The notes beneath the pieces are model-generated. The model had not been told where the DNA came from and did no database searches. It saw only the letters and a program-made list of their open reading frames with translations. A DNA stretch of 64,000 nucleotides, taken from NCBI GenBank assembly GCA_026387965.1, contig JAPLKR010000103.1, positions 529-64,528 of the forward strand, written 5' to 3'. Source of the DNA: Fusobacteriota bacterium (GTDB lineage Bacteria; Fusobacteriota; Fusobacteriia; JAPLKR01). Of the stretch, positions 1 to 64,000 are shown one piece after another; positions within the stretch are counted from its first letter, which is position 1; each line of letters starts with the position of its first letter. The position numbers and the translations under genes are program-made.

Positions 1-35
1 GAAAAAAGTAGCGAAATCAGTGAGAGTGTCGCTAC
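1..35 (-). terminator. Rho-independent terminator candidate at the window edge (minus strand). Stem GTAGCGA/TCGCTAC, 14-nt loop, then T6.
   Basis: Inverted repeat gtagcga...tcgctac followed by a T-run when read on the minus strand. It lies about 245 nt downstream of the stop of the 281..970 gene. Confidence 0.35.
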
Positions 36-280
36 AAAAAGAATAAAGAAATAGCTAAGAGGCGTTTGTACAAAAACAATTTTGCCTAAAAAGCCACTCA
101 GAGTAATAATGAGGGTTGAGCTACCCCCCCTTAGATATATCAAGGTAGATGAAATGAGGGTTAAAATCAACCCTATCCCGGTAGTGTAGCTTGAAAATTG
201 TATGACAGTTCGACTTTTTGGGATAAAAAGTTGTAGACAAGAGGCACCCGTTATGAATGCTATGGAGAGAATTAGCCAAA

Positions 281-970
281 TCATTTCTCGCCTCCGCTTG
301 CCCAACTCTGTTCAGTTTGCAGTATCTCTTCTTTAATTTTCACACTGTCTTTCACCTTTAAGCATTCTACAATTTTAGGATTTTGTAAAATAAGCGTGAG
401 TTTATTAAGCGTCTCTAAATGGCGTTCATAGTTTGCGCTAAAAATAAAGAATATCGTATGAAGTGGCGTCGTATCAAGTACATCAAATTCAAAGCTTTTC
501 TCTAAAAGAAGAGTGATAATCTCTTCATTTTCACAATCAACAATAACAGGATATTTAGGGTTAGAAATAGCAATTCCCTCTCCGATATCGATTAGAATAG
601 AGTCTACACGCTCAAGTATTTCTTCAAGAAGAATCTCCTTTTGAATATATTTTGGAAATTTTACACTTTCAACAAGATGTTTCACTATTTCAGAGATTGA
701 ATTCTTTTCAGTTCTAATGAATTTGCCCTTTTCCATCATCTCAGAAATAGAACGATTGGTATGAATACGCCCAAAATTAAGAACGGATTGGGAGATCTCC
801 AAATGCTTTTTAAGCTTATTTTTCAGCATCCATTCATTGATTTCTAATTCGTTAAATCGGTATTGTCCGTTGATTTTATAAGCAGGTATCTTACTATCTT
901 TAATCCAACGGTATACAGTTTTTTCTGAAACATTAAGTAGCTCCATAATATCTTTAATTTTTAGTTTCAT
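281..970 (-). CDS. N-terminal MerR/excisionase-type HTH fused to a PTS EIIA type-2 (fructose/mannitol/PtsN-like) domain. Probable regulator.
   Basis: HTH signature: MKLKIKDIMELLNVSEKTVYRWIKDSKIPAYKINGQYRF. C-terminal EIIA-2-like block: ...GIAISNPKYPVIVDCENEEIITLL.... Start moved to the internal ATG at 970, which has the RBS AAGAGGTG. The longer ORF to 1030 has no RBS. Confidence 0.55.
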   Translation of the reverse strand: MKLKIKDIMELLNVSEKTVYRWIKDSKIPAYKINGQYRFNELEINEWMLKNKLKKHLEISQSVLNFGRIHTNRSISEMMEKGKFIRTEKNSISEIVKHLVESVKFPKYIQKEILLEEILERVDSILIDIGEGIAISNPKYPVIVDCENEEIITLLLEKSFEFDVLDTTPLHTIFFIFSANYERHLETLNKLTLILQNPKIVECLKVKDSVKIKEEILQTEQSWASGGEK

Positions 971-1061
971 AAAACACCTCTTATCATAATATATCTTAAT
1001 TTTACCCATTTTACCCACAAATGTCAACAAATGTGCTTTTTTGTCCTATTATAGCTTCAAA

Positions 1062-1090
1062 AAAAAACGCCTAAGCGTTATTTTTTTGTA
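1062..1090 (-). terminator. Bidirectional hairpin terminator downstream of fhs.
   Basis: aaaaaaaaACGCctaaGCGTtattttttt: a GC stem flanked by an A-run and a T-run. Confidence 0.5.
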
Positions 1091-1161
1091 CTTTAGTTAT
1101 GTATAGAGTCGCATGCATATTCGAAGTAACTGTGCGATACTACTTGATATAAACAAAAAGT

Positions 1162-2814
1162 CTACGACAATCCACTGATGACACCGCCGTTATTTACATC
1201 CATTCCACACGCAGCGGGTGTTTTTGGTAGTCCAGGCATATCTATGATTTTTCCCATAAACACAACCACAAAGCCTGCGCCTGCTGAAAGCGAAACATCT
1301 CGAGCAGTCATCGTAAAATCTTTTGCACAGCAGTGTTCTGAGTCTACTCCCGAAAAGCTCTTTTGGCTTTTTGCAATACATATAGGAAGTTCTAAGTACC
1401 CCCACTTTTGAAAAATTTCAAGTTTTTTCAAAGCAAGTTCTGAGTACTCTACTTTTGCCGCTTTATATACATTATGCGCTATAATTTCAATTTTTGCCTT
1501 TAAATCTGAAGATTTTGCACTGTATAGAAAACTACATCGCTTCTTCATATCAGCAAGCTTAACTACTTTTTTAGCAAGATCGATACATCCGTCCCCTCCA
1601 TCCTTATATCCTGTAGAGAGTGAAAATTCTACCGAGCACTCACGTATTAATTTTTCAATAAGCATTAAATGCTCTTCAGTATCAGTCTCAAATTTGTTTA
1701 ATGCAACAACAATTGGGATGTCGAACTGCTTTAAATTCTCAATGTGCCGACGTACATTTTCAAACCCTTTTATCAAACTCTCGTGACTCATTTCACCTAA
1801 ATTATCGCTTCCATGGAAATGAATGGCCCTAAGAGTGGCTACGAGTACGACAACAGAGGGAGATATGCCCATCTGTTGACACTTAATATCAAAGAATTTC
1901 TCAGCGCCAAGATCTGAACCAAACCCAGCCTCCGTAACAGCGTAGTCACTATAAGCCATAGCCATTTTAGTGGCTAGAATAGAGTTACACCCATGGGCAA
2001 TATTGGCAAATGGTCCCCCATGAATGATGGCAGGCGTATTCTCCGTAGTCTGTACAAGATTAGGTTTTATCGCCTCTTTTAGAAGCAAAGCTACCGCTCC
2101 CGAAGCATTCAAATCATCTACATAGAGTGGTTCGCCTGACAAATTAGTTGCAAAAATGATTCTCCCTACTCGAGATTTTAGTTCAAAAAGAGATTGACTT
2201 AAACAGAGAATAGCCATAATTTCTGTAGCGACGCTGATTTGAAATTTTTCCTCTCGCTCTGGCCCGTTAAGCTTCCCGCCTTTGCCAACGCTAACATCTC
2301 TTAAGGCTCTATCATTCATATCCATACATCGTTTAAAAAATATTTGCGTTGTATCAATATTTAAGGCATTTCCTTGATGAAGGTGATTGTCAATCATCGC
2401 TGCAATAAGATTGTTTGCGCTTGAAATGGCGTGGATATCCCCAGTAAAATGTAAATTAATATCTTCCATGGGAAGTACTTGAGAGTGTCCACCCCCTGTT
2501 GCTCCCCCTTTAAGACCAAATACTGGACCAAGTGAAGGTTCCCGAAGTGCCACAATGGATTTTTTCCCTAATCTGTTAAGTCCCAAAGAGAGACCAATCG
2601 AGACTGTGGTTTTTCCCTCTCCAGTAGGGGTTGGAGTGATTGCTGTAACTAATATCAACTCCCCTATATGCGTACTCTGTTCAAGTGCAGTCAGCTCAAT
2701 TTTTGCCTTATATTTACCATAGTGTTCAAGAAACTCTTTAGAAATACCTGCTTTTCTAGCAATATCCTTTATAGTATGCATCTCGCACGCACTTGCAATT
2801 TCAATATCTGTCAT
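1162..2814 (-). CDS. fhs: Formate--tetrahydrofolate ligase (formyl-THF synthetase).
   Basis: 550 aa with FTHFS hallmarks: PTPAGEGKTT P-loop region, ...GGGHSQVLPMEDINLHFTGD.... Start set at MTDIEIASACEM (ATG at 2814). The upstream Met at 2868 looks spurious. Confidence 0.9.
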   Translation of the reverse strand: MTDIEIASACEMHTIKDIARKAGISKEFLEHYGKYKAKIELTALEQSTHIGELILVTAITPTPTGEGKTTVSIGLSLGLNRLGKKSIVALREPSLGPVFGLKGGATGGGHSQVLPMEDINLHFTGDIHAISSANNLIAAMIDNHLHQGNALNIDTTQIFFKRCMDMNDRALRDVSVGKGGKLNGPEREEKFQISVATEIMAILCLSQSLFELKSRVGRIIFATNLSGEPLYVDDLNASGAVALLLKEAIKPNLVQTTENTPAIIHGGPFANIAHGCNSILATKMAMAYSDYAVTEAGFGSDLGAEKFFDIKCQQMGISPSVVVLVATLRAIHFHGSDNLGEMSHESLIKGFENVRRHIENLKQFDIPIVVALNKFETDTEEHLMLIEKLIRECSVEFSLSTGYKDGGDGCIDLAKKVVKLADMKKRCSFLYSAKSSDLKAKIEIIAHNVYKAAKVEYSELALKKLEIFQKWGYLELPICIAKSQKSFSGVDSEHCCAKDFTMTARDVSLSAGAGFVVVFMGKIIDMPGLPKTPAACGMDVNNGGVISGLS

Positions 2815-2873
2815 GTTACCCCCAATATAATTTGAATTTATTTGAGCATATCGGCAAACACCGTGCACATCAA

Positions 2874-4133
2874 TTATTTTACTTTTATAATATCTTCTAA
2901 TCGCGTCGTATAATGTGGTGACACGCTATCGCGTGTTAAATGCTCGGATAACTCACTAACTGAACTAGCAAGTTCAATAGAGTTAGCAAATTTTTGATTA
3001 ACCTTATCGAGTGTTTTCATTAATTCCTGTTTTTTATGTTCAAGCACTTCATCTATAGGATCAAATAGAGAGTTTTGTATCACATATTTTTCTCGAATAC
3101 CTGAAAGAATAATCCCAGCTCTTTTGTACGTTAGATCTACTCTAAAAAGTTTTCTAAGAGAGTCTAATACAGAGTGCGTTATAAACAATGTATTGTTGGT
3201 AGCGTTAAATGTGATTTCTTCAGTACCAGCAAAATACATCTCTTCAAATCTATTCGTTGAAATAAAAAGTGTCGCTGTAGTAGCAAAAGAGTTTTGATTT
3301 CTAAGCTTTTCACAGACTCTTTCACAAAACTTTGACACTGCTATCTCAAGCTTTTCAATAGTTGTAATTGGTTTAGAAAAGCTTCTTGAGACCATAATTT
3401 GTTTTTTACATCCTATATCTTCGAACTTAATCACTGGCACCCCATTAAGTTCTAAAATAATTTTTTCTAAATTAACAGAAAATAAACTTTTTAAGTTTTT
3501 ATAATCAGTATTCTTAAGCTCTTTTACTGTTAAAATATGATATTTCACTAACTTTTCAAAAGTTTTCTTTCCAACCCCCCATACATCTACCGCTGAAATT
3601 TTTTCATATATTTTATCTCGGGTTGCACTGTCAAAATCATAAATATTACATAGTCCATTAAATCTTTTCGGAAACTTCTTAGCTAGATTTGCAGCCAACT
3701 TAGCTTCCGTTTTTGTCTGTGCTATCCCAATAGAAATAGGAAGTCCTATCCACATCTGAACTCTTTTAATCGCATCTTGGCACCGTATTTCGATCTCCTC
3801 AACAGAAATACCACTAAAGTTTAAGAAACACTCATCAATAGAGTATATTTCCTGTATAGGAGCAAATTCTTTTAATATCGTCATAACTCTTTTAGACATG
3901 TCTGCGTAAAGCGCATAATTGCTCGATATCGCAATAATTTTATCGTTAAATTCAGCTTTAACTTGAAAATATGGGGCGGCCATCTTTACCCCAAGTAGTT
4001 TAGCTTCGTTTGAACGAGAAACTACACACCCATCATTATTTGAGAGCACAACCACAGCTTTGAAATTAAGATGTGGACTAAAAACACGTTCACAACTTAC
4101 ATAAAAATTATTACAATCAACCAAAGCAATCAT
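2874..4133 (-). CDS. umuC: Y-family translesion DNA polymerase (UmuC/DinB family).
   Basis: N-terminus MIALVDCNNFYVSCERVF... is the classic UmuC/Pol V start. 419 aa. It overlaps the upstream S24 peptidase gene by 4 nt (ATGA coupling). Confidence 0.85.
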   Translation of the reverse strand: MIALVDCNNFYVSCERVFSPHLNFKAVVVLSNNDGCVVSRSNEAKLLGVKMAAPYFQVKAEFNDKIIAISSNYALYADMSKRVMTILKEFAPIQEIYSIDECFLNFSGISVEEIEIRCQDAIKRVQMWIGLPISIGIAQTKTEAKLAANLAKKFPKRFNGLCNIYDFDSATRDKIYEKISAVDVWGVGKKTFEKLVKYHILTVKELKNTDYKNLKSLFSVNLEKIILELNGVPVIKFEDIGCKKQIMVSRSFSKPITTIEKLEIAVSKFCERVCEKLRNQNSFATTATLFISTNRFEEMYFAGTEEITFNATNNTLFITHSVLDSLRKLFRVDLTYKRAGIILSGIREKYVIQNSLFDPIDEVLEHKKQELMKTLDKVNQKFANSIELASSVSELSEHLTRDSVSPHYTTRLEDIIKVK

Positions 4134-4564
4134 AATTTATGTACCACAAAACTAACACACCCCCAGATATAAAGTTCGTTTTCTTCTTTAATAATAATCT
4201 CGCGAAACTCATTGTTTTGAGGAATAAGTTTTAGAATCCCATTTTTTTTATAAAGTGTTTTTACTGTAAACTCTCCGTCAATTACTGCAATAACAATTTT
4301 TCCATGTATCGGTTCAATGGAACGATCAACCACAATTAAATCTCCATCGTGAATATTGGCATCTTTCATTGAATCCCCTTGAACTCTCATATAAAAAGTC
4401 GCCGTTGGATTTTTTATAACAATATTATTTAGATCTAACTTTCCTTCAATAAAATCATCAGCAGGACTTGGAAATCCAGCTGGTATTTTAACCTCTAAGA
4501 TAGGGATTAATACGGATTTTTTAATACTAGCTATAAATAGTTCTTTCTCAATTTTTTCATTCAT
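4130..4564 (-). CDS. umuD: UmuD-like S24 LexA-family peptidase: C-terminal autoproteolytic domain only, no DNA-binding domain.
   Basis: 144 aa. S24 motifs GDSM...KDANIHDGDLIVVDRS...HGKIVIAVIDGEFTVK. RBS GAGGT. Forms a umuDC-like operon with the polymerase. Confidence 0.8.
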   Translation of the reverse strand: MNEKIEKELFIASIKKSVLIPILEVKIPAGFPSPADDFIEGKLDLNNIVIKNPTATFYMRVQGDSMKDANIHDGDLIVVDRSIEPIHGKIVIAVIDGEFTVKTLYKKNGILKLIPQNNEFREIIIKEENELYIWGCVSFVVHKL

Positions 4565-4799
4565 TTTAACCTCAATCGTAAATATTATATCTATATTATA
4601 TCATAATTGAATTGTTCTTGAGAAATTTTCATTGCCTTTTATGTTAGAATCCTCATATGAATTATTAGAAGAAAACATTATGAAATGCGCAACAATCGTA
4701 TTTGTATGTATTTTGATTACAACCTTAGTACTTGTAGCTATACATGCAGTTAATTCCTTTTCAACCCCTATTTCAATATTTAGTGAGGCAAATTAATCC

Positions 4800-4828
4800 T
4801 TTACATAATTTCACAACTTGCGTATAAT
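4800..4828 (+). promoter_or_regulatory. Sigma70-type promoter for the nuclease gene: TTTACA, 17 nt, TATAAT.
   Basis: tttaca (4800-4805), 17-nt spacer, tataat (4823-4828), then RBS AAGGAG and ATG at 4855. Confidence 0.5.
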
Positions 4829-4854
4829 AGTGATATCTTACTCAAGGAGTTTAT

Positions 4855-5571
4855 ATGTTTGAAAAATTTTCAGGAATCTCTCTTAATGAGAGTGACCATA
4901 GCTACTACTACAAAGGGCATAAATTTAGAAGATCCGTTACGGAACTTATTTCTATTTATACACAAAAATTTGACAAAGAACACTGGAGTCAATTCGTATC
5001 AAAAAGAGATAAAATTTCTCAAGAAGAGGTCCTGAAAAATTGGGAAGCCCGCGCAGCTTCTTCAAGTGAAAAAGGTAGAGAGTTTCATCTATTTATGGAG
5101 GAATTATTAAATAACTTCATTAAAAATTCTGACTTTGAATCAAAGTATTCTAATAGAGAACTCAAACAAAAAGGTGAGTTCTTTTTTCAAAAAAATATTG
5201 AAAATAAAAAAATAACCCCAATATCTCTTGAACAACCCATATTTGATTTAGAACTTGATCTTGCAGGTACGGTTGATTTTTTTGGTATCAATCATAAAAG
5301 TGAGTATATTATTTTAGATTGGAAAACCAATAGAGAGATTAAACTTAAAAATACTTATGCTAAAATGCTTGCTCCTTTTGATAGTTTTGATGATTGTAGT
5401 TTTTATCACTACTCACTACAACTAAATATTTATCGATATATTATAGAAAAACATTGCAACATCACTATTCCCTACCTTTATTTTGTATGGTTTCATGAGG
5501 ATAATGAAACTTATAAAATTTTCAACTGTATTGACATGAAAACTGAACTCGATATAATTTTTAAAATTTAA
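4855..5571 (+). CDS. PD-(D/E)XK nuclease, RecB/Cas4-like fold without the Fe-S cysteines.
   Basis: Motif order D (GTVDFF) ... DWK (ILDWKT) ... QxxxY (YSLQLNIYRY), as in RecB-family nucleases. Divergent from umuDC. Confidence 0.5.
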   Translation: MFEKFSGISLNESDHSYYYKGHKFRRSVTELISIYTQKFDKEHWSQFVSKRDKISQEEVLKNWEARAASSSEKGREFHLFMEELLNNFIKNSDFESKYSNRELKQKGEFFFQKNIENKKITPISLEQPIFDLELDLAGTVDFFGINHKSEYIILDWKTNREIKLKNTYAKMLAPFDSFDDCSFYHYSLQLNIYRYIIEKHCNITIPYLYFVWFHEDNETYKIFNCIDMKTELDIIFKI

Positions 5572-5573
5572 AA

Positions 5574-5599
5574 ACCGTGCAACATGCACGGTTTTTTTT
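5574..5599 (+). terminator. Intrinsic terminator.
   Basis: ACCGTGC-aacat-GCACGGT followed by T8, directly after the stop at 5571. Confidence 0.8.
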
Positions 5600-6133
5600 A
5601 TAACTATGGATTTAATTCAAATATTTTAACATGCCTTCATATATATTAATTCAATTGGCGCATTAAGTTGAACCTGTTGCGTATAAATAATAAGGCAAAA
5701 TACCAATCGAATCCTCATACGCTGCATGAACTATCAATCATGTTCCAGTCAGAACAACCATATGAACAAAGTTGTCACTTCATGAGCCACTCATCCAAGC
5801 GCAGCTAGATGAATCTGGCGATACTAAAGTACTCCTCGCAGTATTTTCAATTGTTACTGGGGTAGCGGCAAATTGTACAGATGACACAACAACAATCGTT
5901 ACAAACTCGTTCGTATCATTAAAAATAGAGCTTATATTGTCTGAAAATACACTAGAAGTAATGAATAATAGGGTCACCCCTATTAAAGATTTTCTATTCA
6001 TCATGCAATTTTAAAAATTATATTTATCAATTAAAATTATTGCATTTTGTTTAGAAATTTTCAACCATTAAATGACCATTCTATTGACAGAAAAATATGA
6101 ACGCAACGCATATAACTTTTCCTTTGAATTTAT

Positions 6134-6826
6134 TTAATAGACATCTGCAGTCAAATCATAAACAGTGACTTTAGCCCAGCCTTCATGGGCTTGAGGATAT
6201 GCCCCCACCTTAAAATAATTCAAATATCCCCAGTAAGATATTTTTTTTTGAACACATAATTCACCATTAACCCAAATAGAAATTATATCCTTAAAAATGT
6301 TAATTTTACATGTAAATTGATTGTTATTTACATCATTTTCAAGTAATATCTTTTCACTATTTGAATTAGAAGTGGAAGATTTAATAAAAGCGTATAAACT
6401 TCCATTATTTACCGCGATTCTAAGTAAGGGCGGAGCATTCGCTAGCGTTTTTGTTTCCCCATGTATTTGCATAACGGTAATTTTTGAAGGGGTCAATTTC
6501 GAATCAACTCGAAGTGTGGCTTGAATTTCTGCACTTTCTGAAACATACCAATTACTGAGATGTCGAAGCTCACTTCTAACATAATCAGAATTGACTGTAT
6601 GTCCTGTTGAACTAGCATTAATAAAAAATGTCATCGTTTTAGGTTTTAAAGAGTAGAAATACTGTGAAGTGAAGTTTGATAAATCGGTTTGCTCTGATGG
6701 CCCTGGGTATTGTAATTTATAATTTGACAAATCAAAATACTCTGATGGATAAAGTGTACTCGCAGAGCTGAAAATAACAGCTCCCCACAGTATGAAAAAT
6801 ATAAAAAATTTTTTCTTGCTTAACAC
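6134..6826 (-). CDS. Secreted polysaccharide lyase family 7 (alginate / poly-uronate lyase-like).
   Basis: Signal peptide MLSKKKFFIFFILWGAVIFSSAS. PL7 signature blocks: RSELRHL, MQIHG, YFKVGAYPQ (consensus R-S/T-E-L-R, QIH, YFKAG-Y-Q). Confidence 0.7.
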   Translation of the reverse strand: MLSKKKFFIFFILWGAVIFSSASTLYPSEYFDLSNYKLQYPGPSEQTDLSNFTSQYFYSLKPKTMTFFINASSTGHTVNSDYVRSELRHLSNWYVSESAEIQATLRVDSKLTPSKITVMQIHGETKTLANAPPLLRIAVNNGSLYAFIKSSTSNSNSEKILLENDVNNNQFTCKINIFKDIISIWVNGELCVQKKISYWGYLNYFKVGAYPQAHEGWAKVTVYDLTADVY

Positions 6827-7260
6827 TCATTTTCAGCTAACATTTGAAAGGTTCTAAATGAATCACCAGCATAATTATCCCCTTCATAAATCTCAAGTGG
6901 CATATCATCGGGGTCTTTAAAAAAAGTGAACTGTTTACCAGTATAAGGGTCTAATCTAAGGGGTTCGACAATAACGCCCTTTGCCTTAAGTGAAAAGACA
7001 GTATTATCAATGTTATCAACTTCAAAAGCAAGATGTCTAAGTCCTGTCGATTCTGGAAAGCTTGGTCTTTTTGGAGGAACGGGAAATGAAAAAAGCTCTA
7101 TTATGTAGCCTTCCCCGAGCGCAAGATCAAGCTTATATGAATCTCTCTCTTTTCTGTAAATCTCACGAACAATTCTAAAGCCCAAAATATTTACATAAAA
7201 ATCTTTTGACCTTTTATAATTTGAACAAATAATTGCAATGTGATGCACTTTTTTAAACAT
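6820..7260 (-). CDS. VOC (glyoxalase / bleomycin-resistance / dioxygenase) family protein.
   Basis: 146 aa. MFKKVHHIAIICSNYKRSKDFYVNILGF... is a typical VOC beta-alpha-beta-beta-beta module. Confidence 0.65.
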   Translation of the reverse strand: MFKKVHHIAIICSNYKRSKDFYVNILGFRIVREIYRKERDSYKLDLALGEGYIIELFSFPVPPKRPSFPESTGLRHLAFEVDNIDNTVFSLKAKGVIVEPLRLDPYTGKQFTFFKDPDDMPLEIYEGDNYAGDSFRTFQMLAENEC

Positions 7261-7277
7261 AACATGCGACCTCCCTC

Positions 7278-8519
7278 TTATAATAATGTCGTAACAATAT
7301 ACAAAAATCCTCCAACTAATCCACCTACAATGGCTCCATTAAGTCTAATATATTGTAAATCATCATACACTTCATCTTCAATATAACGAATAAACTCCTT
7401 TTCTGACATTGAAATGATCTCACGCTTTATGAGTTGTGTTAACGTATCAATTAGTGAATATTTTTGAGCCGTATCTATGAGCAGTTCCGAAATTTCGTGG
7501 TTTATGATAGCTGAACACTCTTCATTTAATAAATTCGTTGAAATATGTTGGATCATTTTATCAATTATTTTTTCGGTTTGAGAAGCTCCTCGACTCTCTG
7601 TAGATAAAAACTCAAGAAGGCTTAAAATGAGCTGATCTATTCCTGAAATGATATGATCTCTTATATTTTTTTGAGAAAGTACTTTTTCAATAACAACATT
7701 AAAACTTACTGCATCAAAAGTGTCTTTTAATAAATTATTTTGATAAGAAAGAAGTTGGTTTTTGATTTCACATATAATATCACTACTTGAATTTTCAACT
7801 TTGTCTAATTCTTCTAAAATTTCATTTACAACATCTTGACCTTTTTTGTTTGCAAAAAATTTCAATGGCCCCCATAGATGAGACTTTACTTTATTTTCAA
7901 TATCATTTTCAAAACGTTTTCTATTTTGAATAATATAATTTTTAACAACCATTCCAAATTTCGGAATCATTATATCTATAAACCCATTACTCAGAGCTCC
8001 TTCGATTATCTTCGCAACATCTTTGGCAAAATCTCTCTTCCTAAGAAAAATGACTAGCTCTCCGACACCTTTTTCTAGAGCACTCAATTTTTTAAACTCA
8101 TCTAGATTCTGACTAATAAAAGTTATCAACTTTTCTTTAATATCTTTTTGAAATTTCACATCATTTATAAATTCTTGAATATATCTATGAAAATTTATCT
8201 CACGAATTTTTTCTTCAACAACACTACTTGGCAAAAATTTTTGTACAACAATAGAAAGTCCATTGGCAATTTCATCTTTTTTCTTAGCTAGAATATTCCC
8301 GTGAGGGACTTTAATGTTAAGGGGGTATCTAAAAAGACAGGTAACTGCATACCAATCTGCAATTGCGCCAACTAACCCCGCTTCACACACACTTATGAGT
8401 AACCTCCTCAGATCAAGACCAAATATGCCAATATTAAATCTCCAAAGTTCAAAAAAGATAAACAGTAGTAGTACTGTAAGCAGTGAGATGTTACCCTTTC
8501 TAGATCGTTTAATTTTCAC
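7278..8519 (-). CDS. DUF445 family membrane protein.
   Basis: C-terminal ...IRLNGAIVGGLVGGFLYIVTTLL is typical of DUF445. Start reassigned to GTG at 8519 (VKIKRSRKG...), which has a strong RBS AGGAGGTG and overlaps the folC stop. The ATG at 8627 lies inside folC. Confidence 0.55.
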   Translation of the reverse strand: MKIKRSRKGNISLLTVLLLFIFFELWRFNIGIFGLDLRRLLISVCEAGLVGAIADWYAVTCLFRYPLNIKVPHGNILAKKKDEIANGLSIVVQKFLPSSVVEEKIREINFHRYIQEFINDVKFQKDIKEKLITFISQNLDEFKKLSALEKGVGELVIFLRKRDFAKDVAKIIEGALSNGFIDIMIPKFGMVVKNYIIQNRKRFENDIENKVKSHLWGPLKFFANKKGQDVVNEILEELDKVENSSSDIICEIKNQLLSYQNNLLKDTFDAVSFNVVIEKVLSQKNIRDHIISGIDQLILSLLEFLSTESRGASQTEKIIDKMIQHISTNLLNEECSAIINHEISELLIDTAQKYSLIDTLTQLIKREIISMSEKEFIRYIEDEVYDDLQYIRLNGAIVGGLVGGFLYIVTTLL

Positions 8520-9820
8520 TAGATAACACCTCCTATTTTTTTGTATTCTTGTAGAAAAATGTCCACTAAAAAGAAAGAGCCAATGACAAAATATACCTGA
8601 CATTTGATACCTAAAAAATAATTGCAAGCCATTTTAGTATCATCTATTCGAATGCATTCAAAATTTATATTTTTAGCTGCCATCTCAATATTATCCAAGT
8701 TACTCTTTTTAAACTCACCAGGTTTTGTAATATAAATTTTCTGAGTAATCTCTTTTAATGATTCCATCATAGAATTAACATTTTTATGCTCTGCACATCC
8801 AAATAGCACAGAAATCTCACTCTCCTTTACAATTGTTTTTAATGTGATAAGTGATGCTTTTACAGATTCAGCTGTATGTGCACAGTCCACAATAATCCAT
8901 GGTTTTTGAGAAATTATTTGGAATCTCCCCGGTAAAAATGCACTGCCTAGAGATTTTAAAATAGCACTTTCTTGGCAAATATATTTTTTCTTCAGAACGT
9001 TTTTTAATATTTGAAGTGCAAGTATAGCATTATATCCTTGATGTTTTCCAAAAAGTGCTGTTGAATACTCAATTCTTTTTCCATTAAAGATAGTAGAGTG
9101 ATCAAAACTATTTGAAACGAATTCTTTTATGCTACTTTCAATAAAAACGTTCGAAGTCTTAACTACTGAACACTGATGTGAAATCTCCTTTTTAACTATT
9201 TTTTTTTGAAAATATGAAAAATTAGGAACTCCTTTTTTAATTATACCACATTTTTGTCTTGATATTTCTTCGAGTGTATCGCCTAAAATCTCACAATGTT
9301 CTTTTTCAATTAACGTAATTGCAGTCGCGACCGGTTTAAAAATGTTGGTAGAATCGTATTTCCCTCCAAGGCCAGTCTCAAGAACTACAAAATCACATTT
9401 TTGCTGAATAAAATAATGTATTGCAAGTACTGTTAGCCATTCAAAAAAATTATATCTATTTTCTCTCTTTTGTACTTTCACAATTTTTTGTAAGTACTTT
9501 CCAATTCTAAGAAGTTCTTTTTCGTTCATTTCACTTCCCATAATTTTGATACGCTCGTACCAATGTGTGACATGTGGAGAGGTATATAATCCCACTTTAT
9601 ACCCACATGCGTGTAGACCACTTGCAACTTGAACTGCAACACTCCCCTTCCCTTTACTTCCTGCAATATGTATAATTTTAACTCTGTTTACCTTCAACTT
9701 AGAAATTTTTGAGAATTCATTCATATAACTTAAGTTCATCATGATTCTAGGTTCTTGATTTAACCCTCTAGAAAATATATATTCAAATAATTCGGTACAA
9801 CACTGGCTTAATTGTGACAT
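8519..9820 (-). CDS. folC: Folylpolyglutamate synthase / dihydrofolate synthase.
   Basis: ...IHIAGSKGKGSV... P-loop of the Mur ligase family, 433 aa, FolC-like N-terminus. RBS GGAG. Confidence 0.8.
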   Translation of the reverse strand: MSQLSQCCTELFEYIFSRGLNQEPRIMMNLSYMNEFSKISKLKVNRVKIIHIAGSKGKGSVAVQVASGLHACGYKVGLYTSPHVTHWYERIKIMGSEMNEKELLRIGKYLQKIVKVQKRENRYNFFEWLTVLAIHYFIQQKCDFVVLETGLGGKYDSTNIFKPVATAITLIEKEHCEILGDTLEEISRQKCGIIKKGVPNFSYFQKKIVKKEISHQCSVVKTSNVFIESSIKEFVSNSFDHSTIFNGKRIEYSTALFGKHQGYNAILALQILKNVLKKKYICQESAILKSLGSAFLPGRFQIISQKPWIIVDCAHTAESVKASLITLKTIVKESEISVLFGCAEHKNVNSMMESLKEITQKIYITKPGEFKKSNLDNIEMAAKNINFECIRIDDTKMACNYFLGIKCQVYFVIGSFFLVDIFLQEYKKIGGVI

Positions 9821-9995
9821 TTCAACTCCATTATCTTATGTATTTACATCACTATCTTATCATATTTGTTCAAAAAAATCTTCTGAAAATATTTATAGTT
9901 ACATTAATTTTGTTATATATTAACACATTCTGCATCTAAAGTTCACACAAATGCGATATAATACGATGAGTTATTACTTAAAAAAAGGACATAAA

Positions 9996-11000
9996 ATGAA
10001 GTATGATGTAATAATAGTTGGCGCTGGTCCCGCAGGGTTAGAACTTGCTCGAGAGTTACAATATTCACGCTTAACAGTACTAATAATAGAAAAGAATGAA
10101 GCAATTGGACCAAAAATATGTGCCGGAGGTTTAACTAGTAAAGATATAAATTTTTTAAATATTCCCCCTCAAATTATTGAAAACTCTTACACCTCTCTGA
10201 ATTTACACATCAATCGGAAAACATACCATATCAATCGGAAAAATCCTTTTATTTACACTATTGACCGTACATGTTTTGCAAAATGGCAACTTGAACAGTT
10301 AGAGAACCATATTGCTATTTGGAAAAACTGTAAAGTATGTGTCATAAATAGTAAAAAAAATTATATTGAAACATCTTCGGGTGGGAAAATTCATTATTCA
10401 TATCTTATTGGGGCTGATGGCTCTGCATCAATCGTTAGAAGTCATTTAGGGCTTTTAAGCAATAAAAGTATTATTGCTTTTCAATATCTTGTTAAAACGC
10501 AGGATTCACATTCTTTAGAACTTTTCTTAGATAGTAAAAAATTTGGGTCAACATATGTTTGGTTATTCCCTCATCACGAGTATATTTCTGTGGGGACAGG
10601 GTGTTTTCCAAAGTATTATGATTATAAACAACTTCAAAAAAACTTTTATGAATGGTTTGACTTACAAACGTTTTCAAAATATGAAAAAAAGTATGAAGTT
10701 TTTCCCATAAATTGTGACTTTCAAGGTTACCATTTTGACAATATTTATTTAGTGGGAGACGCTGCAGGGCTGGCTAGCGATATAAGTGGTGAAGGCATTT
10801 ATCAGGCACTTGTATCCGGAAATGAAGTGGCAAAACTCATTTTGAACCCGGCATATGAACCTAAAAAGCTCAACTATTTAATAAAACGAAAAAAATTCTA
10901 TCGTCGACTTTTAATGCTCCCCATTCTACTTGGTCCCTTCAGAACACAGCTTTATAAATTTACAGCACATTTATTGCAAAAAGGAAAATTAATAAAATAA
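9996..11000 (+). CDS. FAD-dependent oxidoreductase, geranylgeranyl reductase family.
   Basis: MKYDVIIVGAGPAGLELAREL Rossmann start, ...YLVGDAAGLASDISGEGI... near the C-terminus. Start set at the ATG at 9996. Confidence 0.65.
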   Translation: MKYDVIIVGAGPAGLELARELQYSRLTVLIIEKNEAIGPKICAGGLTSKDINFLNIPPQIIENSYTSLNLHINRKTYHINRKNPFIYTIDRTCFAKWQLEQLENHIAIWKNCKVCVINSKKNYIETSSGGKIHYSYLIGADGSASIVRSHLGLLSNKSIIAFQYLVKTQDSHSLELFLDSKKFGSTYVWLFPHHEYISVGTGCFPKYYDYKQLQKNFYEWFDLQTFSKYEKKYEVFPINCDFQGYHFDNIYLVGDAAGLASDISGEGIYQALVSGNEVAKLILNPAYEPKKLNYLIKRKKFYRRLLMLPILLGPFRTQLYKFTAHLLQKGKLIK

Positions 11001-11023
11001 AAATCAATTAAGGAGATATTTAC

Positions 11024-12451
11024 ATGCCAAAGAAAGTTTTAGTAATACTTGCTTCAGCATTAGTACTCTGTTTAACCTCAACAACTTTTGCTGCTACTTC
11101 TAATATAGTACGGAGCAACATAAGTGCTATTAATTCCACACTTATGTATCAGGTGCGGCCCGGAGACACTCTTAATGATATTGCGGCGAGTGCCCATGTT
11201 ACACCCTCAGATATTCAAATACTCTATCAACAAAACAGAGGTCAATTAACACCTGGAGACTTGCTCATTTTTGTGAATGAGTATCAAACAAATGATTATA
11301 CATGGACTAAATATTCCAATCTTCTATCAAAATCATCTTACATTATGACTGTACAGTCCGGGCAAACACTAAATGGTATCGCAGCTCAGTATAATGTTAG
11401 TCCTTCTGATTTAGTATTTCTTTACAGAAAAAGTTCCTCTGTTGTCTCACCAGGTGACAAATTATTACTCCCAGTTCCTAAAAATACAGATAAAGTTAAG
11501 ACAACAACTGCTAGATTAGTAACAGGGCTTAGCTATCAAGTTCAACCAGGTGATTCGATTTCTAGTATTTGTACATACTTACATATGCCACAAACACTTT
11601 TACTACAGTTAAACCCAGATGTCAGCGATCAAAATATTCGTGCTGGCCAAATGCTCTCTATAGGTAATGTGTTTGCTCAACTCTACACAGTTAAGCGTGG
11701 AGATACCCTTATGGGAATTGCTCAAAATTTTAATGCATCCCCAACAGATATTGCAGTTATATATCGTTCAAACCCAAATTACCTTAATCCCGGAGATAAA
11801 ATCCTGATTAATATACAAAAATGGGTTCCACAGCCTCAACAAGCAACACCTGCTCCTAATTCTCCTACACCTACTTCAAGTGTGGGAAATCAAATAAATT
11901 ATGTGTCAGCTACTTATTCAACGGGAAGTGATAATAGCTTCTCTTCTAACAATGCAACAACAAGTGGAAGTTCAACAAGCTCTACCCCACTTACTCAAAA
12001 ACAGCTCGTAGCCCAATACTCTAATCAATATAATGTAAACCCTAATTTAATTTATGCTATCATTCGTGCTGAAAGTGGTTTTAATCCCTATGCCCTTTCA
12101 CCTGCAAACTGTTATGGGTTAATGCAACTAAGCTTACCAACAGCAAGACTTTTTGATAAATCAATCAATTCTCGAAATATTTATAATCCTGAAACAAATA
12201 TTCGTATTGGAATTAAATATTTCAAAGTATTGATGAATCAATTTAATAATAATTTAGTCTGTGCCATTGCAGCTTACAATGCTGGTAGTCAAAATGTAGT
12301 GAATTGGCTTCAAAATAATCCAAATTTAAGCATCTCAGATATTCCATTCTACGCAACTCGCCAATATGTGCAAGCTGTATTGACATTTTACAATCAATAT
12401 CAACAAAATGGAACATTTGGTGCTACATCAACCTCTCAAACTGAAAATTAG
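11024..12451 (+). CDS. Secreted protein with four LysM repeats and a C-terminal lytic transglycosylase (SLT) domain.
   Basis: Signal peptide. Four repeats of the form YQVRPGDTLNDIA / MTVQSGQTLNGIA / YQVQPGDSISSI / YTVKRGDTLMGIA (LysM). SLT motif AIIRAESGFNPYALSPANCYGLMQLSLPTA...AYNAGSQNV. Confidence 0.8.
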   Translation: MPKKVLVILASALVLCLTSTTFAATSNIVRSNISAINSTLMYQVRPGDTLNDIAASAHVTPSDIQILYQQNRGQLTPGDLLIFVNEYQTNDYTWTKYSNLLSKSSYIMTVQSGQTLNGIAAQYNVSPSDLVFLYRKSSSVVSPGDKLLLPVPKNTDKVKTTTARLVTGLSYQVQPGDSISSICTYLHMPQTLLLQLNPDVSDQNIRAGQMLSIGNVFAQLYTVKRGDTLMGIAQNFNASPTDIAVIYRSNPNYLNPGDKILINIQKWVPQPQQATPAPNSPTPTSSVGNQINYVSATYSTGSDNSFSSNNATTSGSSTSSTPLTQKQLVAQYSNQYNVNPNLIYAIIRAESGFNPYALSPANCYGLMQLSLPTARLFDKSINSRNIYNPETNIRIGIKYFKVLMNQFNNNLVCAIAAYNAGSQNVVNWLQNNPNLSISDIPFYATRQYVQAVLTFYNQYQQNGTFGATSTSQTEN

Positions 12452-12523
12452 CTTTAATAATCATATCCTTTATGATACACTACTATTGTGCATTATAAAG
12501 GATATTTTATTTGAGGAGTTTAT

Positions 12524-13102
12524 ATGAAAATTAGAAATTTTATAATTATTGGAGTGCTTCTAACTCTGGTTGGCTGTACTGCGGTTCAGCCCACATCTAA
12601 CACTACGTTTTCTTCAGTACCTTCATATGCTTTAGTTTCATCTGATATCGTCCCTCAAAATATACAAGAGTTTGTAATCCCTTTTTCAAAAACATCTATG
12701 ATTGACCCATATATCATTTACGGTATTATTAAAATGGAAAGTGATTTTGAACCTAATGCCCGTGCCTATTCTTACTACGGTCTTATGCAGCTGAGTCTTC
12801 CAGCCGCAAGAAGTATTGATTCAAATGTATCAGAAAGAGATTTATTTATTCCTAAAATAAATGTTCATATTGGAATTCTCTATTTTCAAACACTCTTGAC
12901 ACAATTCAATAACAATAACATGCTCGCTATTGCTGCCTATAATGCTGGAAGTCAAAATGTTGCAACTTGGCTTCAAAATAATCCAAATCTCAACTTGTCA
13001 GGGATCCCTTATAAATCTACTCGAAACTATATTCAAGGAATCATAGATTTTTATGCGCTATGTAAGAAAAATGAGCTCCCTCCTTCTTCCGAAACACAAT
13101 AG
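12524..13102 (+). CDS. Lipoprotein lytic transglycosylase (SLT domain). Paralog of the 11024 C-terminal domain.
   Basis: Lipobox LVGC. ...IIKMESDFEPNARAYSYYGLMQLSLPAAR...AYNAGSQNVATWLQNNPNL nearly repeats the upstream gene. RBS GAGGAG. Confidence 0.75.
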   Translation: MKIRNFIIIGVLLTLVGCTAVQPTSNTTFSSVPSYALVSSDIVPQNIQEFVIPFSKTSMIDPYIIYGIIKMESDFEPNARAYSYYGLMQLSLPAARSIDSNVSERDLFIPKINVHIGILYFQTLLTQFNNNNMLAIAAYNAGSQNVATWLQNNPNLNLSGIPYKSTRNYIQGIIDFYALCKKNELPPSSETQ

Positions 13103-13184
13103 CATTAATTTTACTTTATTTTTTAGTATCTTTGTGTTAAACTGATTTTAACAGCCTTAATTGTCTAATCTACAAGGAGAGTTC

Positions 13185-13808
13185 ATGAATAAACTTTATA
13201 AATTTATCATTGTCATAGGTATTTTATGTGTCGCAGGATGTACAAATCTTACTTCCAAAGATGCATATCATTCATCTAATATTCAATCAATACCGCCATC
13301 ACAGCCAATTTATAGAGTACCTACATCAGTGAATATGAACTACCCTCCAAATTATGGAGTTATTTCAACAACACTAGTTCCCCAAAATATTCAAGATATG
13401 GTCATCCCATATGCTAAAATGTACGCCATAGATCCTCTAATTATCTATGCCATCATCAAAGCAGAGAGCAATTTTAATCCGTCCGTCAAATCCCATGCTA
13501 ACTGCTATGGACTCATGCAGCTCGGGCTTCCAACCGCTCAAGATGTTGACCCAAGTGTCTCAGTTCAAGATTTGTTTGACCCAAACACCAACATACGAAT
13601 TGGAACTATCTTTATGAAATACTGTTTAATGAAATACCCCAACAATTTAGGGTATGCTGTATCTGCTTATAATGCAGGACTCGGAAGTGTTCAACGTTGG
13701 GTTAAAGCTAATCCAAATTTCACAATTAATGATATTCCCTATAAAGAAACACGCAACTATGTCCAAGCCATTATGAATAATTATTTGAAATATAGTAATT
13801 TAATATAA
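13185..13808 (+). CDS. Lipoprotein lytic transglycosylase (SLT domain). Third paralog.
   Basis: Lipobox VAGC. ...IIKAESNFNPSVKSHANCYGLMQLGLPTAQ...AYNAGLGSV. Start at ATG 13185 with RBS AAGGAGAG. Confidence 0.7.
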   Translation: MNKLYKFIIVIGILCVAGCTNLTSKDAYHSSNIQSIPPSQPIYRVPTSVNMNYPPNYGVISTTLVPQNIQDMVIPYAKMYAIDPLIIYAIIKAESNFNPSVKSHANCYGLMQLGLPTAQDVDPSVSVQDLFDPNTNIRIGTIFMKYCLMKYPNNLGYAVSAYNAGLGSVQRWVKANPNFTINDIPYKETRNYVQAIMNNYLKYSNLI

Positions 13809-13817
13809 AGGAGTTAT

Positions 13818-15386
13818 ATGATTCTTCGATTAAACAATGTTACTATCCCTATCACTAAAAGACAAGATGAATCTATTCTTGAAGCTCTGCAAGAATATAA
13901 AATTATTCCTGAAGCTATTGACCATATTAATTATCTTACACGTTCTATTGATTCAAGAAGTAAACAGATGGTGTATTTTATATACTCTCTTGAAGTACAT
14001 TTGAAATATCCCATTTCGATTACACATGACAAAATTGAAATCATCGAAAAAGAAACTCGAAAAAATTGGATAAAAAATCCCTATAAAGCCAATAATGTGG
14101 CTATCATTGGGTCCGGTCCTGCCGGACTTTTTGCAGCCTATAAATTGGTGCAGCTTGGATTCAAACCTCATATATTTGAACGCGGAGAGCCTATTGAAAT
14201 AAGAAAAAAAAGTGTCAATTTTTTTTGGACAAAAAATGTCTTTAATCCAGAATCAAATGTTCAATTTGGTGAGGGTGGAGCGGGTACTTTTTCTGATGGT
14301 AAGCTCACACATCGAATGAAGGGAAACCCTTATCTTAATGAAGTTTTTCAGCTTTTTGTTGAGTGTGGTGCTCAAAAAGAGATACTTTTCGACTATATGC
14401 CTCACATCGGTACCGATAGACTTCAAGTTGTTGTGCGAAATATCCGAAGAAAGCTAGAGGAACATGGCGCAGTATTTCATTTTAATTCAAAGCTTACAGA
14501 TATTGTAACTATGGGAAGCCAAATAGAAAGAATCATAATAAACAACAATGAAAGTTTTGATGTATCTGCGGTAATACTTGCCACAGGTCATAGCGCAACA
14601 GATGTTTATCATCTTCTAAACAACAAAAAAGTAGGCATGGAGTCTAAGGATTTTGCCGTCGGTTTAAGAATTGAACATCCAAGAACTCTAATTGATAAAA
14701 TGCAATATGGTCGTTTTGCAGGTCACCCCGCTCTTGGGGCTGCAACCTATAAATTCACCTATAACAATACGCATGATAAGCGTGGGGTCTACTCTTTTTG
14801 CATGTGTCCTGGCGGCGAAATTGTCAATGCTGCATCTGAACGCGGACATACTTTAGTAAACGGAATGAGCCTTTCGCATCGAAACTCAAATTTTTCTAAC
14901 TCTGCAATAGTGGTAGCAGTTAAGAAAAGTGACTATGGAAGAAATCTATTTGATGGTGTACATTTTCAAAGAAAACTTGAAAAGCAAATTAATTCACTGA
15001 CGCAAGCTGAAGGAACACTTTTCCAAAATCTATCTGATTTTCAAAAAAATTGTGTTACCATAAATGAGATAGAGAGCAGTTTTAGAATGAAGTTAACACC
15101 GTATAATTTAAATAAACTTCTTCCAAATTTTATCACTGAAAATCTTCATCTTGCTTTTGAGAGTTGGAAACGACATAAATATTTTATCTCAGATACAGCC
15201 AACCTATTTGCAGCTGAAACACGCACTTCAGCACCGATTAGAATCCTGAGAAATGAAGATGGAAGCTCTGTAAGCATAAAAAACCTCTTCCCTATTGGCG
15301 AAGGGGCTGGTTATGCTGGAGGTATTGTCAGTTCGGCCGTGGATGGGCTAAAGGTCGTAGAGCAAAATTTTGCAAAAGAAGTATAA
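13818..15386 (+). CDS. FAD-dependent dehydrogenase, COG2509-type ('NAD(FAD)-utilizing dehydrogenase').
   Basis: 522 aa. Rossmann GxGxxG (VAIIGSGPAGLFAAYKL) after an N-terminal extension. C-terminal ...FPIGEGAGYAGGIVSSAVDG. Confidence 0.55.
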   Translation: MILRLNNVTIPITKRQDESILEALQEYKIIPEAIDHINYLTRSIDSRSKQMVYFIYSLEVHLKYPISITHDKIEIIEKETRKNWIKNPYKANNVAIIGSGPAGLFAAYKLVQLGFKPHIFERGEPIEIRKKSVNFFWTKNVFNPESNVQFGEGGAGTFSDGKLTHRMKGNPYLNEVFQLFVECGAQKEILFDYMPHIGTDRLQVVVRNIRRKLEEHGAVFHFNSKLTDIVTMGSQIERIIINNNESFDVSAVILATGHSATDVYHLLNNKKVGMESKDFAVGLRIEHPRTLIDKMQYGRFAGHPALGAATYKFTYNNTHDKRGVYSFCMCPGGEIVNAASERGHTLVNGMSLSHRNSNFSNSAIVVAVKKSDYGRNLFDGVHFQRKLEKQINSLTQAEGTLFQNLSDFQKNCVTINEIESSFRMKLTPYNLNKLLPNFITENLHLAFESWKRHKYFISDTANLFAAETRTSAPIRILRNEDGSSVSIKNLFPIGEGAGYAGGIVSSAVDGLKVVEQNFAKEV

Positions 15387-15398
15387 GTAAAAATTAAG

Positions 15399-15652
15399 AT
15401 AACTATAGTCCCCCTTTATTTGAACTGAATCAAATAAAATTTTTTGAAGGTTATAAGGAGCTTACTGCAGAAATTATTTCAAAAAAAATTAAAGGATATT
15501 ATAATTTTTCCGATGTTATTGCTGTAATAAAAGAAATTAGAAAAGCCTATGATAGAAGACAATTAATAGAATACTCAATTACCTACATCAATAGCGAGCA
15601 TTTTACCTATAAAATATATTTACAACAAGGAGATATATCATGAAAAGAATGT
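15399..15652 (+). other. Open reading frame of about 84 codons with no ATG/GTG/TTG start. Its TGA overlaps the ATG of the next gene (tcATGa). Possible gene remnant.
   Basis: Frame reads DNYSPPLFELNQIKFFEGYKELTAEIISKKIKGYYNFSDVIAVIKEIRKAYDRRQLIEYSITYINSEHFTYKIYLQQGDIS* with no Met anywhere. Confidence 0.25.
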
Positions 15653-16581
15653 TTGAAGTAACCTCAATTGAAATCGAGACATGGGGGAAAAATGAGTTAA
15701 TTGAATCGATTAAAACTACTGAAGCTAGAACCATAATGGCTGAAACAGTCGTAAGCGTTAAATCATTTGTAGGTGGATGTAGCAATCCTGAAACTGCTTC
15801 TGCTTTTGGCGCAGATATGATTACTCTAAATATGTTTAATCTTTTAGAACCCTATATCATGAATTTTGAAGATCCAGAATTTGAAGATGAAACCACTTCT
15901 GGCACACTCCAGACGCTATTGGCTGACATTAAATCTAAAACAAAAGATATCAATATTATTAGAAGACTCAAAAAACGCACCGGTCGTTTTATTGGTTTAA
16001 ATATGGAACCAATCCCTAATGGCATTAAATATCCAGAAGGCTATAAACTGACAAAAGATAATTTGCTACGAGTTAAAAAGCTCGGATTTGATTATATTGT
16101 AATTACTGGAAATCCTAAAACCATGATTACTATGCAAGGAATTGTTGATGGAATTCTTTTAGCAAAAGAGGTTTTAGGTGATTCATGTTTAATAATAGCT
16201 GGGAAAATGCATGGAGCAGGCTCAGGAAATTTATATAAAAAAGAAGATATGGTCAAATTTGCAGCCGCAGGAGCTGATGTGGTCATGATCGGGGCCCCAT
16301 TAACACTTCCTGGAATGACCATCGATGTTGCCAAGGAAATTATCGACGCCATACATCAAAACGGCAAATTAGCATTAACTGCCATAGGAACATCTCAAGA
16401 AGGCGCCGATAGGGCTGTTATCGAGCAAATTGCCCTTGCTTCTAAGCAGGCTGGGTCAGATATTATTCATATTGGTGACGCAGGCTTTTGTGGAATTGCC
16501 GATCCAGAAAATATCAAGTATATGTCTATCGCTATAAGAGGAAAAAGACACACCTATAGTAGAATTGTCAATAGAAAATAG
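15640..16581 (+). CDS. TIM-barrel protein, tentatively PF09370-like (phosphoenolpyruvate hydrolase-like / 'TIM-barrel signal transduction' family).
   Basis: 313 aa, RBS AAGGAGA. Segments ...GADVVMIGAPLTLPG... and ...IIHIGDAGFCGIADPENIKYM... resemble that family from memory. No alignment was run. Confidence 0.3.
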   Translation: MKRMFEVTSIEIETWGKNELIESIKTTEARTIMAETVVSVKSFVGGCSNPETASAFGADMITLNMFNLLEPYIMNFEDPEFEDETTSGTLQTLLADIKSKTKDINIIRRLKKRTGRFIGLNMEPIPNGIKYPEGYKLTKDNLLRVKKLGFDYIVITGNPKTMITMQGIVDGILLAKEVLGDSCLIIAGKMHGAGSGNLYKKEDMVKFAAAGADVVMIGAPLTLPGMTIDVAKEIIDAIHQNGKLALTAIGTSQEGADRAVIEQIALASKQAGSDIIHIGDAGFCGIADPENIKYMSIAIRGKRHTYSRIVNRK

Positions 16582-17780
16582 TAATTACTTTGATGGAGAA
16601 ATGAAAGATGTATTAAATAATTATATACTACTTTCTGCCGTAAAAATGAGAAATCAAAAGTATCTGTTAGCCATTCGTGATGAACTCATGCTTTCAATAC
16701 CATTTATGATCTTTGAGCCCTTTTCCCTAATTATTGAGATTTTCCACTACCAGGAAGGTTGCCTCTTATTCATCGTTTATTTGTTGGAAGTTTTGATATT
16801 TATATTAATATGCCTGTTAACGTTACCTATCAATTAATGAGCATTTATTCGTTGAGAGAGTTGCCTACCGACTTGCCAAAAATTATAAAACACTTCAACC
16901 TTTAGCTGCCGGTGCAACTGCTTTTTCAATTTTTATGATGGTAATGCCCTTTTAAAATGATTCCATTCAAAATATTGTTGGCATTGAATACCATTTTTCT
17001 GTTGAGTGAATACCTATAAATATTTTAGGTAGTGGTGAGATGCTTGTGCCCATTTTATTTGCGATGCTTTCCACTGAACTATATCGTTTTTTGTCTATAA
17101 AAAATTACATTATAAATACCAGATAGTGTGCCTCCTGCAGTTTTTCAGTCATTTTCTGTTCTAGTTCCTGCATTGGCAGTCATTGTCGTATCCTGGTTAA
17201 TAAAAATGGTAATTATAGTAACACCATATATTAATCTTTTAAATATTATTCGAGAAATCGTTGCAAAACCATTAGTCTGGGCAGGTGGGTCTTATCTTGG
17301 AGAATTACCCTGTGCATTTTCAAAATATGTACTGTGAGCTGTTAGTAATCACTGGACTGGACCCAATATTAATTACATTGTCTGATTAATACAGAGTCGC
17401 CGCATTACATGAACTACCTCTTCCCAATATCGTTACCAATTCATTTGCAGATATTTTTGTAAATTTTGGTGGATCAGGATGTCAATTTGGTTTAACAATA
17501 CTACTATTATTTAGAACGATAAGTCAACAACATATACAAATCAGATTCTTAAGTTTTGGGGCTTGTTAATTTTATATCAACAAACGATTAATGTTTTGTA
17601 TCCCTATCGTGTTAAATCCAATGATGATGATTCTATTTATATATTACTCCCCTGGTTATAACAACTGTAACTTATTGGGCAACTTATTTGGGATTGCTCA
17701 CTCATCAAACAAGTGTTATTGTACCTTGAACAACTCCTATTTTATAGGACGTCTATATTTTTTATCTATTTTAGTGTAGC
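16565..17780 (+). pseudogene. PTS lactose/cellobiose-family EIIC (ChbC-like) pseudogene with multiple frameshifts and in-frame stops.
   Basis: Fragments in three frames match ChbC blocks in order: MKDVLNNYILLSAVKMRNQKYLLAIRDELMLSIPFMI; IPDSVPPAVFQSFSVLVPALAVIVV (compare ChbC [23 protein letters not shown]); IPIVLNPMMMI (compare LPIIMNPVMFI). The fragments are separated by stops and frame changes. Confidence 0.7.
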
Positions 17781-17825
17781 CTATCCAGTTTCCAATATTG
17801 ATTATCCTTAGTCTATTTTAGAAGC

Positions 17826-18486
17826 AACCATATATATTAACAGGTCTCCATGCAGTAACCTTTCAAGATATCCCTCGAAGGAAATTCAATTATTTCACTC
17901 ATGCCACACTTCTTGATCAAGTTGAAATTGTACGTAATTCATATATAGGAAAGAACGTTTTGATTAAAGGCAATATTATTGTTGGTGACAACACTCTTAT
18001 TGACAATGGTGCTATGATTGGAAATAATGTCGTTATTGGAAATAATTGCAAAAACCTAATCTATTGTATCTTTGAAGAAAATTCTACTATCGGTGATTTT
18101 TCGACCATCAACCACTGCGCAGAAATTGAAGTCATCTTGTTTGAAAAAGATGCGTTAGCAAACTATATGGAAATTCAAGGTATTGTGGTAAATACACTGA
18201 TATAGGAGCAGGAATATTATTTAGTCCCCTCCGTTTTGATGATAAAAATGTAATGCACAATATACATGGCGAGAAAATTAAACCAAAAAACTATGCTAAT
18301 GCCGGATTTGTTGGCGATTTTTTTAGGACTGCCGTTAATGCAGTGCTTATGCCTGGAGTTACGGTAGGTTCACGCTCACTTGTTGGGGTCAATGTTGTAT
18401 TAGAAAAGGATTTAGATCGCAATAAATCTATTTTTGTTAAACAAGAATTAGTTGAAAAAAATTGGAACGAAGAAAGATATGGGTGA
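17826..18486 (+). pseudogene. Remnant of an NDP-sugar pyrophosphorylase. The left-handed beta-helix (hexapeptide) C-terminal part is present, the N-terminus is missing, and it is frameshifted.
   Basis: ...NSYIGKNVLIKGNIIVGDNTLIDNGAMIGNNVVIGNNC... continues in another frame as ...ANAGFVGDFFRTAVNAVLMPGVTVGSRSLVGVNVVLEKDL. No nucleotidyltransferase domain and no start codon. Confidence 0.55.
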
Positions 18487-18493
18487 TAATATG

Positions 18494-19210
18494 TTTGAAT
18501 ATATTAATAAAATGCAAAAAAAATTCTGTGAAGTAGGAGAAAAAAACAATGAATCAATCATAGAATGTTCTAAACTCATTTATAAATCTATTATAGAAGA
18601 TAAAATTATACATATATTGGGAACAGGCCACTCTCACATGGTTGGATTAGAAAGCTTTATTAGAGCAGGCGGGCTTGCTAATATTAACGTTATCCTTGAC
18701 TCAACCGTATTAACTGCTGATGGTGCTATTAGAAGCAGTAAAATGGAACGTGTAAGCGGCATCGCAGAAATACTTTTCGATTCTTATAAAATTGATCCAG
18801 AGGATTTGGTTATTGTTATTTCTAATTCAGGCAGAAATGCTCTACCTCTCGAATTTGCCATGCTTGCAAAAAAAAATGGAAACTCTCTGGTGGTGATAAC
18901 ATCGCTTGAACAAAGTAAACAATATCCAAGTCGACATTTTAGTGGTAAAAAACTCTACGAAATTGGTGATATTATTCTTGATAACTGCGTTCCAAGTGGA
19001 GATGGCATTATATCTATTCAAGGTGAAAATGTAGGAGGGGTATCTACATTAACAGGTATGGTTTTATTAACGACAGCCATTACCGAAGGAATGAAACTTG
19101 CTGAAAATGAAAATATTGACATCCCCATTTTTACCAGTCAAAATATTGATGAAAAGAATAGAAATAATGAATTGTATCAACGTTTTGGACATCGAATAAA
19201 GCATACATAG
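18494..19210 (+). CDS. SIS (sugar isomerase) domain protein, UPF0309-like.
   Basis: ...IHILGTGHSHMVGLESFIRAGG... and ...VIVISNSGRNALPLEFAMLAKKNGNSLVVITS... are the two SIS motifs. Start at 18494 or 18452 is uncertain. Confidence 0.55.
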   Translation, partial: FEYINKMQKKFCEVGEKNNESIIECSKLIYKSIIEDKIIHILGTGHSHMVGLESFIRAGGLANINVILDSTVLTADGAIRSSKMERVSGIAEILFDSYKIDPEDLVIVISNSGRNALPLEFAMLAKKNGNSLVVITSLEQSKQYPSRHFSGKKLYEIGDIILDNCVPSGDGIISIQGENVGGVSTLTGMVLLTTAITEGMKLAENENIDIPIFTSQNIDEKNRNNELYQRFGHRIKHT

Positions 19211-19392
19211 TGAATTCAATAATAACGTTTAAAGGAGTTATCCCGTCCCACAAAAATGAGGCAGAATTTTAAAAAAAAATATTTCAGAGGGATAAGCGGC
19301 AGGAAGAGATTTTTTTCTCTTTCTGCTTTTAATTTTTGGTACCTCAATTGTCAAATTAAGTGCAACTAAATTATGAATCGAGGAAATCAAAT

Positions 19393-19429
19393 AAAAAGGA
19401 TTAGACAATATTTTGTCTAATCCTTTTTT
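19393..19429. terminator. Bidirectional intrinsic terminator between convergent genes.
   Basis: aaaaaGGATTAGACAAtattTTGTCTAATCCtttttt: a perfect 11-bp stem with flanking A5 and T6. Confidence 0.75.
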
Positions 19430-19614
19430 CTATATAAATGTATCTATTTTTTTTTTGAGTCATGTGAAAATGTTCTTGTATGCATAATACCTCCGAAGGT
19501 AAATATATTTTTTATTTATATTTTACCATTTTATACTCAAAAAGACTAGTTAATTCACATAAACATAAAAAGAGATGAATATATTTTGTAGTTTAAACTA
19601 AATTAATTTAAAAA

Positions 19615-20910
19615 CTACTTACTAAACATCATAAATACTAGATTTGCAACAGATATTGCTGCCAGAATCCACATTACACTATTCACTTCTTTCGTATTAC
19701 CTACAAATATTTTGACAACAACATAAAGAATGAATCCAAAGCTAATTCCCGTGGTTATACTATAAGTAAGTGGCATGATAATGGTCGTAAAAAATGCTGG
19801 TATAGCATCTTCTAGATTAACTAAATTAACTCTATTTATATTTTTAAACATAATAATACCTACAATCACGAGCGCTGGTGCTGTTGCAAATGCAGGAACT
19901 ATCGAAATAATAGGTGAAAAGAAAAGTGCAATGAGAAAGAAAAGACCCATGAAGAGTGCTGCCAGACCTGTTTTGGCTCCTTCTGCAATTCCAGTTGCAG
20001 ACTCCACAAACGTTGTTGCTGAAGAGCTTCCAATGAGTGATGCGCACGTAGTTGAAAGGGCATCTACAAAAAGAATTTTCTCAATATTTTCAATTTCACC
20101 TTTTTTATTATAAAGCTTACCTTCTATTGAACACGCCATAGCTGTACTTGCTGAGTCAAATAGATTTACAAATACAAATGAGAATATGGCTCCAATAAAT
20201 CCCCAATGAAGGGCAGCTATAATATCTAAATGTAAAAATATAGGTCCAATAGATGGTGGCATAGCTATAATATGCGTCGGAAGTGCTGATTGTTTAAAGA
20301 TAATACCAAGAGCTGTTGCTATCAAAATTCCATATAAAATAGAGCCTTTCACCCCTTTAATCATAAAAAATATTATTACTAACAAACCAATTAATCCAAT
20401 GATTAATCCCGGTGTAAATTTACCCATACTCACAATCGTTGCATCATTTCCTGTAATCAACCCCATGGATTTTAAACCAATAAAACATAAGAATAACCCT
20501 ACTCCTGCAGGAATGCTTGCTTTAAATCCTTCTGGAAGAGAATATATCACCATTTCACGCACTTTGAAGAAAGTCAAAATAATAAATATTACCCCAGATA
20601 TAAATACAATTCCAAGAGCAGTTTGCCAAGGTACTTTTCCACTCACAACTAACGTGTAAGCAAAGAATGCATTCAGTCCCATCCCAGGAGCAATTAAAAA
20701 TGGCACATTTGCAATAAATGCTACTAGAATACAACTAATAATAATAATCAAACATGTCGCCGTAATTAATGCATTAAAAGGCATACCTGTTGCCGACAAT
20801 ACCGATGGATTAACAAAAATAATATAAGATGCTGTTAAAAATGTTGTAAGAGCACCAATTAACTCCTTTTTTACTGTGGTATTTTTTTCTGCCAACTTAA
20901 ATAGTGACAC
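19615..20910 (-). CDS. pbuG: NCS2-family purine permease (guanine/hypoxanthine permease, PbuG/AzgA-like).
   Basis: 12-TM NCS2 protein. VSLFKLAEKNTTVKKELIGALTTFLTASYIIFVNPSVL is a PbuG-type N-terminus. Start reassigned to GTG 20910, preceded by GGGGGAA. The annotated Met at 21006 adds a nonsense leader. Confidence 0.8.
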   Translation of the reverse strand: MSLFKLAEKNTTVKKELIGALTTFLTASYIIFVNPSVLSATGMPFNALITATCLIIIISCILVAFIANVPFLIAPGMGLNAFFAYTLVVSGKVPWQTALGIVFISGVIFIILTFFKVREMVIYSLPEGFKASIPAGVGLFLCFIGLKSMGLITGNDATIVSMGKFTPGLIIGLIGLLVIIFFMIKGVKGSILYGILIATALGIIFKQSALPTHIIAMPPSIGPIFLHLDIIAALHWGFIGAIFSFVFVNLFDSASTAMACSIEGKLYNKKGEIENIEKILFVDALSTTCASLIGSSSATTFVESATGIAEGAKTGLAALFMGLFFLIALFFSPIISIVPAFATAPALVIVGIIMFKNINRVNLVNLEDAIPAFFTTIIMPLTYSITTGISFGFILYVVVKIFVGNTKEVNSVMWILAAISVANLVFMMFSK

Positions 20911-21168
20911 ACTTCCCCCTAATTTTTTTATTTCATAATTTACGCTACTGTAATAATAGCATAAATTATATTGAGAACAAAATAAATTACCCCTATTGTA
21001 ACTCATTTTCTATACTTGACCAAGAATATAGTTAAATAAATATTCCTCATAGTAGAAAAAAATAATTTGAATGTCATGTAGCCAAATGGTAATGATACTA
21101 GTCAAATTTCTCCCCCATTAAGCTCATTTTCAACATATTTTCAACTTACTTTCTTTCTGAATTTTAAT

Positions 21169-21205
21169 AAAAAAAGAATCTGAAATAGCGAACTATTTTA
21201 GACTC
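21169..21205 (-). terminator. Intrinsic terminator forming the expression platform of the purine riboswitch.
   Basis: Minus-strand RNA GAGUCUAAAAUAG-uucg-CUAUUUCAGAUUC: a 13-bp stem with one mismatch, one G-U pair and a UUCG loop, then U7. It sits 31 nt 3' of aptamer P1. Confidence 0.55.
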
Positions 21206-21235
21206 TCAATTATCAAATAATTAAAGAATTGAAAA

Positions 21236-21308
21236 TAACTCATAGTCCAGCACTTTACGGTTGCTAGGTAGAAACTTATGGACCATATCTCCAAATTTAT
21301 ATAAGCTA
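21236..21308 (-). ncRNA. Purine riboswitch aptamer, guanine/hypoxanthine class (C at the specificity position).
   Basis: Minus-strand RNA UAGCUUAUAUAAAUUUGGAGAUAUGGUCCAUAAGUUUCUACCUAGCAACCGUAAAGUGCUGGACUAUGAGUUA. P1 is UAGCUUAUA/UAUGAGUUA. Conserved junctions UAUA, AUAUGG, GUUUCUACC, CCGUAAA and GAC-UAUG all match the B. subtilis xpt G-box. Confidence 0.85.
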
Positions 21309-21409
21309 ATAATATTTATATCTTAAGTATAACATTAACCATTTTCGGATACAATATATTTTTTGACCAATTTATGCGAATTAATTCACCATTGTTCACT
21401 CTTTACCCA

Positions 21410-21895
21410 TCATATCAAACCACTTCCATTGTTCACTTCAGAAAAATGCTTTCTTAAACTCTTTATAATCGCTACCATAGATTCTTCCTCTATTAATTCC
21501 CTACTAAAATTCTCAACACCCTCATGATAAGGGAAATTCTCTCGCATTTTAGGATACCAATCTCCCGGACGGGGTAAATCGAGTGTTTTTCTAGGTATCA
21601 TATGCAAGTGCAGATGCATAACCGTTTGACCTGCACATTCGCCATCTTGAATGGTTAAATCAAATCCCTCTGCGTTAAATAAAGATTTAAATTCCTCGAC
21701 ACATATTTGTGCTAAATCAATCAGTTCATGTCGAAGTTCTGAATTTAACTCTAAAAAGGATATATAGTGATGTTTTGGCACAATCAAACTATGCCCCGGT
21801 AGAATGGGGGCAATATTATAGATTACTCTAAAATTTTCACTTTCATAAAACTGATTATTCAGAATTTCTTCACTACAAAATACGCATTTCTTCAC
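21410..21895 (-). CDS. HIT (histidine triad) family hydrolase.
   Basis: HLHLHMIPR histidine triad and CVFC N-terminal motif. 161 aa. Confidence 0.7.
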   Translation of the reverse strand: MKKCVFCSEEILNNQFYESENFRVIYNIAPILPGHSLIVPKHHYISFLELNSELRHELIDLAQICVEEFKSLFNAEGFDLTIQDGECAGQTVMHLHLHMIPRKTLDLPRPGDWYPKMRENFPYHEGVENFSRELIEEESMVAIIKSLRKHFSEVNNGSGLI

Positions 21896-22170
21896 ATCTC
21901 CCCCTTATTTACACAATTTGCACATACTATAGCAAATCAAAAACAAAACTGGATACTTTCCAATATGTCACCCTGAGCGAAGCCGAGAGATCTATCCCTG
22001 TAAATTTCGAGATGTCTCCACGTAGGTCGACATGACAACATTGTCAAGGTTTGTTTTGAAACTGCTCTAGTAAAATTTACTTCACTATTAATTATTAGAG
22101 GAGATGTTAAGGATTAACTGCACAAAACACCTGTATACTTAACTAAAGAATAACACTTCGGAGGTGTGCA

Positions 22171-22344
22171 GTGAAAAAAATTACTCTTATATTAATTCTT
22201 ATCATTATTGTTTTAACAATATCCTCTACAAGTTTTAGTACTATGTTTACGCCTAGTAATGTAAACCCTAAAATTCAGCAACAATTTCAATCGCAGCAAA
22301 TGAACTTCTTCCTTACGGATAATAATCAGCAAATGTTTAATTAG
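22171..22344 (+). CDS. Small (57 aa) membrane or secreted peptide with a Gln-rich tail. Hypothetical.
   Basis: GTG start 4 nt after GGAGGTG. VKKITLILILIIIVLTISSTSFS hydrophobic N-terminus, then ...PKIQQQFQSQQMNFFLTDNNQQMFN. Followed by a terminator. Confidence 0.35.
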   Translation: MKKITLILILIIIVLTISSTSFSTMFTPSNVNPKIQQQFQSQQMNFFLTDNNQQMFN

Positions 22345-22370
22345 CCGTTTTATGATATATAATATATCAT

Positions 22371-22397
22371 AAAAAAATCCCTCGAGAGAGGGATTTT
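22371..22397. terminator. Bidirectional terminator, also serving the OMP gene on the minus strand.
   Basis: aaaaaaATCCCTCgagaGAGGGATtttt. Confidence 0.7.
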
Positions 22398-22404
22398 AAT
22401 GTTT

Positions 22405-23568
22405 CTAGAAAGCGTAGTTAAATCCTGTATAGATTTGCCCACCATAGTTAGTAGAAGAGTTTCCAGCATGATTTTGAATCATCGAAGTGCCTAAGCTATT
22501 TGTATAGTATTTTGCATATACCTGAGCATTTGTTGTCCAAGTTAAGCAATGGGTAATATTCATTGTATAAGCGATACCTGGGTAAAAACAAAGTTTTTGA
22601 GCTCCAGGCGTCGCTTGTGTCGTTTGAATACTATCATTACTTATTGTATTGAAAATATAGTAACGTGTATCAAAGTTCAGGTTAAGTCCTGGTATAGATG
22701 CAACATTATAACTTAACATTGCAGGATGAATAATGATATCATTGTTCGTCTCGTTATTTACAGCATTTGAAAGGATAATGTAGTTGTCATTAGCCTGTTG
22801 TAATTGAACCCCTGTTCCCAATGTGAACTGAGAATTTACTTGTCTTGTATACATAGGGAAAGCTGAGAAATACTCTCCATTTGCTCCATTCCAATTTGCT
22901 CCAGCAGTATTATAACCAGAAGATTGGTTAATTGCTGTTTGTCCATTAGCACTTCCTATTACTTGAAATGTTAACGCAAGTCCATATGTGTTTGCTCCAT
23001 TAATATATGTTAAGTTTGGTGCTATTTGGTAACCAGTTACTAATACTGGAGATATATTATATGTTCCAGTTGTTGTAGTATATTGACCATTCGATTGAGA
23101 TCTCCAGTTAAGGTAGCTTACGTTCAATGAAGTTGTTAGTCCATTTTGGAAGTTATATGCACCTGTCATTCCCCATGTGTTTAACATTACATTTTGGTTT
23201 CCTGCACCCGCTGTATTTGCATAAGCACTATTAATCTTACCTGTGAAATCTGTTGCACCATTTAAACTCCAAGTCCAATTTCCAGTTTTATAGTTTAAAT
23301 TTAGTGCATTTGGGTTATCAAATGCAGGTGATCCACCTTGATCTGGCTTAACTCCACCCATAACTGAAACATTTCCTGTGAAATCTGGTACAGTATTTAC
23401 AGGGGATGCTGCTACTGCTGCTGCATTAATTGTATTTGCTGCTGCTGCAGTATTTGATTCTGTAACGATATTTTGTGAAATTGTGTTTGCCATTGGAGCT
23501 GTTACACCTGCTAATGACACTGCAGCTGCTATTGCAAAAATCGCTGTTACTAATAATTTTTTATTCAT
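22405..23568 (-). CDS. Outer-membrane beta-barrel (porin-like) protein, copy 1: signal peptide, C-terminal aromatic residue.
   Basis: Signal peptide MNKKLLVTAIFAIAAAVSLA. Alternating amphipathic Thr/Asn/Tyr-rich strands. Terminal ...YTGFNYAF (C-terminal Phe typical of BAM substrates). Strong RBS AAGGAGA. Confidence 0.6.
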   Translation of the reverse strand: MNKKLLVTAIFAIAAAVSLAGVTAPMANTISQNIVTESNTAAAANTINAAAVAASPVNTVPDFTGNVSVMGGVKPDQGGSPAFDNPNALNLNYKTGNWTWSLNGATDFTGKINSAYANTAGAGNQNVMLNTWGMTGAYNFQNGLTTSLNVSYLNWRSQSNGQYTTTTGTYNISPVLVTGYQIAPNLTYINGANTYGLALTFQVIGSANGQTAINQSSGYNTAGANWNGANGEYFSAFPMYTRQVNSQFTLGTGVQLQQANDNYIILSNAVNNETNNDIIIHPAMLSYNVASIPGLNLNFDTRYYIFNTISNDSIQTTQATPGAQKLCFYPGIAYTMNITHCLTWTTNAQVYAKYYTNSLGTSMIQNHAGNSSTNYGGQIYTGFNYAF

Positions 23569-23834
23569 ATATATCTCCTTATTTTGTTTTCAACTGTAAT
23601 TACTTTATTCGCATTACAGTCTTTATGTTATTATGATATCATAATTTTTTTTAATTTGCAATAATAAATATGTGATTTATGTGTATTTTTACGCACTTTT
23701 CTGTGTATTCTTAATTTTTATTTATACAGTTCTATTCACTGGTGTAACTAAAAATCATATATTTCATTACTTGATGGGCACGCAATTGACAGGAAAAACA
23801 CTCTTTATTAAGAGTTCTTCATATTTTAGGTAAT

Positions 23835-24935
23835 TTAAAAGCTATAATTAAATCCCGAATAAATTTGTCCTCCATAGTTTGTAGAAATATTACCCTTCCC
23901 ATTTGGAGTCTGACCTATTTGACCATTCATATTATTAGTATACCATTTACCATACACTTGTGCATTTGTGACCCATGACAGACTCGAGGTAATACTCTTC
24001 GTATAAGCTATCCCTGGGTAGACACAAACTCTTGTTGAACCTGCTATCGCTCCGATATTGGTTTGCATTGGATCATTTTTAACCGTATTATTATAATAAT
24101 AACGGGTATCTAAATTCAGATTCAATCCTGGTATAGAAGCAACATTGTAACTTAACATTATAGGATGGAGAATAATATTGTTATTTGAATCATTATCAAC
24201 TGCTTGAGTCAAAATCAAATAATTATCGTTAGCTTGCTGAATTTGAACCCCAGTTGAATATGAGAAAGCTGTACTCACTTGGTTGGTATACATTGGAAAA
24301 ATCGAAAATGACTCGCCGTTTTGACCATTCCATGTTCCTGTTATCCCATTAGGAGGGAATCCTGCAGAACTAGATACGGCTAATATTCCATTTGAGCTTC
24401 CTAGAACTTGATAATACATTGCTAATGCATAAGTGCTATTTCCATTGACATAAGTCATTGTTGGCGCCAATTGATATCCCGTTACGAGTACTGGGAAAAT
24501 TCCAGCTGCTGGTGATGAAGATTGTGATCTCCAGTTAAGATAGCTTACATTCATCGATGTGGTCAATCCATTTTGAAAATTATAACCACCTGTGAATCCC
24601 CATGTATTTAACATCGTATTTTGGTTACCTGCGCCCATGGCATTTCCGTAACTGCTATTTGACATCCCTGTAAATTCTGTTGCACCATTTAAACTCCAAG
24701 TCCAGTTTCCTATTTGATAGTTTAAATTTATCGCGTTTGGATTGTCATATTGAGGTGATTTCCCTTGATCAGGCTTAATTCCACCCATAACTGAAACATT
24801 TCCTGTAAAAGGAAATGTAGATGAATTTCCTGCGGCTACAGTCGAATTAATAGTGTTGGTAGTTACAACCACATTGTTATTTGCCCCTGCATTTTGCGAA
24901 ACTGTTGAAGCAGAGGACGAGCTTTGAGTTATCAT
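23835..24935 (-). CDS. Outer-membrane beta-barrel paralog, copy 2. N-terminally truncated: no signal peptide, no RBS. Possibly a pseudogene or silent cassette.
   Basis: About 55% identical to copy 1 after the first 40 aa (FTGNVSVMGG.KPDQG.SP..DNPNA.NLNY..GNWTWSLNGAT.FTG ... GFNYSF). An in-frame TAG lies immediately upstream of the first Met. No SD-like sequence. Confidence 0.5.
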   Translation of the reverse strand: MITQSSSSASTVSQNAGANNNVVVTTNTINSTVAAGNSSTFPFTGNVSVMGGIKPDQGKSPQYDNPNAINLNYQIGNWTWSLNGATEFTGMSNSSYGNAMGAGNQNTMLNTWGFTGGYNFQNGLTTSMNVSYLNWRSQSSSPAAGIFPVLVTGYQLAPTMTYVNGNSTYALAMYYQVLGSSNGILAVSSSAGFPPNGITGTWNGQNGESFSIFPMYTNQVSTAFSYSTGVQIQQANDNYLILTQAVDNDSNNNIILHPIMLSYNVASIPGLNLNLDTRYYYNNTVKNDPMQTNIGAIAGSTRVCVYPGIAYTKSITSSLSWVTNAQVYGKWYTNNMNGQIGQTPNGKGNISTNYGGQIYSGFNYSF

Positions 24936-24992
24936 ATCTGAAAATGTTGCGGTTATAACCTATCCAAACTCTTTAATATCGCTGAAATAGTC

Positions 24993-25024
24993 AAAAAAAT
25001 CTGCCAGAAGGCAGATTTTATTAT
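24993..25024. terminator. Bidirectional terminator downstream of the rubrerythrin gene.
   Basis: aaaaaaATCTGCCagaaGGCAGATtttatt. Confidence 0.7.
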
Positions 25025-25578
25025 TTTGTCCCAAAGTATCTGTTAAGCAGTCCTAAAAAAGCTTTACCATGTCTTGCTTCATCTTTACACATTTCGTGAA
25101 CTGAATCATGAATTGCATCAAGGTTAAGTTGTTTTGCTTTTGTAGCAATGGCTTTCTTACCAGCACAAGCTCCATTTTCAGCTAATACTCTTCTTCTTAA
25201 GTTCTCTTCAGTTGAAGTAGAGATGATATCATCTTCTCCTAAAAGTTCAGCAAATCTTGCTGCATGCTCTGCTTCTTCCCAAGCAATTGATTTATAAGCT
25301 TCTGCAATTTCAGGGTACCCTTCTCTTGAAGCTTGTCTTGCCATTGCAAGATACATTCCAACTTCAGTGCATTCCCCCATGAAGTTTGCTTTCAGACCTT
25401 GTACGATTTCAGCATCAGCACCTTTAGCTACACCAATTACATGCTCATCAGCCCAAATTAAATCTGTTCCTACAATTTCAGTGAATTTCTCAGGACCTGC
25501 ATGACAATGTGGGCATACTTCTGGAGCTGCATCACCTTCATGAATATAGCCACATACTAAACATCTAAATTTTTTCAT
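25021..25578 (-). CDS. Reverse rubrerythrin: N-terminal rubredoxin-like domain plus C-terminal ferritin-like di-iron domain.
   Basis: [27 protein letters not shown] (CxxC...CxxC) at the N-terminus, then the rubrerythrin E...ExxH helices ([16 protein letters not shown]). Start at ATG 25578 with RBS AGGAGG. Confidence 0.8.
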
Positions 25579-25675
25579 TATAAAACCTCCTAAAAAATTT
25601 ATAAAACATTTCTGTTTCACGCTCCAATTCTAACACTCCAAGACTAAGTTGTCAACTTTAATCGTTAACACTTCT

Positions 25676-26470
25676 CTACTTTTTTACAGCAATATACTTT
25701 AAATAATTTATTGAAAAGTTTTTTAAGTCTTCTTTAGTAAGCAGACTTTTTCCACCACCAACATAACGGTTATAAAGCTTTTCAAAAGCGAGTTGTTGAC
25801 TTTTCACTCCACTTTTTTTATCTTGAACAAGATTATAATACTTCGATCCATTATTATTAGTTTCTGCCGAAAGGCTTACTGAGAGAATCTCGCTCTTTTT
25901 AAAGCGAAAATGGTAAATAGAGTTTGAAATTCCGACACTTGAGATCATATTATCACTTAAATTTGCATAATGTGAACTGGCAATGCCTGTAAGTGCCATT
26001 AGTCCATACGGAGTGATATTTTGGCTGTATATAACACTTCCGTTCGTAACAAGAACAGATGTTACGCCACCTGCCGTTCTATCCCCATCGGCAATATCTC
26101 TTGAGTAATAAAGTGTGTTCCCACTCATCGTCACAGATATAATTGAGGTGAATACGCCGCTACCTCCACCATCATAAATTATTTCAACAATATAATCTAG
26201 CCCTATTATTCCTGCACATTTATACAAGAACGTCTCTCCCTGAGGGCTGTTATATTGATAAAATCCTGCTTTTATTGTGGAAATTTGCGCAGTGGGTGAT
26301 GTGAAAATTTGAGAACTTTTAGCAGCTTGTTCCATATTCATAAAAGGCAGCATCGTTTGTGCATTCACAGGCTTTCCTTGATATATAATAGCTCCTCCGC
26401 TCACTTGACTAGCTGAGAAGCTTAGAACTGCGATAAATAAAGCAAGTAATACTACAATAATTTTTTTCAT
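25676..26470 (-). CDS. Secreted hypothetical protein (264 aa).
   Basis: Signal peptide MKKIIVVLLALFIAVLSFSASQ. No recognisable domain. Confidence 0.4.
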   Translation of the reverse strand: MKKIIVVLLALFIAVLSFSASQVSGGAIIYQGKPVNAQTMLPFMNMEQAAKSSQIFTSPTAQISTIKAGFYQYNSPQGETFLYKCAGIIGLDYIVEIIYDGGGSGVFTSIISVTMSGNTLYYSRDIADGDRTAGGVTSVLVTNGSVIYSQNITPYGLMALTGIASSHYANLSDNMISSVGISNSIYHFRFKKSEILSVSLSAETNNNGSKYYNLVQDKKSGVKSQQLAFEKLYNRYVGGGKSLLTKEDLKNFSINYLKYIAVKK

Positions 26471-26471
26471 C

Positions 26472-26654
26472 TTATACCCTTTCCAATCTTCTATTTTTTA
26501 GCACGTATCCCATCTCATCTAAATAAGTATTTACTTCTAAAACATCTAAATTTAAATCAAAACATATATCCTCAAATTCTGACTTACTATCTCTAAGTTT
26601 CATATTCAAAATACTTAGAAACATCTCTAAATCCATTGTTCTAAACTCTTTCAC
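26472..26654 (-). CDS. Small acidic hypothetical protein (60 aa), translationally coupled within the operon.
   Basis: GTG start with RBS AGGAGG 6 nt upstream. Its stop abuts the next start. Confidence 0.4.
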   Translation of the reverse strand: MKEFRTMDLEMFLSILNMKLRDSKSEFEDICFDLNLDVLEVNTYLDEMGYVLKNRRLERV

Positions 26655-26664
26655 TACTAACCTC

Positions 26665-27687
26665 CTATTGAAATTTTGCAGATAACCCTTGCAAAATCAC
26701 AGCTAAGACTAAAACTGAAATCGCAATACATATTAGAAACCTTGCTTTTTTACTAGCCCCATGCCACTCGCCAAATTTAAACCCCCAAAAATTAGAAGTT
26801 AATACAATAAATACCATAAATATTGGATACGCAATTATCGGCCCTACACTTCCAATGAGTCCCGCAGCAAATCCATATAATATTAAACATTCAAAAAATA
26901 GTATTGCCATAATTATAATAAGCAGTTGTGAAATAATATGTCCTTTTAAACCACTTTTGCATACAGTCACAGCTTTCTTCCTTCTAGCAGCAATTCCAAA
27001 ATAAATAACATTAGGAAATAACCCACCCAAAAAGATCCAAATCCAAGGTAGATTGCTTCTAACAAGGACAGAGACGTGTTGTAGATGCGGTGAATTTAAA
27101 AATCCACTTGTGGAATAGGCAAAGACGTATCCTTGTGTCATCGAACCAATTCCCGCTAAAATAGCGCACATTATGCCTATTTTTGAGTGATTTTTGCCAC
27201 TACTACTGTTTTTATTTGCGTCACGTTCTTTTGCTGCAAGGGCAGCAAATATTATTCCAATAATAAATATGCCCACTCCAAGAATGATAATATGTCCAAA
27301 CATAGTATTTAGTTTACTTCTATGCATAAAAAGTAGGGGTAGTATTGAACCCCCGGCCGTTCCCATTCCGATATTAATAGCATAGGTCACAGAGAGTCCT
27401 ACATATCTAAAACCAAGGAGACAAAAAATCATCCCAACACCCCATACCGCGCCACCTACAAATGCAGCCACGATATAAGACGGGCTTACCTCAAATAGAG
27501 CATGAATAAAGTGCGGATAGAGTATCCATAGTGTCACAAAAGGAACAACTAAATAAGCCCAAATTGAAACATAGAACCACATTCTATCCTCTCCAAGAGT
27601 TTTAATAAATTTTCCTGGAATGGCAAATGTCCCATTGAGCATGCCCCCTATAATAACCATTATAATTGCTACGCCTAGTATCTCCAT
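26665..27687 (-). CDS. RhaT-family sugar:H+ symporter (L-rhamnose-proton symporter family, DMT superfamily).
   Basis: 10-TM protein. GGAVWGVGMIFCLLGFRYVGLSVTYAINIGMG matches the E. coli RhaT block [30 protein letters not shown]. ...GEWHGASKKAR matches KEWNNAGRRP. Confidence 0.6.
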   Translation of the reverse strand: MEILGVAIIMVIIGGMLNGTFAIPGKFIKTLGEDRMWFYVSIWAYLVVPFVTLWILYPHFIHALFEVSPSYIVAAFVGGAVWGVGMIFCLLGFRYVGLSVTYAINIGMGTAGGSILPLLFMHRSKLNTMFGHIIILGVGIFIIGIIFAALAAKERDANKNSSSGKNHSKIGIMCAILAGIGSMTQGYVFAYSTSGFLNSPHLQHVSVLVRSNLPWIWIFLGGLFPNVIYFGIAARRKKAVTVCKSGLKGHIISQLLIIIMAILFFECLILYGFAAGLIGSVGPIIAYPIFMVFIVLTSNFWGFKFGEWHGASKKARFLICIAISVLVLAVILQGLSAKFQ

Positions 27688-28557
27688 TTAATTTTCCTCT
27701 CTCTGATAAAGTTTACTTCCCATCTTGGCAATATAACTTGCACCAAAGATAGCTGTATCATATCCAAATTTTGACAGAATTAGCTTTGGAGGTGTTACTA
27801 ATTTTAGCCCACTTTTCATCATCTGTTCTGCTTTGTTAAGTAGCTTTTCACCACCACCTACAGAGATTCCACCACCAAAAACTATGACACTCGGTGAAAG
27901 AATAGTCACGATATTTCTTAGGCCCATGCCAAGATTATACCCAACTTCTTCCCACTCATCTACACTAAGCAGTTCAGCATTTTTTTGATATATTCGTTTA
28001 ATTCCATTACCTGAGACAAAACTTTCTAGACATCTTCCACCACCGCACTCGCACATGGCACGTTCAGGAAATTTGCAGCTAAAATCAATACATTGGTGAG
28101 CAATTTCAGGGTGTGAAACCCCTTCATATATTTTACCATTAATTAAAAATCCACCACCCATTCCGGTACTCAAAGTAATATAGAGAAAATATTTCTGTGT
28201 GTAACCACCTAAAACATATTCTGCTATGGCAGCAACATTGGTATCAACATCTACAAAAAAAGGTACAGAGAACTCTTGCTCCATAATTGCTTTTAACGGT
28301 ACATCTCTCCATGTCTTTTGATGAAGTGGAGAAACCACCCCAGATGCCCTGTCTAATGGCCCACCAATAGCAGCACCTATCCCGAGAATTTTACTGCCCT
28401 CTGCTACTTCACGAATCATTTCAAATAACAGATTTATTCCATCTTCTTGCCCATATGGTGTAGCCTCTTTTACTCTTTTTAACTCTCTACCCTCTTCAGA
28501 TACAGAGTGCACCATGAATTTAGTGCCTCCAATATCAAGTCCAATATAAATGCCCAT
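27688..28557 (-). CDS. ROK-family sugar kinase (glucokinase / N-acetylhexosamine kinase-like).
   Basis: MGIYIGLDIGGTKF ATP-binding start. ROK zinc motif CECGGGRCLESFVSG. Confidence 0.75.
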   Translation of the reverse strand: MGIYIGLDIGGTKFMVHSVSEEGRELKRVKEATPYGQEDGINLLFEMIREVAEGSKILGIGAAIGGPLDRASGVVSPLHQKTWRDVPLKAIMEQEFSVPFFVDVDTNVAAIAEYVLGGYTQKYFLYITLSTGMGGGFLINGKIYEGVSHPEIAHQCIDFSCKFPERAMCECGGGRCLESFVSGNGIKRIYQKNAELLSVDEWEEVGYNLGMGLRNIVTILSPSVIVFGGGISVGGGEKLLNKAEQMMKSGLKLVTPPKLILSKFGYDTAIFGASYIAKMGSKLYQREEN

Positions 28558-28567
28558 TTTTCACTCC

Positions 28568-29023
28568 CTATTGATATACCAATTTTCCTTGTTCTAATGT
28601 AGCTGTTTCTAAACTTCCATTTCGATAAATTTTAAACAACACACTTAACTTATGAAACCCTGCATACTGAACATAATCAATACTGCCTAAGCGGGTAAAC
28701 CTCTCCAGCTCTCCTTGAGTGATTCTGCCTATAATTATATCACCCTGAAAATTCCCTTCAGAATCAATATTGAGATGCTTCAAAATATGACCATAAGGGC
28801 CCACAACTTCGACATCAACTCTATTTGCGTTAGTTATTCCAGAAAATATATAGTGAACTTCTCCTGTGGGGAGATTAATACCAGGTGTATTTCCCTCTTG
28901 ATAAGCTGAAGTGGTTAAATTAAATGTCAAGCCATTAGTTGGCACTGTTCTAGTTGAGCTACAGCCTATAAAAACAAGAATCATCGTAACACTTAAAGCC
29001 GCTATAATAACTTTTAGCATCAT
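28568..29023 (-). CDS. Lipoprotein, hypothetical.
   Basis: Lipobox FIGCSS after a hydrophobic signal peptide. Confidence 0.45.
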   Translation of the reverse strand: MMLKVIIAALSVTMILVFIGCSSTRTVPTNGLTFNLTTSAYQEGNTPGINLPTGEVHYIFSGITNANRVDVEVVGPYGHILKHLNIDSEGNFQGDIIIGRITQGELERFTRLGSIDYVQYAGFHKLSVLFKIYRNGSLETATLEQGKLVYQ

Positions 29024-29025
29024 GT

Positions 29026-29481
29026 TTAGTTGCCTATAGTTTCTGCTAAACTAAAATCTAACACAGGACTATCAATCTTAGATAATTGAGATGTTCCATC
29101 TTTAAAATTCGAAATAACTTTCACAGAAGTGGAATAGTTTGGATTGATATTCATCATACTGAGCATAAAATAAGCTACAACAACATCTTGACTAAAACTT
29201 CCATTTACAACAATTATAGGTTTCTCAGTAATTAAGCCATTTCCTACTGTTGAAACCGCTAAGGTTGATGCCTCGGAGTTTCCAGCAATTTGAAGGTGTA
29301 CTGTATAAGAATAAAGAGTGCCATTGTAGTTTTGCTTAGTAACATACCAATTTTGTTTTGTTATTATTGTAGATGTATCGGCTATTTTGGTAGCGTTATT
29401 TCTACCTTGGTACATTGAACTACACCCTGCTAACCCAAGTATTACTAAAATTACCAAAATAATAAGTGTGAATTTTCTCAA
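29026..29481 (-). CDS. Lipoprotein, hypothetical.
   Basis: Lipobox LAGCSS after the signal peptide MRKFTLIILVILVILG. Confidence 0.45.
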   Translation of the reverse strand: MRKFTLIILVILVILGLAGCSSMYQGRNNATKIADTSTIITKQNWYVTKQNYNGTLYSYTVHLQIAGNSEASTLAVSTVGNGLITEKPIIVVNGSFSQDVVVAYFMLSMMNINPNYSTSVKVISNFKDGTSQLSKIDSPVLDFSLAETIGN

Positions 29482-29489
29482 TTAGCCTC

Positions 29490-30470
<981 letters not shown>

Positions 30471-30502
30471 TTAACAATAATTGGAAACTATTTCAATATA
30501 AA

Positions 30503-30530
30503 AATAAAGAGGCAGCTGCCTCTTTATTTT
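30503..30530. terminator. Bidirectional terminator downstream of the alcohol dehydrogenase gene.
   Basis: aaaaataAAGAGGCAGctGCCTCTTTattttt. Confidence 0.75.
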
Positions 30531-31613
30531 TATCGACAAAGTTCAAGAATATTTTTGATATCTACTCTTGAAATATTTTCTTTTTCCCCAATACACTTTG
30601 GAAAGAAATCTCCATGAGAATTCATTGTTTTTATGATGTGATCAAAATTTTCAGGATTAATACCATAATCACTTAAATGTGTTTTAACACCGAGGCTCTC
30701 AAAAAACTCTCTCGTTTTCTAACTTCTCACTTTTTTTATAATGAAGTAGACTTGGAAGTACTATAGCAAGCGTTTGACCATGATCAAGCCCATAAGCCGC
30801 AGTAAGTTCATGCCCTATCAAATGCGTAGCCCAATCTTGAGGCACGCCCACACCAATGAGTCCATTAAGTGCCATAGTAGCACTCCACATAAGATTTGCT
30901 CTTAAATCATAGTTTTCTAAATTTTCGAGAACTTTTGGGCCGTCAGATACAAGAATTGCTAAAATGCTTTCTGAAAATCTATCTTGAATTTGGGCATTTA
31001 CAGGAAAAGTCAAATACTGTTCTGTCGTATGAACAAATGCATCTACGATTCCATTTTTTACTTGTTTAATAGGAAGCGAGTACGTTACTTGAGGATCTAA
31101 AATTGAAAATTGAGGAAAAAGCAAAGGATGCCCCATAGAAAGCTTTTCTCCTGTCTCTTTTTTAGAGAGCACAAAACCAGAATTCATTTCACTACCAGTT
31201 GCTGGCAGTGTAAGAACTGTCCCAAGTTTTACAGCATCTTTAATAAATGCTTTCTTTATAATAAAATCCCAAGGATTGCCGTCATATTTTATTCCAGCAA
31301 TAATAAACTTACTTCCGTCAATAACACTTCCACCACCCACAGCGAGTACAAATTCAACTTGTTCTTTTTTCCCAAGTTCAATTGCTTTCATACATGTTTC
31401 ATAAGTTGGATTGGCTTCAATTCCTCCAAATTCAACAACACTACAGTGTGAAAGTGCTTCCATCACTTGTGTGTATACTCCATTTGACTTGATACTTCCT
31501 CCACCATAGGTCACCATTACTTTAGTTCCTGATTCAATTAAAGTTTTTAGTTTAGAAATCTCTCCTTTTCCAAAAACAATTCTTGTAGGGTTTTGATATT
31601 CAAAATTATACAT
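30530..31613 (-). CDS. Iron-containing (group III) alcohol dehydrogenase, interrupted by a 1-nt frameshift in an A6/T6 run at 30701..30706.
   Basis: N-terminal 304 aa (GGGSVID...) stop at TGA 30699. The true C-terminus (FESLGVKTHLSDYGINPENFDHIIKTMNSHGDFFPKCIG...) continues in the -1 frame to TAA 30530. Removing one T from GTTTTTTGA joins the frames into about 361 aa. Confidence 0.8.
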
Positions 31614-31663
31614 TCTTTCCTCCTAAATATTTAAAAAAATAAAAAGGGCATAAGCCCTTTTTA

Positions 31664-33109
31664 TTAGTTACTTGAACCGCTTGCTACCCCACCACCTGTA
31701 TCTCCTCCGCTTATTGGAAGTGATGCTTGAGGCATTGCTTTTTTATTGATTTTAACATACTTTGCCTCATTGGCAACAAACCATTGCTGAATTGCCTGAG
31801 CAGATTCTTGCTGCTGTAGCATTTGAACAATTTGAGCTTTTACTTGTGTAAAAGGTTGATTAATTTGAGATGAATACTGTTTATAAAAACTTTGCGCCTG
31901 AGCATCCGTTATTTGAATATTATTAACGATCTCTTTTTGTTGTGTTACCATAGCTAATGCTTGGCTTGAAATCATAGCGTAAATTTGCTTGTAATCTTTA
32001 GAGTTCTGTAAATTATCCTTCTTAGCAGAAGCAAGTAGTAATTTATTAAGCATTACTTGGCTAAATACTTGTTGTTTTGCTTGTGAATTCATCTGAGCAA
32101 TATATTGAACTGCAGCAGCTGGAGAAATAGCTTGTCCAGTTTGTTGCTGAGCCATAGTTGAAACGGCACTAATTAAATCTTGTCCTGTAATATTTTGTCC
32201 ATTAATTGTAGCAAATACAGTAGAAGACCCACTTGTAATAACAGCTGTTCCGCTAATAAATGCATTTACATTCGCTTGATTTTCACTTCCAAAGCGTTTA
32301 ATACTACTTGTTTGAAATGATTGCATTTGTTGAATAAATTTTTGTTGTTGTAACTGTTGTTTTAGCATTGGCGTAGCTTGTGTAAGTGACATTGCTTGAG
32401 CCGGAATAATTTGATTTACCTTTATAACACTCCAATCACCCATAAGCTGAACTGGTTTTGAATATACTCCTGGTGAAGTCATACTAAATATTGCTGCTTT
32501 ATAGGCACCTATAGCATTACTTTGCGAGTAAGTTCCAATGAGTCCACCTTTCTGTGCAGTTTGTGTATCTAATGACTGTGTTTTTGCAATCGCTGAAAAT
32601 GCATTATCTAAAACCGTTCCTGATTTGCCTTGAAGTTGAGAGATAATTGCTTGAGCTTGAGCTTTTGTTTTTACAACAATATGTGAAACTACTGCTTGTT
32701 GCGGCACGCTAAGTTGTGACTTTTGCGCATTATAGGCACTACTAACATCTTGATCTGTAACTTTTGCAGCGTTGGTAATATATTTTTGCATAGCTACTTG
32801 TGAAAGGATTTGATTTTGCTGACTTGTCATCATTGTTTGATAATCTGATGACTTTTCATAACCTTTTTGCATACCAACATAATCTAATAATTTGATATAA
32901 ATCAAATTATTAATTACTGCTAGTTTTTGATCTGCACTAATATTAGATGGTGCACCAATTTGTACTAAATACTGATTCACATCTGCATCAGTCACTTTGT
33001 ATTTCCCGCCAATCACTGCATAAGTCGCGCCTTGTTTTTGACATCCAGTAACAACAAATGCTATAACAATCACTATAATTGCAATAAGTGTAATATATCT
33101 TTTTTTCAC
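31664..33109 (-). CDS. SurA/PrsA-like lipoprotein parvulin-type peptidyl-prolyl isomerase (Gln-rich chaperone).
   Basis: Lipobox VVTGC. PpiC domain ...VSHIVVKTKAQAQ...GGLIGTYSQ...GDWSVIKV. Confidence 0.65.
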   Translation of the reverse strand: MKKRYITLIAIIVIVIAFVVTGCQKQGATYAVIGGKYKVTDADVNQYLVQIGAPSNISADQKLAVINNLIYIKLLDYVGMQKGYEKSSDYQTMMTSQQNQILSQVAMQKYITNAAKVTDQDVSSAYNAQKSQLSVPQQAVVSHIVVKTKAQAQAIISQLQGKSGTVLDNAFSAIAKTQSLDTQTAQKGGLIGTYSQSNAIGAYKAAIFSMTSPGVYSKPVQLMGDWSVIKVNQIIPAQAMSLTQATPMLKQQLQQQKFIQQMQSFQTSSIKRFGSENQANVNAFISGTAVITSGSSTVFATINGQNITGQDLISAVSTMAQQQTGQAISPAAAVQYIAQMNSQAKQQVFSQVMLNKLLLASAKKDNLQNSKDYKQIYAMISSQALAMVTQQKEIVNNIQITDAQAQSFYKQYSSQINQPFTQVKAQIVQMLQQQESAQAIQQWFVANEAKYVKINKKAMPQASLPISGGDTGGGVASGSSN

Positions 33110-33203
33110 TTCATTCCTCCTAGTTTATTTAATAGTTAATCTATTCGTACTAAAAATATATCAAAAATCTGTGAACGTAGCGTGATTTAGAATTGCATTG
33201 TTT

Positions 33204-35933
33204 CTATGTAAATAGATTTTCAATATCTTTAACGGTCAATTTTTTGAAAATGTTACTATTATCATCGATAAGTGACTTAAAGAGTTTGCTTTTTCTTTCT
33301 TGTATCTCTAAAATTTTTTCTTCAATTGTATCACTTGTGATCAACTTATAAACATTAAGATTTTTAGTTTGTCCCATACGATAAGCTCTATCGGTCGCTT
33401 GTTTTTCAACCATAGGATTCCACCAAGGATCAACATGAATTACGGTATCTGCAGCAGTTAAATTAAGACCTTCCCCACCCGCTTTTAAACTAATAAAAAA
33501 AATTTTAATATCTGTATTGTTATTAAATTTATCTATAATGTCTTTTCTGTTTTTGGTCTCACCCGTTAGCATGGTATAGGGGATTTGTTTAGCAATGGCA
33601 ATTTTTTCCAATACTTTGAGCATTTTTACAAATTGACTAAAAACAATTACTTTATGATCGCCTCTTACAATATCATCTAATAGTGCTTCAAATACTTCAA
33701 CTTTTCCACTTGTTGTATCCATGTGCCCAATTAATTCAGGATGATCACAAATTTCACGCAAATAAGTAATAGCAGAAAAAATAGTAAAGAAAGATCTCTT
33801 TATACCATGTTCTTTAATTCGTTCAATAACTTGCTTACGTTTCTTTGCAAGAAGTTCGTCATATATTTCTCTTTGTCTTTCGTGAAGCTCTATTTTATAA
33901 ACTCTTTCAATTTTTTCTGGAAGCTCCTTAAGCACTTGCTCTTTCGTTCGTCTAAGAATAAAAGGACGCGTTTTAAATTGCAACTGCTCAACACATGTTT
34001 CTCCAGAATACTTCTCAAAATCTCCAAGATATCCTGGCATTAAGAATTCAAATATTGACCAGAGATTTTTAATAGAATTTTCAACAGGTGTTCCTGAAAG
34101 CGCTAATCTAAATTTTGAAGGAATCTCCTTTACACCTTTCCATACCATCGTATTATCATTCTTGATATGTTGTGCTTCATCTAAAATTATCGTGTGAAAT
34201 TTATAAGTTTTAAGATCTTCCAAGTCCTTTTTCATAATTCCATAGGAAGTGATAATAAATTTTTTAGAAAGTAACTTCTTAGAAAGTTCAACTCGTTTTT
34301 TCTTATTTCCATCATAAATTAAAAAATTCGTAGTTTTCAAAAATTTTTTCAACTCAATTTCCCAGTTGTATAAAACAGATTTTGGCGCAATAATTAAAAA
34401 TTTAGTGTCATTTTCTTTTACTGAACTTAAGTAAACCAAAGTCTGAATGGTTTTTCCAAGACCCATGTCATCCGCTAATATTCCCGAAAATCCAAATGAT
34501 TGCATGAAGTTTAGCCACTCCACCCCTTCTTTTTGATAATTCCTTAAAAGTTTCGAATATTTTACTGGAATTTCAAGAGGGTTCACATGATTTTTTAATT
34601 CAATGTTATTATATTTCCTATACTCTTCCATTTTACACAAAATATCTTCTTTAGTTCTATTTTGAAGCTCTTCAACTTCAGAAAGAATTTCTATATTTTT
34701 AATATAATAGATTTCACTGCCACGTCTCAAAATACCTGAACGCTTAATTCTTCTTACATCTTTATCATTCAATTTGAATCTATTTATTCTATAGGTTATT
34801 TTAAGATTAGAACCTGCTTCAGCAAGCTCTGCAGCAATTTCTCCTTTAATATTATGATCTTTTATACCAATTTTTTCCCAGGTTCTTGGAATTATTGAAT
34901 AATCAACGAGCCAAAAGTTACCTTTGCATAGAAAACCTAATTCTTTATACTCTAAATTTTTTGATTTTAAAAAATTAAAAAACCTTTTGTACTCTTTAAT
35001 ATTTATACGTGCCCATTTATGTGAATTGATTTTATTATAGCCCGTGTTAAGCATCAGAAGTTCGAATTCACTATAAAGTTTGCCATCAATCTCCATCTGA
35101 GGGATGAGATACATTTTACGTGATATCTCTTTAAATCTCAAGATACAATGTGTTTTAATCGTCTCTAACTCATATTTACTAAACTTATCGCTTATCTCAA
35201 TTGTATCATCAAACTTATACTCCACCATACGTTCAAATAAGAACTCAGGCGTAAGTTCTTCTCCATTTTCTGAAAGTAAATGCTGATTTCTTACATAGAT
35301 AACCCCTGGAGATTTATTCTTACCAATCTCTTTTACAACTAGCTTGTTTTGCTTGTCCATATCTAAAGAATATCTGACTTTTTGAACTTCCGGACGATTT
35401 CCAATTTCAATAATGTCATCTAAAAATTTCAATATTTTTTCGTCTAACTCAAAATTGCCTTTTTCAACGATATAATAAAAGAGTTGTCGTTCGCTACTAT
35501 TCATTTTATCTAAATGCAGTGCAAAACTACTTTCATATTTTGCCCGTCCTGCAATCCATTCCAAAAGTTTTATTTCATAATTTACAACTAAACTTTTTTC
35601 TAAAATTGAATATTCATACCCAACAGTTTTAAGTTTTTTTGTTCTATTTTTAATATCATTTCTTTCAATAAACCTTGAAATCACTGGAAGTGTATGTCTA
35701 CATAGACTATATTGGTAGCATGAACATGTCCCGTTTGAAAGATATTCTCTATCTTTATTAATAAACATTTGAACATTATAAACTTCGCCTCTTTCCATAA
35801 CTTCAGCCTCAATACAACTCACAGCATCACTTTCGGAATGCTCGCTATAATTAATAATTGACCCTTTTAACTTTTTTCCTTCTTCAATTTCTTGTTTCTG
35901 AGCTATTAAGTTTAAAAAACTCTCAATTAGCAC
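33204..35933 (-). CDS. SNF2-family helicase with an N-terminal SWIM zinc finger (YwqA/RapA-like).
   Basis: SWIM motif CSCYQYSLCRHTLPV. SNF2_N motif ILADDMGLGKTIQ. DEAQHIKN (DExH box). Helicase C motif ...GGEGLNLTAADTVIH...QATDRAYRMGQ. Confidence 0.85.
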   Translation of the reverse strand: MLIESFLNLIAQKQEIEEGKKLKGSIINYSEHSESDAVSCIEAEVMERGEVYNVQMFINKDREYLSNGTCSCYQYSLCRHTLPVISRFIERNDIKNRTKKLKTVGYEYSILEKSLVVNYEIKLLEWIAGRAKYESSFALHLDKMNSSERQLFYYIVEKGNFELDEKILKFLDDIIEIGNRPEVQKVRYSLDMDKQNKLVVKEIGKNKSPGVIYVRNQHLLSENGEELTPEFLFERMVEYKFDDTIEISDKFSKYELETIKTHCILRFKEISRKMYLIPQMEIDGKLYSEFELLMLNTGYNKINSHKWARINIKEYKRFFNFLKSKNLEYKELGFLCKGNFWLVDYSIIPRTWEKIGIKDHNIKGEIAAELAEAGSNLKITYRINRFKLNDKDVRRIKRSGILRRGSEIYYIKNIEILSEVEELQNRTKEDILCKMEEYRKYNNIELKNHVNPLEIPVKYSKLLRNYQKEGVEWLNFMQSFGFSGILADDMGLGKTIQTLVYLSSVKENDTKFLIIAPKSVLYNWEIELKKFLKTTNFLIYDGNKKKRVELSKKLLSKKFIITSYGIMKKDLEDLKTYKFHTIILDEAQHIKNDNTMVWKGVKEIPSKFRLALSGTPVENSIKNLWSIFEFLMPGYLGDFEKYSGETCVEQLQFKTRPFILRRTKEQVLKELPEKIERVYKIELHERQREIYDELLAKKRKQVIERIKEHGIKRSFFTIFSAITYLREICDHPELIGHMDTTSGKVEVFEALLDDIVRGDHKVIVFSQFVKMLKVLEKIAIAKQIPYTMLTGETKNRKDIIDKFNNNTDIKIFFISLKAGGEGLNLTAADTVIHVDPWWNPMVEKQATDRAYRMGQTKNLNVYKLITSDTIEEKILEIQERKSKLFKSLIDDNSNIFKKLTVKDIENLFT

Positions 35934-36063
35934 ATTTCCCCCTAACTTATTCAGATACTAAGTATACGAATACTATCAAATTGATTAAAAACAGTTAACC
36001 TTATTATAATTATATCATATTTACTTTTCTTTCGCAACACAAAAAAAAGAGAATAAATAAAAA

Positions 36064-36933
36064 TTATTCTCCCATTATGATATTTACAAATGTTTCTTTT
36101 ATGCTCTCTATTTCAAATTTAAAATTCAATGGCTTGATTTCTATATAATACGAACCTAAATACATCTTCTTGCCAAATTTAATCCCATATTTATAGTCAC
36201 CTATAATAGGTAACTTTTCGCTTGCTAAGTGTACTCTGATTTGGTGTTTTCTTCCTGTAAATAACTCTAACTCTACCAGATTTATATCGCTCCTACTTAA
36301 CAAACATTTCACCCCTGTTTTAGACACTTTTCCCTCTTTTGAAACTATTACATTTTCGTCACATGTCAACAATGCTTTATCAATAAAAAATTCATTTTTC
36401 TTGATACTTCCCTTACATATAGCCAAATATTTCTTTGTGATTTCCGAGTTTTTTTGATACTGTGAAAGCATACGTATAGAACTTTTATTTTTTCCTATTA
36501 ATACTAACCCCCAAGTAGGCTTATCTAACCGATTGATTGCAGTCAAATCTGGGTTATTATAATATTGTTTTAATATTTCTACAAGACCCACTTCATGTTC
36601 ACTTCCCGTGTGAATCACCTGATTCCCATTTTTATTAAAAAGCAAGAAATCATCGTTTTCAAAAACAATTTGTTTTGATAATTCAATGCAAGCTTCTTTA
36701 GATACAACTACCTCTGCATTTTTTTTCTCAACTGTTCCTACTAAATCATAAAAGACAACATTATCTCCAAGCTGTAAACGATAAGATTGATCAACTTTTT
36801 TCGAATTAACCTTTATCTTTCCCTTTCTAAAACTCGAAAAGACATAAGAGAGCGAAAAACCCTTCATTAATTGACGCGCTACCCTATCAATTCTAACATT
36901 TTCATACTCTTTACTTACCTCTAAAACAAGCAT
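36064..36933 (-). CDS. RluA-family pseudouridine synthase (RluD/RluC-like, with S4 domain).
   Basis: ...HRLDKPTWGLVLIGKN...ITKKYLAICKG... RluA catalytic region. S4-like N-terminus. Confidence 0.65.
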   Translation of the reverse strand: MLVLEVSKEYENVRIDRVARQLMKGFSLSYVFSSFRKGKIKVNSKKVDQSYRLQLGDNVVFYDLVGTVEKKNAEVVVSKEACIELSKQIVFENDDFLLFNKNGNQVIHTGSEHEVGLVEILKQYYNNPDLTAINRLDKPTWGLVLIGKNKSSIRMLSQYQKNSEITKKYLAICKGSIKKNEFFIDKALLTCDENVIVSKEGKVSKTGVKCLLSRSDINLVELELFTGRKHQIRVHLASEKLPIIGDYKYGIKFGKKMYLGSYYIEIKPLNFKFEIESIKETFVNIIMGE

Positions 36934-38054
36934 TATTTACCTGCATTTCTAGAAATAATATTTTGTGAAATCCCTATAAGCATGAAAAAAAGTATAAAGG
37001 AAGTTCCACCGTAGCTCATCAATATTAAGGGTACCCCTACAGCAGGTATAATTCCTATAACCATGCCAATATTAATAAACGTATGACAAAATATTATCAC
37101 AGCTGCACCGTAGATAAAAAGTCTTCCAAAAACATCATCAACCTGTCTAGCATAGCTTAAAAGACGCACTATAATATAAAGATAAACTAAAATCAGAACC
37201 GTAGAACCAATAAAACCAATTTCTTCTGCTATAACACCAAAAATGAAATCCGTATGAGATTCCGGTAGAAAATTCAGTTGATTTTGTGTTCCATGAAAAA
37301 TTCCTTGTCCAAAAAGCCCTCCAGAACCTACAGCAATTTTAGCTTGAATAACATTCCATCCTGCACCCTGAGAATACTTATCTGGATCAAGAAATACCAA
37401 TAACCTTGCTTTTTGAAAAGGTTTTAAAAAATGAAAAAAACCCGGAACCATTGCAAGTATGACAACAAAAAGGCATAATAATTTTTTTATATTCACTTCA
37501 TATGCAAAAATTATAAAACAATACAAAAATAGAACAATAAGGGCTGTCCCTAGATCCGGTTGTTTTAAAATAAGTATAAATGCAGGAAATACATGCAAAA
37601 ATGTTCTTCCTATATCTCTAAACCCTTTTATTCCTTTTGGATAATTCTTAGCAATTAAAGTAATTAAGGTAATTAATATTAGAATTTTAGCGAATTCCGA
37701 CGGTTGAATTTGTATTCCTCCAACAGAAATCCATCTTTGGGCACCTTTCGCACTCTTTCCAATGGCGTAAACACTTCCAAGCATCAATATATTAAAAATA
37801 TAGAGTGGCCACGCAATTCGAGCATACCATCGATAGTCTAGTGTAGAAAAAATAAAAAATGTAATGTACCCAACTATAAGCCAAAAAATTTCTTTTTTTA
37901 GATAATAAAATCCATCCGCTTTATATGTTGCACTGTATACAAATAACAAACTAAATATTGAGAGGATGATGACTGCCCTCATCATCCCCTTGTCAAAAAA
38001 TCTTTTTCTGTAAAAAAATTCTATTTTAAACCATTTTAAATATGAACTAATCAT
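36933..38054 (-). CDS. SEDS-family peptidoglycan polymerase (RodA/FtsW).
   Basis: 10-TM protein. ...PDLGTALIV..., ...SHTDFIFGVIAEEIGFIGS..., ...GGTSFI.... Position after minE suggests RodA. Confidence 0.75.
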   Translation of the reverse strand: MISSYLKWFKIEFFYRKRFFDKGMMRAVIILSIFSLLFVYSATYKADGFYYLKKEIFWLIVGYITFFIFSTLDYRWYARIAWPLYIFNILMLGSVYAIGKSAKGAQRWISVGGIQIQPSEFAKILILITLITLIAKNYPKGIKGFRDIGRTFLHVFPAFILILKQPDLGTALIVLFLYCFIIFAYEVNIKKLLCLFVVILAMVPGFFHFLKPFQKARLLVFLDPDKYSQGAGWNVIQAKIAVGSGGLFGQGIFHGTQNQLNFLPESHTDFIFGVIAEEIGFIGSTVLILVYLYIIVRLLSYARQVDDVFGRLFIYGAAVIIFCHTFINIGMVIGIIPAVGVPLILMSYGGTSFILFFMLIGISQNIISRNAGK

Positions 38055-38319
38055 TACATCCTCTTTTTTTCACTTCTTTAACTGGTATACTTACTGAAAT
38101 TCCCATTGTGTTATTTTCTTGACCCACATTAATCTCCATGCCGCCTTCATCAATTTCAAGATATTTTTTAAATACAGAAATAATATCTTTCTTTAGCTCT
38201 TCTAAAACTTGTGGCGAGATATTGGATTTTTGCTGCATTATTACAATTTTCAGCCTATTTTTAGCAATATCTTTACTTTTTGCTTCATTTCTAAAAAGAC
38301 TTTTGATTAAATCTAACAT
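38047..38319 (-). CDS. minE: Cell division topological specificity factor MinE.
   Basis: MLDLIKSLFRNEAKSKDIAKNRLKIVIMQQ... 90 aa, directly downstream of minD. Confidence 0.8.
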   Translation of the reverse strand: MLDLIKSLFRNEAKSKDIAKNRLKIVIMQQKSNISPQVLEELKKDIISVFKKYLEIDEGGMEINVGQENNTMGISVSIPVKEVKKRGCND

Positions 38320-38332
38320 AGCTCCCCCTCGC

Positions 38333-39142
38333 CTATTTTCTTACTTTCTTTTTAAAGAGTTTTGTGAAAAATCCCGCTTGTTTTGAAATATCTAGAAGTG
38401 GTAATTTTTCACCAAGAATTCGTTTAGTAATATTACGGTACGCTTGACCTGCTAAACAATGTGAATCACGAACAAGTGGCTCACCTTTATTGGCAGATAC
38501 AACAATCTCTTGATCTTCAGGAACAATTCCAATTAGTTCTATTTTCAAAAGATCTAGAACATCTTCTATATCAAGCATGTCACCGCGTTTTACCATTTCA
38601 GGTCGAATTCTATTTATGATAAGTTTAATATCCTTTTTGCCTTGAGATTCAAGTAGCCCAATAATTCTATCCGCGTCTCTTACTGCTGATACTTCAGGAT
38701 TGGTAACAATAAGCACATGATCTGCGCCCATCGTAGCTATTTTAAACCCTTGCTCAATTCCAGCTGGACAATCTACAATTATAAAATCAAATGTTTTTCT
38801 AAGTTCAGTTAGAATTTTATCCATTCCATCTTTTGTTAGCGCTTCTTTATCGCGTGTTTGTGCTGCAGGTAACAGCTGAAGATTCTCTCTAAAATGCCTA
38901 TCTTTAATTAATGCATTTTCAAGCTTTGCTCTTCCTTCTACTACATCAATAATATCATATACTATTCTATTTTCGAGTCCCATAATAACATCTAAATTTC
39001 TCAGACCGATATCTGCATCGATAACTGCAACTTTTTTACCAAGCATTGCAAGGCCTGTACTAATATTTGCCGTTGTAGTTGTTTTTCCTACGCCTCCTTT
39101 ACCTGATGTAATGACATAAACTTTCCCATTTTCGTGTGACAT
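38333..39142 (-). CDS. minD: Septum site-determining ATPase MinD.
   Basis: KVYVITSGKGGVGKTTTTANI deviant Walker A. Start at ATG 39142 with RBS AGGAGGAATA. The longer ORF to 39262 overlaps dut. Confidence 0.9.
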   Translation of the reverse strand: MSHENGKVYVITSGKGGVGKTTTTANISTGLAMLGKKVAVIDADIGLRNLDVIMGLENRIVYDIIDVVEGRAKLENALIKDRHFRENLQLLPAAQTRDKEALTKDGMDKILTELRKTFDFIIVDCPAGIEQGFKIATMGADHVLIVTNPEVSAVRDADRIIGLLESQGKKDIKLIINRIRPEMVKRGDMLDIEDVLDLLKIELIGIVPEDQEIVVSANKGEPLVRDSHCLAGQAYRNITKRILGEKLPLLDISKQAGFFTKLFKKKVRK

Positions 39143-39563
39143 TATTCCTCCTAATTTTTCCCTGTATGGCGACAACGTGTACCTGTTGCCACTCAATATT
39201 TTCAATTTTAACGAGTACAAATTGTGCAATTCTTTCCAAAGGCATAATTGTATAACTATCACAACTTAAGTTTGCTACAATGACTTTAATTTCACCTCTA
39301 TAATCACTATCAATCGTGCCTGGGGTATTTAAAAGAGAAATCCCATATTTAATGGCGAGACCACTTCTTGGTCTTACTTGAATTTCATACCCTAGAGGAA
39401 TTTCAACTCTAATTCCCGTTCTGACTAATGTTCTTTCTAATGAATTAAGCACTATCGGTTCAGAAATAAATGCATACACATCCATACCTGAAGATCCAAT
39501 AGTCATCTGTTCTGGAAGCTTTACACCATCTTCACAAATAATTTTAACACACACTTTTTTCAT
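39099..39563 (-). CDS. dut: dUTP diphosphatase (dUTPase).
   Basis: dUTPase motifs GSSGMDVYA, RSGLAIKYGI, GTIDSDYRGEIKVI. 154 aa. Confidence 0.85.
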   Translation of the reverse strand: MKKVCVKIICEDGVKLPEQMTIGSSGMDVYAFISEPIVLNSLERTLVRTGIRVEIPLGYEIQVRPRSGLAIKYGISLLNTPGTIDSDYRGEIKVIVANLSCDSYTIMPLERIAQFVLVKIENIEWQQVHVVAIQGKIRRNNVTRKWESLCHYIR

Positions 39564-40782
39564 TAAACTCTCCTAATAAAACAGTTGAATAGTTACTTGT
39601 TACAAAAATTTTCTTGGCAAGATCTTCAATCTCGCGTCTTGTAACCTCATTTACTTTTTGAACAATTTCAGAAATATCAATAATTTTTCCATATTGTAAA
39701 TAGGATATTGCATTTCTTGACATCTTGTTTTTGTTTGATTCAAGAGCAATAAGACGTTCACTTAAAAATTGATTTTTTGCCTTTTGAAGTTCAAAATCCG
39801 TTATACCTAAAAGAGAAATTTTCTCCATTTCACTTTTAATTAGATCCACAGCTTTTTGGTAATTTTCCGTGGAAGTAGCAGCATAAATTGTAAATACGCC
39901 TCCCTCTTGATAATGCGTTAAATAGGTGTAAATCGTATACGCAAGCCCATGCTCTTCACGAACAGTTTGAAAAAGTCTTGAACTCATATTACCTCCCAAT
40001 ATCGCTGAGATCAAGTGATAATGATAAATCCACTCATCAGAAAGAGATATACCAGAAAGATTAATGCATAAATGTACCTGGCTGCTATTTTGAATAATTT
40101 TTTTATCTATTATATTATACACAAATGGGCTGTTTTGTTCAACTTTTTTACTAATAATAATATTCTTAAAATTTTCCTCTAAGTTTTCAATAATGTCTTT
40201 CTCAGTAAAATTACCACTCACTGATATAACCATGTTATTCACTGTGTAATTATCTTTAATAAAATCAATAATTTGATTTCTTTTAATTTTTTTAACACTC
40301 TCTATGGTCCCTAAAATATTATGAGCAACGGCACTTCCTTTTAGAACTAGTTCACAGTTCAAATCATGCAAATGCTCTTCTGGAATATCCTCATACATTT
40401 TAATCTCTTCTAAAATAACAAGTTTTTCTTTTTCTAACTCTTCTTCATCAAATTTTGATTGCAATATCATATCGGTAAGAATATCAAGGCCCTTAATAGC
40501 GTGTTCAGGAAGTAACGTCATATAATAGGACGTTATTTCTTTATCTGTATAGGCATTCATATTTGCGCCAATAAAATCTGCTCCTTCTGATATCTCTCTC
40601 GCACTACGTTTATGAGTTCCTTTAAACCTCATATGTTCAATAAGATGAGCCATTCCCTCAATTTCAGTTGGTTCATCTTTAGATCCACAGCGAATATAAT
40701 ACCCAATGGAGAGCGAAGTACTTAGTGGGTTATAATCTAAAACAACTGGTATATTGCACGTTAACATCTCAATTTTTTTCAT
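39544..40782 (-). CDS. M16-family zinc metallopeptidase (pitrilysin/insulinase-like).
   Basis: Inverted zincin motif HLIEHMRFKGT (HxxEH). Confidence 0.8.
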   Translation of the reverse strand: MKKIEMLTCNIPVVLDYNPLSTSLSIGYYIRCGSKDEPTEIEGMAHLIEHMRFKGTHKRSAREISEGADFIGANMNAYTDKEITSYYMTLLPEHAIKGLDILTDMILQSKFDEEELEKEKLVILEEIKMYEDIPEEHLHDLNCELVLKGSAVAHNILGTIESVKKIKRNQIIDFIKDNYTVNNMVISVSGNFTEKDIIENLEENFKNIIISKKVEQNSPFVYNIIDKKIIQNSSQVHLCINLSGISLSDEWIYHYHLISAILGGNMSSRLFQTVREEHGLAYTIYTYLTHYQEGGVFTIYAATSTENYQKAVDLIKSEMEKISLLGITDFELQKAKNQFLSERLIALESNKNKMSRNAISYLQYGKIIDISEIVQKVNEVTRREIEDLAKKIFVTSNYSTVLLGEFNEKSVC

Positions 40783-40791
40783 AAATTCTCC

Positions 40792-41859
40792 TTAATGTTC
40801 AGCTTTTGCCATAAAGTATATTCCAATAATCAACGCTATAATTTTAGGACATAACACCAAAATTATTGTTGGTAAGCGAGGGTTTCCTGCAAGTGTAATA
40901 AAAATTGAATTTATAATAAAAAATCCATATCCAATAACCACCGCAAGTGCAATACTTACTGCTGCACCTCCTCTTACATAACGACTTCCTAAGGCAAATC
41001 CTAAAAAGCATGTAAAAAAGCTCATAAAAGGAAAAGCGAATACTTCATAAAAAGTGGCTAAAAGTTCGGTCTTTTGTTTTAACGTAAAGTTATAACTTCC
41101 AATGATTTTATAAAGTTCCCATGGTGTAGTACTCTCAGGGGTAACAGTTCTCTGTATGTCCTCTTTAAATTGAATATTTATAAAATCCGCAGAATATAAG
41201 GAAATTGTTTTAATGGTTCCCTTTTGTATATCATTTACGGTCACGTCATGAAGTGTCCATACACCACTTCTTTGCTCTCCACTTCGAGCAGTAAAGATCA
41301 TCATAACTTTCGAAAAATCAGGGGAAACCTCGACAACTTCCATATTTGTAAACGTTTTTAAAATAACATTAGCCTGCTGGAAATAATAATAGAAATTTCC
41401 TGACTTCATATATGAATTATTTAAAATTGGACTTTCTTTAATCTCGCCATTAGATCGGTGCTGTAAATTATTTGAAAAATACGTCAATTTAGGTGCCCAT
41501 TCTGTATTCACATAAAGTAAAAAACAAGACAAAATAAACGTGACGATTATGGGGTATATCATAATTCTTTTTAAACTTATTCCACTCGTTTTGAGAGCAA
41601 TTATTTCCAAACTGCTAGCCATTTTATTGGTAAACATCAAACACCCAATGAGAACGCCTACTGGCGCAACCATAACAATATGAGAGGGTAAAAGTTCTAA
41701 AATAGAGATCATACCAGCATTTATAGAATAATCGCCTTGTAAAACAGGACTTATCACTCTAAAAAAATCTGAAAGAAAATAAAATAGAGTAAATGCAGCT
41801 ATTCCAATTGTAATGGATTTGATATAATTTATGGTTACGTAGCGATCTAACTTTTTCAT
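40792..41859 (-). CDS. lptG: LPS export permease, LptF/LptG (YjgP/YjgQ) family.
   Basis: 355 aa. N-terminal TM cluster, periplasmic beta-jellyroll insert, C-terminal TM pair. Paired with a second copy. Confidence 0.7.
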   Translation of the reverse strand: MKKLDRYVTINYIKSITIGIAAFTLFYFLSDFFRVISPVLQGDYSINAGMISILELLPSHIVMVAPVGVLIGCLMFTNKMASSLEIIALKTSGISLKRIMIYPIIVTFILSCFLLYVNTEWAPKLTYFSNNLQHRSNGEIKESPILNNSYMKSGNFYYYFQQANVILKTFTNMEVVEVSPDFSKVMMIFTARSGEQRSGVWTLHDVTVNDIQKGTIKTISLYSADFINIQFKEDIQRTVTPESTTPWELYKIIGSYNFTLKQKTELLATFYEVFAFPFMSFFTCFLGFALGSRYVRGGAAVSIALAVVIGYGFFIINSIFITLAGNPRLPTIILVLCPKIIALIIGIYFMAKAEH

Positions 41860-41867
41860 ATATATTC

Positions 41868-42965
41868 CTATCGTGTTTTTTTCTGTTTAATAAATAAAAA
41901 TATTGAAAATATGATGAGAACAATATTAGGATACCACATCCCAAAAAATGGTGTAACCGCACGATTGAGTGCTAACATTGTGCCAACTTGCATCATGGCA
42001 AGATATATAAATATTAAAATCAAACTAAATCCAAAACTAATGCCTTTACCAGAACGTCTATTTTTTATAGACAAAAGGGTCCCTAAAAAAATTAAGATTA
42101 TTGGCGAAAAGGACATAGCTAAATACTGTTGCAACATAATCTGATCAGGAATAGAATCCCCATGTCCCTCTCGTGTTGTTTTAATTCTTTCAAGTAGCTC
42201 ACCTAAAGAATAATAGGCATTATTATCGACACTTGAAGAATTTAAATTAGCTGTAAAACTTCCCAGTGGAATAACTTGTGAAGAAAAGGTTCCAGTAATA
42301 TTGGCTTTCCCCGTATTATCCATACTATAAATCATCCCATTACTCAGGGCAATTTCACCACTGCTCATTTTCATATTTTGAGCTACAGTAACCATAGGAA
42401 ACACACCGTTAATATTTTGAAAATAGATCACATTTGTCGCAGTATTAGTCGATTTGTTCAGATTCTCAACATATAGACTAAAGCCCGGAATATCTTGCAA
42501 AAATTGGCCTGGAATTATTAACATTGTGGGCCTGGAAAATAGCATTTGCTTAACAACATTTTCCATTTTTGTTCTCGTGTCAGGCACAACATACTGCAAA
42601 ATAAATAGAACAAAAAAACATATAAGTACGCCAATAATAATGGCGGTACGTGTAAGTCTTCTCACGCTCACTCCAGCAGCTTCAAAAGCTGTAATTTCGC
42701 TATTTGCCGATAGACTTCCAAAAGCAATCATAGTCCCCATTAATACACCCATTGGAATAGTAAAAATAAGTGTTGAAGGAAGCATGTATGCAAGAAGTTT
42801 TATAATAAGAATTGGATTAATTTGTTTTTGTACCAAATTATTCATTTCATTGACTAACTGTTCAATAAGAAAAAGACATGCAAAAATTCCTACTCCAAAG
42901 ATAAGTGGAGGCATCATAGTCTGAATAATGTATCTATCTAATATTTTAAGCTTAATACTTCGCAC
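41868..42965 (-). CDS. lptF: LPS export permease, LptF/LptG (YjgP/YjgQ) family.
   Basis: MRSIKLKILDRYIIQTMMPPLIFGVGIF... is a typical LptF/G start (LDRYI...). 365 aa. Confidence 0.7.
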   Translation of the reverse strand: MRSIKLKILDRYIIQTMMPPLIFGVGIFACLFLIEQLVNEMNNLVQKQINPILIIKLLAYMLPSTLIFTIPMGVLMGTMIAFGSLSANSEITAFEAAGVSVRRLTRTAIIIGVLICFFVLFILQYVVPDTRTKMENVVKQMLFSRPTMLIIPGQFLQDIPGFSLYVENLNKSTNTATNVIYFQNINGVFPMVTVAQNMKMSSGEIALSNGMIYSMDNTGKANITGTFSSQVIPLGSFTANLNSSSVDNNAYYSLGELLERIKTTREGHGDSIPDQIMLQQYLAMSFSPIILIFLGTLLSIKNRRSGKGISFGFSLILIFIYLAMMQVGTMLALNRAVTPFFGMWYPNIVLIIFSIFLFIKQKKTR

Positions 42966-42973
42966 ATCTCCCC

Positions 42974-43543
42974 CTACTCATTTGTTGTTGTGATATTATT
43001 ATACATCTTTTCAAGTCCATTAATCAAACCATTCAAAGCAATCTGATTTCTATATTGACTTACATTTGCTGCTATAGATTTTGGCAAAAATTTACTTGTG
43101 ATTACAACTCTTGGAAGTAATACTTTTACATAGAAACTATTTTGAGTAAGTTTTTGACAAGAATTATTTGATGTGGATAGCGCCATTAATACAAGTATGA
43201 TAAATACAACTAGTAGTGCCCCTTTTATTAGTCCTAGAACACCTCCTAAGACCCTATCTAACCAACCAAGCAAAGCAATTTTAATAATTACTCTCAAAAA
43301 CTTCGCACAGAGTGCGAGTAAAAAATATAAAATTAAAAAAATAACCACATACAACAGTACTGTTAATGTTGTGTGTGAACTCTCAATATGAACAAATTTT
43401 ATCACATGAGGTGTTAAATACTTTGAAAGTAGTACCGCAATTAAAAAACCAAAAATGGAGAAAAATTCAGCAATAAAGCCACGAAAAAATCCTATTGCTG
43501 CAAAGAGTATGATAATCAGTGTTAATATTAAATCTAAACTCAT
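42974..43543 (-). CDS. cvpA: CvpA-family membrane protein (colicin V production protein homolog).
   Basis: MSLDLILTLIIILFAAIGFFRGFIAEFFSIFGFLIAVLLS is a CvpA N-terminus. Confidence 0.6.
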   Translation of the reverse strand: MSLDLILTLIIILFAAIGFFRGFIAEFFSIFGFLIAVLLSKYLTPHVIKFVHIESSHTTLTVLLYVVIFLILYFLLALCAKFLRVIIKIALLGWLDRVLGGVLGLIKGALLVVFIILVLMALSTSNNSCQKLTQNSFYVKVLLPRVVITSKFLPKSIAANVSQYRNQIALNGLINGLEKMYNNITTTNE

Positions 43544-43555
43544 TTTCCCTCCATT

Positions 43556-44713
43556 TTAAAAATTATTGTAAACTGAATTTTGAAGAAGTGTCACTTTACA
43601 CACAAGTTCTTCGTCTTTAAAATATAATTTTGTTATTCTTGGATTAATACTCGTTAGTATTTCCCAAGGTATTGTACCACAGACATCGGCCATTTTATAA
43701 ATAGAAATATTTTCGCCAAGCAATATAACGTCTTTGTGAAGCGGTTTTCGAATATTTGAAGCATTTATCATCAAATTATCCATACATATTCTTCCAACGA
43801 TAGAACACTTCTGCCCCGTCACTTCTACATCCCAATTATTACTCAGGTTTCGAAAAAGTCCATCTGCATACCCTATTGGAACCGTTGCAATAATTTCGCC
43901 ACTTTTTGCTGTATAACTACGTCCATAGCTTATATCTAGAGATGCCTCAATCTTTTTCACAAAAAGTATTTTACTTTTAAAAGTCATAATTTGCTTTAGC
44001 TTTATCGTATCAAAGTTACATGGATACACACCGTAGAGAATCAAACCAGGTCTTACCATATTCTCATATTTGCTTAACTTAGGAAATCTGAGTATTCCGG
44101 CACTATTTAAAATATGAATATATTCTATAGAATATTTTTCTAAAACTTTTTGTACTATTAAATCAAAATCTGAGATTTGTTTTTGAGTGTACTCGTGGCT
44201 CTGCAATGAGTCCCCATCTGCATCAGAAAGATGTGTATACAGGCCACAAATTTCTGCAACTTTCAACCTTTTTATAATACGAATCGCCCTTATCGTTTCC
44301 AAGGGTTTAAAACCAATTCTACCCATTCCTGTATCAACTTTAATATGTATTTTCAAAGGATTTTTTCTAAAAAAAAATCTCTTTTCATACAAAAACTTAA
44401 TTTCTTCTGGGCTTGATATGGTAATTTGAATGTTTTTTAGTGCAATCTCTTCAAATTCTTCAAGTGGTACACTTGATAAAATTAAAATGGTTGACTTTAT
44501 ACCCTCTTCACGCAGTAAAAATGCCTCTTCACTCGTTGCAACTCCAAAATACTCTATCCCTAAATTAGATAAATGTTTAGCTATAGCAAATGCTCCATGT
44601 CCATAAGCATTTGCCTTAATAATTGCCATTATTTTTTTATTTAACACTTGATTTTGAATTTGTATAACATTATGTGTTAACCTATCAAGATTGACATCAA
44701 TCCAAGCGCGCAT
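43556..44713 (-). CDS. alr: Alanine racemase.
   Basis: ...IMAIIKANAYGHG PLP-lysine motif. 385 aa. Confidence 0.85.
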   Translation of the reverse strand: MRAWIDVNLDRLTHNVIQIQNQVLNKKIMAIIKANAYGHGAFAIAKHLSNLGIEYFGVATSEEAFLLREEGIKSTILILSSVPLEEFEEIALKNIQITISSPEEIKFLYEKRFFFRKNPLKIHIKVDTGMGRIGFKPLETIRAIRIIKRLKVAEICGLYTHLSDADGDSLQSHEYTQKQISDFDLIVQKVLEKYSIEYIHILNSAGILRFPKLSKYENMVRPGLILYGVYPCNFDTIKLKQIMTFKSKILFVKKIEASLDISYGRSYTAKSGEIIATVPIGYADGLFRNLSNNWDVEVTGQKCSIVGRICMDNLMINASNIRKPLHKDVILLGENISIYKMADVCGTIPWEILTSINPRITKLYFKDEELVCKVTLLQNSVYNNF

Positions 44714-44722
44714 ACACAACTC

Positions 44723-44929
44723 CTATTTTAAATTAAACATTACTGAGCTTTTTACTTCCCAAGTTTTAAGCTGCCCTTCTCTAAAAAGCCATCCTAAACC
44801 CAATAAAAACTCATCTCTCGTTAGTCCGCTCTCTTTTAATAAATTTGAAAAACTAATTTCTCCTTTATCATTTAAAATATTCCAAATAATTCCTGCCGTT
44901 TTTCCTATTGCATCCGTTGAATATTTCAT
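44723..44929 (-). CDS. Small winged-helix protein (DUF2582-like).
   Basis: IGKTAGIIWNILNDKGEISFSNLLKESGLTRDEFLLGLGWLFREGQL matches the DUF2582 wHTH pattern. Confidence 0.5.
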   Translation of the reverse strand: MKYSTDAIGKTAGIIWNILNDKGEISFSNLLKESGLTRDEFLLGLGWLFREGQLKTWEVKSSVMFNLK

Positions 44930-45858
44930 TATACTATTCCCCCCTCAGAAACCTCTATTTTAATTTTTTGTTTTTTTGTTTTTCCTTTTTTTCTTTTTCT
45001 CTCTTCAATTAAGAATACGATCGGACTTGCTACAAATATTGATGAGTAGGTTCCAGAAATAATTCCTATAAGTAGAGTAAGTAAGAATGTGTGAAGTGTA
45101 AGTCCTCCAAAAACAAGCATTGCTAGAATTGCTAGGCACGTTGTAACTGAAGAATTGATAGAACGTGTAAACGTTTGAGAAATACTACTATCAATAATAT
45201 TTTCCAATGTATCTTTATTGAACAGTTTGCGTCTATTTTCTCTAATTCTATCAAATATTACAATGGTATCGTTAATGGAATACCCTAAAATAGTTAATAT
45301 AGCGGCAATAAATGTCGAATCAATTTGCCAACCAATCAAAGATATAATCCCAGCGGCCATCACAATATCGTGAATAAGAGAAATAATTGCCCCCATCGCA
45401 AAACTAAATTCAAAACGAATGGTAATATATAGCACTATTGCGATACATCCAACAATAACTGCAAGTATTCCACTTTTGACAAGCTGAGAGCTAATAGAAG
45501 GTCCGATAAGCTCATATGACTGTAGTTGTGCATTAGGAAATTGCTCTGAAATTGCAGTCACAACACTCTCTTTTTCACTTTCAGCAAGTGGAGCTGTTCG
45601 AATATTCATAGTATTATTACCACTTGATTGAACAATACCCTCTTTTAAATTTGGAAATTGGGATGCTAACGTTGACATTTCTGACTGAACTGCTGTTACT
45701 GTTGTTCCTTGTTGAAATTGAAACTGAAATAAACTACCCCCTGTAAAATCAATTCCAAGGTTAAATCCTTTGAAAACAATAATACAAAGAAAGAAAATAA
45801 ATGTTATTGCTTCAATTGAAAGAAATATTTTACTATTTTTAATATATCTCAGTTGCAT
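44929..45858 (-). CDS. secF: Protein translocase subunit SecF.
   Basis: ...GIDFTGGS... and C-terminal TM bundle. Adjacent to secD. Confidence 0.85.
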   Translation of the reverse strand: MQLRYIKNSKIFLSIEAITFIFFLCIIVFKGFNLGIDFTGGSLFQFQFQQGTTVTAVQSEMSTLASQFPNLKEGIVQSSGNNTMNIRTAPLAESEKESVVTAISEQFPNAQLQSYELIGPSISSQLVKSGILAVIVGCIAIVLYITIRFEFSFAMGAIISLIHDIVMAAGIISLIGWQIDSTFIAAILTILGYSINDTIVIFDRIRENRRKLFNKDTLENIIDSSISQTFTRSINSSVTTCLAILAMLVFGGLTLHTFLLTLLIGIISGTYSSIFVASPIVFLIEERKRKKGKTKKQKIKIEVSEGGIV

Positions 45859-47088
45859 CTATTTTACCTCCTTTGGTTTGACACCAAATAGTTTTGTCGA
45901 TTTTATTTTAAAGAAAATTACAAACTCACTTAAAATAATATTTGAAGCCCAAACATTTGTAAACAGACTTGCAATAAGTCCGATAAGTAGTGTTACTGCA
46001 AATCCTTTGATCTCACCTGTTCCAAGCCAAATTAGAATCAAAGAAATTATTATACCTGTCATGTGCGCATCAATAATTGTAACCATTGTTTTGCTAGTTC
46101 CTTGCTCTACAGATTTTAACACACTATTGCCATTTCGCATCTCTTCTTTAATTCTTTCAAAAATAATAACATTCGCATCTACTGCTATACCAAGTGTTAG
46201 AATAAATGCTGCAATTCCTGGAAGTGTAAAAGTTACTCCAAAAAATTGCATTCCTGCAAATGTAATAAATCCAAAAATAATGAGTGAAACAATTGCCATC
46301 AACCCTGGAACTCTATACCAAATAAACATGAAAATACCGATTAGTACAAGTGCAAGTATTCCAGCATGGAAACTTTTTAGTATGGATATCGCTCCAAGTG
46401 TTGGCCCAACCTGACTCATGCTAAGTACTGTAACATTTAATGGAAGTGCCCCTGCATTAATCATATTAGCCACTTCAACAGTTTGTTTTGTCGTAAACTG
46501 GCCTTGAATAATAGCTTGACCATTTAATATTGGAGTTTCTAAAACAGGACTTGATTCAACTTGACCATTTAGAAGTATTGCAAGTTGTTTCCCTACATTT
46601 TGACTAGTGATTTGGGCAAATTTTTGTGTTCCAGTTGATGTAAATGTAATATTTACTCCTGGCAGACCTTTCGAATCATATCCCGGAGCTGCAACTTTTA
46701 CATCGCTTCCTGTCATAAGTGTTGGCCCTAGTGCCCCATCACTTTGAACTATTTTAAATTCTAAAACGTTCATTGAACCTAAAATTTTCATGGCTTCATT
46801 CGCATCGGTTGCACCTGGAAGTTGAACGATAATTTTGTCATTCCCACTCTTTTCAATGGTAGACTCGGATACCCCAAGTCCATTAATTCGTTTATTTAAT
46901 CCATCAATAAGTGCCGACATAGATTGTGGATTGACCTGTGCTTGAGCCGTTGGCTGAGCTTGCAATGTCGCAGAAACTCCCCCTTTCAAATCTAACCCCA
47001 ACTTAACTGGTATCATGAAAGTGCAGTATAATGCCGCTAAAAGCACTACTATAATAATGCCAAGTTTGATGAGTAATTCTTTTTTCAT
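45859..47088 (-). CDS. secD: Protein translocase subunit SecD.
   Basis: ...LGLDLKGG... periplasmic domain and six TM segments. 409 aa. Confidence 0.85.
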   Translation of the reverse strand: MKKELLIKLGIIIVVLLAALYCTFMIPVKLGLDLKGGVSATLQAQPTAQAQVNPQSMSALIDGLNKRINGLGVSESTIEKSGNDKIIVQLPGATDANEAMKILGSMNVLEFKIVQSDGALGPTLMTGSDVKVAAPGYDSKGLPGVNITFTSTGTQKFAQITSQNVGKQLAILLNGQVESSPVLETPILNGQAIIQGQFTTKQTVEVANMINAGALPLNVTVLSMSQVGPTLGAISILKSFHAGILALVLIGIFMFIWYRVPGLMAIVSLIIFGFITFAGMQFFGVTFTLPGIAAFILTLGIAVDANVIIFERIKEEMRNGNSVLKSVEQGTSKTMVTIIDAHMTGIIISLILIWLGTGEIKGFAVTLLIGLIASLFTNVWASNIILSEFVIFFKIKSTKLFGVKPKEVK

Positions 47089-47520
47089 TTATTTTTTCCC
47101 CTCCATTAATTTATTTTTTAAGTGCGTTTCAAGAATAATGGCAGCAGCCACTTTATCAACGACATTCTTATGATTTTTACGTCTTTCATTTCCAATCGTA
47201 TATAAAAGTTCATGGGCTTCTACCGTTGAAAGGCGCTCATCAACAAAAATAATTTTAACTCTGTGTTCTAGTTTATTATAAAGTTTTTTAGCAAAAAGCT
47301 CGACTTTTTCAGTTTGAAGTGTTTTCTCACCGTCCATGCCATAGGGAATTCCAACAATAATTTCTTTAATTTCATATTCGCCCACTAACTCTCTAATCCT
47401 ATCTAGAGCTTTAATTTTCTTTCTGTCAATTACTTCTAAAGGCTTTGAAATGATTTGCATCGGGTCGCTAATTGCCACACCAATTCTCACATCTCCAACA
47501 TCTAAGGATAAAAGTCTCAT
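47089..47520 (-). CDS. ruvX: Holliday-junction resolvase-like pre-16S rRNA nuclease YqgF/RuvX.
   Basis: MRLLSLDVGDVRIGVAISD... is the YqgF start. 143 aa. Confidence 0.85.
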   Translation of the reverse strand: MRLLSLDVGDVRIGVAISDPMQIISKPLEVIDRKKIKALDRIRELVGEYEIKEIIVGIPYGMDGEKTLQTEKVELFAKKLYNKLEHRVKIIFVDERLSTVEAHELLYTIGNERRKNHKNVVDKVAAAIILETHLKNKLMEGKK

Positions 47521-50114
47521 ATTTTTCCTTTAATGAACTCTTTTAAGCTACCCTCTAACTCTTTAAACGATAAAGTTAATTCACTTTTAGAAATTCCTGC
47601 TTGAACAATGTCTGGTCTTCCGCCACCTTTAAATCCAAGTACCTTTAGGTGTTCCATAATATCTCTAGCATCAAGTTGAATTCTACCTGACAACTCTTTT
47701 GATAGTGAAATGAGAAGCGTCAAATTATCTTCTATTTTAACACCATATACAAATATTGATAAAGGGAACTTTTGTTTCAAACTATCTAACAATAGCTTAG
47801 CATCTTTTATATCTACATCATCTTCAATCATAAAGAAAAAACGCGCAGCTCCAAGATCTTGAAACTTTTGAGCAATAGCAGTAACAGAGTGATTTCTTAT
47901 CTCCTCTTTAAGTTTTTCAATTGTTTGATCTTTTTCCTTCATTTCATCAACCAATTTGTCCAATTTTTCAATTAATTTATAACGGTTTGCTTTAAGTTTA
48001 TCAGAAATTTTATCAAGCTCTGATTCCATAAAATTATAGCGTCTGTAAACTTCATATCCTGTAATAGCTTCAATTCGTCTCACACCTGCAGAGATACCTG
48101 CTTCAGAAAGAATTTTCAGCATTCCTAGATCACCTGTTCGATCAACGTGAGTTCCGCCACACAGTTCTATGGATTCACCCTCAATCTCAATTACACGAAC
48201 AAAATCTTGATATTTATCATCAAAAAAAGCTAATGCACCTCGACTCTCAGCTTGTGTGAAACTCATTTCTTCCTTTGAAACTCCACTATTTTTCCAAATT
48301 ATTTCATTCACTTCTTTTTCAATTTTTTGAATTAAATCACGATCTACCGCTTGAAAATAGCTGAAATCAAAACGCATTCTCTTATCATCAATATGCGAAC
48401 CCGCTTGATGAACATTTTTACCTAAATGTTCACGTAGTTTAGCATGAACCAAATGTGCCGCTGTATGATTGGCCGTAATTTTTTTTCGTCGAACTGCTGA
48501 AACTTCTAAATCATAAACAGAGTGTAGATCTAGACTTCCACCAACTACTTTGATTTTATGAATATAAATATCTTGTTTTTTTGAAACATCAATGACTTCA
48601 CCCTCAAAATTTTCCGAGATAATTTTGCCATGATCAGCTACTTGACCACCCGACTCTGCATAAAATGGTGTTTTGTCAAATATCACATCATAGATATTTT
48701 TATCACTATTTTTTAGATGAATAATTTTCCCTTTACACGAAAGCTCTTTATACCCAACAAAATCAGTTTTCCCATATTTTATAGCTAACTCTTCAATAAA
48801 TTTCTCTTCTACCTGTTCCATTACAACATCACGAGTACTACGAGAATTTTCTCTTTGAGCATTTAATGACTTTTCAAAATCAGCTTTATTAATATCATGA
48901 CCTGATTCTCTCGCAATTTCTTGAGTTAGCTCATATGGAAACCCATATGTATCATACAACTTAAATGCCGTCTCTCCTGAAAGTTTTTCATCTAATTTAA
49001 GGGTAGATAATGCCTGCGTTAACATATCAAGACCTTGATCTAATGTCTTTTGGAAACGTTCTTCTTCTTTATCTATCATAAGCTTAATATAATCGGTATT
49101 TGATTGTAAATCTCTATAGTGTTCCCCCATTACTTGAACAACGACATCTACAAGTCTTGAAAGAAAAGCTTCATGAAAATTCATTCTTCTTGCGTATGTT
49201 GAAGCTCTTCGAAGCAACTTTCTTAAAATATAACCACGCCCCTCATTAGAAGGAAGTATTCCATCAGAAATCATAAATGTAGCGGCTCTTACATGGTCAG
49301 CAATAACTTTCTTCTCATAACTATGTTCTTTTGAGTTGGGAATAATATTTTCAATAGTATTAATAATTGGAACAAATAAATCTGTATCAAAATTTGTATC
49401 AACATTTTGCATAACGGAGCAAATTCGCTCAAGCCCCATTCCAGTATCAATATTTTTCTTAGGTAGTGGTTCAAAAGAACCATCTTCTAATTTGTTAAAT
49501 TCAGTGAACACAAGATTCCAAATCTCAAGAAAACGATCACACTCGCACCCAATATTACACTCGGGGCCACATTTGTGTTCTTCGCCTCTATCAATATGGA
49601 TTTCACTACATGGACCACATGAACCCGTAGGTCCTACTTCCCAAAAATTATCCTTTGCACCCATTTTTACAATTCGATCACGAGAAACACCGGCTTTATT
49701 TTCCCATAGTTCAATGCTCTCATCATCTTGTTCATAAACCGTTATCCATAATCTATCTCTTTCAATTCCAAGCTCTTTTGTAATAAATTCCCATGCCATT
49801 ACAATAGCTTCTTCTTTAAAATAATCTCCAAATGCAAAATTCCCCAACATTTCAAAAAAAGTTTGATGTCTTGCCGTTTTACCTACATTATCTAGATCAT
49901 TGGTTCTAATACATTTTTGACATGATGCTATTCTAGGGGTTGGTGCTAACTTTTTACCTAAAAAGAAGGGCTTAAAAGGAACCATTCCAGCAATAGTGAG
50001 CAGCATCGTCGGATCATCTGGAATAAGAGACGCACTATCATATATTTTATGTTGATAATTCTCAAAGAATTTCAAATATTTTGTACGTAGTTCCTTACTT
50101 GTTAAATATTTCAT
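47517..50114 (-). CDS. alaS: Alanine--tRNA ligase.
   Basis: 865 aa. MKYLTSKELRTKYLKFFE..., FTNAGM-like and WEVGPTGSCGPCSEIH zinc motif. C-terminal DHHA1 region. Confidence 0.95.
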   Translation of the reverse strand: MKYLTSKELRTKYLKFFENYQHKIYDSASLIPDDPTMLLTIAGMVPFKPFFLGKKLAPTPRIASCQKCIRTNDLDNVGKTARHQTFFEMLGNFAFGDYFKEEAIVMAWEFITKELGIERDRLWITVYEQDDESIELWENKAGVSRDRIVKMGAKDNFWEVGPTGSCGPCSEIHIDRGEEHKCGPECNIGCECDRFLEIWNLVFTEFNKLEDGSFEPLPKKNIDTGMGLERICSVMQNVDTNFDTDLFVPIINTIENIIPNSKEHSYEKKVIADHVRAATFMISDGILPSNEGRGYILRKLLRRASTYARRMNFHEAFLSRLVDVVVQVMGEHYRDLQSNTDYIKLMIDKEEERFQKTLDQGLDMLTQALSTLKLDEKLSGETAFKLYDTYGFPYELTQEIARESGHDINKADFEKSLNAQRENSRSTRDVVMEQVEEKFIEELAIKYGKTDFVGYKELSCKGKIIHLKNSDKNIYDVIFDKTPFYAESGGQVADHGKIISENFEGEVIDVSKKQDIYIHKIKVVGGSLDLHSVYDLEVSAVRRKKITANHTAAHLVHAKLREHLGKNVHQAGSHIDDKRMRFDFSYFQAVDRDLIQKIEKEVNEIIWKNSGVSKEEMSFTQAESRGALAFFDDKYQDFVRVIEIEGESIELCGGTHVDRTGDLGMLKILSEAGISAGVRRIEAITGYEVYRRYNFMESELDKISDKLKANRYKLIEKLDKLVDEMKEKDQTIEKLKEEIRNHSVTAIAQKFQDLGAARFFFMIEDDVDIKDAKLLLDSLKQKFPLSIFVYGVKIEDNLTLLISLSKELSGRIQLDARDIMEHLKVLGFKGGGRPDIVQAGISKSELTLSFKELEGSLKEFIKGKI

Positions 50115-50124
50115 TCATAACTCC

Positions 50125-50862
50125 TTATAATAATTTACTTTTGAATTCAAATTCATTTCCTAGATAATGTTTAATAGCAAGCGGGTCAACTGCCACTTCT
50201 GAACTTGTTCCACTTACTAAAATTTTTCCCTCAGACATAATATAAGCACGTTCTGTAATAGAAAGCGTCTCCCTTACATTATGGTCCGTTATAAGTATCC
50301 CCAATCCACGATTTTTTAGATATAATATGATGTTTTGAATATCTGCAACGGCAATTGGATCAACCCCCGCAAAAGGTTCGTCAAGCAAAATAAAGTCTGG
50401 CTCATTCGCAAGTGTGCGCGCAATTTCCACACGTCGTCGCTCTCCTCCAGAAAGAGAATATCCAAAACTTTTAGCAATATGACTAATTTTAAACTCTTCA
50501 AGAAGCCCATCCTTAATTCTAATACGCTCTTTTTTGGCAATATTTTTTAGCTCAAGTATCGTCAGAATATTTTCTTCAACAGTAAGATTTCTAAATACCG
50601 AAGCTTCTTGAGCAAGATAACCTAGTCCAAGCCTAGCTCTTTTAAACATTGGAAAATTCGTAATCTCTTCTTCATTATAATATACTTGCCCACCATCAGG
50701 TTTTACTATTCCGGTAATCATATAAAATGTCGTTGTTTTCCCGGCACCATTTGGACCTAAAAGCCCTACAATTTCACCTTTATTAATTTGCAAGCTCACA
50801 TCACTTACAACTACTCTTTTTTTATATATCTTTTTCAAATTCGTAGCTATAATATCTTTCAT
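50125..50862 (-). CDS. lptB: LPS export ABC transporter ATPase LptB.
   Basis: Walker [10 protein letters not shown], signature [13 protein letters not shown], Walker [12 protein letters not shown]. 245 aa (LptB size, no TM domain). Adjacent to the LptC/A-like genes. Confidence 0.85.
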
Positions 50863-50870
50863 ATATTCTC

Positions 50871-53116
50871 CTATTTATAATTATAGCGTATATTGTAGCC
50901 ATAAATTTTTAAATTTTGACTCGCAATATCATACACTCCCTCATCAACATTTGTAATGTTGAGATTTTTTTCAGTTGCTGAGACATTTTTGCTAAAATAT
51001 ATCTTTTGAGCGACATTATCAAACATTGCATTTTGGCCTGTTACTGTAACTTCGTTTCCATCACTGATTAAATTTGAAACAACATTTTTAATCACATAAA
51101 TTTTATTTTGCGATACAATGTAATTAAGAATTTCGCCCGTAACTGTCACCACATACGGATGCCCATTTGTATTTACTGCAGAATAATTTACCGTAACATT
51201 TTCTTTTCCTGTAATAACATCATTAAGTTTATCGTAATTGATCGTGTTACTTCTAAGCGTTCCATTCACAGTTTTTAAAAAAGCATCACCTTGCATCACG
51301 GCTCCACACACTTCTTCTTGCGAGGGGCCATTAATATTTTGTTTTGTGTATTGTACAACAATTTGCTGTGCACCAAAAGTTATATTTTTTGTTTGTGGAT
51401 TACCTTGAGTATTCACCCAATTTCCTGTCACATTACCATTCGCCGTTAATGTTTGGGTAATATTATCAAGCACAATGGTTGAAGCATTGGTATTATCACC
51501 AATTGTTGAGCTAAACTGAGCATTCCCGCTCGCATCCATCTTATTTACACCCTCATTGTCACCTTGCAATAGGGTATTAATTCGGTTTGCCACTAAATTA
51601 TAAGTTACGAGTCCCACCCCTGGTCTTTCACTCAGTGTAATAATTTTGGCATTACCGACTGATTCAGCTGTATGTCCTACCAAATCACATGCTATATGAT
51701 TTCCATAGACTTGATATTTATTATCTATATTAACATACCCTTTACCATCAAACGTTCCAGACATTAACACATTGTTATTTCCAAGTACTAAAGACATTTC
51801 ATTCGCAGAATACGTTACTGCATTGGCTCCAATAATTTTACCTGATACATTTCCCGAAGCATCCAAACTCTTATCACTCACAAGTGCGATTTTACTACCT
51901 GTTAAAAAATCGCCTAAAGAATCGCTAAATCTAGAGCCTACTCCTGTTAGATTAACACTACTCAGCTCAGCTGCGCTTCCATTTTTTAAAAAATTGGTCA
52001 AAATGATATTCGAAATTACATTGTATGTTACTATTACCCCATTTTTCATATTATCTAATTGCATTTTACCATTACCATTAACATTAAAATAAGTCGTGGT
52101 ATCCGTTATAATTTGATTACCATAAATATATTGCCCATTATCGGCAAGTATTTTAGCATTTCCTGAAATATTTAATAGCGTAATCTTCCTCGTTGCTTTC
52201 GAAAAATTTGTTTGTAAACTATCGCAGTAAATTGTTATCTGTTTAGAATTAATAGCCCCTTGATTTTTAGAGTTATTAATAATACTTTTTACTGAGCCTT
52301 TAGCTATAACTATTCCATTTGTGTACTGCACTTGGTTAGCTTGAAGCTCTCCAAATGACTGACTATTTATATTTACAACACCATTCATTAAAAGTGATGA
52401 CACATTATCTTTTGAAAACGTTATCACCGCTACATCACTTTGAATCGCTGTACTATCACCGTTTTGAGCGATTACCCCATGAACATTCCCTGTTAAATTA
52501 GCAATTGAGCTTTTTTGAGAATACACGAGTCTATTACATTCAATATGACTATTGCCTTTATCTAGAACTGAATTATTTCCTGAAAAATTCTGGTTTTTCA
52601 AGTCAATGACAGGGTTATTATTCAAAATAATCTGACCGCCACTACTTTTAATTGTCATAGATTTACTTGATGTCAATAGTTGTGTCGAACGATTATACGT
52701 AACATCTGTTCCATCAACTTCAATACTACTTGTTTTAATGACGACGCTACCTTCCAACTGTATCGTCGGAGAGTTTTGGTATGTTGAGACACCGCCACTC
52801 GCATTAAATTAATAGAACTATCCGTTTTACTGTAAATACCATTATTTGATTGCAGGGTATAATTTTGTGAAACCAGTTTAGGGTTAATAAAAGTCACCTG
52901 AGTTCGCTCTGAATTCACTGACTGCTTATCTGCTGTTAGTGTATAATTTTGATCTAAAACAAACTTTGCGTTACTCATGGTAATTTCACTAGATGATGAA
53001 AAATTTGCAGTTGATGGCGAATCTTTTTTTACATACAAATAATAACATAAAATTATCACTGCAATGGTTATGATTATTTTAACCCTTTTTTTCACATCAG
53101 CCTCCAAATTATTCAC
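50871..53116 (-). CDS. Giant LptC/LptA-like protein: N-terminal TM anchor plus a long tandem OstA-like beta-jellyroll. Carries a +/-1 frameshift near 52800..52812.
   Basis: The upstream part ([28 protein letters not shown]...[13 protein letters not shown]) and the downstream part ([26 protein letters not shown]...) lie in different frames. Alignment with the paralog (..NNGVLDSSDNLSLTGSVYG..) runs straight across the junction. One extra T in a TTT run fuses them into about 748 aa. Confidence 0.6.
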
Positions 53117-53256
53117 ACTTAACTCTTTTACATTTTATGCTATATCAAATATAACCACTAACTATTATATCATAATTTTTTATATATTTTAAGTAGCGAT
53201 TATCATAATTTTATCACAAAAAGAGAGTGATATAGGCTATCACTCTCTTTAAAAAA

Positions 53257-56055
53257 TTATTTTTGTAAATTGACTAATTTCATAGCAATGTGGTCACTTC
53301 CAATAAGTGTATTTGTTATCAAATTGTATGTTGCTTTATTTGAACTGATTGTATTGCCATTTTTATAAACTGTAGCACTTCCATTCATCACTATTAAGTT
53401 GTTCTTCATATCAATTTTGGCTTCTTGAGTTGTAATATTTGCATTTCCAGAGATTTTTGTTTTATTTAGAATTTTCACATTATACATCAATGTCGTTACT
53501 AAATTAGTGATATCACTTTTTATGTATTGCGCAGTAGCCTCAATATGCATAATATCCACTTGAGGTGTTTCTACTCCAACTTCTTTTGAGGTCTTAAATG
53601 ACGCCTGCCCTTTGGCTAAAATATAACTACTAAAATTATCAAATTCCATAAAGTTTGCTTTGAGTTCGCTTGTGTCATATTTTACTTTCCCATTTCCTTG
53701 CAACTCGACTCGTGATACTACATACTTCTTTGTTCTCTGAAGTGTTGCCTGCGAAAAATAGACTTTCGCTGTTGAACCCGAAAAATTTATTGGAACCAAA
53801 AGATTTGATTTAGTCGCATTAAATCCTTTTGAGTTTTTCTGAACCGTTAGAGGAATCACTGTCCCCACAACATTTCCTGTAAAATTAAATTGCATCAGAT
53901 TCAAATCTCCCGTTGCTTTACTTGCTGAAATTTTATCACCAAGTGTAGAGGTGACTATGGGGAAATTTGCAGAGAGGGTTTTAGTTTCAAAATTCACCTG
54001 TCCACTACTGCTTACCATTTGCATCGAATTATAATTTAGGGCCGACATAGTCGAATAGCTTATATCTCCTGACACAGTATTATATGTCAATTTATCACTC
54101 TTAATGGATGAGTTTTCTTGAGTTAACATAACATTTCCAGACAATACTAAAATCTTTGTTAATGTGTTATATTTAGCAAATTGTGCACTATAATCCATGT
54201 CTTGGTTACTCCCAGTAACGCCATTAAGTGTTACGTTTTGAGTGACAGCGTCTAAAACACCTGATGAAAAATCCACTGAATAATTTTCACTACTATTAAC
54301 AATCGAACCACTATTCGGCATATTTCCTTTCTTTTTTACAAGATCATATGTCGCATTTTTAGTGTTCAGTATCGAGCCATTGTCGTTTACTTCAACATTT
54401 CCAATAACTTGTAGCAAACTATTTCCAGAAATATTTATCTGACCGTCTGTTTTGCCCGTAATATTTTGAGTACTGTTAGTAAAATAAACGTTTCCACCTA
54501 AAGTTCCATTACCACTCTTAGCGTTATATGTTAAGGTGGTTCCATAAATCAAATACCCCTTATAGCCAATAGTAATTAGTGATTGTATGGTGGCCAAATT
54601 GGTATTTCCATTATAGTTCAAGTGAGTCGCGGTTAATGTGTAGCTGTTTTTTATATCTGAAACTGTAAATTGAGATACTACATTGATTTTATTTGAAGCG
54701 AGATTAAATTTAATGTCTGAAGCTGCCAAAACATAATTCTTTTGTTTTAAAATAACATTACCTATAGCTTCAACAGTGCCATTTTTAAAATTAAACACCA
54801 CTCTGTCAGCTCGTGACTCTTGACCATTATACAATGTGGTCACATTTGAAGCCACACCTGTCTCACTGTTTTGGTTATATTGTAAATTGCTCCCTACACC
54901 TGTCACAAGTGTTTTATACTGAGCAGAATACGTGAAAACACCTGGAATTAAAACGTCTCCACTATTAGAGTTAACACTCATTTTATCACTAATAAGCGTT
55001 TCTCTCGAATTCTTTGCGATAACTTTAGATGAATCTTCACCTACAAATGTTGTGATTTTGGATTTTTCATCACAGATAACAGAGGGTGCACGCACAGATA
55101 ACCCGTTTGAACTTCTAATCACTTCATCACTACCTGAAACAAGTGAATTTACAGCATCAATCGTCATCGTTGTTGCTATGAAGTTACCAATACTGTCACT
55201 GCCGCTAACAGGGCCATCTAACGTAGCTTTTTGTGATATCATATCAAATGCATAACCTTTTGAAGAAACATTCACATCTAAATACTTTAGGTTAGATGTT
55301 CCAAGCGCTCTACCGGTATTGTTTTTTAAATTATAACTTAGTAAATTTCCTTTTAGCGTGATAGCGTCAGCCACTACCGCATACCCACCAAACAAATCCA
55401 TATCTTGGGTGATTGTGTTGATTTTTACCCCATTTGCCCCACCTATAAGTGCAGCAATATCACCCTTATCCGTTGTGATATTTTGACCATCAATACGAAT
55501 ATTCCCCGAAAGCGTTACAGTTGAGTCACTGTTTGAATACGATGCACTATCGCAAGTAATCGTATAATTTTTAAAGTCAAGCACAACATTGCCTTTCAGT
55601 GTTACTTGTGAATAATCTTGAATAGCTTTGAATGTATCACCAGTAATTTTAGTTCCAGTAGTTTTATTTTCGAATACTGTTTCACCATTTGCAAGAATCA
55701 TTCCAGTATTTTTTGTATACTCAATTGCCGATGTAGTGACTGACCATCCTTGGGTATTCTCCCCATACACACTACCTGTAAGCGATAGGTTGTCTGAGCT
55801 ATCTAAAACCCCATTATTTCCTTGTAAAAACCCATTATTAATAGAGGCTTTTACGTGATTTAGCTCGATTTTTCCACTTTGAGTAGTTTGAGAGTCGGCC
55901 ACAACCGTATAATTACTATCTATAACATACTTTACTTTATTCATTGAAACCTTATACGTTGAGTCAGGTATTTTTTCTTCTTTTTTAACATAAACTAATA
56001 CGATAAATACCGCTATAACGACCACAATAACAGCAATCACAATTTTCTTAAGCAA
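53257..56055 (-). CDS. Giant LptC/LptA-like protein, 932 aa: N-terminal TM anchor plus a repetitive OstA-like beta-jellyroll.
   Basis: TM helix IVIAVIVVVIAVFIVLV, then MNKVKYVIDSNYTVVADSQ... paralogous to the neighbouring gene. Thr/Asn/Ser/Gly-rich beta repeats throughout. No C-terminal barrel, so not LptD. Confidence 0.55.
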   Translation of the reverse strand: MLKKIVIAVIVVVIAVFIVLVYVKKEEKIPDSTYKVSMNKVKYVIDSNYTVVADSQTTQSGKIELNHVKASINNGFLQGNNGVLDSSDNLSLTGSVYGENTQGWSVTTSAIEYTKNTGMILANGETVFENKTTGTKITGDTFKAIQDYSQVTLKGNVVLDFKNYTITCDSASYSNSDSTVTLSGNIRIDGQNITTDKGDIAALIGGANGVKINTITQDMDLFGGYAVVADAITLKGNLLSYNLKNNTGRALGTSNLKYLDVNVSSKGYAFDMISQKATLDGPVSGSDSIGNFIATTMTIDAVNSLVSGSDEVIRSSNGLSVRAPSVICDEKSKITTFVGEDSSKVIAKNSRETLISDKMSVNSNSGDVLIPGVFTYSAQYKTLVTGVGSNLQYNQNSETGVASNVTTLYNGQESRADRVVFNFKNGTVEAIGNVILKQKNYVLAASDIKFNLASNKINVVSQFTVSDIKNSYTLTATHLNYNGNTNLATIQSLITIGYKGYLIYGTTLTYNAKSGNGTLGGNVYFTNSTQNITGKTDGQINISGNSLLQVIGNVEVNDNGSILNTKNATYDLVKKKGNMPNSGSIVNSSENYSVDFSSGVLDAVTQNVTLNGVTGSNQDMDYSAQFAKYNTLTKILVLSGNVMLTQENSSIKSDKLTYNTVSGDISYSTMSALNYNSMQMVSSSGQVNFETKTLSANFPIVTSTLGDKISASKATGDLNLMQFNFTGNVVGTVIPLTVQKNSKGFNATKSNLLVPINFSGSTAKVYFSQATLQRTKKYVVSRVELQGNGKVKYDTSELKANFMEFDNFSSYILAKGQASFKTSKEVGVETPQVDIMHIEATAQYIKSDITNLVTTLMYNVKILNKTKISGNANITTQEAKIDMKNNLIVMNGSATVYKNGNTISSNKATYNLITNTLIGSDHIAMKLVNLQK

Positions 56056-56075
56056 TTGTTTTACATCCTTTCCTA

Positions 56076-58664
56076 TTAACTCATCTCATTTTTTAATTCA
56101 TATAAAAAATTGAGCGCCTCAATCGGCGACAATCTATCAAGTTCTAACATAAGAATTTTAGATTCTAACTCTTTTAACTGCGATATTTGCTCGAAATCCT
56201 TTAACGTATCATCTTGATTTTCATAAGTTTTATCTGAGTCAAATAATGAAAGTTGACACACATTTAACTGCGATGATACTAGCTTTTTTCTGCTTTCAAG
56301 CTCCCGCAGTAAATGTCTTCCGCGTTTTATCACCTCTAAAGGAAGGCCTGCAAGCTTCGCAACTTCAAGTCCATAACTTTTATCTGCGCCACCACTTATA
56401 ACTTTTCTTAAAAAATGCACTTTGCCTTTTTCTTCCAAAACTTCAAAACGATAGTTTTTAACATTTGGGAAGGCTCTTTCAAGTTCAGTGAGTTCATGAT
56501 AGTGCGTCGCAAAAAGTGTCATTGCATTAATGTTTTTAGCAATATATTCGGAAACAGCCCATGCTATCGAAATTCCATCAAACGTACTTGTACCTCGTCC
56601 TACTTCATCAAGAATAATAAAACTTTTATTTGTAGCATGTCTTAAAATATTGGAAACTTCAGCCATTTCAACCATAAAAGTACTTTCGCCAAGCAAGATA
56701 TTATCACTTGCGCCTATACGTGTGAATATCTTATCTACCACTCCTATTTTCGCATGATCTGCAGGTACAAAACTCCCCATTTGTGCCATAATGATACACA
56801 AGGCAACTTGCTTCATATAGGTAGATTTCCCCGCCATATTAGGTCCAGTTAAAATTAAAAAACGTTTTTCTAAATCTATTGTGCTATCATTTTTTATGAA
56901 TTTATCACTACCCACTAATTTTTCAACAATAGGATGTCTTGAATTTGCAAGCTCAATACTCGAATCTTCAACTAGAATAGGCTTCACATAGCCATTTTCC
57001 TTAGCTACTTGAGCAAGCGTTACGAAAAAATCAAGCTCGGCTATCTCTTTTGCTAATTGATAGATCGGTTTTGTTTGGATCAGTAAAGTTGCGCAAACTT
57101 CTTTGAATTTTTCATACTCTAATTCACTTAATTTTTCTTGTGCCGAAAGTATTTTAGTTTCATATTCTTTTAATTCCGGCGTGATATACCTCTCAGCATT
57201 GCTAAGTGTTTGCTTTCTTATATAATCCGAAGGCACTTTTTCAAGGTGCATTTGAGTTATTTCGATATAGTATCCAAATACTTTATTGAAACGAATTTTT
57301 AAACTTTTAATACCAGTTCGTTCTCGCTCTCTCTCTTGAATTGATTCTAAAATCTCTTCTGCATTATCCTTTAACTGGCGATATTCATCAATTTTGCTAT
57401 CATAACCTGTTTTTATCATCCCACCTTCTCGTACAGAAAAAGGAGGAACATCATGAATTGATATCTCTAGAAGTGTAAGTAGAACTTCACATAAGTTAAA
57501 ACTATTCAAAAACTCTCTCTTTGTTCCTAATATATTAGAAATCGTTTTTGAAACCATGAGAATATTTTTAATCGCAATTAAGTCTTTTCCATTTGCCGTC
57601 TTGTAAATTACTTTTGAAAACAGTCGTTCTAAGTCTAGAACATCTGCAAGTTCACGCTGAATTTCTTCTCTTGTTTCAAAATTATCGTAAAAATACTGTA
57701 CATATTTTTGTCTTATATGAATTTTTTCTATTGAACTTAGCGGACTTAAAATATTCGATTTTAAATACCTTGAACCCATGGCTGTTTTACATTTATTAAG
57801 TACCCAAAAAAGCGATCCTATGTAATTTGGTGTTACCAATTCAAGCTTTTTTTGGGCTGAACTATTGAGTTCTAACCCTTGCTCTTTTCCAACATAAAGA
57901 ATGGCTGTAATCGGAATCTTTTCAAAATTGTTTTTCTCTAAAACATAGTCTAATACTTGTGATGCTGAAGCTATTGCAGCATTTTTCCCTTCAAGACCTA
58001 AGCTTGTTACTTGATACACTTGAAAATAATTAAGTAAAAATGCCTCTTCATAACTCTTTTTTTCAATAATTTTGATATACACTCTATTAAGTTTTTGAAA
58101 ATTATCTAAAATTTCAAAAAAATCTTTATATTCTTTCTCGTCAACAATAATTTCAACCGGCATAACTCTTTCAAGAATTGATTTAAGTCTTTCCGTTTCA
58201 CTTGCTAGAAACTCTGTTGTATAATAACTTCCAGTTGTCACATCGATATATGAAACGCCAAGAGTAGTTTTTATATTCTTAATAGTCAGAATATAATTGT
58301 TACTATTTTGGTCAATATACTCCATTTCCATAAAAGTTCCTGGCGTAATGGTTCGAATGACTTCTCTTTTAACAAGGCCTTTTGCAAGTCGTGGATCTTC
58401 AACTTGCTCACAAATAGCTACACTATATCCACGGCTTACGAGTTTAGCTATGTACCCACTGGCGGCATGATAGGGAATTCCTGCAAGTGGAATCTCTACA
58501 CCTTTTTCTTTATTTCGAGCGGTGAGTGTCAAATCAAGCTCTTTTGCTGCAATTTTCGCATCGTCAAAAAACATCTCATAAAAATCTCCGAGGCGAAAAA
58601 AAAGAATTTCACTACTGTACTTCGCTTTAATCTCTTTATATTGTTTCATGAGTGGCGTATCCAT
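56076..58664 (-). CDS. mutS: DNA mismatch repair protein MutS.
   Basis: 862 aa. Walker A GPNMAGKST. STFMVEM and DE(V/L)GRGTST motifs. Confidence 0.95.
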   Translation of the reverse strand: MDTPLMKQYKEIKAKYSSEILFFRLGDFYEMFFDDAKIAAKELDLTLTARNKEKGVEIPLAGIPYHAASGYIAKLVSRGYSVAICEQVEDPRLAKGLVKREVIRTITPGTFMEMEYIDQNSNNYILTIKNIKTTLGVSYIDVTTGSYYTTEFLASETERLKSILERVMPVEIIVDEKEYKDFFEILDNFQKLNRVYIKIIEKKSYEEAFLLNYFQVYQVTSLGLEGKNAAIASASQVLDYVLEKNNFEKIPITAILYVGKEQGLELNSSAQKKLELVTPNYIGSLFWVLNKCKTAMGSRYLKSNILSPLSSIEKIHIRQKYVQYFYDNFETREEIQRELADVLDLERLFSKVIYKTANGKDLIAIKNILMVSKTISNILGTKREFLNSFNLCEVLLTLLEISIHDVPPFSVREGGMIKTGYDSKIDEYRQLKDNAEEILESIQERERERTGIKSLKIRFNKVFGYYIEITQMHLEKVPSDYIRKQTLSNAERYITPELKEYETKILSAQEKLSELEYEKFKEVCATLLIQTKPIYQLAKEIAELDFFVTLAQVAKENGYVKPILVEDSSIELANSRHPIVEKLVGSDKFIKNDSTIDLEKRFLILTGPNMAGKSTYMKQVALCIIMAQMGSFVPADHAKIGVVDKIFTRIGASDNILLGESTFMVEMAEVSNILRHATNKSFIILDEVGRGTSTFDGISIAWAVSEYIAKNINAMTLFATHYHELTELERAFPNVKNYRFEVLEEKGKVHFLRKVISGGADKSYGLEVAKLAGLPLEVIKRGRHLLRELESRKKLVSSQLNVCQLSLFDSDKTYENQDDTLKDFEQISQLKELESKILMLELDRLSPIEALNFLYELKNEMS

Positions 58665-59589
58665 TACAAAGCTCCTCTTTAAAACTATTTAGTAAGTCAT
58701 ATACTTCTTCTAAACTTCGCGCAACATTAACGGCTTGTTTTACAGTCGTAGCACCAGAAATACCCTTTAAATACCAACATATATGTTTACGCCCTTCTAA
58801 CAGAGCTTTCATATCCCCTTTATACTCGGATATAAGCTCTACATGACGTTTAGCCATGTCTATTCTTTCTGTCTTTAATACATCAGTAAATTTACCCGTT
58901 TCTTCAAACTCACGAATTTGAGAAATCAACCAAGGGTTACCAAAAATACCACGAGCTAGCATAATTCCATCCACTCCGCTCATCTCACTCTTCAAAATGG
59001 CGTGTTCAGGCATAAATATATCCCCATTTCCGATAATTGGTATATCCACTTGCTGTTTAATATTTTTGATAATCTCCCAATCGGCTATACCTGAATAGAG
59101 CTGCTCTCTAGTCCTTCCGTGTACAGTTACAAAAGAGAGATTATAATCCTGAGCCATTTGCACAAACGAAAGAGGTTCTTTGTGCTCTTTATACCCTATT
59201 CTAATTTTAATAGACAAATCCATTTTAGTGCCACTTCTAAGCGTAGAGACAATCTTCTCCGCTTGCTTAATATCTGAAAGTAGCGCTGATCCGTACCCAT
59301 TTTGAATGATTTTTTTCATAGGGCATCCCATGTTGATATCAAGATGTTTTACCCCACGTGACTCTATATATTGCGCAGCATCAAGCATAATTTTTTCATC
59401 TGAGCCAAAAATTTGAACACTCGGAGTATCGTCAAGGTTAAGAAGTTCCTCACACGTTTTTACGTTTCCCATAACAATCGCATTAGCGCTAACCATCTCT
59501 GTAAATATTCTATCTGGTAGAAACTCACCCAATATTTTTCTAAATGGATAATCTGTAACACCCGCAATAGGGGCTATCAATATTTTCAA
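58636..59589 (-). CDS. dusB: tRNA-dihydrouridine synthase (DusB-like).
   Basis: MKILIAPIAGVTDYPFR... is a Dus family start. 317 aa. Confidence 0.85.
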   Translation of the reverse strand: MKILIAPIAGVTDYPFRKILGEFLPDRIFTEMVSANAIVMGNVKTCEELLNLDDTPSVQIFGSDEKIMLDAAQYIESRGVKHLDINMGCPMKKIIQNGYGSALLSDIKQAEKIVSTLRSGTKMDLSIKIRIGYKEHKEPLSFVQMAQDYNLSFVTVHGRTREQLYSGIADWEIIKNIKQQVDIPIIGNGDIFMPEHAILKSEMSGVDGIMLARGIFGNPWLISQIREFEETGKFTDVLKTERIDMAKRHVELISEYKGDMKALLEGRKHICWYLKGISGATTVKQAVNVARSLEEVYDLLNSFKEELCNGYATHETI

Positions 59590-59744
59590 TTTATCTCCAA
59601 ATTTAAGACAAATTTCCCCAAGTTAATCACTTTCTGAAGTGCAAGTGATTATGTGGGGATTTTCTCTCACATAATTAATTAGTCAATTCTATAATTATAT
59701 TGTATCACAAAGCTTTTTAAAAGTTCAACTTAAAAACAATTGAA

Positions 59745-59773
59745 TTGACAATTTTTATACTTTTTTGTATAAT
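59745..59773 (+). promoter_or_regulatory. Sigma70 promoter: TTGACA, 17 nt, TATAAT (with upstream TG).
   Basis: ttgaca (59745-50), tataat (59768-73), then RBS GAGGAGGTG and ATG 59802. Confidence 0.7.
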
Positions 59774-59801
59774 TGAGAGTGAAATATGAGGAGGTGATAT
59801 A

Positions 59802-60518
59802 ATGTTTCGTTCAAGACAAAAATTTGGAATATCCATGATGAGCCAATATGCAAACGTAACTAATCCAGCAATAATGAAATTTATGGCAGCTACTTTTGGT
59901 TGGATGTTTATGGGTCTATTGTGTACAGCTCTATCAGCTTATATAGTCCTTTCTTCTTCTGAGCTTACCAATATGGTTGTAAAATCTTTTACACTCGTAA
60001 TCATTTTGCAATTTGCCATTGTAATTATTCTAGGATTTGCTTTTAATAAGCTCTCTGTCACTGCAGCACGTGGGCTATTTATTTTCTACTCACTTTTAAC
60101 AGGAGTTACACTTTCAATATTTGCGTTGATATTTACACCGTATTCAATCATTACTGCTTTGATTATCACTGCGGTTATATTTGGTGTAATGAGCTTATAT
60201 GGATATACGACTAAAGAAGATTTGTCGAAATTTAGGTCTCTTCTCATGATGGGCTTAATATTTATTGTTGTTGCATCACTTGTGAATATATTTCTTCACT
60301 CGCCGATGCTTTACTATGTTGTTAGTTATCTTGGTGTAATCGTATTCACTGCACTTATTGGATACGATGTTAATAGAATCAAATATATGGCCATTCAGTC
60401 ACAGTATAGTGACGCAGTGTCTCTGAAAAAATTGGCAATATTTGGTGCATTACAATTATACCTGGATTTTATTAACTTATTTATCTTCCTTCTCCAAATA
60501 TTTGGAAGAAGAAATTAG
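59802..60518 (+). CDS. Bax-inhibitor-1 / YccA family membrane protein.
   Basis: 7-TM protein, 238 aa, typical BI-1 layout. Confidence 0.75.
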   Translation: MFRSRQKFGISMMSQYANVTNPAIMKFMAATFGWMFMGLLCTALSAYIVLSSSELTNMVVKSFTLVIILQFAIVIILGFAFNKLSVTAARGLFIFYSLLTGVTLSIFALIFTPYSIITALIITAVIFGVMSLYGYTTKEDLSKFRSLLMMGLIFIVVASLVNIFLHSPMLYYVVSYLGVIVFTALIGYDVNRIKYMAIQSQYSDAVSLKKLAIFGALQLYLDFINLFIFLLQIFGRRN

Positions 60519-60531
60519 TATTTCAAAAACA

Positions 60532-60560
60532 TTGAAATTCTGATTTATTTATGGTACAAT
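60532..60560 (+). promoter_or_regulatory. Sigma70 promoter with extended -10: TTGAAA, 17 nt, TGgTACAAT.
   Basis: ttgaaa (60532-37) and tacaat (60555-60) preceded by tgg. Confidence 0.6.
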
Positions 60561-60607
60561 ATACTATAAAAACTATTTTATGAATTAACTTAAGGGAGGC
60601 TATTCAA

Positions 60608-60874
60608 TTGGCACATTCAAAATCAGCAAAAAAAAGAATAAGAACTAACGAGAAAAGTAAAGACAGAAACAAAAGTATTAAGAGCAGAGTTAAAACATTT
60701 ATCAAATCTTACGAAGCTAAACTAATCGCAGGAAATGCAGAAGAGGCTAAAGCATCTTTAGAAGCAGCTTGTAGAGAGATTGATAAATCAGTTTCTAAAG
60801 GGATTACTCATAGAAATACAGCAGCTAGAAAGAAATCTAGACTTACTGTTTCTTTCAACAAAGCTCAAGCTTAA
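60608..60874 (+). CDS. rpsT: 30S ribosomal protein S20.
   Basis: MAHSKSAKKRIRTNEKSKDRNKS... 88 aa. TTG start after AAGGGAGG. Confidence 0.9.
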   Translation: MAHSKSAKKRIRTNEKSKDRNKSIKSRVKTFIKSYEAKLIAGNAEEAKASLEAACREIDKSVSKGITHRNTAARKKSRLTVSFNKAQA

Positions 60875-60880
60875 GTAATA

Positions 60881-60924
60881 GAAAAAAAGCGTTACCATCA
60901 CAGTGATGGTAACGCTTTTTTTTC
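60881..60924. terminator. Bidirectional intrinsic terminator.
   Basis: aaaaaaAGCGTTACCATCAC-a-GTGATGGTAACGCTtttttttt: a 14-bp stem. Confidence 0.85.
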
Positions 60925-61298
60925 TATGCTCTCGAATGAATTCCGAAAGTGTTTCCTTCCGTGTCTTGGCAAATGGATACAAAACCATTATCACCAATTT
61001 CAAATTTTGTATGAATCACTTTTCCCCCAGCATTAACAACTCTTCCCTCTTCTGACTTACAATTTTCTGAGTCAAAATATACAATCGTTCCAGTTGCCGA
61101 AGGAGCCATGCATTTATGCTTAACTAAAGCACCTGCAGCACCATACTCCTTGCTATTTATCTCATGAGGAAAAATAGCCATCTCAACTTCATTTGCTGTA
61201 TACGGTATAAATTTAACATTTAATATCATCTCGTAAAACTTTATTGCTCTTTTCATATCACATACAGGAATTTCAAACCAACATACCATGTTTTTCAT
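60924..61298 (-). CDS. VOC/glyoxalase-family protein (PhnB-like).
   Basis: 124 aa. MKNMVCWFEIPVCDMKRAIKFYEMILNV... VOC fold. Confidence 0.6.
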   Translation of the reverse strand: MKNMVCWFEIPVCDMKRAIKFYEMILNVKFIPYTANEVEMAIFPHEINSKEYGAAGALVKHKCMAPSATGTIVYFDSENCKSEEGRVVNAGGKVIHTKFEIGDNGFVSICQDTEGNTFGIHSRA

Positions 61299-61362
61299 AT
61301 TAGGCCTCCTACAGTCTCAATATATTATTATAACATATATTTACATTTCTTTTCCTCAAAAA

Positions 61363-62904
61363 CTACTCACCTAGTGAAATTTTTCCACCTTTTTTATCTT
61401 TTACTAAGAAAAACACAATTGGAATCAAAACTACTGTCATGATAAAACACCACTGAAAACCATTTGCATAGGCTAAAGCATACGCTTGTTGTAATATTAA
61501 TTTTGATATTACATCCATAGATTGAACATAAGTAAGTCCTTTCGCTTGAAGTCCATGTAGTAGCTGCTGAAAGTTAGGATTGAAAGGATTAATGTGCTCT
61601 GTGAGGTAAAATTGGTGCTTTTGTGCCATTCTGGCTATAACCGTCTCAATGATAGCGATACCTAAGCTACCTCCCATACTTCTTGAAAGGTTAAGCATTC
61701 CTGACACATTATCATAATCCTCTTTGACAGTAATAAAAGCCATTGCCGCCATATTACATGGCATCATTATAAATCCAAATCCCATGGAGAGAATTACACG
61801 TGCATCAAAAGCGGTTGACGCCGACATGGTAGGGGAAAATTTTGTCATCATAAATACTGAAATTCCCGCCAAAACTATGCCAAATATCATGGTTTTTTTA
61901 AACCCAAATCGAATCACACCAAAAGCGACAAATGGCATAGAAAAAATCGAAAACAACCCCGCTTCAGAAAGGACTGTCCCCGCATCTTGAGCAGAAAATC
62001 CTAAAATAGACTGCAAATATTGTGGGATAATTAAGTTCACACCATAAATAAGTAGCCCCGCTACAAATATAACAATAACAGATGGCATAACATTTCTAAT
62101 TTTAAAAATAGAGAGTTTGAGTAGTGGTTTTGGACATTTAAGCTCCCACCATACTAATGCAATTAGTGATACTATCGAAGTCACACACAGCACTCTAATC
62201 TCTGTTGATTGAAACCAGTTATCCTCTTGACCGTTAGAGAGAAATATTTGCAGTGTCCCAAGTCCGATAATAAGAAGTGCTAACCCAATATAATCAATGG
62301 GAATTTTTTTACCTGATTTAATGGCACTTTCTCGATTATCTTGAAGAAAAAAGTAAACTAGTATTGCTCCGACTATGATAATTGGAAAATAAATAATGTA
62401 TATATCATGCCACTGATAGTTCGACGCAATATAACCCCCTAGCATTGGCCCTAATGCTGGCGCTGTAATGAGACCCATTGCAAATACTGCTTGTCCAATA
62501 CTTTTTAACTTCTCATTTCCTTCAAATGCCTCATAAATAATGGCTTGAGCTGGAGGCAGTAGTCCTGCACCTGAGAACCCTTGAATAATTCTACACAGTA
62601 AGAATATAAGGAAATTTGGCGCAAAGAAACACCCTACTGTTCCAATTCCAAATATAATAATATTGGCAAAAAAATAGTTTTTTCTACCAAAGATTTCAGA
62701 AAACCATCCCGATATTGGAAGTACAATGGCACTAGCAACAAGGTATGCTGTCAGCGTCCATGTACTATTTTGTGTAGTTACTCCATAAGAAGCCGCAATA
62801 TTGGGAAGAACAACATTTAATATCCCTGTATCAAGAAGTTCAAGACATGAGGGGAGCATAACAACAAGTACGACAACCCAAGGATTGATTTTTTTTCCAA
62901 CCAT
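61363..62904 (-). CDS. emrB: MFS transporter, DHA2 (EmrB/QacA) drug-efflux family.
   Basis: 513 aa, about 14 TM segments. Adjacent to the HlyD-family gene. Confidence 0.75.
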   Translation of the reverse strand: MVGKKINPWVVVLVVMLPSCLELLDTGILNVVLPNIAASYGVTTQNSTWTLTAYLVASAIVLPISGWFSEIFGRKNYFFANIIIFGIGTVGCFFAPNFLIFLLCRIIQGFSGAGLLPPAQAIIYEAFEGNEKLKSIGQAVFAMGLITAPALGPMLGGYIASNYQWHDIYIIYFPIIIVGAILVYFFLQDNRESAIKSGKKIPIDYIGLALLIIGLGTLQIFLSNGQEDNWFQSTEIRVLCVTSIVSLIALVWWELKCPKPLLKLSIFKIRNVMPSVIVIFVAGLLIYGVNLIIPQYLQSILGFSAQDAGTVLSEAGLFSIFSMPFVAFGVIRFGFKKTMIFGIVLAGISVFMMTKFSPTMSASTAFDARVILSMGFGFIMMPCNMAAMAFITVKEDYDNVSGMLNLSRSMGGSLGIAIIETVIARMAQKHQFYLTEHINPFNPNFQQLLHGLQAKGLTYVQSMDVISKLILQQAYALAYANGFQWCFIMTVVLIPIVFFLVKDKKGGKISLGE

Positions 62905-62912
62905 TTACGCTC

Positions 62913-64000
62913 CTAATTACTTGCTCCACTTACTGAAAAAGTCGATGCTTGATTTTGTGTCTCTGCTGAAATGACAGAAAACTGCTGATTAGCCGAAGTT
63001 ATCCCTGATTGATTTTGAGAACTTGTATTAACGTATACTTTAGCAACGACCGAAAGTCCAAGACCAATATGGTATTTTTGAATCAAACTCGGATCATCAA
63101 ATGTGATGTTAACAGGAACTCTTTGCACTACTTTAACAAAGTTCCCCGTGGCATTTTCTGGAGGAAGAAGGCTAAACACTGATCCTGTCCCCGCTTGTGT
63201 ACTTTGTACCGTGCCTTTAAATATAACTCCAGGTACAGCATCAAGAGTGATATCTACTTTATCACCTACTTTAATTTTCCCCATTTGAGTCTCTTTAAAG
63301 TTAGCACTAATCCACATCTGCGTTGTTACAAGCGCAAATATGGGAGACCCCGATTGTACAAAATCCCCGACTTGCACACTGCTCATAGTAATGTATCCTG
63401 AAAAAGGTGCGTATATATTAGTATACGATACATTTAAGTTTGCATTACTTAGCTGTGCTTGAAGGACTTTCACATTATCTTGCTGCGCTTGAAGATCGCT
63501 TTGCATCCCTTGAAGCGTCTTTTGTGCTACTTGAAGATTCGTCACTGCATTATCTACATCTTGCTGACTTACAGCATCTTGAATGCTAAGCTTTTCAAGC
63601 CTTGCAACTGTTTTTTCACTGTTTTTTACCGAGTCCCCTTGAGCTGAAATTTTAGCTTGAAGAGCCGCAACTTGTGCAGATGCCCCTGAGATTTGTGCTT
63701 GTACTGCTTGCACATTGGTCTTGTATCCACGTGAATCAATGGTTAAAAGGAGTTGACCTTTTTGAACATATTGATTATTTACAACACTGATGGATGTAAT
63801 ATGCCCCGATACATTTGAAGCAATATTTATTGGATTTCCACTAATGAAAGCATCATCTGTGGATTGGTATTTTGACATTTGTTTATACGCATACGCACCA
63901 AATAGTGCAATGATGACTATTACAACAATAAATATAATAAGTTTCTTTTTAGACTTTTTATGGGTCGTTTTTACTTCAGAAACACCCTCTTCATTTTTCT
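62913..64000 (-). CDS. emrA: HlyD/EmrA-family membrane fusion protein. The N-terminus runs off the window.
   Basis: Coiled-coil ...LQAKISAQGDSVKN...LQAQQDNVKVLQAQL... and C-terminal beta-barrel. The sequence 63879..64000 still encodes ...KKLIIFIVVIVIIALFGAYAYKQMSKY. Confidence 0.75.
   Translation of the reverse strand, partial: KNEEGVSEVKTTHKKSKKKLIIFIVVIVIIALFGAYAYKQMSKYQSTDDAFISGNPINIASNVSGHITSISVVNNQYVQKGQLLLTIDSRGYKTNVQAVQAQISGASAQVAALQAKISAQGDSVKNSEKTVARLEKLSIQDAVSQQDVDNAVTNLQVAQKTLQGMQSDLQAQQDNVKVLQAQLSNANLNVSYTNIYAPFSGYITMSSVQVGDFVQSGSPIFALVTTQMWISANFKETQMGKIKVGDKVDITLDAVPGVIFKGTVQSTQAGTGSVFSLLPPENATGNFVKVVQRVPVNITFDDPSLIQKYHIGLGLSVVAKVYVNTSSQNQSGITSANQQFSVISAETQNQASTFSVSGASN

Follow-up and report, generated by a model that had tools for sequence, protein, structure and literature searches.

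Riboswitches of the guanine-I class contact their ligand through U22, U47, U51, and C74 (PMC9295807, PMC10556655, PMC2018637), and variants with altered specificity have been grouped bioinformatically inside the guanine riboswitch collection (PMC9295807, PMC10556655). Adenine switches carry C74U (PMC9295807, PMC10556655, PMC2018637), xanthine-II RNAs have U51G and two inserted nucleotides in J2-3, and guanine-II RNAs have one inserted nucleotide in J2-3, with J3-1 also altered in both of the latter classes (PMC9295807). In the 8-oxoguanine riboswitch, an ON switch that precedes a gene for 8-oxoG deaminase, U47 is deleted (PMC10556655). In the classical guanine OFF switch, P1 has the role of an anti-anti-terminator (PMC2018637). 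A more elaborate arrangement is that of the tandem guanine-PRPP riboswitches (ykkC subtype 2b), which form a logic gate (PMC5912903).

The system closest to the one analyzed here is the pbuG riboswitch of Bacillus subtilis, which lies 5' of the gene for the hypoxanthine/guanine permease PbuG. The pbuG gene is a known guanine riboswitch target with a terminator platform, in which an RF00167 element with C74 serves an AzgA-family NCS2 permease, and our locus resembles it in these respects. The two also share their OFF logic, a ligand-stabilized P1 that acts as anti-anti-terminator together with a rho-independent terminator; for our locus this logic comes from computed folds. The differences are that the host is an uncultured member of the Fusobacteriota, that the helices are AT-rich and weaker, and that the leader is longer by about 250 nt in the part from the terminator to the start codon.

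The xpt-pbuX riboswitch of B. subtilis is the structural reference for the guanine-I class. Our aptamer matches the guanine-I consensus in J1-2, in J2-3 (GUUUCUAC), and in J3-1, and its junction set is presumably identical to that of xpt itself. It also has the GG of L2, the CC of L3, and U22, U47, U51, and C74 (numbering according to PMC9295807 and PMC10556655). The xpt-pbuX system is unlike ours in its genes, one for a phosphoribosyltransferase and one for a xanthine permease that belongs to a different branch of NCS2, and in the sequences of P2 and P3. Unlike the tandem guanine-PRPP riboswitches, our locus has only one aptamer, followed by a terminator of its own, and no ykkC-like element at E ≤ 10.

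We analyzed a 64-kb stretch of DNA (referred to here as the window), in which a canonical guanine-I (G-box) riboswitch is predicted, with high confidence, to control the gene of an AzgA/PbuG-type permease by transcription attenuation. All features described below lie on the minus strand unless stated otherwise. Elements of this well-known class are routinely detected with Rfam, and the present one is real but ordinary; its importance is mostly one of annotation. Guanine riboswitch control of PbuG-type purine uptake, which has been well studied in Bacillus, would extend with the same terminator and anti-terminator logic to a deeply branching, uncultured lineage of the Fusobacteriota; the start of the permease is fixed at GTG 20910; and a spacer of about 250 nt is the only oddity.

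Orthologous loci were compared on the metagenome contigs L001 to L006, whose permeases are 84% identical to that of the window, and on L007 (79%). The order HIT-family gene, riboswitch, permease is kept in the orthologous loci, where RF00167 scores 89.5 and 85.6 bits. The leaders of L001/L004 and L007 are like that of the window in synteny, in the extended -10 element, in the top of the terminator stem, and, according to the folds of L001 and L007, in anti-terminator logic. They are unlike it in that their helices are stronger, the spacer is absent, and the U-run lies about 26 to 31 nt from the start codon.

The aptamer and its class

RF00167 was the sole Rfam family at gathering score in the 64-kb window. 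The cmscan match covers the complete model (positions 1 to 102) at 21324..21223 with 83.2 bits (E = 1.7e-13), well over the gathering score of 37, so that the check proposed in the earlier note on this DNA came out in its favor. That note had read a G-box aptamer at 21308-21236, and each element that it listed was recovered when we reread the sequence against the RF00167 match. The guanine-I (purine) aptamer thus placed at 21236..21308 is supported by cmscan, by covariation, and by conservation relative to L001.

P1 pairs UAGCUUAUA (21308-21300) with UAUGAGUUA (21244-21236) in the nine base pairs previously proposed, two of which are G·U. It is followed by J1-2 (UAA, 21299-21297) and by P2, in which AUUUGGA (21296-21290) faces UCCAUAA (21282-21276) beneath loop L2 (GAUAUGG, 21289-21283). 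J2-3 (GUUUCUAC, 21275-21268) is 8 nt long without indels and contains U47 at 21274 and U51 at 21270. P3 is built from CUAGCAA (21267-21261) and GUGCUGG (21253-21247) and is capped by L3 (CCGUAAA, 21260-21254). The 2-nt J3-1 (AC, 21246-21245), placed by the cmscan alignment and the sequence, ends in C74 at 21245, the position that confers specificity through its pairing with guanine or hypoxanthine (PMC10556655, PMC2018637). The consensus GG and CC for the loop-loop contact are present in L2 and L3, respectively, and we infer that this tertiary contact forms.

The helices were assessed in 11 RF00167 aptamers located 5' of homologous permeases: that of the window, those of two metagenomic orthologues, and those of eight genomes. 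Among the matches listed in a permease-based search of genome contigs, the best relatives were 51% identical, and they served for aptamer covariation, not for comparison of the platform. When the Rfam structure was imposed on the 11 sequences, 91.6% of the cells were standard pairs and both sides had changed in 16 of 22 pairs, whereas pairing fell to 31 to 42% in controls in which the partners were slid by 1 to 3 columns. P1, P2, and P3 are therefore well supported; failure of P2 and P3 to form, which the earlier note had named as evidence that would count against its reading, is not what the alignment shows. The window does have irregular positions. P2 contains a U·U mismatch and, at its first pair, an A·A (6 of the 11 aptamers lack a pair at this position), and the loop-closing pair of P3 is A·G, making the window the sole sequence of the 11 that is unpaired there. 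Its score of 83 bits nevertheless lies inside the range of the other aptamers (65 to 96 bits).

In a comparison of the window with L001, identity reaches 89% for the aptamer and 76% for the permease coding sequence, whereas third codon positions stand at 48% and the intergenic DNA 5' of the aptamer at 54%. Because the aptamer is so much better conserved than third positions and intergenic DNA, these values indicate that it has been under strong purifying selection.

All junction and loop nucleotides of the aptamer are canonical in the cmscan alignment and in the sequence, including U22, U47, U51, and C74, and the junctions are free of insertions, in agreement with the previous assignment to the guanine type from the C at the discriminator position. 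Since none of the departures described for variant classes is present in the window, we assign the aptamer, on its sequence, to the guanine-I class and not to the adenine class or another variant. Adenine riboswitches are usually ON switches. An adenine riboswitch is ruled out here by the C, not U, at position 74 (21245) and by the OFF platform. Xanthine-II and guanine-II are likewise out, J2-3 being exactly GUUUCUAC with U51 in place and without insertion, and J3-1 being AC, as is the 8-oxoguanine riboswitch, given that U47 (21274) is kept, the platform is of the OFF type, and the gene that follows encodes a permease and not an 8-oxoG deaminase. A core that conforms to the guanine-I consensus also argues against membership in 2'-deoxyguanosine classes I to III. 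The specificity variants known within the guanine riboswitch collection (PMC9295807, PMC10556655) give some reason to consider adenine, 2'-deoxyguanosine, xanthine, or 8-oxoguanine as the ligand, but the nucleotides and platform just listed speak against each of them, and genes for PbuG-type permeases are typical partners of guanine-I aptamers; we regard it as extremely unlikely that any of these four is the ligand. The aptamer would accordingly be expected to bind guanine or hypoxanthine.

Promoter, terminator, and predicted switching

A candidate extended -10 element, TGtTATACT, is located at 21326..21334. When the window is aligned with L001, L004, and L007, the motif TGnTAnAnT does not vary (columns T87, G88, T90, A91, A93, and T95). 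The candidate -35 hexamer, TTGTAT at 21349..21354, lies 17 nt further 5', and L001 and L004 have TTGTGG at the aligned position; TTGTAT agrees with the consensus at 3 of 6 positions and so was not listed by a consensus scanner. Transcription would start near 21320, about 12 nt before P1. Immediately 5' and on the same strand is a gene of the HIT (histidine triad) family (21410-21895), an order that is kept in L001, L004, and L007. As no evident terminator separates this gene from the promoter of the riboswitch, its transcripts might continue into the riboswitch.

Downstream of the aptamer, minimum-free-energy folds contain a candidate intrinsic terminator at 21169..21205. Its 5' arm (GAGUCUAAAAUAG, 21205-21193), UUCG loop (21192-21189), and 3' arm (CUAUUUCAGAUUC, 21188-21176) are followed by a U-run of seven residues (21175-21169). 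The hairpin and the U7 are where the earlier note had placed them, with two adjustments: the gap from P1 is 30 nt and not 31, and the 13 positions of the stem are not all base pairs, as they comprise 11 Watson-Crick pairs, one G·U, and one A·C mismatch. The hairpin has a computed energy of -8.8 kcal/mol, compared with -13.9 and -15.0 kcal/mol in the relatives, and all switch helices of the window are weaker than theirs. A consensus terminator scanner returned no terminator-like site in the riboswitch region, the hairpin at 21205-21169 included, presumably because of the A·C mismatch and the low G+C content.

The platform is conserved among the three distinct sequences that could be compared (window, L001, and L007). 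The base of the stem differs in sequence yet remains paired: the window has GAGUCU/AGAUUC, L001 has GAGUUUG/CAAGCUC, and L007 has GGGAUUA/UAAUCCC. The stem top, AAAUAG-UUC(G)-CUAUUU, is conserved in the alignment of the window with the orthologous leaders, and GAG(C/U)UAUU at the 3' end of P1 is common to the aligned leaders. A scan for additional orthologues with the pattern GACTATGAGNTATT...AAATAGTTC.CTATTT retrieved only the L004 contig from the metagenome collection and nothing from the genome collection.

To represent a transcription intermediate, the transcript was folded up to the terminator loop, with the 3' arm not yet made. In the window, L001, and L007, the minimum-free-energy fold of this intermediate is the anti-terminator (-11.3, -16.5, and -14.5 kcal/mol, respectively, for the 3' portion). 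In the window it is a helix of 10 bp between a 5' arm at 21232..21241 (GAGUUAUUUU) and a 3' arm at 21190..21199 (AAAAUAGUUC), stacked on a small internal hairpin; taken alone, the duplex amounts to -2.8 kcal/mol. The 5' arm has 6 nt in common with the 3' strand of P1, and the 3' arm consists of the terminator 5' arm and three loop bases. An anti-terminator between the P1 3' strand and AAAAUAG had been proposed before; that pairing holds, and its 7 bp turn out to be a subset of the longer helix. P1 and the anti-terminator compete for these six nucleotides and are therefore mutually exclusive.

When P1 is formed in the folds, the terminator forms. In the equilibrium fold of the full-length window leader with P1 forbidden, the terminator is retained and no anti-terminator appears. 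Folding the leader with and without P1, as the earlier note had suggested, thus gives the terminator in both cases, and the ON state would depend on cotranscriptional kinetics; in the window, the anti-terminator is seen in the intermediate only. The OFF switch that the earlier note had proposed is in line with a hairpin that shows compensatory changes in the orthologues and with the anti-terminator fold of the intermediate in all three sequences. Together, the folds and the alignment support an OFF platform composed of a terminator and a competing anti-terminator, as in xpt and pbuG of B. subtilis, and transcription would be expected to end at this terminator.

We propose the following sequence of events. 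The promoter with the conserved extended -10 would give a transcript starting near 21320. At high purine concentrations, guanine or hypoxanthine would pair with C74 (21245) and lock P1 (21308-21300 with 21244-21236), so that the hairpin of the terminator (21205-21176) could fold before the U7, and transcription would stop ahead of the permease gene (OFF). At low purine concentrations, the P1 3' strand and the next four U residues (21241-21232) would instead pair with 21199-21190 in the 5' arm and loop of the terminator, and the polymerase could then continue across the spacer of about 250 nt and reach the ribosome-binding site and GTG 20910 (ON).

The permease gene and the spacer

The gene downstream of the leader (19615..20910) encodes an NCS2 permease of 431 amino acids. 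It contains the domain PF00860 (Xan_ur_permease; E = 6.8e-37, 127.5 bits), its closest solved relatives are the adenine/guanine permeases AZG1 (PDB 8irl; E = 8.8e-63) and AZG2 (E = 2.2e-48), and its homologues are named as members of the AGZA family or as PbuG guanine/hypoxanthine permeases. We conclude from these matches that it belongs to the AzgA/PbuG branch of NCS2, with a purine as its putative substrate. The best database match (P0001) is 100% identical over 431 amino acids and carries the name "MAG: NCS2 family permease [Fusobacteria bacterium]."

Two start codons are in frame, GTG 20910 and an ATG at 21006 that lies 32 codons further 5'. The homologues are 427 to 432 amino acids long, and their alignment begins within two residues of GTG 20910, which is therefore the true start. 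A Shine-Dalgarno sequence, AGGGGGA, is found at 20914..20920; L001 has AGGAGG at equal spacing to its start codon. The N-terminal extension of 32 codons from ATG 21006 was rejected: it has no counterpart in the homologues, it is not preceded by a Shine-Dalgarno sequence, and its composition is like that of translated AT-rich noncoding DNA. The earlier note had arrived at the same GTG, with which both the 431-residue P0001 and the homologue alignment agree, but it erred in calling ATG 21006 annotated. That ATG merely opens the longest open reading frame, and the public protein P0001 already begins at the GTG.

Between the terminator and the ribosome-binding site lies an AT-rich spacer of about 250 nt (20921..21168; G+C content, 25.6%), a stretch that the earlier note passed over. 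It appears lineage specific, being absent from the alignment with L001, L004, and L007, and it extends the distance from the U-run to the start codon to 258 nt (21168-20911), compared with the much shorter distance in these relatives. A hairpin of 13 to 16 bp at 20969-20935 stands just 5' of the ribosome-binding site, and the spacer as a whole folds somewhat better than shuffled sequence (z-score, -2.77). The two junctions of the spacer both resemble AAAAUU(C)AG when compared by eye, which hints at a short duplication.

A scan of 20850-21450 with Rfam at E ≤ 10 gave no credible match in the spacer and no ykkC/PRPP element. The three matches that overlap the spacer are to eukaryotic snoRNA or miRNA families (E = 1.1 to 3.4), far below their gathering scores and at chance level, and a second riboswitch was rejected on these grounds. 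A repeated mobile element was also discarded as an origin of the spacer, as blastn detected the spacer once in the window and not at all in the other loci searched, and no terminal inverted repeats were seen by eye. Promoter-like matches in the spacer, among them TGGTCA-16-TACAAT (21022-20995) and ATGACA-17-TACTAT (21077-21049), number 7 against 6.2 expected, the chance rate for such AT-rich DNA; transcription independent of the riboswitch is conceivable from such sites. None of these results points to a function of the spacer, although it could matter for the tightness of control. We consider it unlikely that the spacer was inserted recently and brought with it a promoter or another regulatory RNA not described before, the hairpin at 20969-20935 included. 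If so, the permease would be escaping guanine control, or adding a layer to it, while the helices weaken, and we would be looking at a riboswitch in the course of being rewired.

Two readings other than transcription attenuation deserve to be weighed against the structure of this leader. The switch might act on translation by occluding the ribosome-binding site, and UUCUC does pair weakly with GGGGA of the Shine-Dalgarno sequence in the full fold of the spacer. The ribosome-binding site is, however, about 250 nt from the aptamer, and in the relatives it lies 3' of a complete hairpin and U-run. No segment of the aptamer is complementary to it, and the alternative pairing that has been conserved opposes anti-terminator to terminator, all of which makes translational control very unlikely. 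The other reading keeps the aptamer intact and uncouples the permease from it, partly or wholly, through a 258-nt insertion with its own promoter or other control, the helices slowly degrading. Much of what is unusual about the spacer could be taken this way, namely, its absence from L001, L004, and L007, the promoter-like sites at 21022-20995 and 21077-21049, and its folding z-score, as could the weakness of the terminator, P1, P2, and P3 relative to those of the relatives. The promoter-like matches nevertheless occur at the chance rate, and the 89% identity of the aptamer to that of L001, compared with about 48 to 54% at neutral sites, points to selection and argues against outright decay. 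The nucleotides that make ligand and tertiary contacts are all intact, and the bit score falls within the range of other aptamers. Uncoupling is thus improbable, and attenuation of the permease transcript by a guanine-I riboswitch remains the reading that we prefer.

Related loci and other genes of the window

RF00167 matches were found 5' of homologous permeases in 8 of 20 listed loci from Firmicutes, Fusobacteria, or spirochaete-like genomes. In Caldanaerobacter (L055, 1240-1430) and Thermotalea (L022, 1113-1369), a Purine match is directly followed by one to the Guanidine-I family (ykkC), both 5' of homologous AzgA-type permeases, and this tandem arrangement appears to fit the published guanine-PRPP logic gate (PMC5912903). 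Another locus, L060, has a 3' flank similar to those of L055 and L022 but no match at gathering score. A permease homologue with 58% identity on L008 occurs in a different context, after a two-component system. Its 300-nt upstream region (2702-3001) has no RF00167 match at gathering score; therefore, some close permease homologues are not riboswitch controlled.

Elsewhere in the window, the plus-strand region 16600-18490 contains only short open reading frames, among them a hexapeptide-repeat transferase that is apparently split into two pieces (17960-18205 and 18253-18486). Pseudogenes could account for this, as could frameshift errors in the assembly of the genome from a metagenome.

Two adjacent minus-strand genes, 22405-23568 and 23835-24935, encode paralogues of 387 and 366 amino acids that are 64% identical and end in FNYAF and FNYSF, respectively. 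Pfam searches returned no match for either one, and an NCBIfam search returned none for the paralogue at 22405-23568, the one tested. Apart from about 25% local similarity to an unannotated 423-amino-acid gene product of L001, no further similarity was seen. The paralogue at 22405-23568 has a signal-peptide-like N terminus, and in sequence both proteins look like outer membrane beta-barrel proteins.

Follow-up and report, generated by a model that had tools for sequence, protein, structure and literature searches.

Two kinds of described locus provide the closest points of reference for the one considered here. The first comprises Neisseria pilE/pilS, Borrelia vlsE/vls and Anaplasma msp2, where, as in the present case, a promoterless, signal-less copy lies beside an expressed surface paralog. 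The second is gene loss in arrays of porin or other outer-membrane protein (OMP) paralogs; strain-specific loss of porin genes occurs in Gram-negative bacteria. The locus lies in a 64,000-nucleotide stretch of a Fusobacteriota metagenome-assembled genome (contig JAPLKR010000103.1, positions 529 to 64,528; hereafter the window), in which two tandem paralogous ORFs, copy 1 and copy 2, follow a rubrerythrin gene. Its likeness to the first group is superficial: there is a single such copy, with neither flanking recombination repeats nor conversion tracts, and the truncation is not conserved even within the species. With porin loss in paralog arrays it shares the loss of the 5′ end and expression signals with an intact allele in sister strains, the retention of a neighbouring paralog as the working copy, and a further paralog that is already nonsense-pseudogenised in the sister strains; it differs in that its proteins form an orphan family that lacks annotation and comes from an uncultured lineage of Fusobacteriota. 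Copy 2 is very probably a 5′-deleted allele of an ordinary, signal-peptide-bearing OMP gene, that is, a nascent pseudogene arising from a strain-specific deletion.

Three contigs carry the comparison within the locus: L008 (SRR21524771) and L009 (SRR21524759), both from the same species, and L010 (SRR20698640), a separate Logan assembly. L008 was reached via two gene fragments from a profile search, L009 via a cluster look-up for copy 2 that gave the 387-aa member P0008, and L010 through an exact match of the window's rubrerythrin protein. In window coordinates the features are as follows.

22171 to 22344, plus strand: conserved gene for 57 aa, its N-terminus resembling a signal peptide, running towards copy 1; in all relatives it closes the array of paralogs on the distal side
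22374 to 22397, no strand assigned: bidirectional terminator hairpin shared by copy 1 and the 57-aa gene that converges on it (dG -13.7, z -3.8)
22405 to 23568, minus strand: copy 1 (c1), ORF for an intact 387-aa precursor of the orphan OMP-like family
23575 to 23580, minus strand: AAGGAG, the Shine–Dalgarno sequence (SD) of copy 1, 6 nt ahead of the ATG
23633 to 23661, minus strand: promoter-like TTGCAA-17-TATCAT, including an extended TG, ahead of copy 1
23789 to 23824, minus strand: weak hairpin with a T-run after it, beyond the 3′ end of copy 2 (dG -8.3, z -1.8); kept in L009
23835 to 24935, minus strand: copy 2 (c2) as an ORF of 366 aa, its ATG being internal Met22 of the full-length 387-aa gene (allele in P0008/L009 and in L008)
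24936 to 24953, minus strand: remnant of the signal-peptide c-region, codons 16-21 (TATFSD), now untranslated; identical to L008 1763-1780 and L009 507-524
24953 to 24954, no strand assigned: deletion junction, where identity to the same-species full-length allele ends
24954 to 24993, minus strand: 40-nt segment from the rubrerythrin terminator to the junction, holding an in-frame TAG at 24962-24960
24996 to 25019, minus strand: intrinsic terminator hairpin of the rubrerythrin gene, then a T-run to about 24990 (dG -13.8 kcal/mol, z -5.6)
25021 to 25578, minus strand: rubrerythrin gene, the upstream neighbour of copy 2 (Pfam PF21349 and PF02915)

Copy 1 is the working gene of the locus. The preliminary description had placed two tandem OMP-like paralogs here, both of which are present on the minus strand, and had credited copy 1 with a strong ribosome-binding site, a signal peptide and a GFNYAF end, all of which hold: besides the AAGGAG, its hydrophobic, basic N-terminus (MNKKLLVTAIFAIAAAVSLAG) carries 2 Lys in residues 1-6 and reaches a maximal Kyte–Doolittle mean of 2.74 over 11 aa. 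The promoter-like stretch is 100% kept in L009 and alignable upstream of paralogs in contigs L001 and L003. The codon bias of copy 1 (ENC 39.9; fraction of C-ending NAY codons 0.33 versus a background of 0.17, P=2e-5) is typical of highly expressed genes, suggesting that it is likely the major expressed member.

Copy 2 shares the C-terminal signature, as GFNYSF, and little of what precedes a working gene. No SD was found in the 25 nt before its ATG (GGTTATAACCGCAACATTTTCAGAT), no promoter-like site between the rubrerythrin terminator and that ATG, and no start or hydrophobic segment in any of the three frames upstream; the in-frame TAG stands 8 codons ahead of the ATG. The N-terminus of the ORF, MITQSSSSAS, has a maximal hydropathy of 0.59 and contains neither Lys nor Arg. 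The distance from the rubrerythrin terminator hairpin, which is kept in contigs L002 and L007 of a relative, to the ATG is about 58 nt, close to the 55 nt first estimated. The letters thus agree with the initial reading that copy 2 has no signal peptide, SD or promoter and starts after a TAG, and support the view that it would not be exportable as it stands. We infer that in this strain copy 2 is neither expressed nor exported.

What kind of protein do these genes encode? Neither copy matches any sequence in Pfam, NCBIfam or the PDB, two scans of GTDB species genomes found no family member, and Rfam gave nothing credible on 21800-25100. The family amounts to 5 clusters in a set of 5.8e9 proteins and to 3 representatives in one of 1.84e9. 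Its members nevertheless have a consistent layout: signal peptide features recur in copy 1, in paralogs A, B and C of the relative, in P0002 and in P0008 (2 K/R and a hydrophobic core at KD 2.65-3.19), a 40-residue low-complexity stretch rich in Ala, Thr and Asn follows the signal peptide, and every member has GFNY[AST]F or G[IF][SND]Y[LVT]F at its C-terminus, a Phe-ending beta-signal. Two AlphaFold2 runs, both of low confidence (pLDDT 28.9 and 35.2), gave an almost all-beta model with about 14-16 long strands. The best 50 Foldseek matches listed are all outer-membrane barrels or outer-membrane beta-barrel complexes, although weak (E of 1.6e-3 or higher, TM about 0.3), the best being V. cholerae OmpT (6ehd), VhChiP (5mdo), CymA, OmpG and FadL. 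The signal peptide, the ...GFNY[AS]F end and the all-beta prediction with long hairpins recall the general diffusion porins and other 14-18-stranded outer-membrane barrels, from which the family differs in its lack of a sequence match to Pfam, NCBIfam or PDB families and in its low-complexity stretch. The family is thus probably an outer-membrane beta-barrel, and "porin-like OMP" a reasonable term for what is predicted.

The decisive evidence on copy 2 comes from the same-species contigs, both of which contain the complete gene. L008 1763-2169 aligns to window 24953-24547 at 99.0% and L009 507-1989 to window 24953-23471 at 98.5%, in each case without gaps, the latter alignment extending through copy 2 and the spacer between the two genes into the first part of copy 1. 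Both contigs cease to match the window sharply at 24953, codon 16 of the full-length gene, and the alignment finds no similarity upstream. Beyond this point L008 and L009 read AGGAGGTAAAT-ATG, encoding MKIKILLFAVFTVVATATFSDMITQ..., so that their copy 2 is a 387-aa gene with AGGAGG, ATG and the signal peptide MKIKILLFAVFTVVATATFS. The L009 protein, P0008, has 2 K/R and a hydrophobic core within the family range and groups with the window's 366-aa protein when clustered at 90% identity; further upstream of its gene L009 has a promoter-like TTGAGA-17-CATAGT. The window's copy 2 is accordingly short of its promoter region, AGGAGG, start codon and 15 of some 17-20 signal-peptide codons. An upstream start with a signal peptide, which the preliminary description had named as evidence against its reading, does exist in the sister strains; in the window the corresponding sequence is deleted. 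An intact allele in close relatives and a sharp breakpoint, as expected of a pseudogene made by 5′ deletion, are both present.

Upstream of copy 2 in L008 stands an A-type paralog that is already a pseudogene: three stop codons interrupt its frame, and some 115 additional codons follow its signal peptide. Nucleotides 1-1762 of L008 have no counterpart at this place in the window, and the window allele therefore lacks at least 1.76 kb. On the other side of the junction, the segment 24954-24993 is presumably what survives of the spacer that once followed the terminator. A weak likeness links its last 21 nt to a MITE end in the relative's contig L002 (17/21, P about 0.02, uncorrected); the segment does not match the window's own MITE-like element, and in local alignments against all signal-peptide-coding regions it scored no better than shuffles. 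The VITATF string upstream of the copy 2 ATG is ruled out as a remnant of the family's LVTAIF signal peptide: the true remnant is TATFSD only, from a different signal peptide, as L008 and L009 make plain. Separately, window 22008-22070 recurs inverted at L008 nt 1-63; an inversion of the array was considered, and the recurrence is more plausibly put down to a MITE-like element that is present in several copies and has terminal inverted repeats.

Two alternatives survive somewhat better than the others, both of them unlikely. One is an assembly error, in which the sequence around the rubrerythrin terminator was falsely linked to an internal part of copy 2 in the MAG contig and the genome has the full gene. 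The source being a metagenome assembly, such an error is conceivable, all the more because the paralogs and MITE-like repeats of the locus break other assemblies, L008 itself ending inside such a repeat. However, L010 reproduces window 25891-24681 across the junction with 1 mismatch in 1211 nt, although it may derive from the MAG's own reads, and no paralogous or repeated k-mer covers the junction, the longest exact repeat of the junction region elsewhere in the window being 12 nt. A mis-join is improbable on both counts. The other takes the deletion as real and proposes that truncated and full-length alleles coexist in natural populations because loss of a minor porin is adaptive, for example through phage or predator receptor escape; the stump could then occasionally recombine with copy 1, and the locus would represent an on/off polymorphism of a surface protein. 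This idea, too, we regard as a long shot.

A wider view of the array comes from a more distant relative, represented by contigs L002, L003, L005 and L007, whose rubrerythrin is 94% identical in amino acids to that of the window and whose ordinary genes are saturated at synonymous sites relative to it. The gene order there is 60aa - 264aa - rubrerythrin - A - B - C - 57aa - HIT - permease, with flanks as in the window. Paralogs A (351 aa), B (390 aa) and C (379-381 aa) are all intact, each with its own SD and signal peptide, and the same slot in the window holds only copy 2 and copy 1. The locus thus reads as a paralog array losing genes: three intact in the relative, two plus a pseudogene in the sister strains, and one plus a stump in the window. 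A deletion of A and the 5′ end of B had first been inferred from the distant relative alone; the outline was right, and the breakpoint could be placed only by the same-species contigs.

Copy 1 and copy 2 themselves are old. BLASTP gives 64% identity over 343 aa (E 1e-151) and the family alignment 62%, rather than the 55% originally put forward, and this places their paralogy far beyond chance. Because copy 2 is 74-75% identical in amino acids to paralog B of the relative, and copy 1 is 70% identical to B, against the 62% between the two copies, they are to be read as old paralogs, and a recent duplication is excluded; pS between them is 0.65.

The substitution pattern indicates that copy 2 was under purifying selection for nearly all its history, until very recently. 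Against B, pN is 0.167 and pS 0.73 (saturated), and ordinary syntenic genes have pS of 0.68-0.78; private changes at conserved sites show no excess, at 14/164 in copy 2 versus 16/166 in copy 1. It is because these values are in line with syntenic genes, and because private substitutions are not in excess, that we regard copy 2 as long constrained. From codon 16 to the stop, the retained sequence differs from the L009 full-length allele at 9/1119 nt; six of the differences are nonsynonymous, in 5 codons, at least two of those on the L009 side. Point mutations alone would be expected to introduce about 56 stops per unit of neutral divergence, and the intact 1.1-kb ORF therefore argues for a young deletion. 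Codon usage sets copy 2 (ENC 44.9, C-ending NAY 0.20) and paralog A (46.5, 0.17) beside the genomic background (44.8, 0.17), and copy 1, B, P0002 and C apart from it (ENC 37-41, C-ending NAY 0.33-0.50), which suggests that copy 2 has long been a minor, less expressed paralog.

These observations fit a simple sequence of events. A single deletion of at least 1.76 kb would have taken the A-type paralog next to the rubrerythrin gene, already dead; the spacer with the promoter region and AGGAGG of copy 2; and codons 1-15 of that gene (MKIKILLFAVFTVVA). The remainder of copy 2 now stands fused about 40 nt behind the rubrerythrin terminator. Transcription of copy 2 would now depend on read-through of that terminator, translation would begin at the internal Met22 without an SD, and any product, devoid of a Sec signal, would find the outer membrane out of reach. 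It is this want of a transcription start, SD and Sec signal of its own that makes copy 2, in all likelihood, a nascent pseudogene, and its ORF would still be intact because the event is very young. Of the preliminary description's "decaying duplicate", then, the dying gene stands and the recent duplicate does not, given the 62% identity, the pS of 0.65 and purifying selection until very recently.

Could copy 2 instead be a silent donor cassette, feeding gene conversion into the expressed copy 1 and so varying the surface porin in the manner of pilS/pilE or vls/vlsE, as was also proposed? Several features invite the thought, as the truncation removes exactly the expression and export signals and spares the mature-protein ORF, codon usage is unbiased yet the protein sequence is conserved, and strain differences in the family cluster in few indel-rich segments. 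We nonetheless consider it highly unlikely. The full gene, with SD and signal peptide, is present in L008 and L009, and the truncated state is therefore no conserved design. There is only one such copy: the search for additional truncated copies returned c1 and c2 alone, by tblastn of the window and as the two family proteins of this MAG in the database. Between c1 and c2, sliding-window identity ranges over 44-83% with no elevated tract, on the background of the divergence given above, and their longest identical run, 29 nt, lies inside a block that the B-type paralogs (c1, c2, B and P2) have all kept. The comparison among strains for mosaic patterns likewise found none, the 9 differences between the window and L009 in c2 being scattered, and the neighbours are housekeeping genes with no recombinase or mobile genes nearby. 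In the relative's paralog C, strain variation does cluster in three indel-rich segments, as expected for surface loops; a donor-allele test on these variants found no donor signature from other paralogs. Since a very young deletion predicts an intact ORF, no selection on copy 2 as a cassette is needed.

Equally doubtful is the notion that copy 2 is still made, through rubrerythrin read-through and the internal ATG, and serves outside the envelope or reaches it by another route. The ORF is intact and its ATG lies 58 nt past a terminator that is possibly leaky; against this, the SD is absent, the hairpin of the terminator is a strong one, a young deletion accounts for the intact ORF, and, to our knowledge, every known outer-membrane beta-barrel needs a Sec signal. 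Least credible of all is an old duplicate of copy 1 that has long been drifting as a pseudogene, which would account for the missing start context and a codon bias below that of copy 1 but not for a copy 2 whose identity to another species' B (74-75%) exceeds that to copy 1 (62%), a pN/pS far below 1, 366 codons without stops or frameshifts, and 99% identity to an intact allele.

The 5′-deletion reading has a practical consequence for annotation. NCBI, where the two proteins of this "Fusobacteria bacterium" MAG are MCX5774288.1 (copy 1) and MCX5774289.1 (copy 2), carries the latter (NTX05_06750) under the plain name of hypothetical protein; the entry ought to be marked as a 5′-truncated pseudogene whose true product has 387 aa and a signal peptide. 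The case also illustrates that same-species contigs, once found, can settle the nature of an oddity resembling a silent cassette. For the family itself, the locus would represent gene loss in progress in a lineage-restricted group of OMPs, an ordinary phenomenon that calls for no new mechanism.

First, the coding sequence and the surroundings of copy 1, the intact porin-like gene of the pair, differ in their affinities, as emerges when its position and spacer (window 22405-23663) are compared with the corresponding parts of a more distant relative, which carries three signal-bearing paralogs named A, B and C (L003 1281-2734 and L002 1713-2965). The array slot adjoining the convergent 57-aa gene is held by copy 1 in the window and by paralog C in the relative, and the spacer upstream of copy 1 can be aligned with those of C and of P0002, a further family member. 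The coding sequence of copy 1, however, resembles B (70%) more than it does C (56%). This combination of a C-like slot and spacer with a B-like coding sequence suggests a past gene replacement or conversion, or alternatively differential loss within the array.

Second, individual members of the array vary between strains. In the sister strain (contig L008), the A-type paralog at 186-1620 is a pseudogene whose one continuous frame is interrupted by stop codons at 456, 861 and 1554, so that gene callers break it up into three ORFs (P0006, P0007 and a 90-aa ORF); it carries about 115 additional codons, placed after the signal peptide and before the barrel part. Between two strains of the more distant relative, paralog C (L003 1377-2516 and L005 1317-2462) differs at 137 of 1233 aligned nucleotides, gaps included, and the differences cluster in three indel-containing segments, probably surface loops, which also vary most among the paralogs. 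The intergenic spacers of the locus, for their part, contain MITE-like elements, each roughly 150 nt long and bounded by terminal inverted repeats, for which an Rfam search of window 21800-25100 gave no credible match:

Window 21925-22072: MITE-like element; arms of 29 nt, 76% complementary
L008 1-63: partial copy of the window element, 90% identical, at the contig end upstream of the dead A paralog
L002 1436-1593: element of different sequence but similar build, inserted in the A-B spacer
L005 2819-2965: second occurrence of the L002-type element, between the 57-aa gene and HIT

The L002-type element is missing from the A-B spacer of L007, which measures 152 nt as against 320 nt in L002.

Third, several other genes of the window deserve mention:

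22171-22344, plus strand: 57-aa gene; signal-peptide-like N-terminus; 65% amino acid identity to the relative
25676-26470, minus strand: 264-aa protein gene; signal-peptide-like N-terminus; 71% identity
26472-26654, minus strand: 60-aa protein gene; 57% identity
30699-31613, minus strand: Fe-dependent alcohol dehydrogenase ORF

The first three are lineage-specific, with synteny kept between window and relative, and family searches with them gave no credible match. The dehydrogenase ORF, only 304 aa long, matches no more than positions 4-109 of the C-terminal domain model, which has 194, and may represent a truncated or a split gene. Searches of the GTDB r232 species representatives detected no member of the OMP family and no counterpart of the 264-aa neighbour, and the window's lineage appears to be missing from that set.

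Finally, codon usage divides the paralogs strongly (window 22405-24935 and relatives): C-ending Asn, Tyr, Phe and Ile codons occur at two to three times the genome frequency in copy 1, B, C and P0002, whereas in A and in copy 2, the 5′-deleted gene, they remain at background level. This contrast offers a prediction of which members of the family are major porins.

Follow-up and report, generated by a model that had tools for sequence, protein, structure and literature searches.

Within the window, the whole 64-kb stretch of DNA analysed here, geneB, geneA and lptB lie contiguously on the minus strand, in the frames and positions given in an earlier note on this DNA. geneB (53257..56055) encodes 932 aa and is annotated as 'hypothetical' (NCBI MCX5774318.1). 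geneA had been described as two ORFs in different frames, and this description holds, with a frame switch at about 52802-52811. The 5' fragment (52673..53095; MCX5774317.1) encodes 140 aa from a GTG at 53095 that has a GGAGG 5 nt upstream, and the longest ORF starts from 53116. The 3' part (50871..52808; MCX5774316.1) comprises 645 open codons, of which the NCBI start TTG at 52757 leaves 628 aa. The next gene, lptB (50125..50862), was likewise confirmed as the adjoining downstream gene and encodes the ATPase of the LPS-export ABC transporter (TIGR04406, 7e-108, 359 bits against a cutoff of 240). About 7 kb further downstream, on the same strand and still within the window, an lptF/lptG-type permease pair (40792..42965) consists of ORFs of 365 aa (41868-42965) and 355 aa (40792-41859) with full-length matches to Pfam LptF_LptG (2.9e-72 and 6.6e-56). 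When all ORFs of the window were searched with a local LptA-like HMM, no further Lpt-like ORF was found.

Two features on the minus strand mark the spacer between geneB and geneA. Right after the geneB stop codon, a terminator-like hairpin of the intrinsic type (53215..53250) has a 13-bp stem followed by a U-run, with a predicted RNA folding energy of -19.6 kcal/mol (z -6.05) that was equalled by none of 200 shuffles. A sigma-70-like promoter match (53164..53192; TTAAAA-17-TATAAT with an upstream TG) agrees with the consensus at 10 of 12 positions. Beyond this resemblance to the consensus, the region overall showed no enrichment over shuffles; the candidate could possibly drive geneA and lptB separately.

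Profile searches for OstA_N and LptC similarity, which the earlier note had proposed, clearly placed geneB among LptA/LptC/OstA-like proteins. Pfam LptD_N (PF03968) matched five stretches (9.5e-19, 68.1 bits against a cutoff of 20.4), OstA_2 four (3.3e-9) and LptC (PF06835) two (2.6e-7, 30.8 bits against 21), and the LptC model TIGR04409 was passed with 53.9 bits (cutoff 38). After tiling of the protein, Lpt families were matched by seven of nine tiles at E<=0.1, and six of the seven also reached Pfam's curated cutoff; five tiles passed LptD_N individually. With hhalign, 9 of 14 tiles were LptA-like at E<2e-4 (six of the nine outside the seed-contributing region), while reversed controls gave at least 0.05. 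LptA chains in the PDB were matched at 1.4e-6, and the LptA-type signal reached the last module (773-915). Two stretches, ~200-320 and 664-780, had weak or no Lpt matches, and the best LptC-profile stretch was C-terminal (855-916) rather than N-terminal. Measured against the LptA equivalog models, geneB stayed below the cutoffs of TIGR03002 (56.0 bits against 71.7) and NF008143 (19.0 bits against 234). A hydrophobicity scan verified the single N-terminal TM anchor proposed for each gene; in geneB it spans residues ~5-23 (hydrophobic 19-mer, KD 3.6), and no second TM segment was detected. The proposed lack of a C-terminal barrel was also upheld, as neither whole-protein nor tiled Pfam scans of geneA and geneB found an LptD barrel (PF04453) or any other barrel family. 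Both proteins are indeed Thr/Asn/Ser/Gly-rich, these four residues making up 39-41% of the total.

The structure predictions had low pLDDT values (35 and 29.6). Foldseek with the poor geneB model nevertheless returned LptD, LptC and LptA as top matches. Once rows with an rmsd above 5 Å were left out, the local fold matches to LptC, LptH and LptA had TM-scores of 0.62-0.74 and rmsd values of 2.3-3.0 Å over 108-123 columns. Taken together, the profile and fold matches support geneB as a TM-anchored tandem array of Lpt beta-jellyrolls without a barrel, at the position held by lptC and lptA in Proteobacteria. Overlapping profile matches put the number of modules at about seven, and a continuous groove through them would rest on the same matches.

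E. coli LptC has about 190 aa and one jellyroll, whereas geneB has 932 aa with ~7 modules and intact geneA 793 aa. Like LptC (PF06835/TIGR04409; PDB 3MY2, 4B54; LptB2FGC 6MIT), geneB and geneA begin with a single N-terminal TM helix ahead of a beta-jellyroll and lie directly upstream of other lpt genes and lptB; the geneB model, poor in pLDDT, superposes on LptC with a TM-score of 0.71-0.74. The TM helix of LptC intercalates in LptFG, and its jellyroll binds LptA through the C-terminal edge. LptD (PF03968 plus PF04453 barrel) shares the jellyroll family in its N-terminal domain, while geneB and geneA are without its 26-strand C-terminal barrel. AsmA-like proteins, TamB and YhdP are long single TM-anchored polypeptides that are thought to span the periplasm with one hydrophobic groove, but their fold family is another one and their cargo is phospholipid. 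Any parallel with geneB would be a functional analogy only, and Pfam scans of geneB and geneA gave no AsmA or TamB family match. E. coli LptA, some 185 aa long, is soluble in the periplasm and has a cleavable signal peptide; it binds LPS in a hydrophobic groove and docks to the N-terminal domain of LptD. Together with P. aeruginosa LptH (PF03968 OstA_N, TIGR03002; PDB 2R19, 2R1A, 4UU4), it has the jellyroll family in common with geneB, for which a role as periplasmic bridge may be presumed by analogy. However, the geneB modules are covalently joined, TM-anchored and together 4-5 times longer than LptA, whereas the LptA bridge forms by non-covalent head-to-tail association (PMC5575297).

Two further Fusobacteriota lineages share the gene order mutS-geneB-lptB and a protein size of 911-935 aa; their orthologues at the equivalent position measure 932-935 aa, counting full-length members, and 911 aa. 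One relative's locus, L001, reads mutS-geneB-(geneA)-lptB. The other, L002 from another Fusobacteriota MAG, reads mutS, a single 911-aa gene, lptB; this gene abuts lptB and geneA is absent, which rules out two giant genes as a phylum-wide layout. The 911-aa protein has six LptC and six LptD_N stretches (~7 module matches) and one N-terminal hydrophobic 19-mer, with no other. It shares 24% identity with geneB, and since architecture and size are maintained at this distance, selection on the whole array is implied.

We defined a working class of fused LptC-LptA proteins, each encoded by a single ORF next to lptB and combining a TM helix, an LptC-like module and one or more LptA-like modules. The class comprises geneB, the L002 protein, proteins of Pyrinomonadaceae (Acidobacteria) of 778-823 aa with LptC at ~40-210 and two to three LptD_N stretches, a 626-aa TM-LptC-LptA fusion from a MAG labelled 'Eubacteriales', and a 305-aa LptC and LptA fusion from Planctomycetales. 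The architecture of geneB is therefore not unique, as Acidobacteria, Planctomycetes and another MAG also have fusions ahead of lptB. The fusions in other phyla have 2-4 recognisable modules compared with ~7 in geneB, and their N-terminal modules resemble those of the Fusobacteriota proteins weakly at most (z 0.4-3.6 for Pyrinomonadaceae, 4.2-8.8 for Planctomycetales). None of the non-Fusobacteriota loci examined had a geneA-like second paralog, and we found no publication on fused TM-LptC-LptA proteins upstream of lptB.

geneA is intact in the sister species, where five protein copies are single ORFs of 789-793 aa; it is a single ORF in both sister-species contigs examined for ORFs or called genes, and the ORF in locus L059 is intact. 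In the 793-aa orthologue, PF06835 LptC matched residues 13-170 with 42.1 bits (profile 2-170 of 175), tiles passed the LptD_N cutoff with 21.2 and 24.9 bits (best stretches ~158-191 and 237-297), and a sub-cutoff LptD_N match of 15.8 bits reached ~387. One N-terminal hydrophobic 19-mer (KD 1.8) was found and no other. The LptA equivalog models TIGR03002 and NF008143 did not match geneA. Lpt similarity of residues 170-400 was exceeded by 0 of 300 shuffles, compared with 13 of 300 for residues 400-793 and 74 of 300 for the window copy. The last ~400 aa, rich in T, N, S and G, matched nothing known in profile searches; correspondingly, the 3' part in the window is Lpt-like over its first ~240 residues and not over the remaining ~400. 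The claim of many OstA-like units thus stands for geneB and for geneA up to about residue 390, and falls for the last ~400 aa of geneA. The proposed paralogy of the two genes is similarly restricted to the N-terminal ~180-195 aa (hhalign E 2.6e-9; 31% identity, z 11.7), with no significant similarity past this module. A phmmer search with geneA against 1.84e9 representatives returned only the sister-species cluster, the two fragments of the window and one spurious repeat protein. geneA is lineage-restricted, being missing from the third Fusobacteriota MAG.

A global DNA alignment with the intact orthologue revealed a 145-bp gap at ~52805 of the window (junction 52800..52812, minus strand), corresponding to L001 8919-9064. 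By protein alignment, the lost sequence covers residues 102-150 of the 793-aa protein, inside the LptC domain, and as 145 bp amount to 48 codons plus 1 nt, the loss switches the frame; the 3' frame opens just past a TAA at 52811-52809. The earlier note had instead assumed a single-base indel in a T run, which was not borne out by this comparison, the sole run at the junction being TTT. Its supporting alignment, which paired DSSIN and FNASGGV across the junction with DSSDNLSLTGSV, also proved non-homologous: according to the profile alignment, the 12-residue peptide pairs with geneB ~138-151 rather than 91-97, and the resemblance is a coincidence of repeat motifs. Since the segment missing from geneA is present in geneB, the deletion is the derived state. 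What is left in the 5' fragment is the TM helix with ~96 residues from the start of the LptC domain; 37 out-of-frame residues follow, and because of the deletion the fragment falls below the LptC cutoffs (PF06835, 17.8 bits against 21; TIGR04409, 20.3 against 38). The 3' part shares 62% identity with the orthologue. It contains no stop codons, and its pN/pS values (0.244/0.702) are close to those of geneB (0.232/0.730), so any inactivation would be recent. The earlier note had named separate conservation of the two ORFs in relatives as a refutation; one gene in all five protein copies favours a disrupted gene instead. On these grounds, the window geneA is probably a pseudogene, and its inactivation is most likely recent.

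The break itself could also stem from metagenome assembly or binning, or from a minority variant, with a true gene of intact ~790 aa. We regard this as doubtful, even though the source record is a MAG, the rest of geneA is stop-free under constraint equal to that of geneB, and the orthologue copies are intact. Furthermore, a frameshift in a transcript shared with the essential lptB downstream could be polar, which argues somewhat against the assembled state as the dominant genotype. However, the flanks of the deletion carry TTAAT/GTAGAT-type microhomology of only 4-6 bp and no long repeat, sequence that De Bruijn assemblers normally do not collapse; homopolymers at the junction do not exceed 3 nt; and replication slippage classically yields a 3n+1 loss of this kind, between TTAAT-type repeats that are out of phase. 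We infer that the deletion is biological. Far less probable still is that geneA functions as a second bridge or adaptor, for example for another lipid or lipoprotein cargo or envelope state, with the two ORFs working as a split gene. The geneA orthologues are conserved (pN/pS ~0.35 from raw proportions), geneA has its promoter-like site and a terminator-like hairpin ahead of it, and Lpt machines for non-LPS cargo have been proposed in Borrelia (bioRxiv 10.1101/2022.12.21.521298). On the other side, the 3' ORF starts with TTG and has no hydrophobic leader, signal peptide, TM helix or Shine-Dalgarno sequence, the 5' stub misses half of the LptC domain and ends out of frame, and the split was found in no relative.

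The role of geneB leaves room for another reading, in which it, and perhaps geneA, would be an LptC homologue with a long non-conducting extension (a spacer, a peptidoglycan-spanning stalk or an adhesin-like repeat), and a separate LptA encoded elsewhere would form the bridge. The sub-cutoff TIGR03002 score, the lack of Lpt matches in some parts of geneB and in the C-terminal half of geneA, and a genomic view confined to the 64-kb window speak for it. So does the estimated length: at 4-6 nm apiece, seven modules amount to 28-42 nm, above a typical periplasm, so the array may not cross it in a straight line. We nevertheless consider this reading unlikely, as the LptA-type signal repeats over most of geneB up to its last module, architecture and size hold in L002, no other Lpt-like ORF occurs in the window, and TM-LptC and LptA fusions lie next to lptB in other phyla. 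With regard to reach, four jellyrolls span ~16 nm of a 21-nm periplasm (PMC5575297) and three ~18.5 nm in a Borrelia model (bioRxiv 10.1101/2022.12.21.521298), so that seven modules would cross the periplasm unaided.

We therefore think it rather likely, for the explanation as a whole, that geneB is a single-chain LPS bridge and geneA a lineage-specific offshoot that recently became a pseudogene through the 145-bp loss. geneB would serve as the LptC/LptA component of the LPS transport machine in one polypeptide: its LptC-style TM helix would tie the protein to LptB2FG, and ~7 head-to-tail jellyrolls would form a continuous hydrophobic groove that passes LPS to LptD. The covalent array would stand in for the non-covalent LptC and LptA(n) chain of E. 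coli. Bridge function and bridge length are deduced here from sequence, as is the duplication history, by which the TM helix and LptC module of geneA would have been copied from geneB and placed between geneB and lptB, probably with a promoter of its own. geneA would add ~2 more Lpt-like modules and the ~400-aa Thr/Asn/Ser/Gly-rich region. The 145 bp were probably lost from its LptC module by slippage between short direct repeats, and the assembled gene would encode a membrane-anchored but truncated stub plus a 628-aa remnant that lacks a leader. Such a recent pseudogene fits a dispensable accessory copy, and the locus is a variant, so far uncharacterised, of a known system together with a probable pseudogene.

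Two genes for proteins of the LptC/LptA type precede lptB on the minus strand of the window, which has a G+C content of approximately 34%. The first, geneB (53257-56055), encodes a 932-aa protein with a transmembrane (TM) anchor, while geneA, its neighbouring second copy, is split into a 5' ORF (52673-53116, NCBI start at 53095) and a 3' ORF (50871-52757). In GenBank, the geneB product appears with an identical sequence as MCX5774318.1 (locus tag NTX05_06900). Its annotation is 'hypothetical protein', as is that of both parts of geneA, which were entered as two proteins and not as one disrupted gene. On the same strand, dus (58636-59589) and mutS (56076-58664) lie upstream, and lptB (50125-50862; TIGR04406, 7e-108), alaS, ruvX and secD/F (the latter identified by Pfam) lie downstream. 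Approximately 7 kb beyond lptB, after alaS, ruvX, secD/F, alr and a CvpA-like gene, a pair of lptF/lptG-type permease genes is found on this strand at 41868-42965 (365 aa; PF03739, 2.9e-72) and 40792-41859 (355 aa; 6.6e-56), so that the window also encodes the inner-membrane motor of the LPS transport (Lpt) machine. In the mechanical ORF list, a MinD/ParA-type ATPase ORF with a GTG start (38333-39262, minus strand) overlaps a 154-aa ORF (39099-39563) by 164 nt; the true start of the ATPase ORF probably lies further downstream. Directly 3' of the geneB stop, there is a terminator-like hairpin at 53215-53250 (minus strand) with a 13-bp stem and a U-run (-19.6 kcal/mol, z of -6), and the 140-bp spacer between geneB and geneA contains a promoter-like match with a TG-extended -10 at 53164-53192. 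Together, these elements suggest that separate transcription of geneA-lptB is possible, and geneB and geneA-lptB may be two transcription units.

The only TM segment of the geneB protein is a hydrophobic helix at its N-terminus (IVIAVIVVVIAVFIVLVYV), and 39% of its residues are T, N, S or G. In whole-protein profile scans it matched LptD_N/OstA_N (9.5e-19, 68 bits, five stretches), OstA_2 (3.3e-9, four stretches) and LptC (2.6e-7), and no barrel family was reported, which bears out the proposal of an earlier note that this is an Lpt-like protein with a single anchor and no barrel. It reached 53.9 bits against TIGR04409 (LptC; cutoff 38) and 56 bits against TIGR03002 (LptA), which is under the cutoff of 71.7. 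A profile built from three geneB orthologues matched LptA chains in the PDB (1.4e-6), and seven of nine 160-aa tiles matched Lpt families. With hhalign, 9 of 14 tiles aligned to a small LptA-domain alignment at E<2e-4 and the reversed-sequence controls gave at least 0.05, three of the tiles (around 521-780) being partly circular because the same region had fed the seed. Judged by the positions of the module envelopes (~30-135, 136-246, ~250-320, 326-415, 415-538, 535-663, ~664-780 and 773-915, the third and seventh weak), the protein appears to consist of about seven modules. The AF2 model, computed from a two-sequence alignment, had a pLDDT of 35.0 and was too poor for a jellyroll count or a length. 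Nearly all matches in a fold search with its better N-terminal part were Lpt structures, including LptD (5e-6), LptC 4B54 (TM-score 0.74, 2.8 A, 119 columns), LptH 4UU4 and LptA 2R1A, which lends weak corroboration to the Lpt identity.

The same arrangement, dus-mutS-geneB-geneA-lptB-alaS, was found on L001, an ENA metagenome contig of a sister species, where geneB again encodes 932 aa at 64% identity. In a more distant Fusobacteriota MAG (L002), mutS is followed by a single 911-aa TM-anchored protein and, one base later, by an lptB whose product is 73% identical to that of the window. This 911-aa protein matches LptC (six stretches, 3e-29) and LptD_N (six stretches, 6e-24) with about seven module matches, and is 24% identical to geneB. 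The retention of size and position at this level of identity indicates selection on the whole geneB array. Taken at its longest, the lptB ORF in L002 (7808-8665) would share ~130 nt with the 911-aa gene. The lptB match by tblastn begins at 7943, one base past the stop of the giant gene, which is likely the real start. A start at this position suggests translational coupling, and the giant gene in L002 directly adjoins lptB, whereas the window shows candidate separate transcription units.

With regards to the distribution of these proteins, a peptide-pattern scan anchored on LptB yielded L002 as the one extra Fusobacteriota locus, besides loci from other phyla, and an LptB-anchored metagenome scan yielded sister species only. 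The comparison within Fusobacteriota thus comprises the sister species and L002, and cultured Fusobacterium and Leptotrichia stand outside it. Word-indexed protein searches with geneB and geneA retrieved only the query and sister species; low-complexity, strand-rich queries probably swamp the candidate lists of such searches. As the 911-aa homologue was missed in this way, the small number of matches is no measure of the rarity of geneB.

The genes directly upstream of lptB were also read at the loci from the LptB-anchored scan. Three MAGs of Pyrinomonadaceae (Acidobacteria) encode proteins of 778-823 aa here (L004, 185-2521; L008, 7345-9816; L010, 7453-9810), with LptC at ~40-210 and two to three LptD_N stretches, the best at ~650-795. 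A MAG labelled 'Eubacteriales' encodes a 626-aa protein (L011, 1102-2982) with LptD_N (1.8e-18) and a weak LptC match, which implies a diderm or mislabelled organism, and a Planctomycetales locus encodes a 305-aa fusion of LptC and LptD_N (L006, 4883-5800). Two proteins precede lptB in a Fibrobacteres MAG (L012, 8085-9961), one of 382 aa that is OstA_2/LptD_N-like and one of 243 aa that gave no Pfam match and could be a divergent LptC. Wigglesworthia has the classical short lptC and lptA (217 and 157 aa), assigned by position and size and not by Pfam scan. Overall, fused LptC-LptA genes adjoin lptB in at least four phyla of this small sample, and the fusions in Pyrinomonadaceae, the 'Eubacteriales' MAG and Planctomycetales show that fused TM-LptC-LptA proteins are not unique to the window. 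Among the lptB-upstream proteins compared, no other is as long or as rich in modules as the Fusobacteriota version.

The content of geneA was read from P0003, the intact 793-aa orthologue on L001. This protein combines a TM helix with a complete LptC domain at residues 13-170 (PF06835, 9e-11, 42 bits, profile positions 2-170 covered), and its tiles match LptD_N or LptC up to residue ~390; two of them lie above the LptD_N cutoff, with the best stretches at ~158-191 and 237-297. Residues 170-400 scored above 300 of 300 shuffles against a local LptA HMM. Residues 400-793 were not significant (13 of 300 shuffles scored higher, and 74 of 300 did so with the window copy), nor was the C-terminal half in Pfam tiles or in hhalign against the geneB family and the rest of geneA (E of at least 0.013). 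The many concatenated OstA units that had been proposed for geneA are therefore retained for approximately its first half and not for residues 400-793. A sequence search of the PDB with geneA was empty, and a fold search with the AF2 model of the orthologue (pLDDT 29.6, two-sequence alignment) gave nothing meaningful. The suggested paralogy with geneB likewise applies to one part of the protein: the first ~180-195 residues are homologous (hhalign 96%, E 2.6e-9; 55 of 177 identical, z 11.7), and beyond them no similarity was detected. A phmmer search of 1.84e9 representatives with P0003 returned itself, the two fragments of the window and one cadherin/RTX repeat protein. The last of these (P0006, 2281 aa, cadherin-like/Big_9/RTX; E 4.6e-20 over 16 stretches) was rejected as a homologue by its Pfam scan as a repeat-summed false positive, a caution for any T/N/S/G-rich query. 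As geneA is missing from L002, it is an addition restricted to one lineage, placed between geneB and lptB.

The split of geneA had been ascribed in the earlier note to a single-base indel in a T run, with an alignment to geneB that continued across the junction. However, the junction contains a single T run, only 3 nt in length, and a global DNA alignment to L001 has one large gap, in which 145 bp (L001 8919-9064) are missing at approximately position 52805 of the window. The gap corresponds to 48 codons and one further nucleotide, and in the orthologue the missing stretch encodes residues 102-150. The apparent continuity had paired similar-looking residues from different parts of a module, as the profile alignment revealed. 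A programmed frameshift or a homopolymer error is ruled out, since a slippery run is absent and 48 codons are missing. An insertion in L001 is likewise ruled out, since the segment has its counterpart in geneB (residues ~91-137), and the state of the window is thus a derived deletion. That geneA is a single gene in relatives, as the note had supposed, is borne out by all five sister-species proteins (789-793 aa) and by one 793-aa ORF in L059, a further sister-species locus.

The junction reads TCTATTAATTTA|ATGCGAGT, and the flanks in L001 are GTAGATTTGACG ... GTAGATGCGAGT; both carry short direct repeats whose codon phases differ, the signature expected of a slippage event that would give a 3n+1 deletion. 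An artefact of the MAG could also account for the missing segment. We consider this rather doubtful, as the minimal microhomology at the junction favours a real deletion, and judging from the sequence, a real deletion is the probable reading. Downstream of it, the 643 aligned codons contain no stops, and the pN/pS values are close to those of geneB (0.244/0.702 vs 0.232/0.730, with synonymous sites saturated), so that any inactivation of geneA would be recent. As assembled, the 5' ORF retains the TM helix and half of the LptC domain and then runs out of frame for 37 residues, and the 3' ORF has a TTG start and neither a Shine-Dalgarno sequence nor a leader. Taken by itself, the frameshift is unremarkable: a MAG has lost sequence from an accessory paralog.

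By analogy with E. coli, the TM helix of geneB would sit at LptFG, and LPS would be pushed through a continuous groove of concatenated jellyrolls to the N-terminal domain of LptD. Published estimates place a jellyroll module at 4-6 nm, four modules at ~16 nm compared with a 21-nm periplasm (PMC5575297), and LptC, LptA and LptD-N together at ~18.5 nm in a Borrelia model (bioRxiv 10.1101/2022.12.21.521298). At 4-6 nm per module, seven modules would extend over 28-42 nm, which would suffice to span a periplasm without LptA oligomerisation and may even be longer than needed. For E. coli, there is continuing debate about the number of LptA units in an LPS bridge and about whether this is a stable or a transient structure (PMC5575297).

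The Lpt family is already known, and standard profiles retrieve the domain matches; full-text searches, in a literature collection of incomplete coverage, returned no description of multi-jellyroll LptC/LptA proteins, a seven-module single chain or the geneA paralog. A speculative combined reading, which we regard as possible and rather unlikely in full, is that Fusobacteriota swap LptC and oligomeric LptA for one covalent, TM-anchored chain of approximately seven jellyrolls, and that this chain, fixed in length (911-935 aa, retained at an identity of 24%), would serve as a molecular ruler of the distance between inner and outer membrane. One sublineage would then have added geneA, a second anchored Lpt protein with a new fold in its ~400 C-terminal residues, maybe for a different cargo or envelope state served by the same LptB2FG motor. 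The textbook Lpt machine of seven proteins represents a special case found in Proteobacteria, and the geneB architecture offers a natural experiment from which bridge length could usefully be studied. If true, a single-chain bridge with a fixed number of modules would be tractable for modelling, cryo-ET and module-wise shortening or lengthening.
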